Part shown: in pieces, positions 1-64,000 of the stretch
How the letters are laid out: every line of letters starts with the position of its first letter
How positions within the stretch are numbered: the first letter of the stretch is position 1
NCBI RefSeq assembly: GCF_053078305.1
Contig: NZ_CP166879.1
Direction: 5' to 3' (one strand)
DNA: 64,000 bases
Notes under the pieces: generated by a model
What the model saw: only the letters and a program-made list of their open reading frames with translations
Told to the model about the DNA's origin: nothing
Databases searched by the model: none
Position numbers and translations under genes: made by a program

Positions 1-65
1 GTCCATGCACGAACATGAGCGGGTGCACGGCCTTTTCGTCCCATGGGTTGTAATATCATCATGCA

Positions 66-581
66 TCACCCCCTGACTCGCTTTTCGGCAGCATAAAACT
101 CATCAGACAGAATTTCGGTCATTTTCCGTTTTGCGGAATCATCTTCGCACTGAAGGTAAATAACATTGTCAACGCAGAACCACTTAACGGGGCCAAACAG
201 TATTGCCGAGAAGTCAATGCCCAGCCAGAACAACAGCGCATCGGTTCTGGCATACGTGACGGGCGAATATTCACGCCACAGACTGTTCAGTTCATCAGAG
301 GCAACACGCAGGGTTTTAGGTATACGTGATGTGCGCGGCGTGCAGCTCCAGCCATTCGACGCAGTCGGTTTTCTCCATAAGTCGCGATGAAAAGGATATT
401 TGTCATCCATAAAGCGCAGCCCCTTAAAACAAAATCCACTGATACCGGATACAAATACCGGGCGGCACGCAACATTCAGCACAGCCTCAAGGCGTTTTGC
501 CTCATCTTTTACCGTCTGGCAGTCCTGCTGGTATTTTTGCCACGCAGCCAGCGCGGAAGGGTTTGAAGTTTTAAAGAACAT
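66..581 (-). CDS. hypothetical prophage early-region protein (171 aa)
   Basis: ORF in early operon downstream of gam; start overlaps upstream stop (TAATG); no family recognised. Confidence 0.5.
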   Translation of the reverse strand: MFFKTSNPSALAAWQKYQQDCQTVKDEAKRLEAVLNVACRPVFVSGISGFCFKGLRFMDDKYPFHRDLWRKPTASNGWSCTPRTSRIPKTLRVASDELNSLWREYSPVTYARTDALLFWLGIDFSAILFGPVKWFCVDNVIYLQCEDDSAKRKMTEILSDEFYAAEKRVRG

Positions 582-1114
582 TACGCCACCTCCGCAGAAA
601 TCGCGGCCGGTGCCGCTGTCCGGTCAACAATCAGGTAACGCAGAACGCGCGAGGTGATATTCCGGCCGCTTAAACCGCAGATAATGACGCCCAGGCGGAT
701 GTCGATATACGCCATCACAAACTGGGGCACGCCTTCTTTCATGGCCTGCTCATCAACTTCAGCCACCACATAAACGGTTTCACAGGTCAGAACGCCCTGA
801 GCAAATTCCCACGCCATCGACGGAATATCATGCCCCTCAATCCACGGCAGGGACTTTCTGAAGCTGCACCACTGAACATCATCAGCCGCACATTCCTGGC
901 TGCATTTGCGACGAACCGGCTGCACCGGGCGGGGACGCGGAATATCATAAAAACCGTTACATTCCGTCAGCACGCCTGCATCAACCGCATCACGCAGAAA
1001 ATAAACCATGGAGGATAGCGGCATATTCATTTTTTCTGCCAGAGAACGACTGGTCAGACGGCCAGAAAAACGCAGCCAGCTTTTAACCCCTTCAAGCACT
1101 TTTGCATCAATCAT
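581..1114 (-). CDS. hypothetical prophage early-region protein (177 aa)
   Basis: ORF co-directional with gam; no family recognised. Confidence 0.5.
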   Translation of the reverse strand: MIDAKVLEGVKSWLRFSGRLTSRSLAEKMNMPLSSMVYFLRDAVDAGVLTECNGFYDIPRPRPVQPVRRKCSQECAADDVQWCSFRKSLPWIEGHDIPSMAWEFAQGVLTCETVYVVAEVDEQAMKEGVPQFVMAYIDIRLGVIICGLSGRNITSRVLRYLIVDRTAAPAAISAEVA

Positions 1115-1259
1115 GATTTATTTCCCCACCACATTATTAATGACGATATAAACGTATTTCATATTTCTTAACCCTTATTTTCTGTTTTCAGGCGCAAGCA
1201 GTCCCCTGACGCAAGCGCCATAATTAAAACGATGTGATATTTAAAGATTTAATGCGGTG

Positions 1260-1790
1260 TTATTTATTCAGTCCGGCGTCCTGTTCAAAAGGCTCGACAT
1301 GAAAACTTTCAGCGCCTTTATTCACCTTAATACCAGCAATCCCTTTCACCGCATCCGGCTCCGCCAGGACAGCTTGCTTATTCACTTCCTCTTTCGTGCG
1401 GATGAAGCGCTCAAGCCCCATACGACGCAGCATTTCAATCACACCTTCCACATCACGACTGACGCTGCATGATGGATTTCCCAGCCGCCATGACACCGTT
1501 CCGGTGGTCAGATTGGCAGTTTTGGTTTCGCCGCCGTTCGTCAGCTCATTGCGGTTGGTTTTACACCAGTCATGAATCCCTTTAAAAAGCACTTTGATTT
1601 CTTTTTTAAGGTTTTCAATCTGCGGCGTATAACGGGCGGTGATTTCTGCCACTTCATCATTCATCGCCGTTTCCAGGCGCAGCGCCTCTCGCTGAATATC
1701 ACCCAGAGTGCGGATATCGCGGCTGACTTCTTCGCGGGTCTGTGGTGCGGCCTCGGCTGCGGCCTTTAATTTTGTAACACGTTTAACCAT
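1260..1790 (-). CDS. gam: Gam-like host-nuclease inhibitor / DNA-end binding protein
   Basis: Translation from internal Met (MVKRVTKLKAAAEA...) resembles phage Mu Gam along its length (LETAMND, ELTNGG, TANL, VSWR, FIRTK, PFEQ motifs). Confidence 0.8.
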   Translation of the reverse strand: MVKRVTKLKAAAEAAPQTREEVSRDIRTLGDIQREALRLETAMNDEVAEITARYTPQIENLKKEIKVLFKGIHDWCKTNRNELTNGGETKTANLTTGTVSWRLGNPSCSVSRDVEGVIEMLRRMGLERFIRTKEEVNKQAVLAEPDAVKGIAGIKVNKGAESFHVEPFEQDAGLNK

Positions 1791-1800
1791 TTTGTTTTCC

Positions 1801-2094
1801 TTATTGCAGTGCGCCTGATGCTTTATGCACACGGTGGCGTTTAATGATGGCATCCGCCCCAAAAGCCTGTACAGATGCCTGAAATTCCGCTGAGAGAAGC
1901 TGAATAATTGCAGGACTGTGATACTGGAGAATACTTGCATAAACGTCACAGAGTGACGTCGGGCTGTTCTCCGTATCACGTTCTGTTTTCACATCCACTC
2001 CAATCTTTTCATGCACTTCAACACAGTCATTGCCTGCCAGCTTTTCGTCATGCGAAACATGCTCAAATTCAAAAATAACGCGTACTTTGCTCAT
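1801..2094 (-). CDS. hypothetical small prophage protein, paralog 1
   Basis: Starts MSKVRVIFEFEHV; N-terminus paralogous to the adjacent upstream ORF; SD-like GGGG before the internal ATG. Confidence 0.5.
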   Translation of the reverse strand: MSKVRVIFEFEHVSHDEKLAGNDCVEVHEKIGVDVKTERDTENSPTSLCDVYASILQYHSPAIIQLLSAEFQASVQAFGADAIIKRHRVHKASGALQ

Positions 2095-2098
2095 GGAA

Positions 2099-2371
2099 TT
2101 ACCCCTGCTGATTAAATTCATTACCGTTAATAACCCCGGAAGCCATACCCCTGTCTTTCATGAATGCACTGGCTTTCATTGCCACAAGCTCTGCGAAGTT
2201 TCTGCTTTCTGCCAGCATAACCACCCCAAAAATCATGGCGGGTCCATTATCTTTCTTCTTTATTCCGGTTGAACGTATATCCAGACTTACCCCTCTGTGC
2301 GTGCTGCCATCAGAGTTTTTGCAGATAACATCTTCCTTGTATTCGAAAATAATGCGTACGACTTTACTCAT
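2099..2371 (-). CDS. hypothetical small prophage protein, paralog 2
   Basis: Starts MSKVVRIIFEYKEDV; AGAGGA SD-like sequence before the internal ATG; paralog of 1801-2094. Confidence 0.5.
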   Translation of the reverse strand: MSKVVRIIFEYKEDVICKNSDGSTHRGVSLDIRSTGIKKKDNGPAMIFGVVMLAESRNFAELVAMKASAFMKDRGMASGVINGNEFNQQG

Positions 2372-2445
2372 CCTCTGGCTCTCGTTTTGTTCGGATAACT
2401 GACCCGGCGTCTGACCTGATGACAGAGCCGAACCATGAAGCAACT

Positions 2446-2703
2446 TCATACTTCCCAGTAAACCGTGCATCCGCTTATGCGGGTGGCTTTCACACGGCGG
2501 CGCAGGCCGTTGGTCTTAACGGTGATTTCAATTTCCTCACCACTCCCCTGAACCTCGCCTACCGGCGGCGTGGTTTTCAGTGCAAAACGTTGCGGATAGC
2601 GCTTACTGCGTTCCAGTACCGCACCGGCAAGCTCGGTCAGGCGACGTGCGCTGTTCAGGGAGTCGAATAAATTCATTTTTTTACCGCTGGATTGCATATT
2701 CAT
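2446..2703 (-). CDS. hypothetical small prophage early protein (85 aa)
   Basis: ORF in early operon between the B-like and gam-like genes. Confidence 0.4.
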   Translation of the reverse strand: MNMQSSGKKMNLFDSLNSARRLTELAGAVLERSKRYPQRFALKTTPPVGEVQGSGEEIEITVKTNGLRRRVKATRISGCTVYWEV

Positions 2704-2715
2704 ATAACACCTCGT

Positions 2716-2943
2716 TTAACTGATTTGTTCAGCACCGATAAAACGGCAAATATTGCTGTAAGTTTCTGTCGCACCTTCGCGATCAAGTCCAACAGATATT
2801 GCCATTCGGGTGCGATCATTAAATTCAAAGAGTAAATCGCCACATTCTTCACTGTCAGACATGGAGACTGCTTTGACGTTATCGAAATTAACCAGGTAAA
2901 AGCGTCCGTAAATATCAGGAATATTAAATACCGCCATAATCAC
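2716..2943 (-). CDS. small early protein, possibly Kil-like (75 aa)
   Basis: Position immediately after the B-like gene and size match Mu kil; sequence identity not confirmed. Confidence 0.35.
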   Translation of the reverse strand: MIMAVFNIPDIYGRFYLVNFDNVKAVSMSDSEECGDLLFEFNDRTRMAISVGLDREGATETYSNICRFIGAEQIS

Positions 2944-3872
2944 ACCTGTGAAAGTAATTCAGGGTTGGTGTAAACCTCTTTAAAGGCCGCATTAATATGT
3001 TTTTCTGTCAGCGCCGCGCCTTCACCGCTGGCGGTGAGCCACGCCTGGTTAAGCGTATGTGTCAGAACGCGTAACGCCCCCGGCTTTTCAGCGATAGCCT
3101 GCATGACGGCCAGCTCGGCCTCACCACTGATCCCCCACGCCCTGGCAATGGCCAGCACATCCGCCTTTTTGGCCTTGCGAAGTTGTTTTGTACGGGCAAG
3201 ACGGCTGAACAGGCGCGATAAATCATCAAAGGCGCGGCGTCCACCTTTAAACAATCCGCGCGGGTTACCAATAAGTACCATCCCGATCCCCGTGGCGTCC
3301 TGAATTGCCCGGAGTTGTTCCAGACCGTCAATACCAAGATGATCTGCTTCGTCAACAATCACCAGTCCACGTGTTCCCGTCAGGCGACGGCGGATGGCGC
3401 GGGATAATGCCCCTTTGTTCGCGCGGGTGTAATCAATCCCCAGCGCATCGGCCAGCTCCAGCAAACACTCCGTGACGCTGGAGTGCGCGGGCGACAGGGT
3501 GATCATCCAGGTGTTCGGTTGCTCCTGACAGTAATTACGGGCCGTGGCCGTTTTACCCACACCCGGTACGCCCACAATGACGTTAATACAGCCCATCAGG
3601 CGAACCGCCTGAAACAGTGCGCGCAGCTCCTGGACTGTCTGCGTTTCAACAAACTGTGGCGGCTCGGGCAGTGCGCTTTGTTTATTCCAGTTCTCATACC
3701 AGGAACGCAGGGAAGCAGCCACAGCAGCGTTATCGCCTTTATATTTTCCCTTACGGAAAGCCGATAATGTGCCGTCGGAAATTCCCGCCTCTCTGGCGAT
3801 GGCATACTGCGTCAGTACGCCGCCATCAATAAGTTCATCAATGGTCTTGATTACATCGTTAATATCAGTCAT
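2940..3872 (-). CDS. MuB-like DNA transposition ATPase
   Basis: 310 aa, Walker A GVPGVGKT, N-terminal HTH-like segment, located after transposase as in Mu. Confidence 0.8.
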   Translation of the reverse strand: MTDINDVIKTIDELIDGGVLTQYAIAREAGISDGTLSAFRKGKYKGDNAAVAASLRSWYENWNKQSALPEPPQFVETQTVQELRALFQAVRLMGCINVIVGVPGVGKTATARNYCQEQPNTWMITLSPAHSSVTECLLELADALGIDYTRANKGALSRAIRRRLTGTRGLVIVDEADHLGIDGLEQLRAIQDATGIGMVLIGNPRGLFKGGRRAFDDLSRLFSRLARTKQLRKAKKADVLAIARAWGISGEAELAVMQAIAEKPGALRVLTHTLNQAWLTASGEGAALTEKHINAAFKEVYTNPELLSQV

Positions 3873-3943
3873 ATTATTAACCTCTCATTTGATACCTTGT
3901 TTAATCAAATAACCTGAGTCGCCGCTCGGGTTATTTTTTTATT

Positions 3944-6034
3944 TCAGGCCAGCGGGTCATTTTCTTTTAATTTCGCTTCCAGCAACTGCAATCCCCGCTG
4001 GAAATTACGCTCGTATTCTTCATCAGGTTCATCGTCAGCGACCGGTTGCTGAACGGTCACCGTATTACCCACAGGGCGGTATATGTTTTCCAGCCAGGGC
4101 TCCTGCGGCTTGTGCTCCAGCACGTTGACAACCTCATCCTCGGCATCACGGATTTTTTCCTCTGCGCGTTTACGCATGCCTTTAAGGCGTTGCTGCTGTT
4201 TGTAGTATTCCGCACTAACCGGGAAGGCTTCGCGTTTATTACCGTCCCATACCGCCTCGCAAATCACGCTGCCATCCAGGCGACGTACGGTAATTCGTTC
4301 GGCATCATGAATGTCATAGCTGATAAGCACCTTACGACCATGCTCGTCACGCAGCTCGGGCGCGTAGTAAATATTATTCAGCCAGCGTATTTCACAGCGT
4401 CTTACAGGGCGTTCCACCATCGGCCGGAACATATCCCGCAGCTCAACATCGGACAGCCATTCAATTTCCGTGTCCTCTTCCGCCAGGCGTTTTTTTCTGA
4501 ACTCCGCCGGGCTGTAATGCTTGCCGTTCGGCTTCACCGGTAATTCATCGTGCGGCCGGTTGTTGTACCACTCAACACCGTCACGAATGGCATCAATCAG
4601 TTCAGACCAGGACGGTAAATCACGCATCGCTGACTGCTGCCGGACGTTCAGCCGTTTGCCCTGTTGCAGGGCAGTAAATGCCGAGCGTAAATCGCGGTTG
4701 GTTTTGCGTAACGTCTCGCGATCTGCACCTTTCCCGAAATAGGTGCGGTATTTACGGGCTATGCGCATCGGTAATGTGCGGTTAAGCCGTTCGATAATGC
4801 CTCGTCCCTGCGGATTACCGGCAATCCCGGTCGGGTGATTAATCCCCAGTCGCGGCAGTATCCCCACAACCTCCTTATCCAGGATGTCGGCGGTTTCCCC
4901 GGAGCCGTTATCCGAGTAATACAGAAACGGTTTGCCGTGATGGCGAATGCCGTGCTGTATGGCACCGGCTACGGCGAAAACATTTTCAGCCAGGTCAAGG
5001 CTCCAGCCCACCACAAAGCGCGTGCCACCGTCGATAACAAAGGTCACTTCCGGTGCAAATGGCCGACCGTGAACCGGGTGTGCGCATTTCAGTTTCATGC
5101 CGTGACCGTCACCAATCCAGACATAATTCACCGGCATTTTTGACCAGTCGCGGCGCGTGAATCCCTCAAGCTGGCGGTATTCACTGCCGGTCACCCGGCC
5201 TTTTTGTTTCACCACTTCCGGCAGTTTCTTCATTGCGCGGCGAATGGTGTCATAAGACGGCATGATATCGAGCATATAAGGCTCATCAGCGTGCCGGTGC
5301 TGCCATTCAGCAACAAAATCCTCGTAAGCCTCGGTCATTGGTCGGCCGTTTGACTGGCGATACTGCGCCAGAAATTCGGGCAGCCAGTTAATATCTTCGG
5401 CTTTTATTTCCTGGCGCTTACCCGGTGCCAGTAAAAGCAGGCGTTCAGCGGCGTTCTGCGCCTTGTTAAAGGCCGCAATCCAGCGTTTCAGCGTGATTTC
5501 ACTTAACGCACGGCTGTTTCCCTTTTTGGCGTTCGCCGTCTCAACCATTGCCACAATGCGCTCGTCCAGCTGCGAACGTGCCAGGTTGTCAACGATAAAC
5601 CGGATAGCCTTCGCACAGCTGAAACCAGGTTGTTGCGCGACTTTCAGAACTTCGCTGACGATCGCGATTCGTGCATCAGCCACCTGGCGCTGGTTTTCAG
5701 TCAGGGCATTAAGGCGTTCGACCATCAGTTGTGGTGATCCGCGATATGCCTCCACCGCATCAACCACGGCAGGCGAGCGTCTGGCCTTTGTCACCACTGG
5801 AGCCGGTGATTCATCGACTTTTTGAGTCATCAGTTGCAGGGCGTAGCGTTCACGTAATGCCTGCTGCGTCACTTCAGGTAAACAGTCGATGCTGTATTCA
5901 GTTGCTTTAGAGCCTGAGCGACGACGGGAACAACAGCTTTTCCCTTGTACGTAACGTTGTAATGCCTGGCGAATACCTTTTGTTGTAGCAGGCATTCCGG
6001 GCGCGCCAATCAGTTCTTTTGCAATGACATACAT
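3944..6034 (-). CDS. MuA-like DDE transposase
   Basis: 696 aa ORF directly downstream of ner-like gene; size and position of Mu A. Confidence 0.8.
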   Translation of the reverse strand: MYVIAKELIGAPGMPATTKGIRQALQRYVQGKSCCSRRRSGSKATEYSIDCLPEVTQQALRERYALQLMTQKVDESPAPVVTKARRSPAVVDAVEAYRGSPQLMVERLNALTENQRQVADARIAIVSEVLKVAQQPGFSCAKAIRFIVDNLARSQLDERIVAMVETANAKKGNSRALSEITLKRWIAAFNKAQNAAERLLLLAPGKRQEIKAEDINWLPEFLAQYRQSNGRPMTEAYEDFVAEWQHRHADEPYMLDIMPSYDTIRRAMKKLPEVVKQKGRVTGSEYRQLEGFTRRDWSKMPVNYVWIGDGHGMKLKCAHPVHGRPFAPEVTFVIDGGTRFVVGWSLDLAENVFAVAGAIQHGIRHHGKPFLYYSDNGSGETADILDKEVVGILPRLGINHPTGIAGNPQGRGIIERLNRTLPMRIARKYRTYFGKGADRETLRKTNRDLRSAFTALQQGKRLNVRQQSAMRDLPSWSELIDAIRDGVEWYNNRPHDELPVKPNGKHYSPAEFRKKRLAEEDTEIEWLSDVELRDMFRPMVERPVRRCEIRWLNNIYYAPELRDEHGRKVLISYDIHDAERITVRRLDGSVICEAVWDGNKREAFPVSAEYYKQQQRLKGMRKRAEEKIRDAEDEVVNVLEHKPQEPWLENIYRPVGNTVTVQQPVADDEPDEEYERNFQRGLQLLEAKLKENDPLA

Positions 6035-6035
6035 A

Positions 6036-6284
6036 TCATGACGCCTTTCTCATATAGCTCTTAACCTGGTATCGACTGGGCCAGATTTCTTCAGGCGATA
6101 CCCCAAGAGCATCAGCAATTATTTGCTGATACGGTCGGCAAGGAGTACGTAATACGCTTTTCAGCGAATCCCTGCTGTAACCAGCCTTTAAAGATAAAGA
6201 GCGCAGTGATAAGCCAGCCATGTGTAAGCGCGCCTTGATGATTTCAGGCGGCCAATCGTGATCTGAAACTTCTCTTCTACTCAT
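6036..6284 (-). CDS. ner: Ner-like DNA-binding regulator
   Basis: 82 aa; C-terminal IIADALGVSPEEIWPSRYQ resembles Mu Ner. Confidence 0.75.
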   Translation of the reverse strand: MSRREVSDHDWPPEIIKARLHMAGLSLRSLSLKAGYSRDSLKSVLRTPCRPYQQIIADALGVSPEEIWPSRYQVKSYMRKAS

Positions 6285-6354
6285 ACTTCCTCTATTCTAA
6301 AAAGTTACCCGCGCGGATATTCGTGCGGATATCTGTACGGGTAAATAATGCATC

Positions 6355-6395
6355 ACTAAAAATACCAAATCAAGGTATTTTTGGTATTTTGGATA
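6355..6395. promoter_or_regulatory. operator/promoter region between divergent ner and c genes
   Basis: Inverted and direct repeats aaaatacc / ggtatttt (x2) in the divergent intergenic region. Confidence 0.4.
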
Positions 6396-6474
6396 ATTTT
6401 TGCTTTTATCCTTATTTTTCAATTGGATAAATAGAAAGAAACCTTTCCTTAGAAAAGCACCAAGAGGTATCTTT

Positions 6475-7005
6475 ATGTCGCAGGGAAAAGAACCTGTTAT
6501 TGAACGTATTGGAATGCTTACAAAGCGCTACCCTTCAAGAAGTGCAGCTGCCAGAGCGTGGGGAATCAATATCAACACATTAAACAGCTATTTCAAGGGA
6601 GGACAAACACAACCAGCCCCCAGAGAAAGTATCCTTATACGAATTTCTGAAAGTGAAGGAGTTAGTCTTGAGTGGCTTAAAGAGGGCAAGGGTGAATCAC
6701 CAAATGATGTTGGTATTTGTGGTAATTTTGGTTGTTCTGGTGATAAGGGAGATCAGCTTACACAGATGCTTTCATTCCTTACGAAAGACGAACGAGAACA
6801 GTTAACCAATCTCCTTGCTCGCAAAGGTGTAGAGACGGTTCTGACACTACTGGATAAAGAAAACCAGGATTTATTACAACTAGAAGGCAGGAAGCGCCTG
6901 GCTGCGTTGATGATTGTAGATATGCCAGACGATTGCGTCAGAGAGATTTTGGAAAAAACCGAGACAAGTAGGCAATCAAATCCGGTAGAATCTAAAGCGG
7001 GTTAG
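6475..7005 (+). CDS. prophage repressor (c-like)
   Basis: Divergent from ner, reads toward the prophage end; HTH-like N-terminus; AGAGG SD before the ATG at 6475. Confidence 0.65.
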   Translation: MSQGKEPVIERIGMLTKRYPSRSAAARAWGININTLNSYFKGGQTQPAPRESILIRISESEGVSLEWLKEGKGESPNDVGICGNFGCSGDKGDQLTQMLSFLTKDEREQLTNLLARKGVETVLTLLDKENQDLLQLEGRKRLAALMIVDMPDDCVREILEKTETSRQSNPVESKAG

Positions 7006-7272
7006 TTTGGCGAGGCTGGCCCGTATGTTAGTTGCCATATAGATTTAATGAAGTTTTAAACGCTTTAAAAAAGTTGAGATCGCAGTATCAAAAGTTTTGC
7101 CGATTTTAGAATAAACGATTAATTATTGCACAATCGGTATCAAATAGACTTTAAGCGCTCATCCAGACATCACCTGTTTTATTTCAGTATCTTACAGGTG
7201 ATTTCACCTCCTTTCACTAAAACCCTCGTTGGTATCAAATGATTCACCTGGTTACACCAGGCACAGAGTAAT

Positions 7273-7626
7273 GTGACCCAAATGATGCGCATGTTTAACT
7301 TTATGAAGAGTGTCGGCGCTACCCCCATCGTTAAAGCCATTGATGTTCCCGGTGAAAAACTGAACTCTCTGGAAGAACTGTTCCAAAAAACGATGGAAGA
7401 ATACGAGCAACGTTCTAGTACGTTGGCACAGTTAGCCGATGAAGCGAAAGAACTGAATGATGATTCAACCGTCAATTTCCTGCGCGATCTGGAAAAAGAA
7501 CAGCAGCATGATGGCCTGTTGCTGCAAACCATTCTTGATGAAGTGCGCAGTGCGAAACTTGCGGGTATGTGCCCAGTGCAGACCGACCAACATGTTCTGA
7601 ATGTCGTGTCGCATCAGCTGCATTGA
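7273..7626 (+). pseudogene. ftnB: ferritin-like protein FtnB, 5'-truncated by prophage insertion
   Basis: 117 aa ORF matches the C-terminal two thirds of FtnB; in-frame stop at 7240-7242 and no ferritin N-terminus upstream. Confidence 0.8.
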
Positions 7627-7669
7627 TCATACATCGGCGCTAATGCATTGCGCCGATGAAGTTTTTGAG

Positions 7670-7707
7670 AAACCGCTGCCTCATCTTTTTGAAGCAGCGG
7701 TTTTTTA
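7670..7707 (+). terminator. rho-independent terminator after ftnB
   Basis: Hairpin accgctgcctc...gaagcagcggt followed by T-run. Confidence 0.6.
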
Positions 7708-7956
7708 ATGGGATTCGCCTTGTGGGGTAAACTTGAGTTCAATCAGCGCGATGGCTTTTTGGATTGCCCGCATGGTGACCGGGTCTGCGGCGGCGGGATG
7801 GTTAGTAAAGTCGATATTCTTCAGCTGGCTGGACATTTTTTCGCGAACTTCAACGGGCGCGATTACATCGAGAACATCCAGAATTTGTTTGATAACCAAC
7901 TGGCAAGCAACCACATCAGAAACCAGTTCCTGATCGGCATTCAGCGGCTGGGACAT
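7705..7956 (-). CDS. yecJ: DUF2766 protein YecJ
   Basis: 83 aa ORF; synteny between ftnB and azuC. Confidence 0.85.
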
Positions 7957-8035
7957 CGTAATCTCCTGATAGCATTTTGAAAGCCGTTATAGTAGCGGCT
8001 TCACATCTTCAGCGATAGTCACATCCACCGTCACC

Positions 8036-8070
8036 AGGACACAAAAAAACCTGCCGGAGCAGGTTTTTTT
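8036..8070. terminator. bidirectional rho-independent terminator
   Basis: aaaaaaacctgccggagcaggttttttt hairpin flanked by A-run and T-run. Confidence 0.7.
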
Positions 8071-8071
8071 G

Positions 8072-8158
8072 TTATCGGAACATATTGCCTGGCGGTACGT
8101 CTTTGAACGTCTTGCAATAGTTATTGAACATACTTTTCAGGATTTTGCGCAGTTTCAT
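8072..8158 (-). CDS. azuC: small membrane protein AzuC (28 aa)
   Basis: Reverse-strand translation gives MKLRKILKSMFNNYCKTFKDVPPGNMFR. Confidence 0.85.
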   Translation of the reverse strand: MKLRKILKSMFNNYCKTFKDVPPGNMFR

Positions 8159-8419
8159 CGCGGCACTCCGACCATTTGTTATACAGGTGTTATTGTCTTT
8201 GCGCTTATAATATGACAACCATCACAAAAATCAATCTTTATGTGATGCAAATCACATAAATACCCCTTTAATGTTATAAAAATGATAATCAAAAAGCAGC
8301 CCCCCCTTTCTGACACCTACAGATGGCGAGAAATAGCGCCTGCCAGGCGTCTTTTCCGGCCATTGTCGCAGCGCTGTAACGCGTAAAATACTGCTTTCTT
8401 TTACTCTTCTGGCTGGACC

Positions 8420-8743
8420 ATGAGACTTCTGATTCTGACTCTTTCATTAATAACGCTGGTGGGGTGCACAGTTACTCGCCAGGCTCATGTGGGCGAAGTT
8501 GACGCGGCAACAGGTATTGTACGGTTGGTTTATGACCAGGCTTTTTTGCAGCATGCCCATACCGATCGTTATGTCAGTCGCGGGATCGCCGATCGCGCAT
8601 GCCAGCAGGAAGGCTATACCCACGCGATCCCCTTTGGTCAGCCAGTAGGCAACTGTAGCCTTTTTGCGGGTTCCTTATGTTTGAATACGGAATTCACTTT
8701 GTCATATCAGTGCCATCATTCCGCCTTCCCTGTCTTTCTCTAA
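8420..8743 (+). CDS. yecR: lipoprotein YecR
   Basis: 107 aa; lipobox LVGC signal. Confidence 0.85.
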   Translation: MRLLILTLSLITLVGCTVTRQAHVGEVDAATGIVRLVYDQAFLQHAHTDRYVSRGIADRACQQEGYTHAIPFGQPVGNCSLFAGSLCLNTEFTLSYQCHHSAFPVFL

Positions 8744-8913
8744 ATATTTTAATCAGCGAGGGGATCTTCGCTGATTAAAGAAATAGCGGTAATGCGTTTT
8801 ATTCCCATTCGTATTTTTAATAATTGAAGTTTATATTTTACCTTTTGCAAATAATAAAATAACAAATTATAGTGACGCCACAGCAACAAATATAACCTTT
8901 GTGGAGCACTATC

Positions 8914-9411
8914 ATGCTGAAACCAGAAATGATTGAAAAACTTAATGAGCAGATGAACCTGGAACTGTACTCTTCACTGCTTTATCAGCAAATGAGCGCC
9001 TGGTGCAGCTATCATACCTTCGAAGGTGCTGCCGCGTTCCTGCGCCGTCACGCCCAGGAAGAGATGACGCATATGCAGCGTCTGTTTGATTACCTGACTG
9101 ATACCGGCAATTTACCGCGTATTAATACCGTTGAATCTCCGTTTGCTGAATATTCCTCACTTGATGAATTATTCCAGGAAACCTATAAACACGAACAATT
9201 AATCACCCAGAAAATTAACGAACTGGCTCATGCTGCAATGACCAATCAGGACTACCCAACATTTAATTTCCTGCAATGGTATGTTTCTGAGCAGCATGAA
9301 GAAGAGAAACTGTTCAAATCGATTATTGATAAATTAAGCCTGGCAGGCAAAAGCGGCGAAGGTCTGTATTTTATCGACAAAGAACTCTCTACCCTCGACA
9401 CACAAAACTAA
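8914..9411 (+). CDS. ftnA: ferritin FtnA
   Basis: [17 protein letters not shown]... ferritin sequence; start at internal Met of the supplied ORF. Confidence 0.95.
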
Positions 9412-9418
9412 TGCTCTC

Positions 9419-9440
9419 CGGCGGCAGGTTTTCTGCCGCC
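9419..9440. terminator. bidirectional terminator between ftnA and yecH
   Basis: Hairpin ggcggcaggttttctgccgcc. Confidence 0.6.
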
Positions 9441-9448
9441 GTTTCAAA

Positions 9449-9688
9449 TCAGTGACGGCAAATCTTACTCTGATCGGTCGAAAAACCTTCTTCTGAAGGT
9501 ATAAATTTGCCTTTTGCTGCCAGAAACGCTACCAGCTCTCCCGCTGTCATCCCTTCTGCCGAGCAAGTGTGAAAACGTGCCTGTTCACCAAAACGCGCTT
9601 TAATCGCAGCTTCCAGACTGGCATGCGTATATTGCTCGCCTGATTCAATCATCATATTTAACACTTCATGACCGTGAATAGAGTCCAT
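9449..9688 (-). CDS. yecH: DUF2492 protein YecH
   Basis: 79 aa ORF; synteny. Confidence 0.85.
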   Translation of the reverse strand: MDSIHGHEVLNMMIESGEQYTHASLEAAIKARFGEQARFHTCSAEGMTAGELVAFLAAKGKFIPSEEGFSTDQSKICRH

Positions 9689-9769
9689 CGTTCCTCCTCA
9701 AAAAAAAGCCTAGCGTAGCGATTACCGCTTATGAAGACTTTGCGCCAGCGCAGGACTGAATGCTTTTAT

Positions 9770-9787
9770 TGTACATTTAAATTTACA
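9770..9787. promoter_or_regulatory. TyrR box upstream of tyrP
   Basis: TGTACATTTAAATTTACA fits TGTAAA-N6-TTTACA. Confidence 0.6.
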
Positions 9788-9878
9788 CCATATGTAACGT
9801 CGGTTTGACGAAGCAGCCGTTATGCCTTAACCTGCGCCGCAGATATCACTCATAAAGATCGTCAGGACAGAAGAAAGC

Positions 9879-11090
9879 GTGAAAAACAGAACCCTGGGAA
9901 GTGTTTTTATCGTGGCGGGAACCACAATTGGCGCAGGCATGCTGGCAATGCCGCTGGCTGCGGCCGGTGTTGGTTTTAGCGTTACTTTAATCTTGTTGAT
10001 TGGGCTTTGGGCGTTGATGTGCTACACGGCGCTATTACTACTGGAGGTGTACCAGCATGTTCCGGCAGATACCGGTCTGGGCACGCTGGCAAAACGCTAT
10101 CTGGGACGCTACGGTCAATGGCTGACGGGCTTCAGTATGATGTTCTTAATGTATGCTCTGACTGCGGCATACATCAGCGGTGCCGGTGAATTGTTGGCCT
10201 CCAGCATCAGCGACTGGACAGGTATTTCAATGTCGGCAACCGCTGGCGTGCTGTTGTTCACTTTTGTTGCCGGTGGCGTGGTTTGTGTCGGGACATCGCT
10301 GGTCGATTTATTTAACCGTTTTCTGTTCAGCGCCAAAATTATTTTTCTGGTGGTGATGCTGGTATTGCTGCTACCGCATATTCACAAAGTGAATCTTTTA
10401 ACCCTGCCGTTGCAACAGGGGCTGGCACTGTCTGCAATCCCGGTGATTTTTACGTCGTTTGGTTTTCACGGTAGCGTGCCGAGTATTGTCAGCTATATGG
10501 ATGGCAACATTCGTAAGCTACGCTGGGTGTTTATAACCGGTAGTGCGATCCCCCTGGTGGCATATATTTTCTGGCAGGTGGCGACGCTTGGCAGCATTGA
10601 TTCAACAACCTTTATGGGATTGCTGGCTAATCATGCCGGATTAAACGGGCTGTTACAGGCGTTACGCGAAATGGTGGCCTCTCCGCATGTTGAGCTGGCA
10701 GTGCATTTATTTGCTGATTTAGCCCTCGCCACGTCATTTCTCGGCGTTGCGTTAGGCTTATTTGATTATCTGGCTGATTTGTTTCAGCGTTCAAATACCG
10801 TTGGTGGAAGATTGCAAACGGGTGCAATTACCTTTCTGCCGCCGTTGGCGTTTGCACTGTTTTATCCACGAGGATTTGTGATGGCGCTGGGTTACGCCGG
10901 TGTGGCGCTGGCGGTACTGGCATTGATTATCCCTTCACTATTGACCTGGCAAAGCAGAAAGCACAATCCTCAGGCGGGTTACCGGGTCAAAGGTGGTCGT
11001 CCGGCGCTGGTGGTGGTGTTTCTCTGTGGTATTGCTGTGATTGGCGTGCAATTTTTGATTGCGGCAGGGTTGTTACCAGAAGTGGGGTGA
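9879..11090 (+). CDS. tyrP: tyrosine-specific transporter TyrP
   Basis: 403 aa multi-pass membrane protein; synteny. Confidence 0.95.
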
Positions 11091-11151
11091 TTAGATAGCC
11101 TCAAATTCCTTATTGGGTGCCAGAATTAACGCTGACACCCAATTTGACTTC

Positions 11152-11817
11152 TTAATGCAGGCAGCACTGCTTAAATTTCTTACCACTACCGCACGGGCAA
11201 GGATCGTTACGCCCCGGTTTCTCTTCTGCTTTGATCGGTTGCTGAACAGATTTTTCCTGCGGATGCGCCATCCAGTACGCATGTAGATCAAGCGCCGCCA
11301 GTCGAATGGCATCTACGCTCTCTTCAAACGCTTCTGGCGACATCTTCTCTACCCGCTCGAAGTTTTCCTCAGTACCGTGCAGCGCAATCGCCTCCAGCGC
11401 TGGTTTTAACGAATCGGGCAATGTTGACCAGTCAGAAAGTGCCACGCCCCGCATATAGCCAAAGCACCACTCCTCAACAATCGTCAGCTCGCTGCCATCA
11501 ACTTCTCGCAAGCCGAATAACGGCTCAAACTGCTCCGGGAATTCGTTCAGACGCTCTGCGGTATCGGCCATATGTTGAAAAGCCAGGTTCATAAAGCGCG
11601 TCATCTCTTTCTCTGACGCCCAGCGCGGCACATAGTCAGCCCCACCCCACACGGCAACCAGCCACTGTGCCGGTTCAATCTCTTGCGGAGAACTCAACAC
11701 CGCCGTCAATAAACCGTCCAGCTCCGCCACATCAAGGATGGCGTGGTCAGTGTTGTATTTGGTCAGAATATCGTCCAGCCATTCCAACTCACTTTCGTTT
11801 AACGGTCCCGTTTTCAT
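11152..11817 (-). CDS. yecA: SEC-C motif protein YecA
   Basis: 221 aa; C-terminal [13 protein letters not shown]. Confidence 0.9.
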
Positions 11818-12012
11818 ACGCTTTTCCTTGTGGATCTCAACTCGCCAGCACCTATCTTACATGCCGGTCCGTATCAGAGATACTTTTTGAGTGGCTTTGC
11901 CGGTGATTAAAAATCAAGGTGGGTGTAACGACAAGTTGCAGGCACAAAAAAACCACCCGAAGGTGGTTTCACGACACTGCTTATTGCTTTGATTTTATTC
12001 TTATCTTTCCCA

Positions 12013-12099
12013 TGGTACCCGGAGCGGGACTTGAACCCGCACAGCGCGAACGCCGAGGGATTTTAAATCCCTTGTGTCTACCGATTCCACCATCCGGGC
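12013..12099 (-). tRNA. leuZ: tRNA-Leu
   Basis: 87 nt; reverse complement matches tRNA-Leu with long variable arm and CCA end. Confidence 0.9.
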
Positions 12100-12111
12100 T
12101 CGGGAAGAAAG

Positions 12112-12185
12112 TGGAGGCGCGTTCCGGAGTCGAACCGGACTAGACGGATTTGCAATCCGCTACATAACCGCTTTGTTAACGCGCC
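12112..12185 (-). tRNA. cysT: tRNA-Cys
   Basis: 74 nt; reverse complement GGCGCGTTAACAAAGCGG...CTCCA. Confidence 0.9.
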
Positions 12186-12238
12186 AAATTCTTCAGGCCT
12201 TTCAGCCAGACATCCGCTGACGCCGATGTCTTTTAAAC

Positions 12239-12314
<76 letters not shown>

Positions 12315-12465
12315 ATTCATCAAGCAATCAGTTAATCACTTGATTTTATTATCGTCTGGCAATCAGTGCCGCCGTTCGATGCGTTGCATTCTACTTACCT
12401 GGCGCGATGAGTCAACGATATTTTTCACCACTTTTGATCGTTTGCTGAAAATTGCGCCGAAACGA

Positions 12466-13014
12466 TCACTGATCAAGCAAATCTGCACGCGCAGCGCTCA
12501 AATATTGCAACATTGACCACAGAGTCAGTACCGCAGCCACAAAGAAAAGTGCAATACCGGCGTACTCAACCCAAATGTTCGGACGCCACAGCAGCCATGC
12601 CAACGCCACCATCTGGGCAGTGGTTTTCACTTTCCCAATCCAGGAGACAGCCACGCTACTGCGTTTACCCAACTCCGCCATCCATTCGCGTAGCGCAGAA
12701 ATAATAATTTCACGGGCGATCATCGTTGCCGCCGGTAAGGTCACCCACCAGCTGTGGTAATGCTCGGTTACCAGCACCATGGCGATAGCCACGAGAACTT
12801 TATCTGCTACAGGGTCAAGGAAAGCACCAAACCGGGTACTCTGGTTCCAGCGGCGTGCCAGAAAACCATCGAACCAGTCAGTCACCGCCGCGACGCAGAA
12901 AATGAGCGCGGCGGCAAACGGCGACCAGGTGACAGGCAGATAAAAGACCAATACAAAGAATGGGATAAGGATGACACGGAACAGTGTAAGCAACGTAGGG
13001 ATATTAAATTGCAT
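12466..13014 (-). CDS. pgsA: CDP-diacylglycerol--glycerol-3-phosphate 3-phosphatidyltransferase
   Basis: 182 aa; CDP-alcohol phosphatidyltransferase motif; synteny with uvrC. Confidence 0.95.
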
Positions 13015-13070
13015 AATGACGGGTAACTATCTGTTGTCAGTAAGATTACCCCTATGTTGCTACAGAGACA

Positions 13071-14903
13071 TCAATGTTTCAACGACCAGAAGATCTTTTC
13101 TGCCAGACCTTGCGAAATACCCGGCACTTTTGCAATTTCCTCGACGCTGGCGTTACGTAAACCTTGCAAACCGCCCATATATTTCAACAACATTTGCCGA
13201 CGTTTTGGCCCGACGCCTTCAATGGTTTCCAGGGAACTGGTATTTTTGACCTTCGCCCGTTTTTTACGGTGCCCGCCAATCGCGTGATCGTGTGATTCAT
13301 CGCGAATATGCTGGATAACATGCAGCGCGGGAGAATCTGGCGGCAAACTGAATCCCTCACCTTCCGGCTCAAAGAACAGCGTTTCCAGCCCAGCCTTACG
13401 ATCTGCTCCTTTGGCAACGCCAAGTAGCAGCGGATGATTTTTATCCCATGAGACATCCAGTTCGGCGAAGACATTTTTCGCCTGCGCAAGCTGGCCTTTG
13501 CCGCCGTCGATAAGTATCACATCCGGGATCTTACTGTCGTCGATGGCTTTACCATAACGCCGACGCAGCACCTGATTCATCGCCGCATAATCATCGCCCG
13601 GCGTGATGCCAGTAATGTTATAGCGCCGATACTCCGCACGCAGCGGGCCGTTAGCATCAAACACCACACAGGAAGCGACGGTTTGTTCACCCATGGTATG
13701 GCTGATGTCAAAGCACTCCATCCGCTTCACTTCCGGCAATTTCAACACGCTGGCAAGTGCTGTAAGCCGCTGGTGAACGGTAGATTGCTGCGAAAGTTTG
13801 CTGGTTAAGGCCGTCGCCGCATTGGTGCGCGCGAGTTTCAGGTAACGCGCCCTATCGCCGCGAGGTTTGGTTTGAACATTAATCTTGCGTCCCGCCAGTT
13901 CTGAAAGGGAATCGGCGAGCAGCGTTTTATCGCTAAGATTAAAATCGAGCAGGATCTCACCCGGTAAGGTGCGCATCTGGCTGCCTTGTAAATAGAACTG
14001 TCCTACGAAGGTTTCCACCACCTCGCTCAGTTCCGTACCGCCAGGCACTTTCGGGAAATAGCTGCGGCTGCCAAGCACTTTGCCCTGACGAATGAACAAT
14101 ACGTGGACACAAGCCATGCCCGCATCGAACGCCACACCAATAACGTCAAGGTCGTCGCCGGTATTGGAAACAAACTGTTTTTCGGTGACGCGTCGCACCG
14201 CCTGAATTTGGTCGCGAATACGTGCCGCTTCTTCAAACTCCAGATTGTGACTGGCAGTTTCCATACGGCTAATCAGTTGCGTAAGCACCTGATCATCTTT
14301 GCCAGACAAAAACAGGCGCACATACTCGACCTGCTGAGCGTATTCTTCTTCACTAACCAGTCCTTCAACGCACGGTCCCAGACAGCGCCCTATCTGATAT
14401 TGCAGACATGGACGCGAGCGATTGCGATAAACACTATTTTCGCACTGGCGAATGGGGAAAATCTTTTGCAGTAGCGCCAGTGTTTCACGTACGGCATAGC
14501 CATTCGGGAACGGGCCGAAATATTCACCTTTGGCATGCTTCGCACCACGATGCATCGCCAGACGCGGGTGGGTATCGCCACTCAGGAAGATAAAAGGATA
14601 TGATTTATCATCGCGTAGCAAAACATTGTAACGCGGCTGATAGAGTTTGATGTAGTTGTGTTCCAGCAACAGCGCTTCGGTTTCTGTATGAGTAACCGTT
14701 ACATCAATTTGCTGGATCTGGGCGACCAGCGCTTCGGTTTTGCGCGAAGCGAGGTTGCTACGGAAATAGCTGGAAAGCCGTTTTTTCAGGTCTTTCGCTT
14801 TGCCGACATAGATAACCGTACCACCAGCATCGTACATGCGATAAACGCCAGGCTGGCTGGTTACGGTTTTTAAAAACGCTTTTGCGTCAAACTGATCACT
14901 CAC
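13071..14903 (-). CDS. uvrC: excinuclease ABC subunit C
   Basis: 610 aa; GIY-YIG N-terminus. Confidence 0.95.
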
Positions 14904-15556
14904 TGACTTGATAATGTCTCCGCATTACACAGACCATGGCGAATTGCCAGGTGAGTCAGCTCAACATCGCCATGAATGTTTAGTTTACTGAACATACGAT
15001 AGCGGTAGCTGTTCACCGTTTTCGGACTGAGATTGAGCTGTTCTGAGATCTCATTGACCTTCTGGCCCTTGGTGATCATCAGCATAATCTGCAATTCACG
15101 TTCAGACAAACTGGCAAATGGGCTTTCTGTTTTTTCTGGTTCGATCTGGCTTAACGCCATTTGTTGAGCGATGTCAGAAGCAATGTAACGCTGCCCTGAA
15201 TAGACAGAACGGATCGCACTCACGACTTCCTGCGGAGCCGCGCCTTTGCTGAGGTAGCCCGCAGCACCGGCCTGCATGACTTTCGCTGGTAAAGGGTTTT
15301 CTGTATGGACGGTAAGCATGATGATTTTTACATCAGCTGTGGAACGCGCGATTTTACGCGTCGCCTCAAGACCGCCAATGCCCGGCATACTCATGTCCAT
15401 TAGCACCACGTCAACGGCATTTGCCCGGCACCACTTAACGGCGTCTTCACCGCACGATGCCTCACCGACGACTTTTATACCCTTTATATCTTCCAGAATG
15501 CGTCGTATCCCTGCGCGCACCAGTTCGTGGTCATCAACAAGTAGAACGTTGATCAA
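14900..15556 (-). CDS. uvrY: response regulator UvrY
   Basis: 218 aa; receiver domain plus LuxR-type HTH. Confidence 0.95.
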
Positions 15557-16014
15557 AGGAATATCTCCAGAAATAGGGATAACGCTACTGATAGTTAGTC
15601 ATTCGTATATTAGCGGTTTTTATTGCAACTTTGAAACGTTAAAAATGGTGGGTATTCGATTTTTCTCTCGTTTTTGTCAATTCGATTGTCCACAGTTATG
15701 GTCACGCCCGTCACCAACGGCTTACCGGATCGTTTCACAGTAAGCCCTGCGACGAAATGTGACAAAAATTGACTTTATTCAGCAAAAATGAAAATCAGCC
15801 CGCTGAATATGTAACATTAATTAACCCGAACAATACGGGCAAAAAACATTCATGATAAAAATATTTATTGGTCATTATATTAACGTATTTTATAGCACTG
15901 CCGATATCACGCTCAAAAAACAACCACTGCTATTTTTAGCAAAGCTTATGGTATACTCCGCCGCCTTAACATTTTTCACCGCAAATTTTCATTGCAACAT
16001 GACGAGGAAAATAA

Positions 16015-16239
16015 ATGAGTACGCCTGATTTTTCTACTGCCGAGAATAATCAAGAACTGGCAAATGAAGTCTCCTGCCTGAAAGCGATGCTGACGCTGAT
16101 GCTACAGGCGATGGGACAAGCTGATGCGGGCCGCGTGATGTTAAAGATGGAAAAACAGCTTGCGCTGATCGAAGACGAAACCCAGGCTGCAGTATTTTCC
16201 AAAACGGTTAAGCAAATTAAACAAGCCTACCGTCAGTAA
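16015..16239 (+). CDS. yecF: DUF2594 protein YecF
   Basis: 74 aa ORF; synteny. Confidence 0.85.
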
Positions 16240-16306
16240 TATAAAACCGGCTGATAGCGTACCTTTCAGCCGGTTTTTGCATCTGGCACGCAGGACAGAA
16301 AAGAGA

Positions 16307-17029
16307 TCAAATTAAGCCAGTAGCGGCCGCGTAACAGGCAACCTGGGTCTTATTTGGTGCATTAATTTTTTTCTGCATGTTTTTCTGGTGGAAATTGACC
16401 GTATTCTCAGAGATTGACAAAATCATCGCTATCTCTGCTGATGTCTTCCCTTCCGCCGTCCACCTCAGAATTTCTTTTTCGCGCTTGCTGAAATTCATCT
16501 CTGGCGTCATCACTATTTCATCATTTAAACGCATCAGAGCCATCAGACTTTCGCGCACCAGTAACTGCATTTTTAATTGCAGTTCATCACTAAGAATGGG
16601 TATTTCGCGCGCGCTGCAACGGGAAAAGGACAAAAAGCCCAGCGCCCGGTTTGGCAGCATTAAATACTGAGTGACACCGCGGCGTAAACCATGTGCGCGC
16701 GCGGCTTCCCATAACGGCTGTGCTTCGCTGAATAAGTCATCATTCCACATTAAATGGCCCTGACTAAAGTTTTCAGGGTTCAGCACCGGATCAATTGCGA
16801 GAAAGTTTTTTGCCTGATAATAACTAACCCACGCCTCAGGGTAATTGGTGTAAAAAGCCACTTTAGGTCGCGTGAATGGTACCGGGTGGCGAACACATAA
16901 CGAATAGTAATCGTACTCCAGCAGCTGAGCCTGAAGCTCTATTTCATGGTAGACCTCTTCTGCGGCCTCCATCCTCTGAAAACGCAACAGCATCGTGCGA
17001 CGCCAGCTGAAAAAATCCGTATCCTGCAT
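16307..17029 (-). CDS. sdiA: LuxR-family quorum-sensing regulator SdiA
   Basis: Translation from MQDTDFFSWRR...; autoinducer-binding and LuxR HTH. Confidence 0.95.
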   Translation of the reverse strand: MQDTDFFSWRRTMLLRFQRMEAAEEVYHEIELQAQLLEYDYYSLCVRHPVPFTRPKVAFYTNYPEAWVSYYQAKNFLAIDPVLNPENFSQGHLMWNDDLFSEAQPLWEAARAHGLRRGVTQYLMLPNRALGFLSFSRCSAREIPILSDELQLKMQLLVRESLMALMRLNDEIVMTPEMNFSKREKEILRWTAEGKTSAEIAMILSISENTVNFHQKNMQKKINAPNKTQVACYAAATGLI

Positions 17030-17258
17030 AGTAAACCGCAACGCCCCTGAGAGTGAGTATCATTTATAATGATAATTCAAACTATCACATAAATAAGATT
17101 TATATATAATTTATATTATTCAGGCAATGAATTACTTTTGCAAGCCATCGCATTCTCTTATGTTATTAATGAGTTATGCTGATTTGTTAAGCAGTTTTAT
17201 CAGGCTTGAAATGGCGTCCCGCCCCGACAGGTGAATCGTCGGGGCTGATTTTTTCTTA

Positions 17259-18011
17259 TTATTGCAGCAGAAACTTCTCGAGGAACTGGCGGGTGCGAGG
17301 CTGCTCGGGATCGGCAAATAACGCTTTTGCGGCCCCCTGCTCGACTATCCGCCCCTGGTCCATAAAGATCGCCCGGTCCGCAACATCCCGGGCAAAGCTC
17401 ATTTCGTGCGTCACAATCACCATCGTGCGCTTTTCCTGCGCCAGCTGACGGATGGTGTTCAGGACTTCGCCCACCAGCTCTGGATCCAGCGCTGACGTTG
17501 GCTCGTCAAACAAAATCACCTCAGGACGCATTGCCAGCGCACGCGCAATCGCAACACGCTGCTGTTGACCGCCAGACAAACGACGTGGATAGCTGGTTTC
17601 TTTACCTGCCAGCCCAACTTTTGCCAGCAGCTCGCGAGCGCGCGCCGTAGCCTCTTCTTTTGGTTCGCCTTTGACGATCACCGGCCCTTCAATAATGTTT
17701 TCCAGCACCGTACGATGCGGAAACAAATTAAAGTTCTGGAAGACAAACCCGACGTGCTGACGCAACTGGCGAATCAGCGATTTTTGCTGACTTAATGAAC
17801 GTGCAGTATCAATAGTGATATCGCCAACGGTGATCGTTCCCGCTTCCGGTTGTTCCAGCAGATTTATGCTGCGTAGCAACGTGGTTTTGCCGGAACCACT
17901 CGGACCGATAATAGCCACCACTTCGCCAGGCTTTACCTCGAGGTCGATACCGTGCAGCACCGTCTGACCGTGAAATTTTTTCACCAGGTTCTTAACTTCA
18001 ATGGCACTCAT
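17259..18011 (-). CDS. tcyN: cystine ABC transporter ATP-binding protein
   Basis: 250 aa; Walker A GPSGSGKTT and LSGGQQQR signature. Confidence 0.9.
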   Translation of the reverse strand: MSAIEVKNLVKKFHGQTVLHGIDLEVKPGEVVAIIGPSGSGKTTLLRSINLLEQPEAGTITVGDITIDTARSLSQQKSLIRQLRQHVGFVFQNFNLFPHRTVLENIIEGPVIVKGEPKEEATARARELLAKVGLAGKETSYPRRLSGGQQQRVAIARALAMRPEVILFDEPTSALDPELVGEVLNTIRQLAQEKRTMVIVTHEMSFARDVADRAIFMDQGRIVEQGAAKALFADPEQPRTRQFLEKFLLQ

Positions 18012-18676
18012 TTTGGTTCTCTCTCCTGGCGATTAAGTTGATTCTCAAAATGGTTCTGCAACGTTGATAATACTGTCGCCATGATCCAGTAGATGAGCGA
18101 AGCCGCCAGGTACATGGTAAACACCTCCAGCGTGCGCGAGGTAATCAACTGCGCCTGACGGAACAGCTCCGGCACCTGGATTGTCGCGGCCAGCGACGTA
18201 TCTTTTACCAGGCTGATAAAGCTGTTCGACAGCGGCGGCAACGCCACCCGCGCCGCCTGTGGCAAAATCGCGCGACGCATGGTCTGCCACGGCGTCATAC
18301 CAATACTGGCAGCTGCTTCCCACTGACCTTTATCAATAGAAGAAATGGCGGCGCGCAGCGTTTCGGCAGCATAGGCGGCAGTGTTTAGCGACAAACCAAT
18401 CATTGCTGACGGAATGGGATCTAATTCGATACCAAACTGCGGCAGGCCATAATAGATCATAAACAGTTGTGCGATGAGCGGCGTACCACGAAAAATAGAG
18501 ATATAAAAACGCGCCAGCCAGCGCACGGGCCAGATTGGCGACAGGCGCATCAGCGCGAGAATAAACCCGAGCAGTAAGCCAAAAAACATGCCGCCGATAC
18601 TGAGTTGCAGCGTATACCCAGCCCCTTTCAGCAGGAACGGCAAGGAATCAATAACCAGTTGTATACTTTCTTGCAT
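18008..18676 (-). CDS. tcyL: cystine ABC transporter permease
   Basis: 222 aa membrane protein; overlaps tcyN start. Confidence 0.9.
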   Translation of the reverse strand: MQESIQLVIDSLPFLLKGAGYTLQLSIGGMFFGLLLGFILALMRLSPIWPVRWLARFYISIFRGTPLIAQLFMIYYGLPQFGIELDPIPSAMIGLSLNTAAYAAETLRAAISSIDKGQWEAAASIGMTPWQTMRRAILPQAARVALPPLSNSFISLVKDTSLAATIQVPELFRQAQLITSRTLEVFTMYLAASLIYWIMATVLSTLQNHFENQLNRQEREPK

Positions 18677-18690
18677 GAGCGTTCCCGGAG

Positions 18691-20582
<1,892 letters not shown>

Positions 20583-20669
20583 ATTCACCCCGAATGTTGT
20601 TATGTCTGTTTGCAGTGTAGAGCCATTGTTTGTAAACACAAAAACAACTCCGCTACATCTTATTCTTAT

Positions 20670-21221
20670 TTAATATATATCAGAAGCAGGCAGGCTGGAG
20701 GATTTCTGCACAAGTCCGGTACAGGTTTGGCGCTGATAGTGTTGATACTTCCGTAACGCGATGCGGTAATTGTTGGTGCTGGTGGTGGGCAGCCACGGGG
20801 CGAGGATTTCATCAAGGAAACCGTCCTGCAGCTGATCGAGGGAAATATTTTGCTCGTGTAGATGATTCCCCAAACGGCGCAGACGAACGACATATTCACG
20901 CACCGTACCTGGGCTCATTTCAGTTTGCTCAAAAAGAAATTGCTTAAAGCCGATAATATCGAAAAAATCACTCTGCGTTTTGCAATGTAAATCACCGCAA
21001 AATCGGCACAATGCCGCCCATGATTTTTGTTCCGTTTGCCAGCCATTTTCATCAAGCAGCGTGTCCAGGCGGGAAATCTCGATTTTATTCACTATTTTGC
21101 CGTCGCGAACTAAGGTAATGCGATCGAGTAATTTACGGCAATGCGCGCAATGGGTCTGGCTGTGCTTAAAGTCTTTAAGATAGCGGCTTAATGGCCGTCT
21201 TTTCAGGTGCTGCACCATCAT
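20670..21221 (-). CDS. fliZ: regulator FliZ
   Basis: Likely start MMVQHLKRRPL; downstream of fliA. Confidence 0.9.
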   Translation of the reverse strand: MMVQHLKRRPLSRYLKDFKHSQTHCAHCRKLLDRITLVRDGKIVNKIEISRLDTLLDENGWQTEQKSWAALCRFCGDLHCKTQSDFFDIIGFKQFLFEQTEMSPGTVREYVVRLRRLGNHLHEQNISLDQLQDGFLDEILAPWLPTTSTNNYRIALRKYQHYQRQTCTGLVQKSSSLPASDIY

Positions 21222-21266
21222 TAAGAACTCCTGGTAGTCAAAGTTAAAGTGCGGCATTTACTGACG

Positions 21267-21986
21267 TTATAACTTACCCAGTTTAGTGCGTAACCGTTTA
21301 ATAGCCTGGCTGTGTAACTGACTGACCCGCGATTCCCCGACCTCCAGCACTGCACCAATCTCTTTGAGATTCAGCTCTTCCTGGTAATAGAGGGTTAATA
21401 CCAGTTTTTCGCGCTCCGGCAACGTTTCGATAGCTTCCATCACTCGCTGGCGCAGATTACTGTCCAGCAGTTGTTGTAGCGGGTTTTCTCGCTGATGATC
21501 ATCAGTAACCAGTTCGATGCTATCGCCGTGCTCTTCGCGCCACTCATCGTAGGAGAAGAGCTGGCTGTTATTGGTGTCGAGCAACATTTGGCGATAATCG
21601 GCTATATCGATCCCTAAACGTTCCGCTACCTCAGTTTCCGTGGCGTTGCGGCCAAGTTCCTGCTCCAGTTGCCCTATTGCCTGTGCCACTTCACGCGCGT
21701 TGCGTCGCACGCTGCGCGGCACCCAGTCACGGCTGCGAAGTTCATCCAGCATAGCGCCACGGATACGCTGCACTGCGTAAGTTGTAAATGCCGTTCCTTG
21801 TAGGGCGTCATAGCGTTCGACGGCATTAAGTAACCCAATGCCGCCCGCCTGTAGCAGATCGTCAAGTTCCACGCTCGCGGGCAGCCGAACCTGCAGGCGC
21901 AATGCTTCGTGACGCACCAGCGGGACATAACGCTGCCACAGCGAGTGTTTATCCATTACACCTTCAGCGGTATAGAGTGAATTCAC
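21267..21986 (-). CDS. fliA: flagellar sigma factor sigma-28
   Basis: 239 aa; sigma-70 family regions 2-4. Confidence 0.95.
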   Translation of the reverse strand: MNSLYTAEGVMDKHSLWQRYVPLVRHEALRLQVRLPASVELDDLLQAGGIGLLNAVERYDALQGTAFTTYAVQRIRGAMLDELRSRDWVPRSVRRNAREVAQAIGQLEQELGRNATETEVAERLGIDIADYRQMLLDTNNSQLFSYDEWREEHGDSIELVTDDHQRENPLQQLLDSNLRQRVMEAIETLPEREKLVLTLYYQEELNLKEIGAVLEVGESRVSQLHSQAIKRLRTKLGKL

Positions 21987-22102
21987 GATAAACAGCCCTG
22001 CGTTATATGAGTTATCGGCATGATTATCCGTTTCTGCAGGGTTTTTAATCGGACGATTAGTGGGTGAAATGAGGGGTTATTTGGGGGTTACCGGTAAATT
22101 GC

Positions 22103-22132
22103 GGACAGAAAAAACCCCGCCGGTGGCGGGGA
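22103..22132 (-). terminator. rho-independent terminator downstream of fliC
   Basis: Hairpin ccccgccaccggcgggg followed by T-run on the minus strand. Confidence 0.7.
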
Positions 22133-22163
22133 AGCACGTTGCTGACAAATTGCGCTTTATGTT

Positions 22164-22262
<99 letters not shown>

Positions 22263-22305
22263 AATTTGGCGTTGCCGTCAGTCTCAGTTAATCAGGTTAC
22301 GACGA

Positions 22306-37490: not shown

Positions 37491-37934
37491 ATGACAGAAC
37501 ATGGCGCGCTGGCGACCCTGAAAGATCTGGCAGAAAAAGAGGTAGAGGATGCCGCGCGCCTGCTGGGTGAAATGCGTCGCGGATGTCAGCAGGCGGAAGA
37601 ACAGCTCAAAATGCTGATCGATTATCAGAATGAATATCGCAATAACCTCAACAGCGATATGAGTGCCGGGATGACCAGCAACCGCTGGATCAACTATCAG
37701 CAGTTTATCCAGACGCTGGAAAAAGCCATTACTCAGCATCGCCAGCAACTTAATCAGTGGACGCAGAAAGTTGACATTGCCCTGAACAGCTGGCGAGAAA
37801 AGAAACAACGTTTGCAGGCCTGGCAGACACTGCAGGAACGGCAATCCACGGCGGCACTGCTTGCAGAAAACCGCCTCGATCAGAAAAAGATGGATGAGTT
37901 CGCCCAGCGCGCCGCCATGAGGAAACCTGAATGA
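37491..37934 (+). CDS. fliJ: flagellar export chaperone
   Basis: 147 aa. Confidence 0.95.
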
Positions 37935-39058
37935 TTCGCATAGCGCCCTTGATTACCGCTGACGTTGATAACACCACATTGTCTGGCGGCAAAGCCAGCG
38001 ATGCTGCACAAGATTTTCTCGCGTTGTTGAGCGAAGCATTAACAGGCGAGGCAACAACCGACAAAGCGACTCCCCAGTTGCTGGTGGCAACAGATAAGCC
38101 CACGACAAAAGGCGATCCGCTGGTCAGCGATATTGTTTCCGACGCGCAACAAGCGGATTTACTGATCCCTGTGGATGAAACACCGCCTGTCATCAACGAC
38201 GAACAATCCACATCGACACCGTTAACCACCGCTCAGACGATAACGTTGGCTGCGGCGGCTGACAACAATACGGCAAAAGACGAAAAAGCGGATGATCTGA
38301 ATGAAGACGTCACCGCCAGCCTGAGTGCCCTTTTTGCGATGTTGCCGGGTTTTGACAATACGCCCAAAGTGACTGATGCACCGTCAACCGTGTTACCGAC
38401 AGAGAAACCAACGCTTTTCACAAAACTGACTTCTGCGCAACTCACAACAGCACAGCCTGATGACGCCCCCGGCACGCCAGCTCAGCCATTAACACCGCTG
38501 ATAGCAGAAGCCCAGAGTAAAGCGGAAGTCATCAGCACGCCTTCGTCGGTGACCGCTGCCGCCAGCCCGCTAATCACTCCACACCAGACACAGCCACTGC
38601 CCACCGCCGCCGCGCCTGTTTTGAGTGCACCGCTGGGTTCTCACGAATGGCAACAATCATTAAGCCAGCATATTTCGCTGTTTACCCGCCAGGGGCAACA
38701 AAGTGCAGAGTTGCGTCTGCACCCGCAGGATTTAGGTGAAGTGCAAATCTCCCTCAAAGTGGATGATAACCAGGCGCAAATCCAGATGGTTTCACCGCAT
38801 CAACACGTACGCGCCGCCCTGGAAGCAGCGCTGCCGGTACTGCGTACGCAGCTGGCCGAAAGTGGCATTCAGTTAGGGCAAAGCAACATCAGTGGCGAAA
38901 GCTTTAGTGGTCAGCAGCAGGCCGCATCCCAGCAACAGCAAAGTCAACGCACAGCAAACCATGAACCTCTGGCGGGGGAAGACGACGATACGCTTCCGGT
39001 TCCCGTCTCTTTACAAGGGCGTGTAACAGGCAACAGCGGCGTTGATATTTTCGCCTAA
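37931..39058 (+). CDS. fliK: flagellar hook-length control protein
   Basis: 375 aa; Pro/Thr/Ala-rich centre. Confidence 0.95.
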
Positions 39059-39162
39059 CGTCAGAGGTAGCACCGTAATCCGCGTCTTTTCCCCGCTTTG
39101 TTGCGCTCAAGACGCAGGATAATTAGCCGATAAGCAGTAGCGACACAGGAAGACCGCAACAC

Positions 39163-39627
39163 ATGACTGATTACGCGATAAGCAAGAAAAGCAAGCGATC
39201 GCTTTGGATCCCGATTCTGGTATTCATTACCCTCGCGGCCTGTGCCAGCGCAGGTTACAGCTACTGGCATTCGCATCAGGTTGCCGCTGACGACAAAGCG
39301 CAGCAACGCGTCGTGCCCTCACCGGTCTTCTATGCGCTGGATACCTTCACGGTCAATTTGGGCGATGCGGATCGCGTGCTTTATATCGGCATAACCCTGC
39401 GCCTGAAAGATGAAGCTACCCGCTCGCGGCTGAGTGAGTATTTGCCGGAAGTCCGTAGCCGTTTGCTGTTACTGTTTTCGCGTCAGGATGCTGCCGTACT
39501 GGCGACAGAAGAAGGCAAGAAAAACCTGATTGCCGAGATTAAAACCACACTTTCCACCCCGCTTGTTGCCGGGCAACCGAAACAGGATGTCACCGACGTG
39601 CTGTATACCGCTTTTATTCTGCGATAA
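39163..39627 (+). CDS. fliL: flagellar basal body-associated protein
   Basis: 154 aa; single TM helix. Confidence 0.95.
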
Positions 39628-39631
39628 CGAC

Positions 39632-40636
39632 ATGGGCGATAGTATTCTTTCTCAAGCTGAAATTGATGCGCTGTTGAATGGCGACAGCGAAGTCAAAGAC
39701 GAACCGACAGCCAGTGTTAGCGGCGAAAGTGACATTCGTCCGTACGATCCGAATACCCAACGACGGGTTGTGCGCGAACGTTTGCAGGCGCTGGAAATCA
39801 TTAATGAGCGCTTTGCCCGCCATTTTCGTATGGGGCTGTTCAACCTGCTGCGTCGTAGCCCGGATATAACCGTCGGGGCCATCCGCATTCAGCCGTACCA
39901 TGAATTTGCCCGCAACCTGCCGGTGCCGACCAACCTGAACCTTATCCATCTGAAACCGCTGCGCGGCACTGGGCTGGTGGTGTTCTCACCGAGTCTGGTG
40001 TTTATCGCCGTGGATAACCTGTTTGGCGGCGATGGACGCTTCCCGACCAAAGTGGAAGGTCGCGAGTTTACCCATACCGAACAGCGCGTCATCAACCGCA
40101 TGTTGAAACTGGCGCTTGAAGGCTATAGCGACGCATGGAAGGCGATTAATCCGCTGGAAGTTGAGTACGTGCGTTCGGAAATGCAGGTGAAATTTACCAA
40201 TATCACCACCTCGCCGAACGACATTGTGGTTAACACGCCGTTCCATGTGGAGATTGGCAACCTGACCGGCGAATTTAATATCTGCCTGCCATTCAGCATG
40301 ATCGAGCCGCTACGGGAATTGTTGGTTAACCCGCCGCTGGAAAACTCGCGTAATGAAGATCAGAACTGGCGCGATAACCTGGTGCGCCAGGTGCAGCATT
40401 CACAGCTGGAGCTGGTCGCCAACTTTGCCGATATTTCGCTACGCCTGTCGCAGATTTTAAAACTGAACCCCGGCGACGTCCTGCCGATAGAAAAACCCGA
40501 TCGCATCATCGCCCATGTTGACGGCGTCCCGGTGCTGACCAGTCAGTATGGCACCCTCAACGGTCAGTATGCGTTACGGATAGAACATTTGATTAACCCG
40601 ATTTTAAATTCTCTGAACGAGGAACAGCCCAAATGA
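39632..40636 (+). CDS. fliM: flagellar motor switch protein
   Basis: Starts MGDSILSQAEIDALL. Confidence 0.95.
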   Translation: MGDSILSQAEIDALLNGDSEVKDEPTASVSGESDIRPYDPNTQRRVVRERLQALEIINERFARHFRMGLFNLLRRSPDITVGAIRIQPYHEFARNLPVPTNLNLIHLKPLRGTGLVVFSPSLVFIAVDNLFGGDGRFPTKVEGREFTHTEQRVINRMLKLALEGYSDAWKAINPLEVEYVRSEMQVKFTNITTSPNDIVVNTPFHVEIGNLTGEFNICLPFSMIEPLRELLVNPPLENSRNEDQNWRDNLVRQVQHSQLELVANFADISLRLSQILKLNPGDVLPIEKPDRIIAHVDGVPVLTSQYGTLNGQYALRIEHLINPILNSLNEEQPK

Positions 40637-41046
40637 GTGACATGAATAATCCGGCCGATGACAACAACGGCGCAATGGACGATCTGTGGGCTGAAGCGTT
40701 GAGCGAACAAAAATCAACCAGCAGCAAAAGCGCTGCCGACGCGGTGTTCCAGCAATTTGGCGGTGGTGATGTCAGCGGAACGTTGCAGGATATCGACCTG
40801 ATAATGGATATTCCGGTCAAGCTGACCGTCGAGCTGGGCCGTACGCGGATGACCATCAAAGAGCTGTTGCGTCTGACGCAAGGGTCCGTCGTGGCGCTGG
40901 ACGGTCTGGCGGGCGAACCACTGGATATTCTGATCAACGGTTATTTAATCGCCCAGGGCGAAGTGGTGGTCGTTGCCGATAAATATGGCGTGCGGATCAC
41001 CGATATCATTACTCCGTCTGAGCGAATGCGCCGCCTGAGCCGTTAG
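40633..41046 (+). CDS. fliN: flagellar motor switch protein
   Basis: 137 aa. Confidence 0.95.
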   Translation: MSDMNNPADDNNGAMDDLWAEALSEQKSTSSKSAADAVFQQFGGGDVSGTLQDIDLIMDIPVKLTVELGRTRMTIKELLRLTQGSVVALDGLAGEPLDILINGYLIAQGEVVVVADKYGVRITDIITPSERMRRLSR

Positions 41047-41414
41047 TGATGAATAACCACGCTACTGTGCAATCTTCCGCGCCGGTTTCTGCTGCGCCAC
41101 TGCTGCAGGTGAGCGGCGCACTCATCGCCATTATTGCCCTGATCCTCGCTGCTGCCTGGCTGGTAAAACGGTTGGGATTTGCCCCTAAGCGCACAGGCGT
41201 TAACGGTCTGAAAATTAGCGCCAGTGCTTCACTGGGCGCGCGTGAACGGGTTGTGGTGGTCGATGTGGAAGATGCACGGCTGGTGCTCGGCGTTACCGCA
41301 GGTCAAATCAATCTGCTGCATAAACTTCCCCCTTCTGCACCAACGGAAGAGATACCGCAGACCGATTTTCAGTCGGTCATGAAAAATTTGCTTAAGCGTA
41401 GCGGGAGATCCTGA
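41046..41414 (+). CDS. fliO: flagellar biosynthesis protein
   Basis: 122 aa ORF, one TM helix; exact start uncertain. Confidence 0.85.
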
Positions 41415-42151
41415 TGCGTCGTTTATTGTCTGTCGCACCTGTCCTTCTCTGGCTGATTACGCCCCTCGCCTTCGCGCAACTGCCGGGTATCACCAGCCAG
41501 CCGCTGCCTGGCGGTGGACAAAGCTGGTCGCTCCCGGTGCAGACGCTGGTGTTCATCACCTCGTTGACGTTTATTCCGGCAATTTTACTGATGATGACCA
41601 GTTTCACCCGCATCATCATTGTTTTTGGTTTATTGCGTAACGCGCTGGGAACGCCCTCCGCGCCACCTAACCAGGTATTGCTGGGGCTGGCACTGTTTTT
41701 GACCTTTTTTATTATGTCGCCAGTGATCGACAAAATTTATGTCGATGCGTACCAGCCATTCAGCGAAGAGAAAATATCAATGCAGGAGGCGCTGGAAAAA
41801 GGGGCGCAGCCGCTGCGTGAGTTTATGCTGCGTCAGACCCGTGAGGCAGATTTAGGGTTGTTTGCCAGACTGGCGAATACCGGCCCGTTGCAGGGACCTG
41901 AAGCCGTGCCGATGCGCATTTTGCTCCCGGCCTACGTGACCAGCGAGTTGAAAACCGCATTTCAGATAGGCTTCACGATTTTCATCCCTTTTTTGATTAT
42001 CGACCTGGTGATTGCCAGCGTGTTGATGGCATTGGGGATGATGATGGTCCCCCCCGCCACCATTGCTCTGCCCTTTAAACTGATGCTGTTTGTACTGGTG
42101 GATGGTTGGCAATTGCTGGTCGGTTCGCTGGCGCAGAGCTTTTACAGCTAG
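41414..42151 (+). CDS. fliP: flagellar export apparatus protein
   Basis: 245 aa. Confidence 0.95.
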
Positions 42152-42160
42152 AGAGGCAAA

Positions 42161-42430
42161 ATGACACCTGAATCGGTCATGATGATGGGGACTGAAGCGA
42201 TGAAAGTCGCGCTGGCACTGGCTGCCCCGCTGTTGCTGGTGGCGCTGGTCACGGGCCTTATCATCAGTATTTTGCAGGCCGCCACGCAGATTAACGAAAT
42301 GACGCTGTCGTTTATTCCAAAAATCATCGCCGTATTTATTGCCATTATTATTGCCGGACCGTGGATGCTCAATCTGTTGCTGGATTACGTCCGCACCTTG
42401 TTCACTAACCTGCCGTATATCATCGGGTAG
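42161..42430 (+). CDS. fliQ: flagellar export apparatus protein
   Basis: 89 aa. Confidence 0.95.
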
Positions 42431-42437
42431 CCGTACT

Positions 42438-43223
42438 ATGTTGCAGGTGACAAGCGAACAATGGCTATCCTGGTTAAGCCTGTACTTCTGGCCGTTACTG
42501 CGCGTGCTGGCGCTGATCTCCACCGCGCCGATTCTGAGCGAACGCAGCGTACCGAAACGGGTAAAACTGGGTCTGGCAATGATGATCACGTTCGCCATTG
42601 CCCCATCATTACCTGCCAACAATGTTCCTGTTTTTTCGTTCTTTGCTCTGTGGCTGGCCGTGCAGCAGATCCTGATCGGCATTGCGCTTGGTTTCACCAT
42701 GCAATTTGCCTTTGCCGCTGTGCGAACCGCTGGCGAAATTATCGGTCTGCAAATGGGGCTGTCATTTGCGACATTTGTCGATCCGGCCAGCCATCTTAAT
42801 ATGCCCGTTTTAGCGCGTATCATGGATATGCTGGCGTTACTGCTGTTCCTGACATTTAACGGTCATTTATGGTTGATTTCACTGCTGGTCGATACCTTTC
42901 ACACCCTGCCGATTGGTGGCGAACCGTTGAACAGCAATGCGTTTCTGGCACTCACCAAAGCAGGGAGTTTGATTTTCCTTAACGGGCTGATGCTGGCGTT
43001 ACCTCTCATTACTCTGCTGCTGACCCTGAATCTGGCATTAGGTTTACTGAATCGTATGGCCCCGCAATTATCCATTTTTGTTATTGGATTTCCATTAACT
43101 CTGACTGTCGGCATCTCTTTAATGGCGGCATTAATGCCGTTAATTGCGCCTTTTTGCGAACATTTATTCAGTGAGATTTTTAATTTGCTGGCTGATATTA
43201 TTAGTGAATTGCCATTAATATAA
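42438..43223 (+). CDS. fliR: flagellar export apparatus protein
   Basis: Starts [13 protein letters not shown]. Confidence 0.9.
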
Positions 43224-43512
43224 TTCCGTAACGTTTATCATGTTATCCTAAGGATTATCCGAAAAATAATACCTGCGAACATCTTCCAGGATACTCCTGC
43301 GGCGAAATATTTGTTTTAAGCTCACTCACATATCGCAACATTTACTTTACTTTAAGACAATTCCAGGCAAATTATACAACACTTTACGGGATAGTAAGTC
43401 CGCCTGAAAAATCGCGAGAGTGGCGCATTAGGTGACCCATGTTGTTCCGTTTAGTCATGATGAAATATTCAGGTAAGGGGAATTATCGTTACGCATTGAG
43501 TGAGGGTATGCC

Positions 43513-44136
43513 ATGTCAACGATTATTATGGATTTATGTAGTTACACCCGACTAGGTTTAACCGGGTATCTGTTGAGTAGAGGGGTTAAAAAAAGAGAAA
43601 TCAACGACATTGAAACCGTTGATGACCTTGCCATAGCTTGTGATTCACAGCGCCCTTCAGTGGTGTTTATTAATGAGGACTGTTTCATCCATGATGCTTC
43701 TAACAGTCAGCGCATCAAGCACATCATTAATCAACATCCCAATACGTTATTTATCGTTTTTATGGCAATTGCCAATGTTCATTTTGATGAATATCTATTG
43801 GTCAGAAAAAATTTATTGATAAGTTCTAAATCGATTAAACCGGAATCTCTCGACGATATCCTTGGCGATATTCTGAAAAAAGAGACAACGATAACCTCGT
43901 TTTTAAATATGCCGACGTTATCATTGAGCCGAACCGAATCGAGTATGTTGCGAATGTGGATGGCAGGTCAGGGAACCATTCAAATCTCTGACCAAATGAA
44001 TATCAAAGCCAAGACCGTTTCATCGCATAAAGGTAATATTAAACGTAAGATCAAAACGCATAATAAACAGGTTATCTACCATGTCGTCCGACTGACGGAT
44101 AATGTGACTAATGGTATTTTTGTCAACATGCGCTAA
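43513..44136 (+). CDS. rcsA: capsule synthesis regulator RcsA
   Basis: 207 aa; LuxR-type C-terminal HTH; AT-rich upstream region. Confidence 0.95.
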
Positions 44137-44141
44137 CACAT

Positions 44142-44168
44142 TCTGACTGGTGGTTTCCCACCAGTCAG
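44142..44168. terminator. bidirectional terminator between rcsA and dsrB
   Basis: Hairpin ctgactggtggtttcccaccagtcag. Confidence 0.6.
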
Positions 44169-44179
44169 GCTGAATAAGA

Positions 44180-44458
<279 letters not shown>

Positions 44459-44530
44459 CTATACTTAAGAGATGCCAGGCGGACTTAACGACTGGCGGCA
44501 ACAACAGAGTAACGGTTGCGAGGAAAGATG

Positions 44531-44758
44531 ATGAAAACCGCAAAAGAGTACAGCGATACCGCAAAACGTGAGGTCAGCGTCGATGTCGATGCCCTGCTGG
44601 CGGCGATCAATGAAATTAGCGAAAGCGAAGTTCATCGCAGCCAGAATGATTCTGAACACGTTAGCGTCGATGGACGTGAATATCATACATGGCGTGAATT
44701 GGCGGATGCCTTCGAACTGGATATTCATGACTTCAGCGTCTCTGAAGTGAATCGTTGA
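44531..44758 (+). CDS. yodD: stress-induced protein YodD
   Basis: Starts MKTAKEYSDTAKRE. Confidence 0.85.
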   Translation: MKTAKEYSDTAKREVSVDVDALLAAINEISESEVHRSQNDSEHVSVDGREYHTWRELADAFELDIHDFSVSEVNR

Positions 44759-44770
44759 ATGCACAATAAA

Positions 44771-44858
44771 AAAATCCCGACCCTGAGGGGGTCGGGATGA
44801 AACTTGCTTAAGCAAGAAGCACTTAAAAAATTCGTTACACCAGGAAATCTGATGTGTT
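44771..44858 (-). ncRNA. dsrA: DsrA small regulatory RNA
   Basis: Reverse complement reads AACACATCAGATTTCCTGGTGTAACGAATTTTTTAAGTGCTTCTTGCTTAAGCAAGTTTCATCCCGACCCCCTCAGGGTCGGGATTT with terminator hairpin. Confidence 0.9.
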
Positions 44859-45038
44859 CATCACCTTATCCGCAATTTTTTTCGCTGACAAGAAAATATT
44901 CGCTATATGAATGATTAACGCTACTTATGAATAGAAATGTGACGCACGTCACCCCTTGGTGGCTCTGGCGTCAGCGGGATCGCTCCCGAAAAAAATCATC
45001 TTTGATAATTTGTGCTGTTTTGAGAATCATCCTGGTAA

Positions 45039-47578
<2,540 letters not shown>

Positions 47579-47639
47579 CCTGCTTTTTTATGATTCTGGC
47601 ATAACCTGGCGATAGCGTACCGCAAAACAGCGATAATTT

Positions 47640-47790
47640 TATAATGGTGGCATGATAAGACGCGACAGACATCGATAGTTTTGTTTTATAACGTAGGCAT
47701 GATAAGACGCGATAGCGTCGCATCAGGCAATTCAGTGCAGACACTGGCACACCCGACCGGATGCGACGTGAGCGCCACATCCGGCCTGGT
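47640..47790. repeat. REP-type extragenic repeats
   Basis: Two direct copies of ggcatgataagacgcga plus gcgtcgcatcaggc and ccggatgcgacg...catccggcc palindromes. Confidence 0.6.
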
Positions 47791-47805
47791 GTTAATGATT
47801 CCCTT

Positions 47806-47988
47806 TCAAACTTCTTCCACAGGACGACTCCCCTCCCCCGGAACAAGCTCGGTTTCATGAAAAGCTTCCCGCTTGACCCCGTAACCGTCATACCAACGAC
47901 ACTCAACCATACCGTTGGAGTATCCAGTGACAATCATCCGCGGGCCGCCCTCTTTAACCGTAACTTCCTCACTAACCATAAAGCTCAT
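47806..47988 (-). CDS. yodC: small protein YodC
   Basis: 60 aa ORF; synteny. Confidence 0.85.
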   Translation of the reverse strand: MSFMVSEEVTVKEGGPRMIVTGYSNGMVECRWYDGYGVKREAFHETELVPGEGSRPVEEV

Positions 47989-48066
47989 ACTCGCCTCCTT
48001 TTTTCGAGTGAAACTTGTTCACCTTAGTTGAAGATGGCGAATTTTGCATAATAGCCTGTGCGAGTA

Positions 48067-48984
48067 TTAATGTGCCTGACCGCGCATTTTCGCTACGGCT
48101 TTCACTCCCAGCACCACGATGCCGCCGATGATAAATCCAAGAATCAGATTTAAAACAGTCGGTAATATCATCGCCACCACTGCACTTTGCTGCCCGGCGA
48201 AATGTTCAATGGCGTGATGCAGCGGCGCAATACCATGTACCACAATCCCGCCGCCGACGAGGAACATCGCCAGCGTGCCGACAATCGATAACGCTTTCAT
48301 CAGCCAGGGCGCGATAATCAATAATCCTTTACCTAATGCCTGCATCAGCGCGCTGGATTTTTCCGCCAGCCAATACCCCAGGTCATCAATCTTAACGATA
48401 ACCCCTACCAGACCGTAGACGCCCACGGTCACTACCAGCGCGATGCCTGAAAGCACCAGCACCTGATTAAGCAACGGCGCTTCGGCCACAATCCCCAGCG
48501 TGATGGCGACGATTTCGGCAGACAATATAAAATCGGTACGAATCGCCCCTTTTATTTTGTCCTTTTCAAACTTCAGCGGATCCTGCGCCGCCAGCTTCTC
48601 CAGACGCTGCTGACTCTGCGCCGGATCTTCTTTATGTTTACGCGCCTCCAGCATATGCAGCACTTTCTCTACCCCTTCAAAGCAGAGAAACGCGCCACCA
48701 ATCATCAACAGAGGCGTAATCGCCCACGGGATAAACGCACTGATGATCAGCGCCAGTGGCACCAGAATCACTTTATTGATCAGCGATCCTTTCGCCACGC
48801 CCCAGACCACGGGAAGTTCCCGGTTTGCCCGCACGCCTGAAACTTGTTGCGCATTGAGCGATAAGTCATCCCCTAATACACCGGCGGTTTTCTTCGCCGC
48901 CAGTTTGCCCATCACGGAGATATCGTCCAGCAGTGTGGCGATATCATCGAGCAACGTCAGTAAACTACTCCCGGCCAAAAGCAT
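48067..48984 (-). CDS. yedI: DUF808 inner membrane protein YedI
   Basis: 305 aa membrane protein. Confidence 0.9.
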
Positions 48985-49157
48985 TCCCTCTCATTTTTAT
49001 TGTTGAAGGGTGTAAGTATGAAGCAAAAACGGCAGCTCTGATACTTGCTTCACAGGTCAACATTTTTTTTAACAATCAAGTGCAATTATATCTCTCGCCA
49101 GCAGAATGATTTTCACGTTTACTATGAACCACCTTTTTATTTCCACCGTGAGGGATT

Positions 49158-50078
49158 ATGCGTTTCCGCCAGTTATTACCGCTTTTTGGCGCGCTGTTTG
49201 CGTTGTATATCATTTGGGGCTCAACCTATTTTGTCATTCGGATTGGCGTGGAAAGCTGGCCTCCATTAATGATGGCGGGCGTTCGATTCCTGGCAGCCGG
49301 TATTTTATTGCTGGCATTTTTGCTACTGCGCGGACACAAGCTCCCCCCGCTACGTCCGCTGCTCAATGCCGCGCTGATTGGCCTGTTATTGCTGGCTGTC
49401 GGTAATGGCATGGTGACGGTTGCCGAACATCAAAATGTTCCTTCCGGCATCGCCGCCGTAGTGGTTGCAACCGTGCCCCTCTTTACCCTGTGCTTCAGCC
49501 GCCTGTTTGGCATTAAAACGCGCAAACTGGAATGGGTGGGTATTGCCATTGGGCTTGCCGGAATCATCATGCTCAATAGCGGTGGAAATTTAAGCGGCAA
49601 TCCGTGGGGCGCGATTCTGATTTTAATCGGCTCGATTAGCTGGGCGTTTGGCTCAGTTTATGGCTCGCGCATTACCTTACCTGTAGGGATGATGGCGGGT
49701 GCGATTGAGATGCTGGCGGCAGGCGTGGTGTTAATGATCGCGTCGATGATTGCGGGTGAAAAACTGACGGCGCTCCCTTCCCTTTCAGGCTTCCTTGCGG
49801 TCGGCTATCTGGCGCTGTTTGGTTCGATTATCGCCATTAACGCTTATATGTATTTAATCCGCAACGTCAGTCCGGCTCTCGCCACCAGCTACGCCTACGT
49901 TAACCCGGTGGTCGCGGTCTTGCTGGGTACGGGACTGGGTGGAGAAACACTGTCGAAGATTGAATGGCTGGCGCTCGGCGTAATTGTCTTCGCGGTGGTA
50001 CTGGTCACGTTGGGAAAATATCTCTTTCCGGCAAAACCCGTAGTTGCGCCAGTTATTCAGGACGCATCAAGCGAGTAA
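49158..50078 (+). CDS. yedA: EamA-family transporter YedA
   Basis: 306 aa, ten predicted TM helices. Confidence 0.9.
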   Translation: MRFRQLLPLFGALFALYIIWGSTYFVIRIGVESWPPLMMAGVRFLAAGILLLAFLLLRGHKLPPLRPLLNAALIGLLLLAVGNGMVTVAEHQNVPSGIAAVVVATVPLFTLCFSRLFGIKTRKLEWVGIAIGLAGIIMLNSGGNLSGNPWGAILILIGSISWAFGSVYGSRITLPVGMMAGAIEMLAAGVVLMIASMIAGEKLTALPSLSGFLAVGYLALFGSIIAINAYMYLIRNVSPALATSYAYVNPVVAVLLGTGLGGETLSKIEWLALGVIVFAVVLVTLGKYLFPAKPVVAPVIQDASSE

Positions 50079-50537
50079 ATGTATCCCCTGCGTGTCGATC
50101 TGCGCGCTGGCACCTTCGCCGCAGATCCACTCTTCCAGACGCTCGCTAAGCGCTTCATCCGTCAGCTTCTCGCGCCCACGTAACGCGCACTCCCAGACAA
50201 TCAATACGCGCCAGCCGAGTTCCTGCAAGCGACTGATATCGCGGCGATCGCGCTCAACATTTTTACCTATCTTCTCCAGCCAGAACTCGGTTCGAGTCGC
50301 AGGCACTTTAAACAGATAGCAGTGATGATGATGCCAGAAGCAGCCATGGGTAAATATCACGCAGCGATATTCATCAACGACAAAATCCGGGCGTCCGGGC
50401 AGACTGGAGTCCTGAACGCGAAACGCCAGGCCCTGCCCGGTTAACAGACTGGCGAGGCGCTTCTCAATCGCCGTATCACGCGTGGCAATCGCGCGCATAT
50501 TTTTGCTGCGAGTGGCCTTATCGTGAACGTCGGCCAT
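50067..50537 (-). CDS. vsr: very-short-patch repair endonuclease
   Basis: Starts [17 protein letters not shown]; overlaps dcm 3' end. Confidence 0.95.
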
Positions 50538-51936
50538 GTTGTGCCTCTTGCTGACGCAACGCCACCGCCTGTTTGATTTTTGGCTCAAGCAGTTTTGCCA
50601 CCGCGGCAAAGACCGGCACGACCACCGAGTTACCGAACTGGCGATAGGCCTGAGTGTCCGAAACCGGAATACGGAATTTCGCTTCTCCCGGCGCTTCAAA
50701 ACCCATTAAGCGCGCGCATTCCCGAGGCGTTAACCGACGTGGACGATGTTGCTGATTCAGCGGATCGTCAAAGTCTTTCTCACCCGTGGCCATATCCCAG
50801 CCGCGATCGATTAAAATTTCCGCGCCATCTTTGTAATAACGCGCAGACAGCGTACGGGTGACGCTTTGCGGATTGTTCGGATAAACCATTCCATAACCGA
50901 AGCCGTTACCGCGCGCCTGATGTTTTTTCGCATATCGATAGAGGTACTTCCACAGTACCGGCGTCAGGATATATTTCGCCTCGACCATCGGGTCCAGCAG
51001 CTGCGCCAGCGTCACTCGCTGTGCAGGGAAACATTCGCTGATATCACGCAGAGTAAAATCGGCTTTAAGATTCAGATCGCGACGAAAACCCACCAGCACG
51101 ATGCGTTCACGGTGCTGCGGCAGAAAATGTTTACCATCGATGATTTTCGGATCGTCCGGCCCGTTATCTTCTGCATCAGCCACGTCATAGCCCAGTTCGT
51201 CCAGCGTCTGCATGATGATGCGGAACGTTTTACCCTGGTCGTGGCTTTTCAGGTTTTTGACGTTTTCGAGCACAAACATCGCCGGACGACGCGCGTCGAT
51301 AATGCGCACCACATCAAAGAACAGCGTGCCCTGAGTATCGCAGGCAAAACCGTGCGCCCGCCCGAGCGAGTTCTTTTTCGATACGCCAGCCAGCGAAAAT
51401 GGCTGACAAGGGAAACCGGCCAGTAAAACATCGTGTTCAGGAATGTGTTGACGAATATGTTCCGCCGCCGCCTCATCACTCACGCCTTCTTTATGGCTGA
51501 GGGTGATGTCGCGGATATCTTCATTAAAATGATGCGTCGCCGGATCGCAATAATGGTTGGCTTTATAAGTGCGTACCGCATGTTTGTTCCATTCGCTGGT
51601 AAACACGCACTGTCCGCCAATCGATTCAAAACCGCGACGGATGCCGCCAATTCCGGCAAATAGATCGATAAAGCGAAACGCATAATGCGGATGATGTGCC
51701 GGTGGTTTGGGTAACAACGTTTGCAGATGGGCGAACTCTTTCTCACTTAAACGGTGCCATGCCGAGTCATTCGCCAGCGCACGTTTTAAAATTGCCGCGC
51801 TCCAGTGATTCTCACCCACACCATTAAGCTGCGCCACCAGCGTTTTAACATCATAAATTTGCAGCAGTTTCTCCAGCATTGCCTGTGCGGCATTCCCGGT
51901 GCTGTATGAATCGGTTACTGATATATTTTCCTGCAT
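50518..51936 (-). CDS. dcm: DNA-cytosine methyltransferase
   Basis: 472 aa; C5-MTase motifs FAGIGG and PCQ. Confidence 0.95.
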
Positions 51937-52002
51937 AGATTTAACCGGCCATCTGGGATGGTCGACAGGTTAACATAATTACTGCCGTTTAGGGCCACGC
52001 GC

Positions 52003-52698
52003 TCAGCCCGCAGGTGAAAACGCATCTATCACCTTGTGATCGACACCTTCATTCTCCCCCGCCAGTTCGGCACTGAGCTTCGCCATAAACTCGACTAAAA
52101 ATTGCGCGTTGTGCTGCGCCAGCTGCTTGCCTCTTATGGTTTGCATGGTTTGCGGTAGCTTCAGCAACTTAGTCTGGAAATGATCCAGCGCGTAACGTTT
52201 ATCATCAAGCGGGCGATACTGTGCGAACGGATCTTCGCCATCAAACAGCGCCACGCCCAATGCCCCTGAAACGGCAAACACGCGCGCCAGGCCAATCGCC
52301 CCCAGGGCTTCCAGCCGATCCGCATCCTGGACGATTTTAGCTTCCGTTGTTAAGGGGGCGATTTGCGCGCTGAAACTGTGAGCGGCAATGGCATGACAAA
52401 CGGCCTCGATTTTCTCCGCCGGAAATTGCTCGAACTCTTCACGGAGCAGGCGACGCGTCTCTTCTGCCGCCAGAATTGAAGAACGCTGCCGTTGCGGATG
52501 ATTTTTCGCCAGGCTCACAATATCGTGAAAATAACAGGCGGTTAAAATCACCAACATATCGACATCGTCATCTGCCGCCAGCTTCTGTGCCGTAGCCCAG
52601 ACGCGGCGAAAATGACACAAGTCATGGGCCGCGTCCTGGTGCTGATGATGGTTTTTCAACCAGTTTTCGAACTGTGCCTGCCAGTGTTGTAAGTCCAT
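52003..52698 (-). CDS. yedJ: HD-domain phosphohydrolase YedJ
   Basis: HD motif; likely start [10 protein letters not shown]. Confidence 0.85.
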
Positions 52699-52737
52699 AC
52701 GCGCTCCGTTGCCAAAGAGTCGCCACCTTAGCAATTT

Positions 52738-53121
52738 TTATTCATAGCGTCTGCTACGTGCGGGACGAGGTCGGGTGTACCAGGCAATGCTGCCTAACAA
52801 TGCCCCGACCAGAGCCATAAATAAAAATCCGACCAGTGCCCCTAACCACTTTCCCGCGGTAGAGCCTAAATCGCTTTCAAATCCCGACACGGGGGCATCG
52901 GGGATCCGGCTCATCACCCAGATGTAACGCGCCATTGCCCAGACGAAATAGCCACACCATGTATAGAAAGCCCACAATGCCAGTTTGCCGCCAGGGCTGC
53001 GAGAGAGTCTCTCTTCCATCTTTGTAGAACCGTATTCCATTTTGAGATAACCCGGAAAATTCAGACTTAGTACTATTATGTGATAAAAGTCACATTTTTC
53101 CACATTGGATGAGCCAGTCAA
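52738..53121 (-). CDS. yedR: inner membrane protein YedR
   Basis: 127 aa ORF with two TM helices; start uncertain. Confidence 0.8.
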   Translation of the reverse strand: MTGSSNVEKCDFYHIIVLSLNFPGYLKMEYGSTKMEERLSRSPGGKLALWAFYTWCGYFVWAMARYIWVMSRIPDAPVSGFESDLGSTAGKWLGALVGFLFMALVGALLGSIAWYTRPRPARSRRYE

Positions 53122-53267
53122 GACTCACTCATTTTTTGAACAAATAGATAAATTTTGCGCAACGGCAGTGAATACAGGAAAAATCGTTTTGAGCGATTTT
53201 ATTTATCTTTGATATCGGCTTTATTAATTCATTCAATCAATATATTAGCACTGATTACAATTATACC

Positions 53268-53358
53268 TTTTTATTATTCTGTGTCATGATGCTTCCGTTA
53301 TTAGCCTTTTATCGTCTTGTTTATATTTTTTGGGCCGGCATGATGCCGGCTTTTTTTT
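53268..53358 (+). ncRNA. rseX: putative small RNA (RseX-like position) ending at an intrinsic terminator
   Basis: Strong hairpin gggccggcatgatgccggc plus T8 at 53332-53358 in the AT-rich yedR-yedS spacer; 5' end not determined. Confidence 0.35.
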
Positions 53359-53669
53359 ATGCCTTCATTAATGTGCGCGTGATCACACCAGGTGTTTGGC
53401 GCAACAATCATTGATACCCCCTATCTTTCCGCTCAACTCATAACATATTGATATACATTTATAATTTTCATGAATATTTATATTTAGAATTCATAATTAT
53501 GAATTATATTAAATAGATTGGAAACATTTTGAAATCTTTTAAATACATTTGTTACATGTAATCCTTAAAATAAAATGAACTTCATAGAATAGTATCCAAA
53601 TGTGCTTTTTTTTGGATAACGGCACTTATTGATATATTCATGAAGATTATAATCACAAGGGAATACATA

Positions 53670-54857
53670 ATGAAAAGAAAAGTTCTGGCAATGCTGGTCC
53701 CGGCGTTATTAGTTGCTGGCGCAGCAAATGCGGCTGAAGTCTATAATAAAGATGGTAATAAACTGGATTTGTACGGAAAAGTAGCGGGCCTGCACTACTT
53801 CTCTGATGATGCTGGCAGCGATGGCGACATGTCATATGCCCGTATCGGTTTCAAAGGTGAAACTCAGATCGCTGACCAATTCACTGGTTATGGTCAGTGG
53901 GAATTTAACATTGGCGCAAACGGTCCTGAAAGCGACAAGGGTAATACCGCAACGCGTCTGGCATTTGCAGGTTTCGGCTTTGGTCAGAATGGTACTTTCG
54001 ACTATGGTCGTAACTACGGTGTCGTATATGACGTAGAAGCATGGACCGATATGCTGCCAGAATTTGGTGGCGATACCTATGCTGGCGCTGACAACTTCAT
54101 GAACGGTCGTGCTAATGGTGTTGCAACCTACCGTAACAATGGCTTCTTTGGTCAGGTCGATGGCCTGAACTTTGCTCTGCAATATCAGGGTAATAATGAA
54201 GATGATGGATTATTCGGTCAGGAAGGTTCTGGTAACGGTAATGGCCGTAAGTTAGCTAAAGAGAACGGCGACGGCTTCGGTATGTCCACTTCCTATGACT
54301 TCGACTTCGGTTTAAGTCTGGGTGCTGCATATTCTAACTCTGACCGTACCGACAATCAGGTTCACAAAGGTACTCATAACACTCGTTATGGAGATCGCTT
54401 CGATGCAACTGCTGGCGGTGAAACAGCAGAAGCATGGACCGTTGGTGCTAAATACGACGCTAATAACGTTTACTTAGCAGCTATGTATGCTGAAACCCGT
54501 AACATGACTGGTTACGGTGATGCTGATGCCATCGCTAACAAAACCCAAAACTTTGAAGTTGTTGCTCAGTATCAGTTCGACTTTGGTCTGCGCCCGTCCA
54601 TCGCTTACCTGCAATCTAAAGGTAAGGATTTAGGCGGTGTAAATAGTGATAACTTCGACAGCCAGGGTAATCATCACTACACCAACAAAGATCTGGTTAA
54701 ATATGTTGATATTGGTATGACCTACTACTTCAACAAAAACATGTCCACCTATGTTGATTACAAAATCAACCTGCTGGACAACGACGACGACTTCTACAAA
54801 GAAAACGGCATCGCTACCGATGATATCGTTGCTGTGGGCTTAGTCTACCAGTTCTAA
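53670..54857 (+). CDS. yedS: outer membrane porin, OmpC/OmpF family, uninterrupted reading frame
   Basis: Signal peptide [21 protein letters not shown] then [17 protein letters not shown]-terminal VGLVYQF; continuous frame across the full porin length. Confidence 0.85.
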
Positions 54858-54898
54858 TCAGCCAACGCGCCGCGGCGTGTTACTGTAAAACTGAACAC

Positions 54899-54935
54899 TA
54901 GCCTGAGTTCGTCCCTCATCGAACTCAGGCTTTTT
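54899..54935 (+). terminator. rho-independent terminator after yedS
   Basis: Hairpin agcctgagttcg...cgaactcaggct followed by T-run. Confidence 0.7.
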
Positions 54936-55448
54936 TATTGGCATTTCATCTCCATCTGCGGCACACGCAATTGCCGAAGCATATCGATACAGCACCTTAG
55001 CCTGCCCCTCCTGGCACAATAACATCAACCAGCTACTCTTCAAGCTAACACCCAAATGCATTTCTTTATGAATTAATCCGTAACAAACACGCTTCCCATA
55101 TAGAAATATTTGCAAAAATAGTGCATGAAATAAGCTTTTTCTCTACCAATCCGCGATATAAATATTCATCAGCACCACAATATTCCACAGCACTAAATCT
55201 CTCCCCGCCGCCCCGTACCTCTGATAATGGTCTAAAATCATTGAGGCCACTTGCGACGACGTTACTCAATAAGGAAAATTTGGCGTGAATAATATTCAAC
55301 ACCAGTGCAGCATCATCATTACATACTTACACCCGCCGACTACAGCTTTCGATATATTGACTCAATTTTCCAGCCTGGTTAAAAATAGCGACCAGCTCAG
55401 TCGCAAATATAGTGACTACCCTAACTAAGCAACAATAAGGAATACACT

Positions 55449-56300
55449 ATGACTGTTCAAACAAGTAAAAATCCGCAGGTCGATATTGCTGAAGATCATG
55501 CATTCTTCCCTTCAGAATATTCGCTTAGCCAATATACCAGTCCTGTCTCTGATCTTGATGGCGTGGACTATCCAAAACCTTATCGCGGTAAACATAAAAT
55601 TCTGGTGATCGCCGCGGACGAACGTTATTTGCCGACCGATAACGGAAAACTGTTCTCGACCGGTAACCATCCGATTGAAACGTTGCTGCCGTTGTATCAT
55701 CTCCATGCTGCAGGTTTCGAATTCGAAGTGGCGACCATTTCCGGTCTGATGACCAAGTTTGAATACTGGGCTATGCCGCACAAAGATGAAAAAGTAATGC
55801 CATTCTTTGAGCAGCATAAATCGTTGTTCCGCAATCCGAAGAAACTCGCGGATGTTGTCGCCAGCCTCAACGCTGATAGCGAATATGCAGCAATCTTTGT
55901 TCCTGGTGGTCATGGCGCACTTATTGGTTTACCTGAAAGCCAGGACGTAGCTGCCGCTTTACAGTGGGCAATCAAAAATGACCGTTTTGTTATCTCCCTT
56001 TGCCACGGCCCGGCGGCTTTTCTGGCGCTTCGCCACGGCGATAACCCACTGAATGGTTATTCCATTTGCGCATTCCCAGACGCCGCAGACAAACAAACGC
56101 CAGAGATTGGCTATATGCCGGGTCATCTCACCTGGTACTTCGGCGAAGAGCTGAAGAAAATGGGCATGAACATTATTAATGACGACATCACCGGGCGAGT
56201 ACATAAGGACCGTAAAGTTCTCACCGGCGACAGTCCTTTCGCAGCGAATGCGTTGGGTAAACTGGCGGCGCAGGAAATGCTGGCAGCTTACGCGGGTTAA
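55449..56300 (+). CDS. hchA: Hsp31 glyoxalase / protein deglycase
   Basis: 283 aa; DJ-1/PfpI fold. Confidence 0.95.
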   Translation: MTVQTSKNPQVDIAEDHAFFPSEYSLSQYTSPVSDLDGVDYPKPYRGKHKILVIAADERYLPTDNGKLFSTGNHPIETLLPLYHLHAAGFEFEVATISGLMTKFEYWAMPHKDEKVMPFFEQHKSLFRNPKKLADVVASLNADSEYAAIFVPGGHGALIGLPESQDVAAALQWAIKNDRFVISLCHGPAAFLALRHGDNPLNGYSICAFPDAADKQTPEIGYMPGHLTWYFGEELKKMGMNIINDDITGRVHKDRKVLTGDSPFAANALGKLAAQEMLAAYAG

Positions 56301-56407
56301 TCCCTGTTACGTTTGAATGTAAGCGCATAATCAATCGCAGCCGCGTTAGTATTCACGACGTGGCTGCGTTTTTTCACGGTTAATTTATGGCGTACTGAAG
56401 CCCTATG

Positions 56408-57766
56408 TTAATTTCTTTGCGGCAACGTAATCCGGAACACATTATGCTTATTGAGATAGTGATACGTAGCACTTCCCCCATGTAATTCGGCAATCGCTTT
56501 GACTAAAGAAAGGCCTAGTCCCTGACCTACGGAATGACGCGAATTATCTCCCCGCCAAAATCTACGGAAGAGTTTTTCAGGCTCATTAATTTTCGTTCCA
56601 GGGCTGGCGATATCAATATTAAGATAGCTGTTGGTATCAAGAAAACTGGTTATATGAATACGCGATTTTTCTGGCGAATATCGAATAGCGTTAACAATAA
56701 GATTCGATAACATTCGTTGCAGTAAAATTTTATCCGCAAAGATTTGCTGATTGCACTCGACCTTAAAGCAAATCTCTTTCTCGTCTGAAAGATATTCAAG
56801 ATAGTCCAACAAATTTTCGACTTCCTTATTGAGAGAAAGCGAGTCCAGTTTCACCAAAACATTGTTTTTATCTGCCCTGGCAAGAAACAGTATGTTCTCT
56901 GTTAACCGCGAAATATTTTCCAGTTCTTCAATGTTACCGGCAATTGTTTTTTGATATTCAGCGATACTTCTGGTTTGACTGAGCGTAACCTGATTCTGAC
57001 CCAGTAATGCATTAATTGGCGTTCTAAGTTCATGAGCGAGATCGTCAGCAAACTGACTTAGACGCTCAAAATCTTTGACTAAAGCATGATGCATTTTATT
57101 CAACGCCTGCCCAAGAGGTTTTAGTTCTCTCGGTAATGCGCTAACCTCAACAGGCTCCCGGCTATCGTTATAATTCAGCGCTTCCGTTACACCACTCAAC
57201 TTTTTGATCTCTCGTAACCCCGTTCGGATTAACAGCGGACTTAATACTGAGCACAGTATAATGGCGACAATGCAAATTATAATGCTATTGATTTTATACT
57301 GTTCAAGCATGTTATGTCTGGCTGAAGCCAATTTAGCCACAGTAACCGTTAATGATGGCGAAACTTCATCAATATTAATTCGTAAAGCATCTATCTCTGT
57401 ATCATTAATAATGCTTCTGTAAATGCCAGCTGCGCTGATTGTCTCACTAGCAGGTATGTTATTTAACATGCCATCACTGACATTTGTCCGGTTAACAATT
57501 TTATTGATGCTATCACCATGAATGATCAAGATATCCTGACTAACATCCATCATCCGGTTAAAGTACACAGGTAACGTATCTGGATTTACCCCATCAATTA
57601 ACAACTGCTTGATCTGTGCTGTCCGGTTAATGAGTGTTGTATCATCGCGCCATTTCAACTCACTTGCCAGGCCATTATAGAGAGTCCAGACAATTCCGGC
57701 GCCAGCAACAGACAGCAGCAATATAAAAAGCAAGGTTAAACGGACGGTTATAGATAATCTTTTCAT
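56408..57766 (-). CDS. hprS: sensor histidine kinase
   Basis: 452 aa; two TM helices, HAMP, H-box HELRTP, ATPase domain. Confidence 0.9.
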   Translation of the reverse strand: MKRLSITVRLTLLFILLLSVAGAGIVWTLYNGLASELKWRDDTTLINRTAQIKQLLIDGVNPDTLPVYFNRMMDVSQDILIIHGDSINKIVNRTNVSDGMLNNIPASETISAAGIYRSIINDTEIDALRINIDEVSPSLTVTVAKLASARHNMLEQYKINSIIICIVAIILCSVLSPLLIRTGLREIKKLSGVTEALNYNDSREPVEVSALPRELKPLGQALNKMHHALVKDFERLSQFADDLAHELRTPINALLGQNQVTLSQTRSIAEYQKTIAGNIEELENISRLTENILFLARADKNNVLVKLDSLSLNKEVENLLDYLEYLSDEKEICFKVECNQQIFADKILLQRMLSNLIVNAIRYSPEKSRIHITSFLDTNSYLNIDIASPGTKINEPEKLFRRFWRGDNSRHSVGQGLGLSLVKAIAELHGGSATYHYLNKHNVFRITLPQRN

Positions 57767-58437
57767 TATTTTTTTACCGCTACGAATGAATAGCCCATCC
57801 CCCGGATTGTAGCGATTAGCTTCTCAGGAAAAGGATCATCAACTTTTGCGCGGAGCCTGCGAATGGCAACATCCACCGTATTGGTATCACTATCAAAGTT
57901 GATTCCCCAAATTTCACTCGCAATAACCGTTCTGGGTATAATTTCGCCAGCTCTGGAGGCCAGTAGCCAAAGTAACTGAAACTCCTTGCGCGTCAGTGTA
58001 ATACTGATATTGTCCCTGCTCACACTTTGACTAACAGAGTCCATTCTTAAGCCGCTGATTTCTAATGTTGAATTCAAAGCGTGATGTTGCCTTAATTGTG
58101 CCCGAACCCTTGCCAGCAACTCAGAAAATGAAAAAGGTTTTACCAGATAATCATTTGCTCCACTGTCCAGCCCTCTGACTCTGTCATCGACAGAATCCCT
58201 TGCAGTAAGGCAAATAACAGGGGTTTGCTTTGCCGTTCTTAACGTTTGTAAGATCTGCCAGCCATCCATACCCGGAAGCATAATATCCAGAATGATCAAT
58301 GCATAATCATCCTTCAGCGCAAGATAAAGCCCATCTCTGCCATCAGAAACGGCATCAATGACATAACCCGCTTCGGAAAGCCCCTGCGTTACCCACTCCT
58401 GGGTCCTTTGATTATCTTCAATAAGTAAAATCTTCAT
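57766..58437 (-). CDS. hprR: OmpR-family response regulator
   Basis: Likely start MKILLIEDN; overlaps kinase gene. Confidence 0.9.
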   Translation of the reverse strand: MKILLIEDNQRTQEWVTQGLSEAGYVIDAVSDGRDGLYLALKDDYALIILDIMLPGMDGWQILQTLRTAKQTPVICLTARDSVDDRVRGLDSGANDYLVKPFSFSELLARVRAQLRQHHALNSTLEISGLRMDSVSQSVSRDNISITLTRKEFQLLWLLASRAGEIIPRTVIASEIWGINFDSDTNTVDVAIRRLRAKVDDPFPEKLIATIRGMGYSFVAVKK

Positions 58438-58569
58438 GAAAATAATATGCCATAAATCATATGTTATAGAAACAGCCTGGTTCATTACAAAATTGTAATG
58501 CTGCTGTAAGGTTACCCTGGACGCTTTTTCGCTATCCTCAAAACTCATTCACATGACAAGGATATAAAC

Positions 58570-58983
58570 ATGTTAAAGCGTTATTTAGTACTCTCGGTAG
58601 CAACGGCAGCATTTTCATTACCTTCTTTGGTTAATGCCGCACAACAAAACATTCTTAGCGTGCACATTTTGAACCAGCAAACAGGAAAACCCGCTGCTGA
58701 CGTGACAGTCACTCTTGAAAAGAAGGCGGATAACGGCTGGTTACAACTTAATACCGCCAAAACAGATAAGGATGGACGAATTAAGGCACTGTGGCCCGAG
58801 CAAACTGCAACTACGGGCGATTACCGTGTCGTATTTAAAACCGGGGACTATTTCAAGAAACAAAATCTTGAAAGTTTCTTCCCTGAGATCCCCGTTGAAT
58901 TTCATATTAATAAAGTGAACGAGCATTATCATGTGCCTTTATTACTTAGCCAATATGGGTATTCAACCTATCGTGGCAGTTAA
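58570..58983 (+). CDS. hiuH: 5-hydroxyisourate hydrolase (transthyretin-like)
   Basis: 137 aa with signal peptide; C-terminal YRGS. Confidence 0.9.
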
Positions 58984-59085
58984 TGCATAAATATGTAAAA
59001 GCAGATCTCTGCTACTGTTAGGGAGGACACTCCCTGACAGATTAACAGTAAACGGCTCTTGCTGGCTAACGACAAAAAAGTGTGA

Positions 59086-60096
<1,011 letters not shown>

Positions 60097-60732
60097 ATGC
60101 GTCTGACAGCAAAACAGGTGACATGGCTGAAAGTTTGCCTGCATCTTGCCGGATTGTTGCCGTTTCTCTGGCTGGTCTGGGCGATCAATCACGGTGGACT
60201 GGGTGCCGATCCGGTGAAAGATATTCAGCATTTTACCGGTCGCACTGCACTGAAATTTTTGCTGGCGACCTTGTTAATCACACCTCTGGCACGCTACGCA
60301 AAACAGCCGTTATTGATACGCACTCGCCGCCTGTTAGGCTTATGGTGCTTTGCCTGGGCGACACTGCATTTAACCAGTTACGCATTGCTGGAGCTGGGCG
60401 TGAATAATCTGGCGTTATTAGGCAAGGAGTTAATTACCCGGCCTTATTTAACGTTAGGAATTATCAGCTGGGTTATTTTGCTTGCTTTAGCGTTTACTTC
60501 AACCCAGGCGATGCAGCGAAAACTCGGCAAGCACTGGCAACAGTTGCATAATTTCGTCTATCTTGTCGCGATCCTGACCCCAATACATTATCTGTGGTCA
60601 GTGAAGATTATTTCACCGCAGCCGCTCATCTACGCTGGGCTGGCTGTACTGCTTTTAGCCTTACGGTATAAGAAGTTGCGTTCCCTTTTTAACCGGTTAC
60701 GCAAGCAGGTTCACAACAAATTATCTGTATAA
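60097..60732 (+). CDS. msrQ: methionine sulfoxide reductase heme-binding membrane subunit
   Basis: 211 aa membrane protein immediately after msrP. Confidence 0.95.
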
Positions 60733-60744
60733 CTTCATATTGCC

Positions 60745-60830
60745 GACAAAGTACGCGTTATCCCTGCCGGATGTGGCGCGAGCGCCCTATCCGGCCTACG
60801 CAGATCACATCAGGTTATGTTTCGTTTGTC
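60745..60830. repeat. REP element
   Basis: gccggatgtggcgcgagcgccctatccggcctacg palindromic unit. Confidence 0.6.
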
Positions 60831-60933
60831 ATCAACCTCAAATTATCAACATAATTCATTTTATTTCAATAAGATAGATAAGTACACCTGAGAAAACTAT
60901 GCTCTCATCTCCTAAGAGTTGTTGCATTTTGTC

Positions 60934-60954
60934 ATATGTTACAATATAACATTA
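60934..60954. promoter_or_regulatory. Zur box upstream of zinT
   Basis: Near-palindrome atgttacaatataacat in the AT-rich promoter region. Confidence 0.55.
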
Positions 60955-60967
60955 CACATCATATACA

Positions 60968-61639
60968 ATGACTCTGGAGGAAACTGTTTTGGCGATTCGT
61001 CTTCACAAACTGGCTGTTGCTTTAGGTGTCTTTATTGTTAGCGCTCCTGCCTTTTCGCATGGTCATCACTCACACGGCAAACCCTTAACAGAGGTCGAAC
61101 AAAAAGCTGCTAATGGTGTTTTTGATGATGCCAATGTACAAAACCGAACGCTCAGTGACTGGGATGGAGTCTGGCAATCCGTTTATCCTTTACTGCAAAG
61201 TGGCAAACTTGACCCCGTCTTTCAGAAGAAAGCGGATGCAGATAAAACTAAAACATTTGCTGAAATTAAAGATTATTATCACAAAGGTTATGCAACAGAT
61301 ATCGAGATGATTGGCATTGAGGACGGCATTGTTGAATTCCATAGAAATAATGAAACAACATCCTGTAAATATGATTACGATGGATACAAAATACTCACCT
61401 ATAAATCAGGCAAGAAAGGCGTTCGTTACTTATTCGAATGTAAAGATCCTGAAAGCAAAGCCCCTAAATATATACAATTTAGCGATCATATAATTGCACC
61501 ACGAAAATCATCTCATTTTCACATTTTTATGGGTAATGATTCACAGCAATCTTTATTAAATGAAATGGAAAACTGGCCAACGTATTATCCATATCAGTTG
61601 AGTAGCGAAGAAGTGGTCGAGGAAATGATGTCTCATTGA
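60968..61639 (+). CDS. zinT: periplasmic zinc/metal-binding protein
   Basis: Signal peptide then His-rich [12 protein letters not shown]; exact start codon uncertain. Confidence 0.9.
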
Positions 61640-61981
61640 GTATTCTCATGATAACGCCTCGATGCCGCTTTAGTAAGTCATCATAACTGCCACTGGTCCA
61701 TCCACAAACGCCACTGAACGCAAGCTAGCTACAGACACGCTCATCACTATGACGTGTCTGTATATTAATAAGCTAACCCGCATTGAGTTAACCAATAACG
61801 GATTCCATACATAATACGGCCAACAGAGAAAGATACCTGTGCTCACGCCATTGCTTATATTGGCTGGTTACAATGTGCACTATCAATTTTTTAAATAACA
61901 AATTCTTAAAACCACATCTGTATAAGGAATTTTTAAGGTTCGTGGGATAGCTTGACTGTGAAAATCACAGGAGCTACAAAA

Positions 61982-62512
61982 ATGAACCGATTCTCAAAAA
62001 CTCAAATTTATTTACATTGGATAACGCTGCTTTTCGTTGCAATAACCTATGCCGCGATGGAACTCCGTGGCTGGTTTCCTAAAGGTAGTAGTACTTATCT
62101 GCTAATGCGAGAAACACATTACAATGCGGGTATATTCGTTTGGGTGTTAATGTTTTCACGCCTGATTATAAAACACCGTTATAGTGATCCTTCTATTGTG
62201 CCACCGCCACCTGCCTGGCAAATGAAAGCGGCTTCGCTAATGCACATCATGCTTTATATAACCTTCCTTGCACTTCCTCTGCTGGGGATTGCTTTGATGG
62301 CTTACAGTGGAAAATCGTGGAGTTTCCTTGGTTTCAATGTGTCTCCCTTTGTTACCCCAAACAGCGAAATTAAAGCACTGATAAAAAATATTCACGAAAC
62401 CTGGGCAAATATAGGCTACTTTTTAATCGCAGCTCACGCTGGCGCAGCACTCTTTCATCACTACATTCAGAAAGATAATACTCTGTTACGAATGATGCCT
62501 CGCCGCAAATAA
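61982..62512 (+). CDS. yodB: cytochrome b561 family protein
   Basis: Starts MNRFSKTQIYLHWIT; four TM helices with conserved His. Confidence 0.9.
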   Translation: MNRFSKTQIYLHWITLLFVAITYAAMELRGWFPKGSSTYLLMRETHYNAGIFVWVLMFSRLIIKHRYSDPSIVPPPPAWQMKAASLMHIMLYITFLALPLLGIALMAYSGKSWSFLGFNVSPFVTPNSEIKALIKNIHETWANIGYFLIAAHAGAALFHHYIQKDNTLLRMMPRRK

Positions 62513-63070
62513 GTCGATCCCCTGACAAGGAAATGTGAACCATGGACATCAACGCGTCATAAATGTTTACGCAAGTGCACAATGCACCCTTTCCACTATC
62601 AACAAGGAGGAGCAGAAACTGTGTAAATCGTACAATGGTAAGACTTATCAAAAATACAGGTTAATTTTGGTATTTAAACCTTTTTTACTTGTTAGTATGA
62701 TACAAAGGCTTTCAAAAAAGCTGGGAAATTCAACAACTCTTGGAAATTATGGACTTTGTCCCGCGGCTTTAATCTGACGGCCGCGTTCCTTTTTTGACTC
62801 AATTATTGACCCCTTCTCTACGCAACTTCGGTTCCCACCACCAACTTTGCGGCAGTTTCATAGGATGAATGTCTAAAAGAATAATGGTGAGCGATAAGAA
62901 AACGACTGAATAACTGCACATTTTCGCTCGAAAGCTTCCTGTCAGATCCATAGCGAATCAAGTGCTGAATGTCACAGTATCGAACAGAAAACAGTGACGA
63001 TCTAACCCTTCAAGAATATTCTACGATTGTTCTGTTTAGGAAAAGCAAGGCGGGAAGTCGGGAGATAAGT

Positions 63071-63131
63071 CATTGATAAAGTGGCGGAGAGAGGGGGATT
63101 TGAACCCCCGGTAGAGTTGCCCCTACTCCGG
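63071..63131 (-). pseudogene. tRNA-Ser (serU-type) 3' fragment, 5'-truncated; probable integration-site core copy
   Basis: Reverse complement matches tRNA-Ser from the anticodon arm through T-arm, acceptor 3' strand and CCA; similarity stops after ...ttttcgagacc at 63131. Confidence 0.75.
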
Positions 63132-63352
63132 TTTTCGAGACCGATGATACCGAACCGTAAAATCAAAAGGTTATAAATTTTTCTTGGAATAAATGTCTTA
63201 AAAACATACACGCAAAATCAATAAATTACGCGAAATTTGAGAAGAATATTCCAAGCCTTCTTTGAGTTATTTTTAACCATCTTGCTGTTTTTCTTTCTGA
63301 TAAAATATTGCCTGATATCCCTTAACATTACTAATACTTGCGTAGTGAATGT

Positions 63353-63682
63353 ATGAACAATCCGAATCCATGCATGACGTGTGGTGCCTGTTGTGCATTT
63401 TTCCGCGTCTCTTTTTACTGGGCTGAAGCCGATGATGCTGGCGGTACTATTCCCGCCAGGCTCACTGAACAAATATCCCCTTTTCACCGATGCATGAGCG
63501 GTACCAATCAGAAAAACCCCCGATGTGTCGCTCTGGCGGGAACTCCGGGTAAAAACGCATATTGCTCTGTTTACAAAAACCGTCCGTCCACATGCCGGGA
63601 ATTCGCAATGTCCGGAGAAAATGGCATCGCGAATGATGCATGCAACCGCGCACGGGCAAAATACGGACTTCCGGAAATCTGA
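63353..63682 (+). CDS. YkgJ-family (UPF0153) cysteine-cluster protein
   Basis: [21 protein letters not shown]... with CxxCxxCC and later Cys motifs; lies beyond the tRNA fragment. Confidence 0.6.
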
Positions 63683-63810
63683 AAATTATCCATATCAACA
63701 GAGTGCTCCTGAAACAAGATCAGCATCACGTACAGAATTAACATTTCCGTGGCAGTATTCGTCCGGCATAGTGTATACCTTCACAATAATGACATAATCA
63801 ACGCAGTTCA

Positions 63811-63840
63811 TGGGGGAGGTGATGGTCCCCCATCTTTTTG
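63811..63840 (+). terminator. rho-independent terminator
   Basis: Hairpin gggggaggtgatggtccccc followed by tcttttt. Confidence 0.55.
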
Positions 63841-63845
63841 TCTGT

Positions 63846-64000
63846 TATTCCTGTGCCCAGCCAACCCTGTATGCCAGTATCTCATCCGCACTGGTCAGCT
63901 TTTCCAGCTCCTTCTTCATGGTGCGCTGCCGGACGTGGATTTCCATCCCTTTGGTGAACATCGCCTGCTCTGCCGCTTCACTCAGCGCTATAAGCTCTTC
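63846..64000 (-). CDS. hypothetical protein, C-terminal part only (5' end beyond window)
   Basis: Open frame to the window edge ending ...KLTSADEILAYRVGWAQE then stop at 63846-63848. Confidence 0.4.

Follow-up and report, generated by a model that had tools for sequence, protein, structure and literature searches.

At the right end of a 64,000-nt stretch of DNA (contig NZ_CP166879.1 of RefSeq assembly GCF_053078305.1; this whole stretch is referred to as the window), the chromosome carries what looks like a serine tRNA gene deprived of its 5' part. Such a locus raises the question of whether the segment is a damaged gene or the trace of an integration event and, if the latter, what kind of element was inserted. 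The original prediction took it for the core-site copy left at the distal end of an integrase-mediated island, the intact tRNA gene and the integrase being expected at the other end.

A truncated serU copy beside yodB

The genes hiuH, msrP, msrQ, zinT, and yodB (61952-62512) succeed one another towards the right end of the window and are followed by a 569-nt intergenic stretch and then by a tRNA-like segment, whose minus strand reads CGGTCTCGAAAACCGGAGTAGGGGCAACTCTACCGGGGGTTCAAATCCCCCTCTCTCCGCCA. When compared to the intact serU gene of E. coli ECNB21-M121, this segment reproduces without mismatch the final 62 nt (positions 29-90) of the 90-nt tRNA-Ser(CGA), and the very next base is a mismatch. 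The missing 5' 28 nt correspond to the 5' strand of the acceptor stem, the D arm, and the first base of the anticodon stem. Since an exact match of 60 nt to the annotated tRNA-Ser of K-12 and of thousands of other genomes has an E value of 5e-22, the resemblance is not due to chance. The original prediction was thus right in recognizing that only the 3' part of serU (about 61 nt) is present and that it ends abruptly, while its coordinates need correction: the fragment does not span 63071-63131 but 63082-63143, i.e., they were 11-12 nt too low and 1 nt short, and the abrupt end placed at 63131 lies in fact at 63143, where homology to the empty site stops (see below).

No functional tRNA-Ser is encoded at this position. 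ARAGORN called no tRNA over 62500-64000, and hence no intact tRNA-Ser on re-examination of the site, and over the whole window it found only tRNA-Leu, tRNA-Cys, and tRNA-Gly, at 12013-12314. Likewise, a search of 62500-64000 against Rfam returned no tRNA match and only sub-threshold hits, the best of them to Plastid-psbl-rps4 (40.9 bits for a gathering score of 68), with weaker ones to sX4 and to the T arm of tmRNA, this last being short and far below the gathering score; these are read as an echo of the tRNA-like sequence rather than as separate RNAs. A functional tRNA-Ser requires a complete cloverleaf with its acceptor stem and D arm, which the fragment lacks as its 5' 28 nt are gone. The 62-nt segment is instead the att identity block (the core "O") of an attR site, non-functional as a tRNA, and it carries the native A48-U59 allele that is expected of a displaced chromosomal 3' half. 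GenBank KU052038 lists an identical 62-nt feature, also located beside yodB, under the annotation pseudo tRNA-Ser. In annotation, the piece should accordingly be labeled as attR or pseudo-tRNA, and not as a damaged gene.

The chromosomal flank and the insertion breakpoint

To the left of the junction, the window is ordinary E. coli chromosome (Table 1). Several E. coli chromosomes match it at 99.9% identity between 56000 and 63000, among them that of ECNB21-M121, in which the site is unoccupied and the order of genes is yodB, intact serU, mtfA, and asnT. BLAST comparison with this genome gives 99.84% identity over 61901-63143 and 99.26% over 50000-63143. The homology to the empty site runs without interruption up to 63143 and stops exactly there, at the 5' edge of the fragment, so that 63143/63144 is the true insertion breakpoint inside serU.

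Table 1. Features on either side of the serU junction (coordinates are those of the window).
Feature	Position	Strand	Remarks
Chromosomal flank B'	62513..63081		intergenic DNA between yodB and serU, past the 3' end of the tRNA; native E. coli backbone, contiguous homology to ECNB21-M121
serU 3' fragment, att identity block	63082..63143	-	
Element-side arm of attR (P arm), 119 nt	63144..63262		conserved among serU-integrated prophages
YkgJ-family CxxCxxCC gene, 109 aa	63353..63682	+	Pfam PF03692, E 2.2e-12
Putative terminator-like GC-rich hairpin and T run	63810..63833	+	consensus scan only; separates ykgJ from DUF4376, which converge on it
Phage tail-fibre protein (DUF4376), last 51 codons and stop	63845..64000	-	cut by the end of the window

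The same comparison brought up two other differences between the window and ECNB21-M121. At the leuZ tRNA-Leu gene (12013-12099; region 11936-12100), the site is unoccupied in the window, and ECNB21-M121 has there an island of about 8.6 kb with a site-specific integrase. In addition, the central region of fliC (22562-23323) has no megablast match in ECNB21-M121 and the adjoining fliD-yedK stretch (23323-30736) is only 92% identical, a divergence suggestive of another H-antigen allele and of recombination in this segment.

The element side of the junction

Everything that can be seen of the element within the window is its last 857 nt, which start with an arm that has 88-100% identity to its counterparts in KY171, SerU-LTIIb, CFIAFB20120266, and others. 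Beyond it lie the two genes that the original prediction had noticed, a YkgJ-family gene and a partial open reading frame on the minus strand, and both were recovered. The match of the first to PF03692 involves residues 6-98 of the protein and all 85 positions of the model (1-85), i.e., the whole cysteine-cluster domain; neither PHROGs nor NCBIfam provided a family match for it. The second is the end of a 223-aa DUF4376 tail-fibre protein, whose complete reading frame is found in the draft locus L007 (99.9% identical to the window over 63082-64000; C-terminal end ...EELIALSEAAEQAMFTKGMEIHVRQRTMKKELEKLTSADEILAYRVGWAQE) and which matches Pfam PF14301 and PHROG 11571, "tail fiber protein", with an E value of 8e-150. 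In L007 and in a second near-identical locus, L008, the next gene is a collagen-repeat tail-fibre gene (Pfam Collagen in both, and also Phage_fiber_2 in L007). The genes directly inside the junction are thus phage genes, namely the DUF4376/PHROG 11571 tail fibre and then, in these near-identical loci, the collagen-repeat gene. Three elements of the reading are shown directly, namely the tRNA fragment, the precise breakpoint, and the phage nature of the right flank.

At least 23 E. coli draft contigs encode the exact YkgJ protein, with the same context in nine of ten among them. Ten draft loci were retrieved, which have 99.6-99.9% identity to the window over 63082-64000, and in those of sufficient length the truncated gene proves to be the one for the 223-aa DUF4376 protein. 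All contigs with this exact protein end inside the tail-fibre genes, at most 1.65 kb past ykgJ. Repeats that are common to lambdoid prophages would be expected to break short-read assemblies.

The ykgJ gene is cargo (a "moron") in a slot that lies between the tail-fibre genes and attR. The content of this slot, from the side-tail-fibre genes to attR, is variable: it holds ykgJ in the window, espJ-tccP in O157:H7 (46690-48390 of locus L022), and ykgJ together with a gene for a YadA C-terminal domain in CFIAFB20120266, and it is empty in SerU-LTIIb. Neither espJ nor tccP is present in the slot of the window. Sequences that are 80-90% identical to ykgJ occur in about 5000 of the 5426 complete E. 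coli genomes and are taken to be the presumed chromosomal ykgJ paralogue. That the prophage copy acts as a lysogenic-conversion or phage-defence factor with a phenotype for the host, or that the body of this serU prophage carries some unusual cargo, seems quite improbable.

The far end of the element in complete relatives

The window stops at 64000, and the opposite end of the element was looked for in complete genomes with a serU junction, of which three were examined. In JNEC-KY171 (KY171 hereafter), the order is yodB, the fragment, YkgJ, DUF4376, the tail genes of a lambdoid prophage and the rest of that prophage, a DUF4224 gene, a gene for a 341-aa tyrosine integrase, an intact tRNA-Ser gene, mtfA, asnT, and yeeJ, the distance from core to core being 54,789 bp. 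STEC1585 displays the same layout with a core-to-core distance of 44,525 bp, and so does O157:H7 LSU61, except that espJ-tccP lies there between the tail fibres and the fragment instead of ykgJ. A tyrosine integrase, an intact serU, and mtfA were consequently found at the far end in all three. The fragment and the intact serU are in direct orientation in these complete relatives and form an imperfect repeat of about 78 nt with 91% identity. A serU prophage described in strain SE11, PP_SE11-6, is 47.6 kb long and flanked by a 77-nt duplication (PMC2608844), with which the repeat of about 78 nt in KY171 and STEC1585 agrees.

KY171 and STEC1585 share with the window the order of fragment, YkgJ, and DUF4376, but the end of their element is only 93-96% identical to that of the window, and these are the best matches: the exact variant had no match among complete E. 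coli genomes. The head and tail modules of the serU prophages of KY171 and STEC1585 and of PP_SE11-6 also differ among themselves, as expected for mosaic lambdoid phages.

It is thus in the relatives that the integrase, the intact serU, and a prophage of 45-55 kb are seen at the far end, as is the crossover interval discussed below, and by analogy with them the strain of the window probably has the same far end, with an integrase, a rebuilt serU, and a prophage body. With regard to the original prediction, the intact tRNA gene and the integrase that it placed at the other end are borne out in KY171, STEC1585, and LSU61, the window itself ending before that point. Integrase-mediated insertion likewise stands, while the generic "island" has to give way to a lambdoid prophage, or at least to its tail-fibre end. 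Reference genomes showing the same fragment and the same neighboring genes without mobility genes would have spoken for another origin, but an integrase was present in each of the three examined. Comparison of the yodB-serU-mtfA locus with references, which had been proposed as a check, identified ECNB21-M121 as an empty site and allowed the insertion to be sized at 44,525 and 54,789 bp, these being sizes in the relatives only.

A model for integration into serU

Altogether, the 62-nt block is very probably the attR of a lambdoid prophage that a tyrosine integrase inserted into serU, the gene for tRNA-Ser(CGA), according to the Campbell model. In this scheme, the attP of the phage would have its own copy of tRNA positions 29-90, and strand exchange would take place within the anticodon stem-loop, joining the chromosomal 5' 28 nt to the 3' half borne by the phage. 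The exchange would thereby rebuild a functional serU beside the integrase gene, on the mtfA side and beyond the end of the window, and would displace the original 62 nt of the chromosomal 3' half to the opposite end of the prophage, beside yodB, where they would form the fragment of the window. All that lies rightwards from 63144 would then be prophage, i.e., the P arm, the YkgJ-family cargo gene, and the tail-fibre module.

A polymorphism in the variable-arm stem of the tRNA allows the two halves to be followed. The intact serU on the integrase side has G48-C59 in the three lysogens (L002 7780-7869, L017 4388-4477, and L022 4592-4681), whereas A48-U59 is found in the fragment of the window, in the yodB-side fragments of its relatives, and in all serU genes examined at empty sites. 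The change is compensatory, as an A-U pair is replaced by a G-C pair. The presence of G48-C59 in the rebuilt serU therefore implies that its 3' half was supplied by the phage, and the 48/59 polymorphism sets the limits of the crossover at tRNA positions 29-47, an interval that contains the anticodon loop. An anticodon-loop class of tRNA integration sites is reported to have been described by Williams (Nucleic Acids Research, 2002); the window agrees with this class in that the identity block extends from the anticodon stem to the 3' end of the tRNA and that a crossover within 29-47 fits. The rebuilt serU of STEC1585 has, in addition, an A instead of a G at the discriminator position (…CTCTCCACCA), and this change might influence serylation.

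A short motif, TTGGAAT, is also concentrated near the att sites. The arm present in the window has two of them in inverted orientation, at 63184-63190 (plus strand) and 63248-63254 (minus strand), out of seven in the whole 64-kb window (0.11 per kb), and each of the three complete genomes has three direct copies, spaced by 10-13 nt, next to its integrase gene (e.g., L002 7916-7945). Judging from their sequence and arrangement, these motifs are candidate arm-type sites for the integrase.

Other explanations for the junction

The window could in principle hold only a remnant of such a prophage, most of which, perhaps with the integrase or even the rebuilt serU, would have been deleted, leaving the tail-fibre end and ykgJ. 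Decay of this kind has precedents, as frequent replacements and deletions were reported for serU prophages (PMC7067040); in LSU61 the integrase is frameshifted and several pseudogenes are present, and the tail-fibre genes of KY171 are fragmented. However, the prophage and the intact serU have been kept in all three complete genomes, over 44.5-54.8 kb in KY171 and STEC1585, the ykgJ reading frame is intact in the window, and so is that of DUF4376 in the near-identical contigs. A decayed remnant is thus regarded as unlikely.

The two remaining possibilities dispense with a prophage altogether, and both are very unlikely because of the tail-fibre genes and of the recurrence of an identical breakpoint. 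According to one of them, the fragment would border a genomic island of non-phage origin, for instance the 27-kb TcpC island of B2 ExPEC; serU is indeed also host to a non-phage pathogenicity island (PMC5521745) and non-phage elements in tandem are seen at serU in L012 and CFIAFB20120266, but phage tail-fibre genes lie directly inside the junction and the arm at 63144-63262 is the one common to lambdoid serU prophages, which leaves this origin very little probability. According to the other, serU would have been cut by an unrelated deletion, by insertion of an IS, or by an assembly error, its likeness to an att site being coincidental. No point in support of such an accident was found. Loss of serU would probably be tolerable, since another tRNA-Ser can read UCG. 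The breakpoint falls at the identical nucleotide in 1096 genomes, and the tRNA homology of the attP of phage ST64B starts at this very position; no IS sequence abuts the fragment, and assemblies made independently show the same junction. A breakpoint that recurs identically, and next to phage DNA, speaks against an accidental truncation, which can be considered effectively refuted.

Relationship to known phages and prophages

Among named prophages, the closest parallel to the preferred reading, an attR in serU, is provided by CP-933U/Sp14, to which the effector genes espJ and tccP were assigned (PMC2344115). In LSU61, this prophage occupies the same site in the same orientation, with mtfA, intact serU, tyrosine integrase, DUF4224, lambdoid genome, tail fibres, cargo slot, fragment, and yodB in this order, and its junction is about 85% identical to that of the window. 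The two differ in the slot next to attR, which contains the type III secretion effector genes espJ and tccP in CP-933U/Sp14 and the YkgJ-family and DUF4376 tail-fibre genes in the window. The window thus has the placement of CP-933U/Sp14, in serU and with the tail-fibre end towards yodB, and lacks its espJ-tccP cargo, and the identification of the junction as the attR of a CP-933U/Sp14-like lambdoid prophage at serU is supported.

SerU-LTIIb (KU052038), a prophage encoding the LT-IIb enterotoxin, has a yodB flank that is 99.8% identical to that of the window and an arm that is 91% identical over 178 nt. Unlike in the window, the side-tail-fibre genes directly follow the arm, eltIIbAB is present, and there is no ykgJ. 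A more distant case is the Salmonella phage ST64B, whose virion genome contains a true attP beside the integrase gene, with tRNA-Ser homology that runs from the same position 29 to the CCA end, which provides independent support for the integration model. The annotation of its integrase notes a similarity to the CP-933U enzyme, and the gene has about 68% nucleotide identity to the KY171 integrase region, over half of the query. In contrast to the window, ST64B has arms that cannot be aligned, no TTGGAAT motif, and the Salmonella allele of serU.

A virion genome of a free E. coli phage with this attP was looked for and not found; records labeled "phage" that bear the arm are prophage predictions with host flank or phages with a lambda Int that carry the junction as a fossil. 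One of them, vB_EcoS-689R5, was considered as a source of a free-phage attP and rejected, as its record includes host mtfA and asnT and hence represents a prophage attL. An exact-match scan of viral contigs with window positions 63690-63724 gave no matches.

The lambda-like phages ev099, mEp332, and PhiR70_1 have in common with the window a 459-nt block that corresponds to 62804-63262 (L005 3223-3681 in ev099 and L004 2051-2509 in mEp332). Of this block, 278 nt (window 62804-63081) are E. coli chromosomal sequence that follows the 3' end of serU, with 93-96% identity; the block is located in the b region, where it is flanked by an AraC-like gene and a tail-fibre assembly gene. The possibility that it serves as the attP of ev099 and mEp332 was rejected, since ev099 has the lambda Int and, beside int, the lambda attP core GCTTTTTTATACTAA. 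Containing these 278 nt of chromosome, the block is a fossil serU attR with captured host DNA, carried as a passenger.

serU as an integration hotspot

Out of 5426 complete E. coli genomes, 1096 covered at least 80% of a 120-nt probe spanning the junction; in most of the remaining ones, only the tRNA half of the probe matched, inside an annotated intact tRNA-Ser. The site is known to accommodate lambda-like prophages (PMC2608844), Stx phages (PMC8065619), and the effector-carrying prophages of O145:H28, for which replacements and deletions are frequent (PMC7067040), as well as the 27-kb non-phage TcpC "serU island" of phylogroup B2 ExPEC (PMC5521745). The truncated tRNA-Ser of the window is therefore a routine and already known junction at a long-known integration hotspot of E. 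coli. In practical terms, the right end of the window lies 857 nt within a lambdoid prophage at serU, which matters little outside annotation: the functional serU is to be sought 45-55 kb further on, beside mtfA, and the part of the prophage that lies beyond 64000 could bear on pathotyping of the strain.

Finally, a second element that does not look like a prophage, with DUF6387, AlpA, H-NS-like, and RepL-like genes, is present on the yodB side of the fragment in L012 (8200-9791) and in CFIAFB20120266 (L018 1-830), which indicates that serU is open to tandem occupation. In L012, the middle fragment carries the phage-type G48-C59 allele.

Follow-up and report, generated by a model that had tools for sequence, protein, structure and literature searches.

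What is a short gene for a cysteine-cluster protein doing next to a fragment of a tRNA gene, and does it serve the mobile element that carries it, the bacterial host or neither? The question is raised by the right-hand end of a 64,000-nt stretch of contig NZ_CP166879.1 (RefSeq assembly GCF_053078305.1), hereafter the window, where an open reading frame of 109 codons follows a tRNA fragment in what had been described as a putative island. The family membership of the encoded protein and its prophage context, as described below, are nearly certain. We consider it likely that the reading frame is a functional, prophage-borne gene for a short YkgJ protein. Such a gene would be cargo resembling that of the lambda b region, forming a unit of its own, encoding a probable Fe-S protein and being dispensable to the phage.

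A short YkgJ-family protein

The reading frame opens with an ATG at 63353, closes with a TGA at 63680-63682 and encodes 109 amino acids. As listed, the frame starts further upstream at TTG 63338. Since the homologues all open with MNNPNPC or MSNLNPC, the ATG is taken as the true start, and it is preceded by a weak Shine-Dalgarno sequence. The original prediction had assigned the protein to the YkgJ family on its cysteine motifs and had proposed a search against the profile PF03692 (CxxCxxCC). The assignment stands, as the Pfam profile HMM matches significantly at E=1.8e-12 with 48.2 bits (gathering score 23 bits). The match is full-length, covering positions 1-85 of the 85 in the profile and residues 6-98 of the protein, and PF03692 is the sole Pfam family recovered by hmmscan at E<=1. 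Pfam describes this family, formerly UPF0153, as a 'putative zinc- or iron-chelating domain', a wording that allows either metal. Searches of NCBIfam, PHROGs and PADLOC, covering phage-family and defence or anti-defence libraries, produced no match to the protein.

The cysteines of the window protein comprise an N-terminal C7-MT-C10-GA-C13-C14 motif followed by C47, C58, C71, C81 and C97. Their conservation was assessed in an alignment of 95 diverse homologues drawn from 1.8 billion cluster representatives, 93 of which themselves match PF03692. C10 and C14 are invariant in this alignment, and C7, C13, C58, C71, C81 and C97 are conserved in at least 90% of the homologues. All eight of these family-conserved cysteines are retained in the window protein. 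The AlphaFold2 model of the protein has a mean pLDDT of 94.4 and a pTM of 0.84. A chance or mis-annotated, non-coding pseudogene frame could point to the small size and the weak ribosome-binding site and to nothing else. This reading is already refuted by the full-length profile match, the retained cysteines, the high pLDDT and the strong purifying selection described below, and its probability is close to nil.

The end of a serU-integrated lambdoid prophage

To the left of the tRNA fragment, the window carries zinT and yodB as K-12 does. Near-identity to K-12 extends from the yodB-serU spacer through the 3' 62 nt of serU and then gives way abruptly to unrelated sequence, at the point where K-12 continues with the remainder of serU and then mtfA. 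The serU fragment is the junction between prophage and chromosome (Table 1). It represents a copy of the att core, namely the displaced 3' copy of the tRNA attachment site, beside yodB. ARAGORN reports no tRNA at these positions, as expected where only a tRNA fragment is present, and Rfam yields only partial, T-arm-like matches there. The gene had been predicted to be the first past the tRNA fragment, and indeed the K-12 identity stops at 63143 with the ykgJ ATG following 209 nt on.

Only the end of the prophage falls within the window, and the complete layout was read from JNEC-KY171, the best match among 5426 complete E. coli genomes (94.6% over 1.1 kb). There, yodB and the serU fragment are followed by a gene annotated 'YkgJ family cysteine cluster protein' and then by DUF4376, tail fibre, hok/gef, gpJ and other tail genes. 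The whole forms a complete lambdoid prophage of 54.6 kb, bounded by the serU fragment on one side and an intact serU on the other, and its content includes terminase, capsid, portal, lysis, Q, replication and immunity genes. At the far end, xis-like and tyrosine integrase genes precede the intact serU and mtfA, and int and ykgJ lie on the same strand across the att site. The putative island of the original prediction can thus be sharpened to a serU-integrated lambdoid prophage, with ykgJ as the last gene at its tail-fibre end. A functional partner, also suggested to be sought in the neighbourhood of the island, did not emerge. The sole neighbour of ykgJ is a convergent gene resembling those for tail-fibre assembly, located beyond a terminator.

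The same arrangement recurs in other prophages. The gene occupies the same position in the serU prophages of AR_0085 and JNEC-KY202. In the latter, a gene for a YadA-like protein separates ykgJ from the tail genes, and ykgJ itself is a pseudogene with an internal stop. Strain 04-00955 carries ykgJ at the same end of a prophage that adjoins an intact tRNA-Ser beside the hya operon, and in Salmonella prophages ykgJ adjoins DUF4376 and a BOF-domain gene. A probe made of the 3' half of ykgJ and the downstream spacer, which is too diverged from chromosomal ykgJ to cross-match by megablast, has matches in 177 of the 5426 complete E. coli genomes, with a maximum of five places in one genome. Two RefSeq prophage-end copies, WP_097746236.1 of JNEC-KY171 and WP_001367470.1 of 04-00955, share position, orientation, DUF4376 neighbour, terminator and upstream arm with the window gene. 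The coding sequence of the window is 92% identical to both at the DNA level, and its 3' half with the downstream sequence is 98.1% identical to that of 04-00955.

Table 1. Features at the prophage end of the window (coordinates in nt from the first position of the window).
Feature	Coordinates	Strand	Evidence
tRNA-Ser(CGA) serU, 3' 62 nt (acceptor 3' strand, T arm, variable arm, anticodon loop)	63082..63143	-	K-12 identity
A+T-rich prophage arm, 209 nt, 5' region of ykgJ	63144..63352	+	GC 36-38%
ykgJ-like CDS, 109 aa, PF03692, short-form prophage-associated lineage	63353..63682	+	Pfam, K-12 identity, dN/dS
K-12-identical tract inside ykgJ (gene nt 82-174)	63434..63526	+	mismatch counts
Intrinsic-terminator-like hairpin and T-run, 128 nt past the ykgJ stop	63810..63840	+	fold, conservation
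DUF4376 tail-fibre-assembly-like gene, 3' end (last 51 codons and stop)	63845..64000	-	KY171 identity

A probable transcription unit of its own

The A+T-rich sequence between the junction and the start codon is probably the P arm of attP. Of the 5426 complete E. coli genomes, 126 contain the full 201 bp of this arm and 699 contain its first ~115 bp. Two copies of an 18-nt direct repeat lie within it (63156-63173 and 63211-63228), a two-copy family that could be due to chance. A consensus scan of the 209-nt arm did not reveal a convincing sigma-70 promoter. The single weak site returned (63135-63163) overlaps the att junction, and an extended -10-like element, TGATAAAAT at 63298-63306, was spotted by inspection.

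An intrinsic terminator had been proposed at 63811-63840, and both the fold and its conservation agree with it. A G+C-rich stem of 8 bp, five of them G-C pairs, spans 63810-63833 and is followed by CTTTTTGT. Taken alone, the hairpin is a modest signal, since its energy of -16.2 kcal/mol (shuffle z -1.64) is equalled or surpassed by 12 of 200 shuffled sequences. The same hairpin is kept in the KY171 and 04-00955 prophages, and the corresponding place in AR_0085 holds another hairpin, of different sequence, with a T-run, which brings the terminators found 3' of ykgJ to four prophages and two different sequences. The hairpin would end the ykgJ transcription unit and part it from the convergent tail gene. 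The part of that gene present in the window has a translation identical to the C-terminal end of the DUF4376 protein of JNEC-KY171 (223 aa). The DUF4376 gene runs convergently to ykgJ and continues past the window end.

By its observed position, ykgJ is the outermost gene of a serU-integrated, lambda-like prophage, between the att junction and the tail-fibre-assembly gene. The gene orientations suggest that ykgJ is transcribed alone, up to the terminator that follows it. While the prophage is integrated, ykgJ would be cut off from the early transcription of the phage and would rely on a promoter within the 209-nt arm. Excision may alter this setting. Since int and ykgJ are co-stranded, the excised circle would place ykgJ just past int, in the same direction across attP and convergent with the tail genes. 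In that configuration, early leftward transcription could extend into it. The co-directionality with int in the circular form counts in favour of an alternative in which YkgJ is an enzyme of the lytic cycle. Expressed through the early leftward operon, such an enzyme would modify phage DNA, the virion or a host protein, for example by N-methylation of amines and perhaps as a counter-defence.

A mosaic allele related to the chromosomal gene

The window protein is 88% identical to K-12 YkgJ (b0288, NP_414822.1), without gaps. The K-12 protein, named a 'putative metal-chelating domain-containing protein', also has 109 amino acids and the same nine cysteines, but its gene is chromosomal and lies between yagU and ecpE, whereas the window copy resides in a prophage. 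Homology between the two loci extends from ~5 nt before the ATG to the stop codon. As it ends at the borders of the reading frame, promoter, 5' UTR and terminator all differ.

Within the gene, similarity to K-12 is unevenly spread. Gene nt 1-81 are of the prophage type, with only four diagnostic sites in this part. The following nt 82-174 show no mismatch to K-12, and nt 175-330 carry 46 mismatches to K-12 (~70% identical) and 8 to KY171. Over nt 93-165, the window gene has 16 and 15 mismatches, respectively, to two prophage copies. The K-12-type tract is a feature of the window allele that the KY171 and 04-00955 copies lack. Diagnostic sites delimit a minimal tract of 63445-63517. The simplest reading of this pattern would be that gene conversion has transferred 73-93 nt of a chromosomal-type ykgJ to the prophage gene.

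A chromosomal-type conversion tract in the window allele implies that the copies do recombine, and this would suit a passive passenger. Under such an alternative, ykgJ would be host DNA that an ancestral phage acquired through imprecise excision. If it had any role, this would not be as a protein but in offering homology for recombination with the chromosome or a secondary site where other phages attach. The alternative draws on the finding that many STEC prophages carry, at their ends, sequences that match the K-12 ykgJ/ecpE intergenic region with 81-84% identity (Nakamura et al. 2021, PMC8112680). Lying upstream of ykgJ-like sequence, they provide a secondary attB of ~96 bp ('attB-in-PP_2') for the integration of one prophage into another (PMC8112680). 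The match between VT1-Sakai and K-12 ykgJ/ecpE could be reproduced with 83.8% identity over 309 bp (blastn, word size 7). An attB-in-PP_2 was likewise expected upstream of the window gene and was ruled out. With the same word size, blastn finds no match in the window to the K-12 sequence upstream of ykgJ, and nothing in the 209-nt arm is homologous to the K-12 sequence between ykgJ and ecpE. Lacking ykgJ/ecpE-like sequence upstream, the window gene does not carry an attB-in-PP_2. The confinement of the K-12 homology to the reading frame and the absence of the attB-in-PP_2 intergenic sequence count against the passenger alternative.

Selection and decay

The YkgJ protein is under strong purifying selection in intact copies. 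Comparing the window gene, K-12 ykgJ and three prophage copies, dN/dS ranges from 0.05 to 0.11 for every pair at dS values of 0.28-2.0 (Nei-Gojobori). Such ratios in intact copies at dS of up to 2 are unlike those of neutral passenger DNA. Many phage copies are fragmented or frameshifted, as a passenger might be. Among 53 loci in IMG/VR, ~18 are intact, ~14 are frameshifted and ~19 are short fragments, and the frameshifted copies have a common frameshift after codon 16, at a T5 run. The DUF4376 gene lies convergent and 156-250 nt downstream in 29 of these 53 loci. A survey of 50,697 deposited phage genomes recovered a full-length homologue in two Acinetobacter phage records only (MD-2021a; 49% identity). 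Fragments of 27-46 residues, mostly N-terminal, are all that ~50 Stx and related phages retain of ykgJ.

With about two thirds of the viral-contig copies frameshifted or truncated, ykgJ is dispensable cargo for the phage. Any benefit it confers is conditional given the frequent decay in other prophages. We consider with moderate to high confidence that prophage ykgJ is functional cargo and not a passenger, and a purely passive role appears improbable. The same surveys bear on the lytic-cycle enzyme. The full-length, 49%-identical homologue in the Acinetobacter phage records is in its favour, whereas the frequent truncation or frameshifting of ykgJ in otherwise complete lambdoid prophages and in Stx phages is not.

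Likely chemistry and control by RyhB

The structural model of YkgJ has no significant neighbour in the PDB (Foldseek) or in BFVD. The best PDB hits, topped by SET-domain methyltransferases, are at chance level (E>3, TM ~0.24), and BFVD returned only a weak match (E 0.16) to another phage protein described as a 'zinc- or iron-chelating domain'. A sequence search of the PDB with the window protein also gave no match. Clues to the chemistry might instead come from two larger proteins with related cysteine motifs, FliB (~400 aa) and DpdM. FliB, the flagellin lysine N-methyltransferase of Salmonella, has eight highly conserved cysteines with a related motif, and experiments have demonstrated its Fe-S cluster (PMC8598068). 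The phage-encoded DpdM is a dPreQ1 N-methyltransferase with DUF3109, of which YkgJ is called the E. coli homologue by the authors (PMC10516641). Two Cys4 metal sites are predicted in DpdM from CxxxCxxCC and distal cysteines, with the metal-site cysteines extending to residue 150 in phiSM and residue 222 in VH7D (PMC10516641). FliB, DpdM and the window protein are alike in having an N-terminal Cx(2-4)Cx(2-3)CC motif and distal cysteines, with eight conserved or predicted metal-site cysteines altogether in each. FliB and DpdM are larger and have large extra regions, whereas the 109-aa window protein is a cysteine core of ~100 aa without additional regions for substrate binding or oligomerisation.

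By analogy with FliB and DpdM, YkgJ is most likely an Fe-S protein, possibly with a second metal site, and our confidence in this is moderate. The CxxCxxCC motif and the four distal cysteines would hold a [4Fe-4S] cluster and might provide the second site. Such a protein could be a small module whose catalytic or redox activity depends on the Fe-S cluster. We do not class the window protein as a methyltransferase, because it has only the cysteine core and the extra regions of FliB and DpdM are missing, which makes catalysis of their kind far from certain. A Pfam scan found no member of the 95-homologue alignment matching DUF3109, and we know of no YkgJ with methyltransferase activity. If YkgJ were a minimal Fe-S N-methyltransferase like FliB and DpdM, it would be a small modification enzyme spread by phages. 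Both characterised proteins with a related motif are N-methyltransferases, one of them a phage DNA-modification enzyme, and this agrees with a role in the lytic cycle. Against such a role stand the missing FliB and DpdM regions, the absence of DpdA/preQ pathway genes among the annotated genes of the KY171 prophage, and the near-identical K-12 gene, which is chromosomal and regulated as a host iron protein. A lytic-cycle enzyme is quite unlikely, and functional, phage-dispensable cargo encoding a probable Fe-S protein is the preferred reading.

RyhB is a small RNA that shuts down non-essential iron proteins as an iron-sparing response. Chromosomal ykgJ is listed as a validated RyhB target (PMC4666370, PMC8534726). 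Deletion of ykgJ leads to filamentation in maturing biofilms (PMC8743551). Pairing was computed with RNAduplex between the RyhB core only and the region from -60 to +40, as a run with whole-length RyhB was uninformative. For K-12 ykgJ, the predicted duplex reaches -29.9 kcal/mol (z -3.4), with the pairing TACTGG...GAGCAAT around the ATG. For the window gene, the value is -20.2 kcal/mol (z -0.9) and the K-12 pairing site is not conserved. The absence of the computed pairing site is a weak, purely computational hint that prophage ykgJ may escape RyhB control.

History of the family in enteric bacteria

A second form of the gene exists in enteric bacteria. In Klebsiella, Salmonella, Pectobacterium and E. 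albertii, a YkgJ-family gene of 134 aa lies between ompW and yciC-yciB, 25-58 nt upstream of yciC. The corresponding ompW-yciC interval of K-12 is only a 356-bp spacer without a YkgJ-family gene. The ompW-adjacent protein belongs to the same Pfam family, has the same cysteines and is 68-70% identical over the 109-aa core. It differs from the window protein, which ends at residue 109, in having an extra C-terminal tail of ~25 aa, and its gene is core chromosomal and falls into a separate clade. The adjacency of this ompW-linked orthologue to yciC-yciB is suggestive only.

In a neighbour-joining tree built on 109 columns, the 109-aa forms make up a single clade (bootstrap 920/1000) that excludes the ompW-linked genes. 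Besides the window gene, the clade includes K-12 ykgJ, prophage copies of E. coli and Salmonella, and a chromosomal copy of Citrobacter. The region upstream of K-12 ykgJ is common to Salmonella prophage copies (115 bp) and to VT1-Sakai (193 bp). These patterns fit a mobile, phage-associated lineage of short forms that would include E. coli's own ykgJ. An origin of the K-12 upstream region in the enteric ompW-ykgJ intergenic region, through capture by an ompW-integrating phage, was rejected as the DNA sequences share no homology ahead of the ATG. A more far-reaching scenario is speculative and rather doubtful. It would have short YkgJ spread by phages, with K-12 ykgJ delivered by a phage and replacing the ancestral ompW-yciC-linked orthologue. 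Chromosomal and prophage copies would still be converting one another, and the prophage copies, with their different 5' region, might provide YkgJ activity not repressed under iron starvation.

Significance and comparison with known systems

The window gene is ordinary and already known, being an intact prophage allele of a known, biochemically uncharacterised family. Nothing at the locus points to a new kind of system. RefSeq already names the same gene at the same place a 'YkgJ family cysteine cluster protein', and a YkgJ-like reading frame is present in the VT1-Sakai record. Phenotypes of the family are indirect only, namely its status as a RyhB target and the biofilm filamentation of the ykgJ deletion. 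The repeated carriage of an intact, selected copy by lambdoid prophages of E. coli and Salmonella makes YkgJ slightly more attractive for biochemistry. The mobile clade of short forms, the loss of the ompW-linked orthologue in K-12 and the conversion tract are modest side points that can be checked, and they tie to the known ykgJ-derived secondary attachment sites in STEC prophages.

The Stx1 phage VT1-Sakai provides a direct comparison, with H0002 (BAB19558.1) described as 'similar to E. coli K12 YkgJ' in record AP000400. The order of SOS box, dinI and ykgJ in VT1-Sakai raised the idea of a Gifsy-type antirepressor by likeness to the dinI-gfoA operon, which was rejected. The Gifsy dinI-gfoA operon is located near replication genes, and the word 'cysteine' occurs nowhere in the text of the paper (PMC3121763). 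Like the window gene, H0002 is YkgJ-derived and sits immediately within the att site that closes the tail-fibre end of its lambdoid prophage. H0002 is truncated to 66 aa, whereas the window protein is full-length. A dinI-like gene, for which an SOS box is annotated, precedes H0002, whereas neither dinI nor an SOS box is present upstream in the window. VT1-Sakai also keeps ~190 bp of ykgJ/ecpE-like upstream sequence, which functions as the secondary attB and of which the window has none.

The setting of ykgJ in the window resembles the lambda b region and morons. The phage can dispense with the b region, which is located between the tail-fibre genes and attP. Its genes are read by the early leftward transcript, and lambdoid prophages keep cargo there. 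The window gene likewise runs from attP towards the tail genes in the direction of the lambda ea genes, is non-essential and has a terminator of its own. The likeness to a cargo locus extends to JNEC-KY202, where the gene for the YadA-like protein is other cargo inserted beside ykgJ.

Origin and variation of ykgJ

E. coli's own ykgJ may be of phage origin. The sequence-based case for this rests on the distribution of two forms of the YkgJ family. Klebsiella, Salmonella, Pectobacterium and E. albertii carry a 134-aa family member in the ompW/yciC-yciB interval, and in this comparison with other Enterobacterales the yciC-ompW interval of K-12 holds no YkgJ-family gene. The chromosomal ykgJ of K-12 instead groups with the prophage copies in a separate clade of 109-aa forms (bootstrap 920/1000). 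Exchange between chromosomal and prophage copies might also have continued. A tract of 73-93 nt in the window copy matches K-12 ykgJ exactly and is flanked on both sides by prophage-type sequence, which looks like the product of gene conversion between the two. Among viral-contig copies (IMG/VR loci), a common frameshift follows codon 16 in about 14, at the T5 run of GCATTTTTCCGC; a few of these return to frame downstream. The shared frameshift indicates either recurrent or inherited inactivation.

Genomic context

Cargo genes seem to enter serU prophages in the spacer between ykgJ and the tail-fibre-assembly gene, because in the prophage of JNEC-KY202 two genes are inserted there (locus 7076-8908), one for a YadA-like family protein and a small hypothetical one, with ykgJ still adjoining att despite the inserted cargo. 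The partial record of phage P-EibE ends in a 3' fragment of ykgJ, hence the YadA-like cargo may be Eib-related. On the att side of the window gene, the A+T-rich arm between the serU fragment and the ORF contains two direct repeats, which could be arm-type binding sites of the integrase, or a two-copy family arisen by chance. Together with zinT, yodB and serU, the tRNA cluster suggests that the window corresponds to ~1.98-2.04 Mb of the K-12 map, with the K-12 comparison covering the zinT-yodB-serU end.

Features located in the window
Feature	Position	Strand	Context	Basis
tRNA-Leu(TAA), tRNA-Cys(GCA), tRNA-Gly(GCC) cluster	12013-12314	minus		
18-nt direct repeats CGTAAAATCAAAAGGTTA / CGCAAAATCAATAAATTA	63156-63173 and 63211-63228		A+T-rich arm, 55 nt apart	
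K-12-identical tract	63434-63526		inside ORF 63353-63682	comparison with chromosomal ykgJ

Regulation of ykgJ copies

Around the start codon of K-12 ykgJ, a pairing site for RyhB is predicted (-29.9 kcal/mol, z -3.4), whereas the prediction for the start-codon region of the prophage copy (63293-63392) indicates that the site is not conserved (-20.2 kcal/mol, z -0.9). Judging from predicted pairing, the prophage copy may thus escape repression under iron starvation. A different regulatory context is found in VT1-Sakai, the Stx1 phage of O157 Sakai (AP000400), where, at locus 2542-3213, a dinI-like gene precedes the truncated ykgJ-like ORF H0002. Nothing comparable to the dinI-like gene, with its annotated promoter and LexA box, is present upstream of the window ykgJ. 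Given its position downstream of these elements, the H0002 version of VT1-Sakai would be SOS-inducible.
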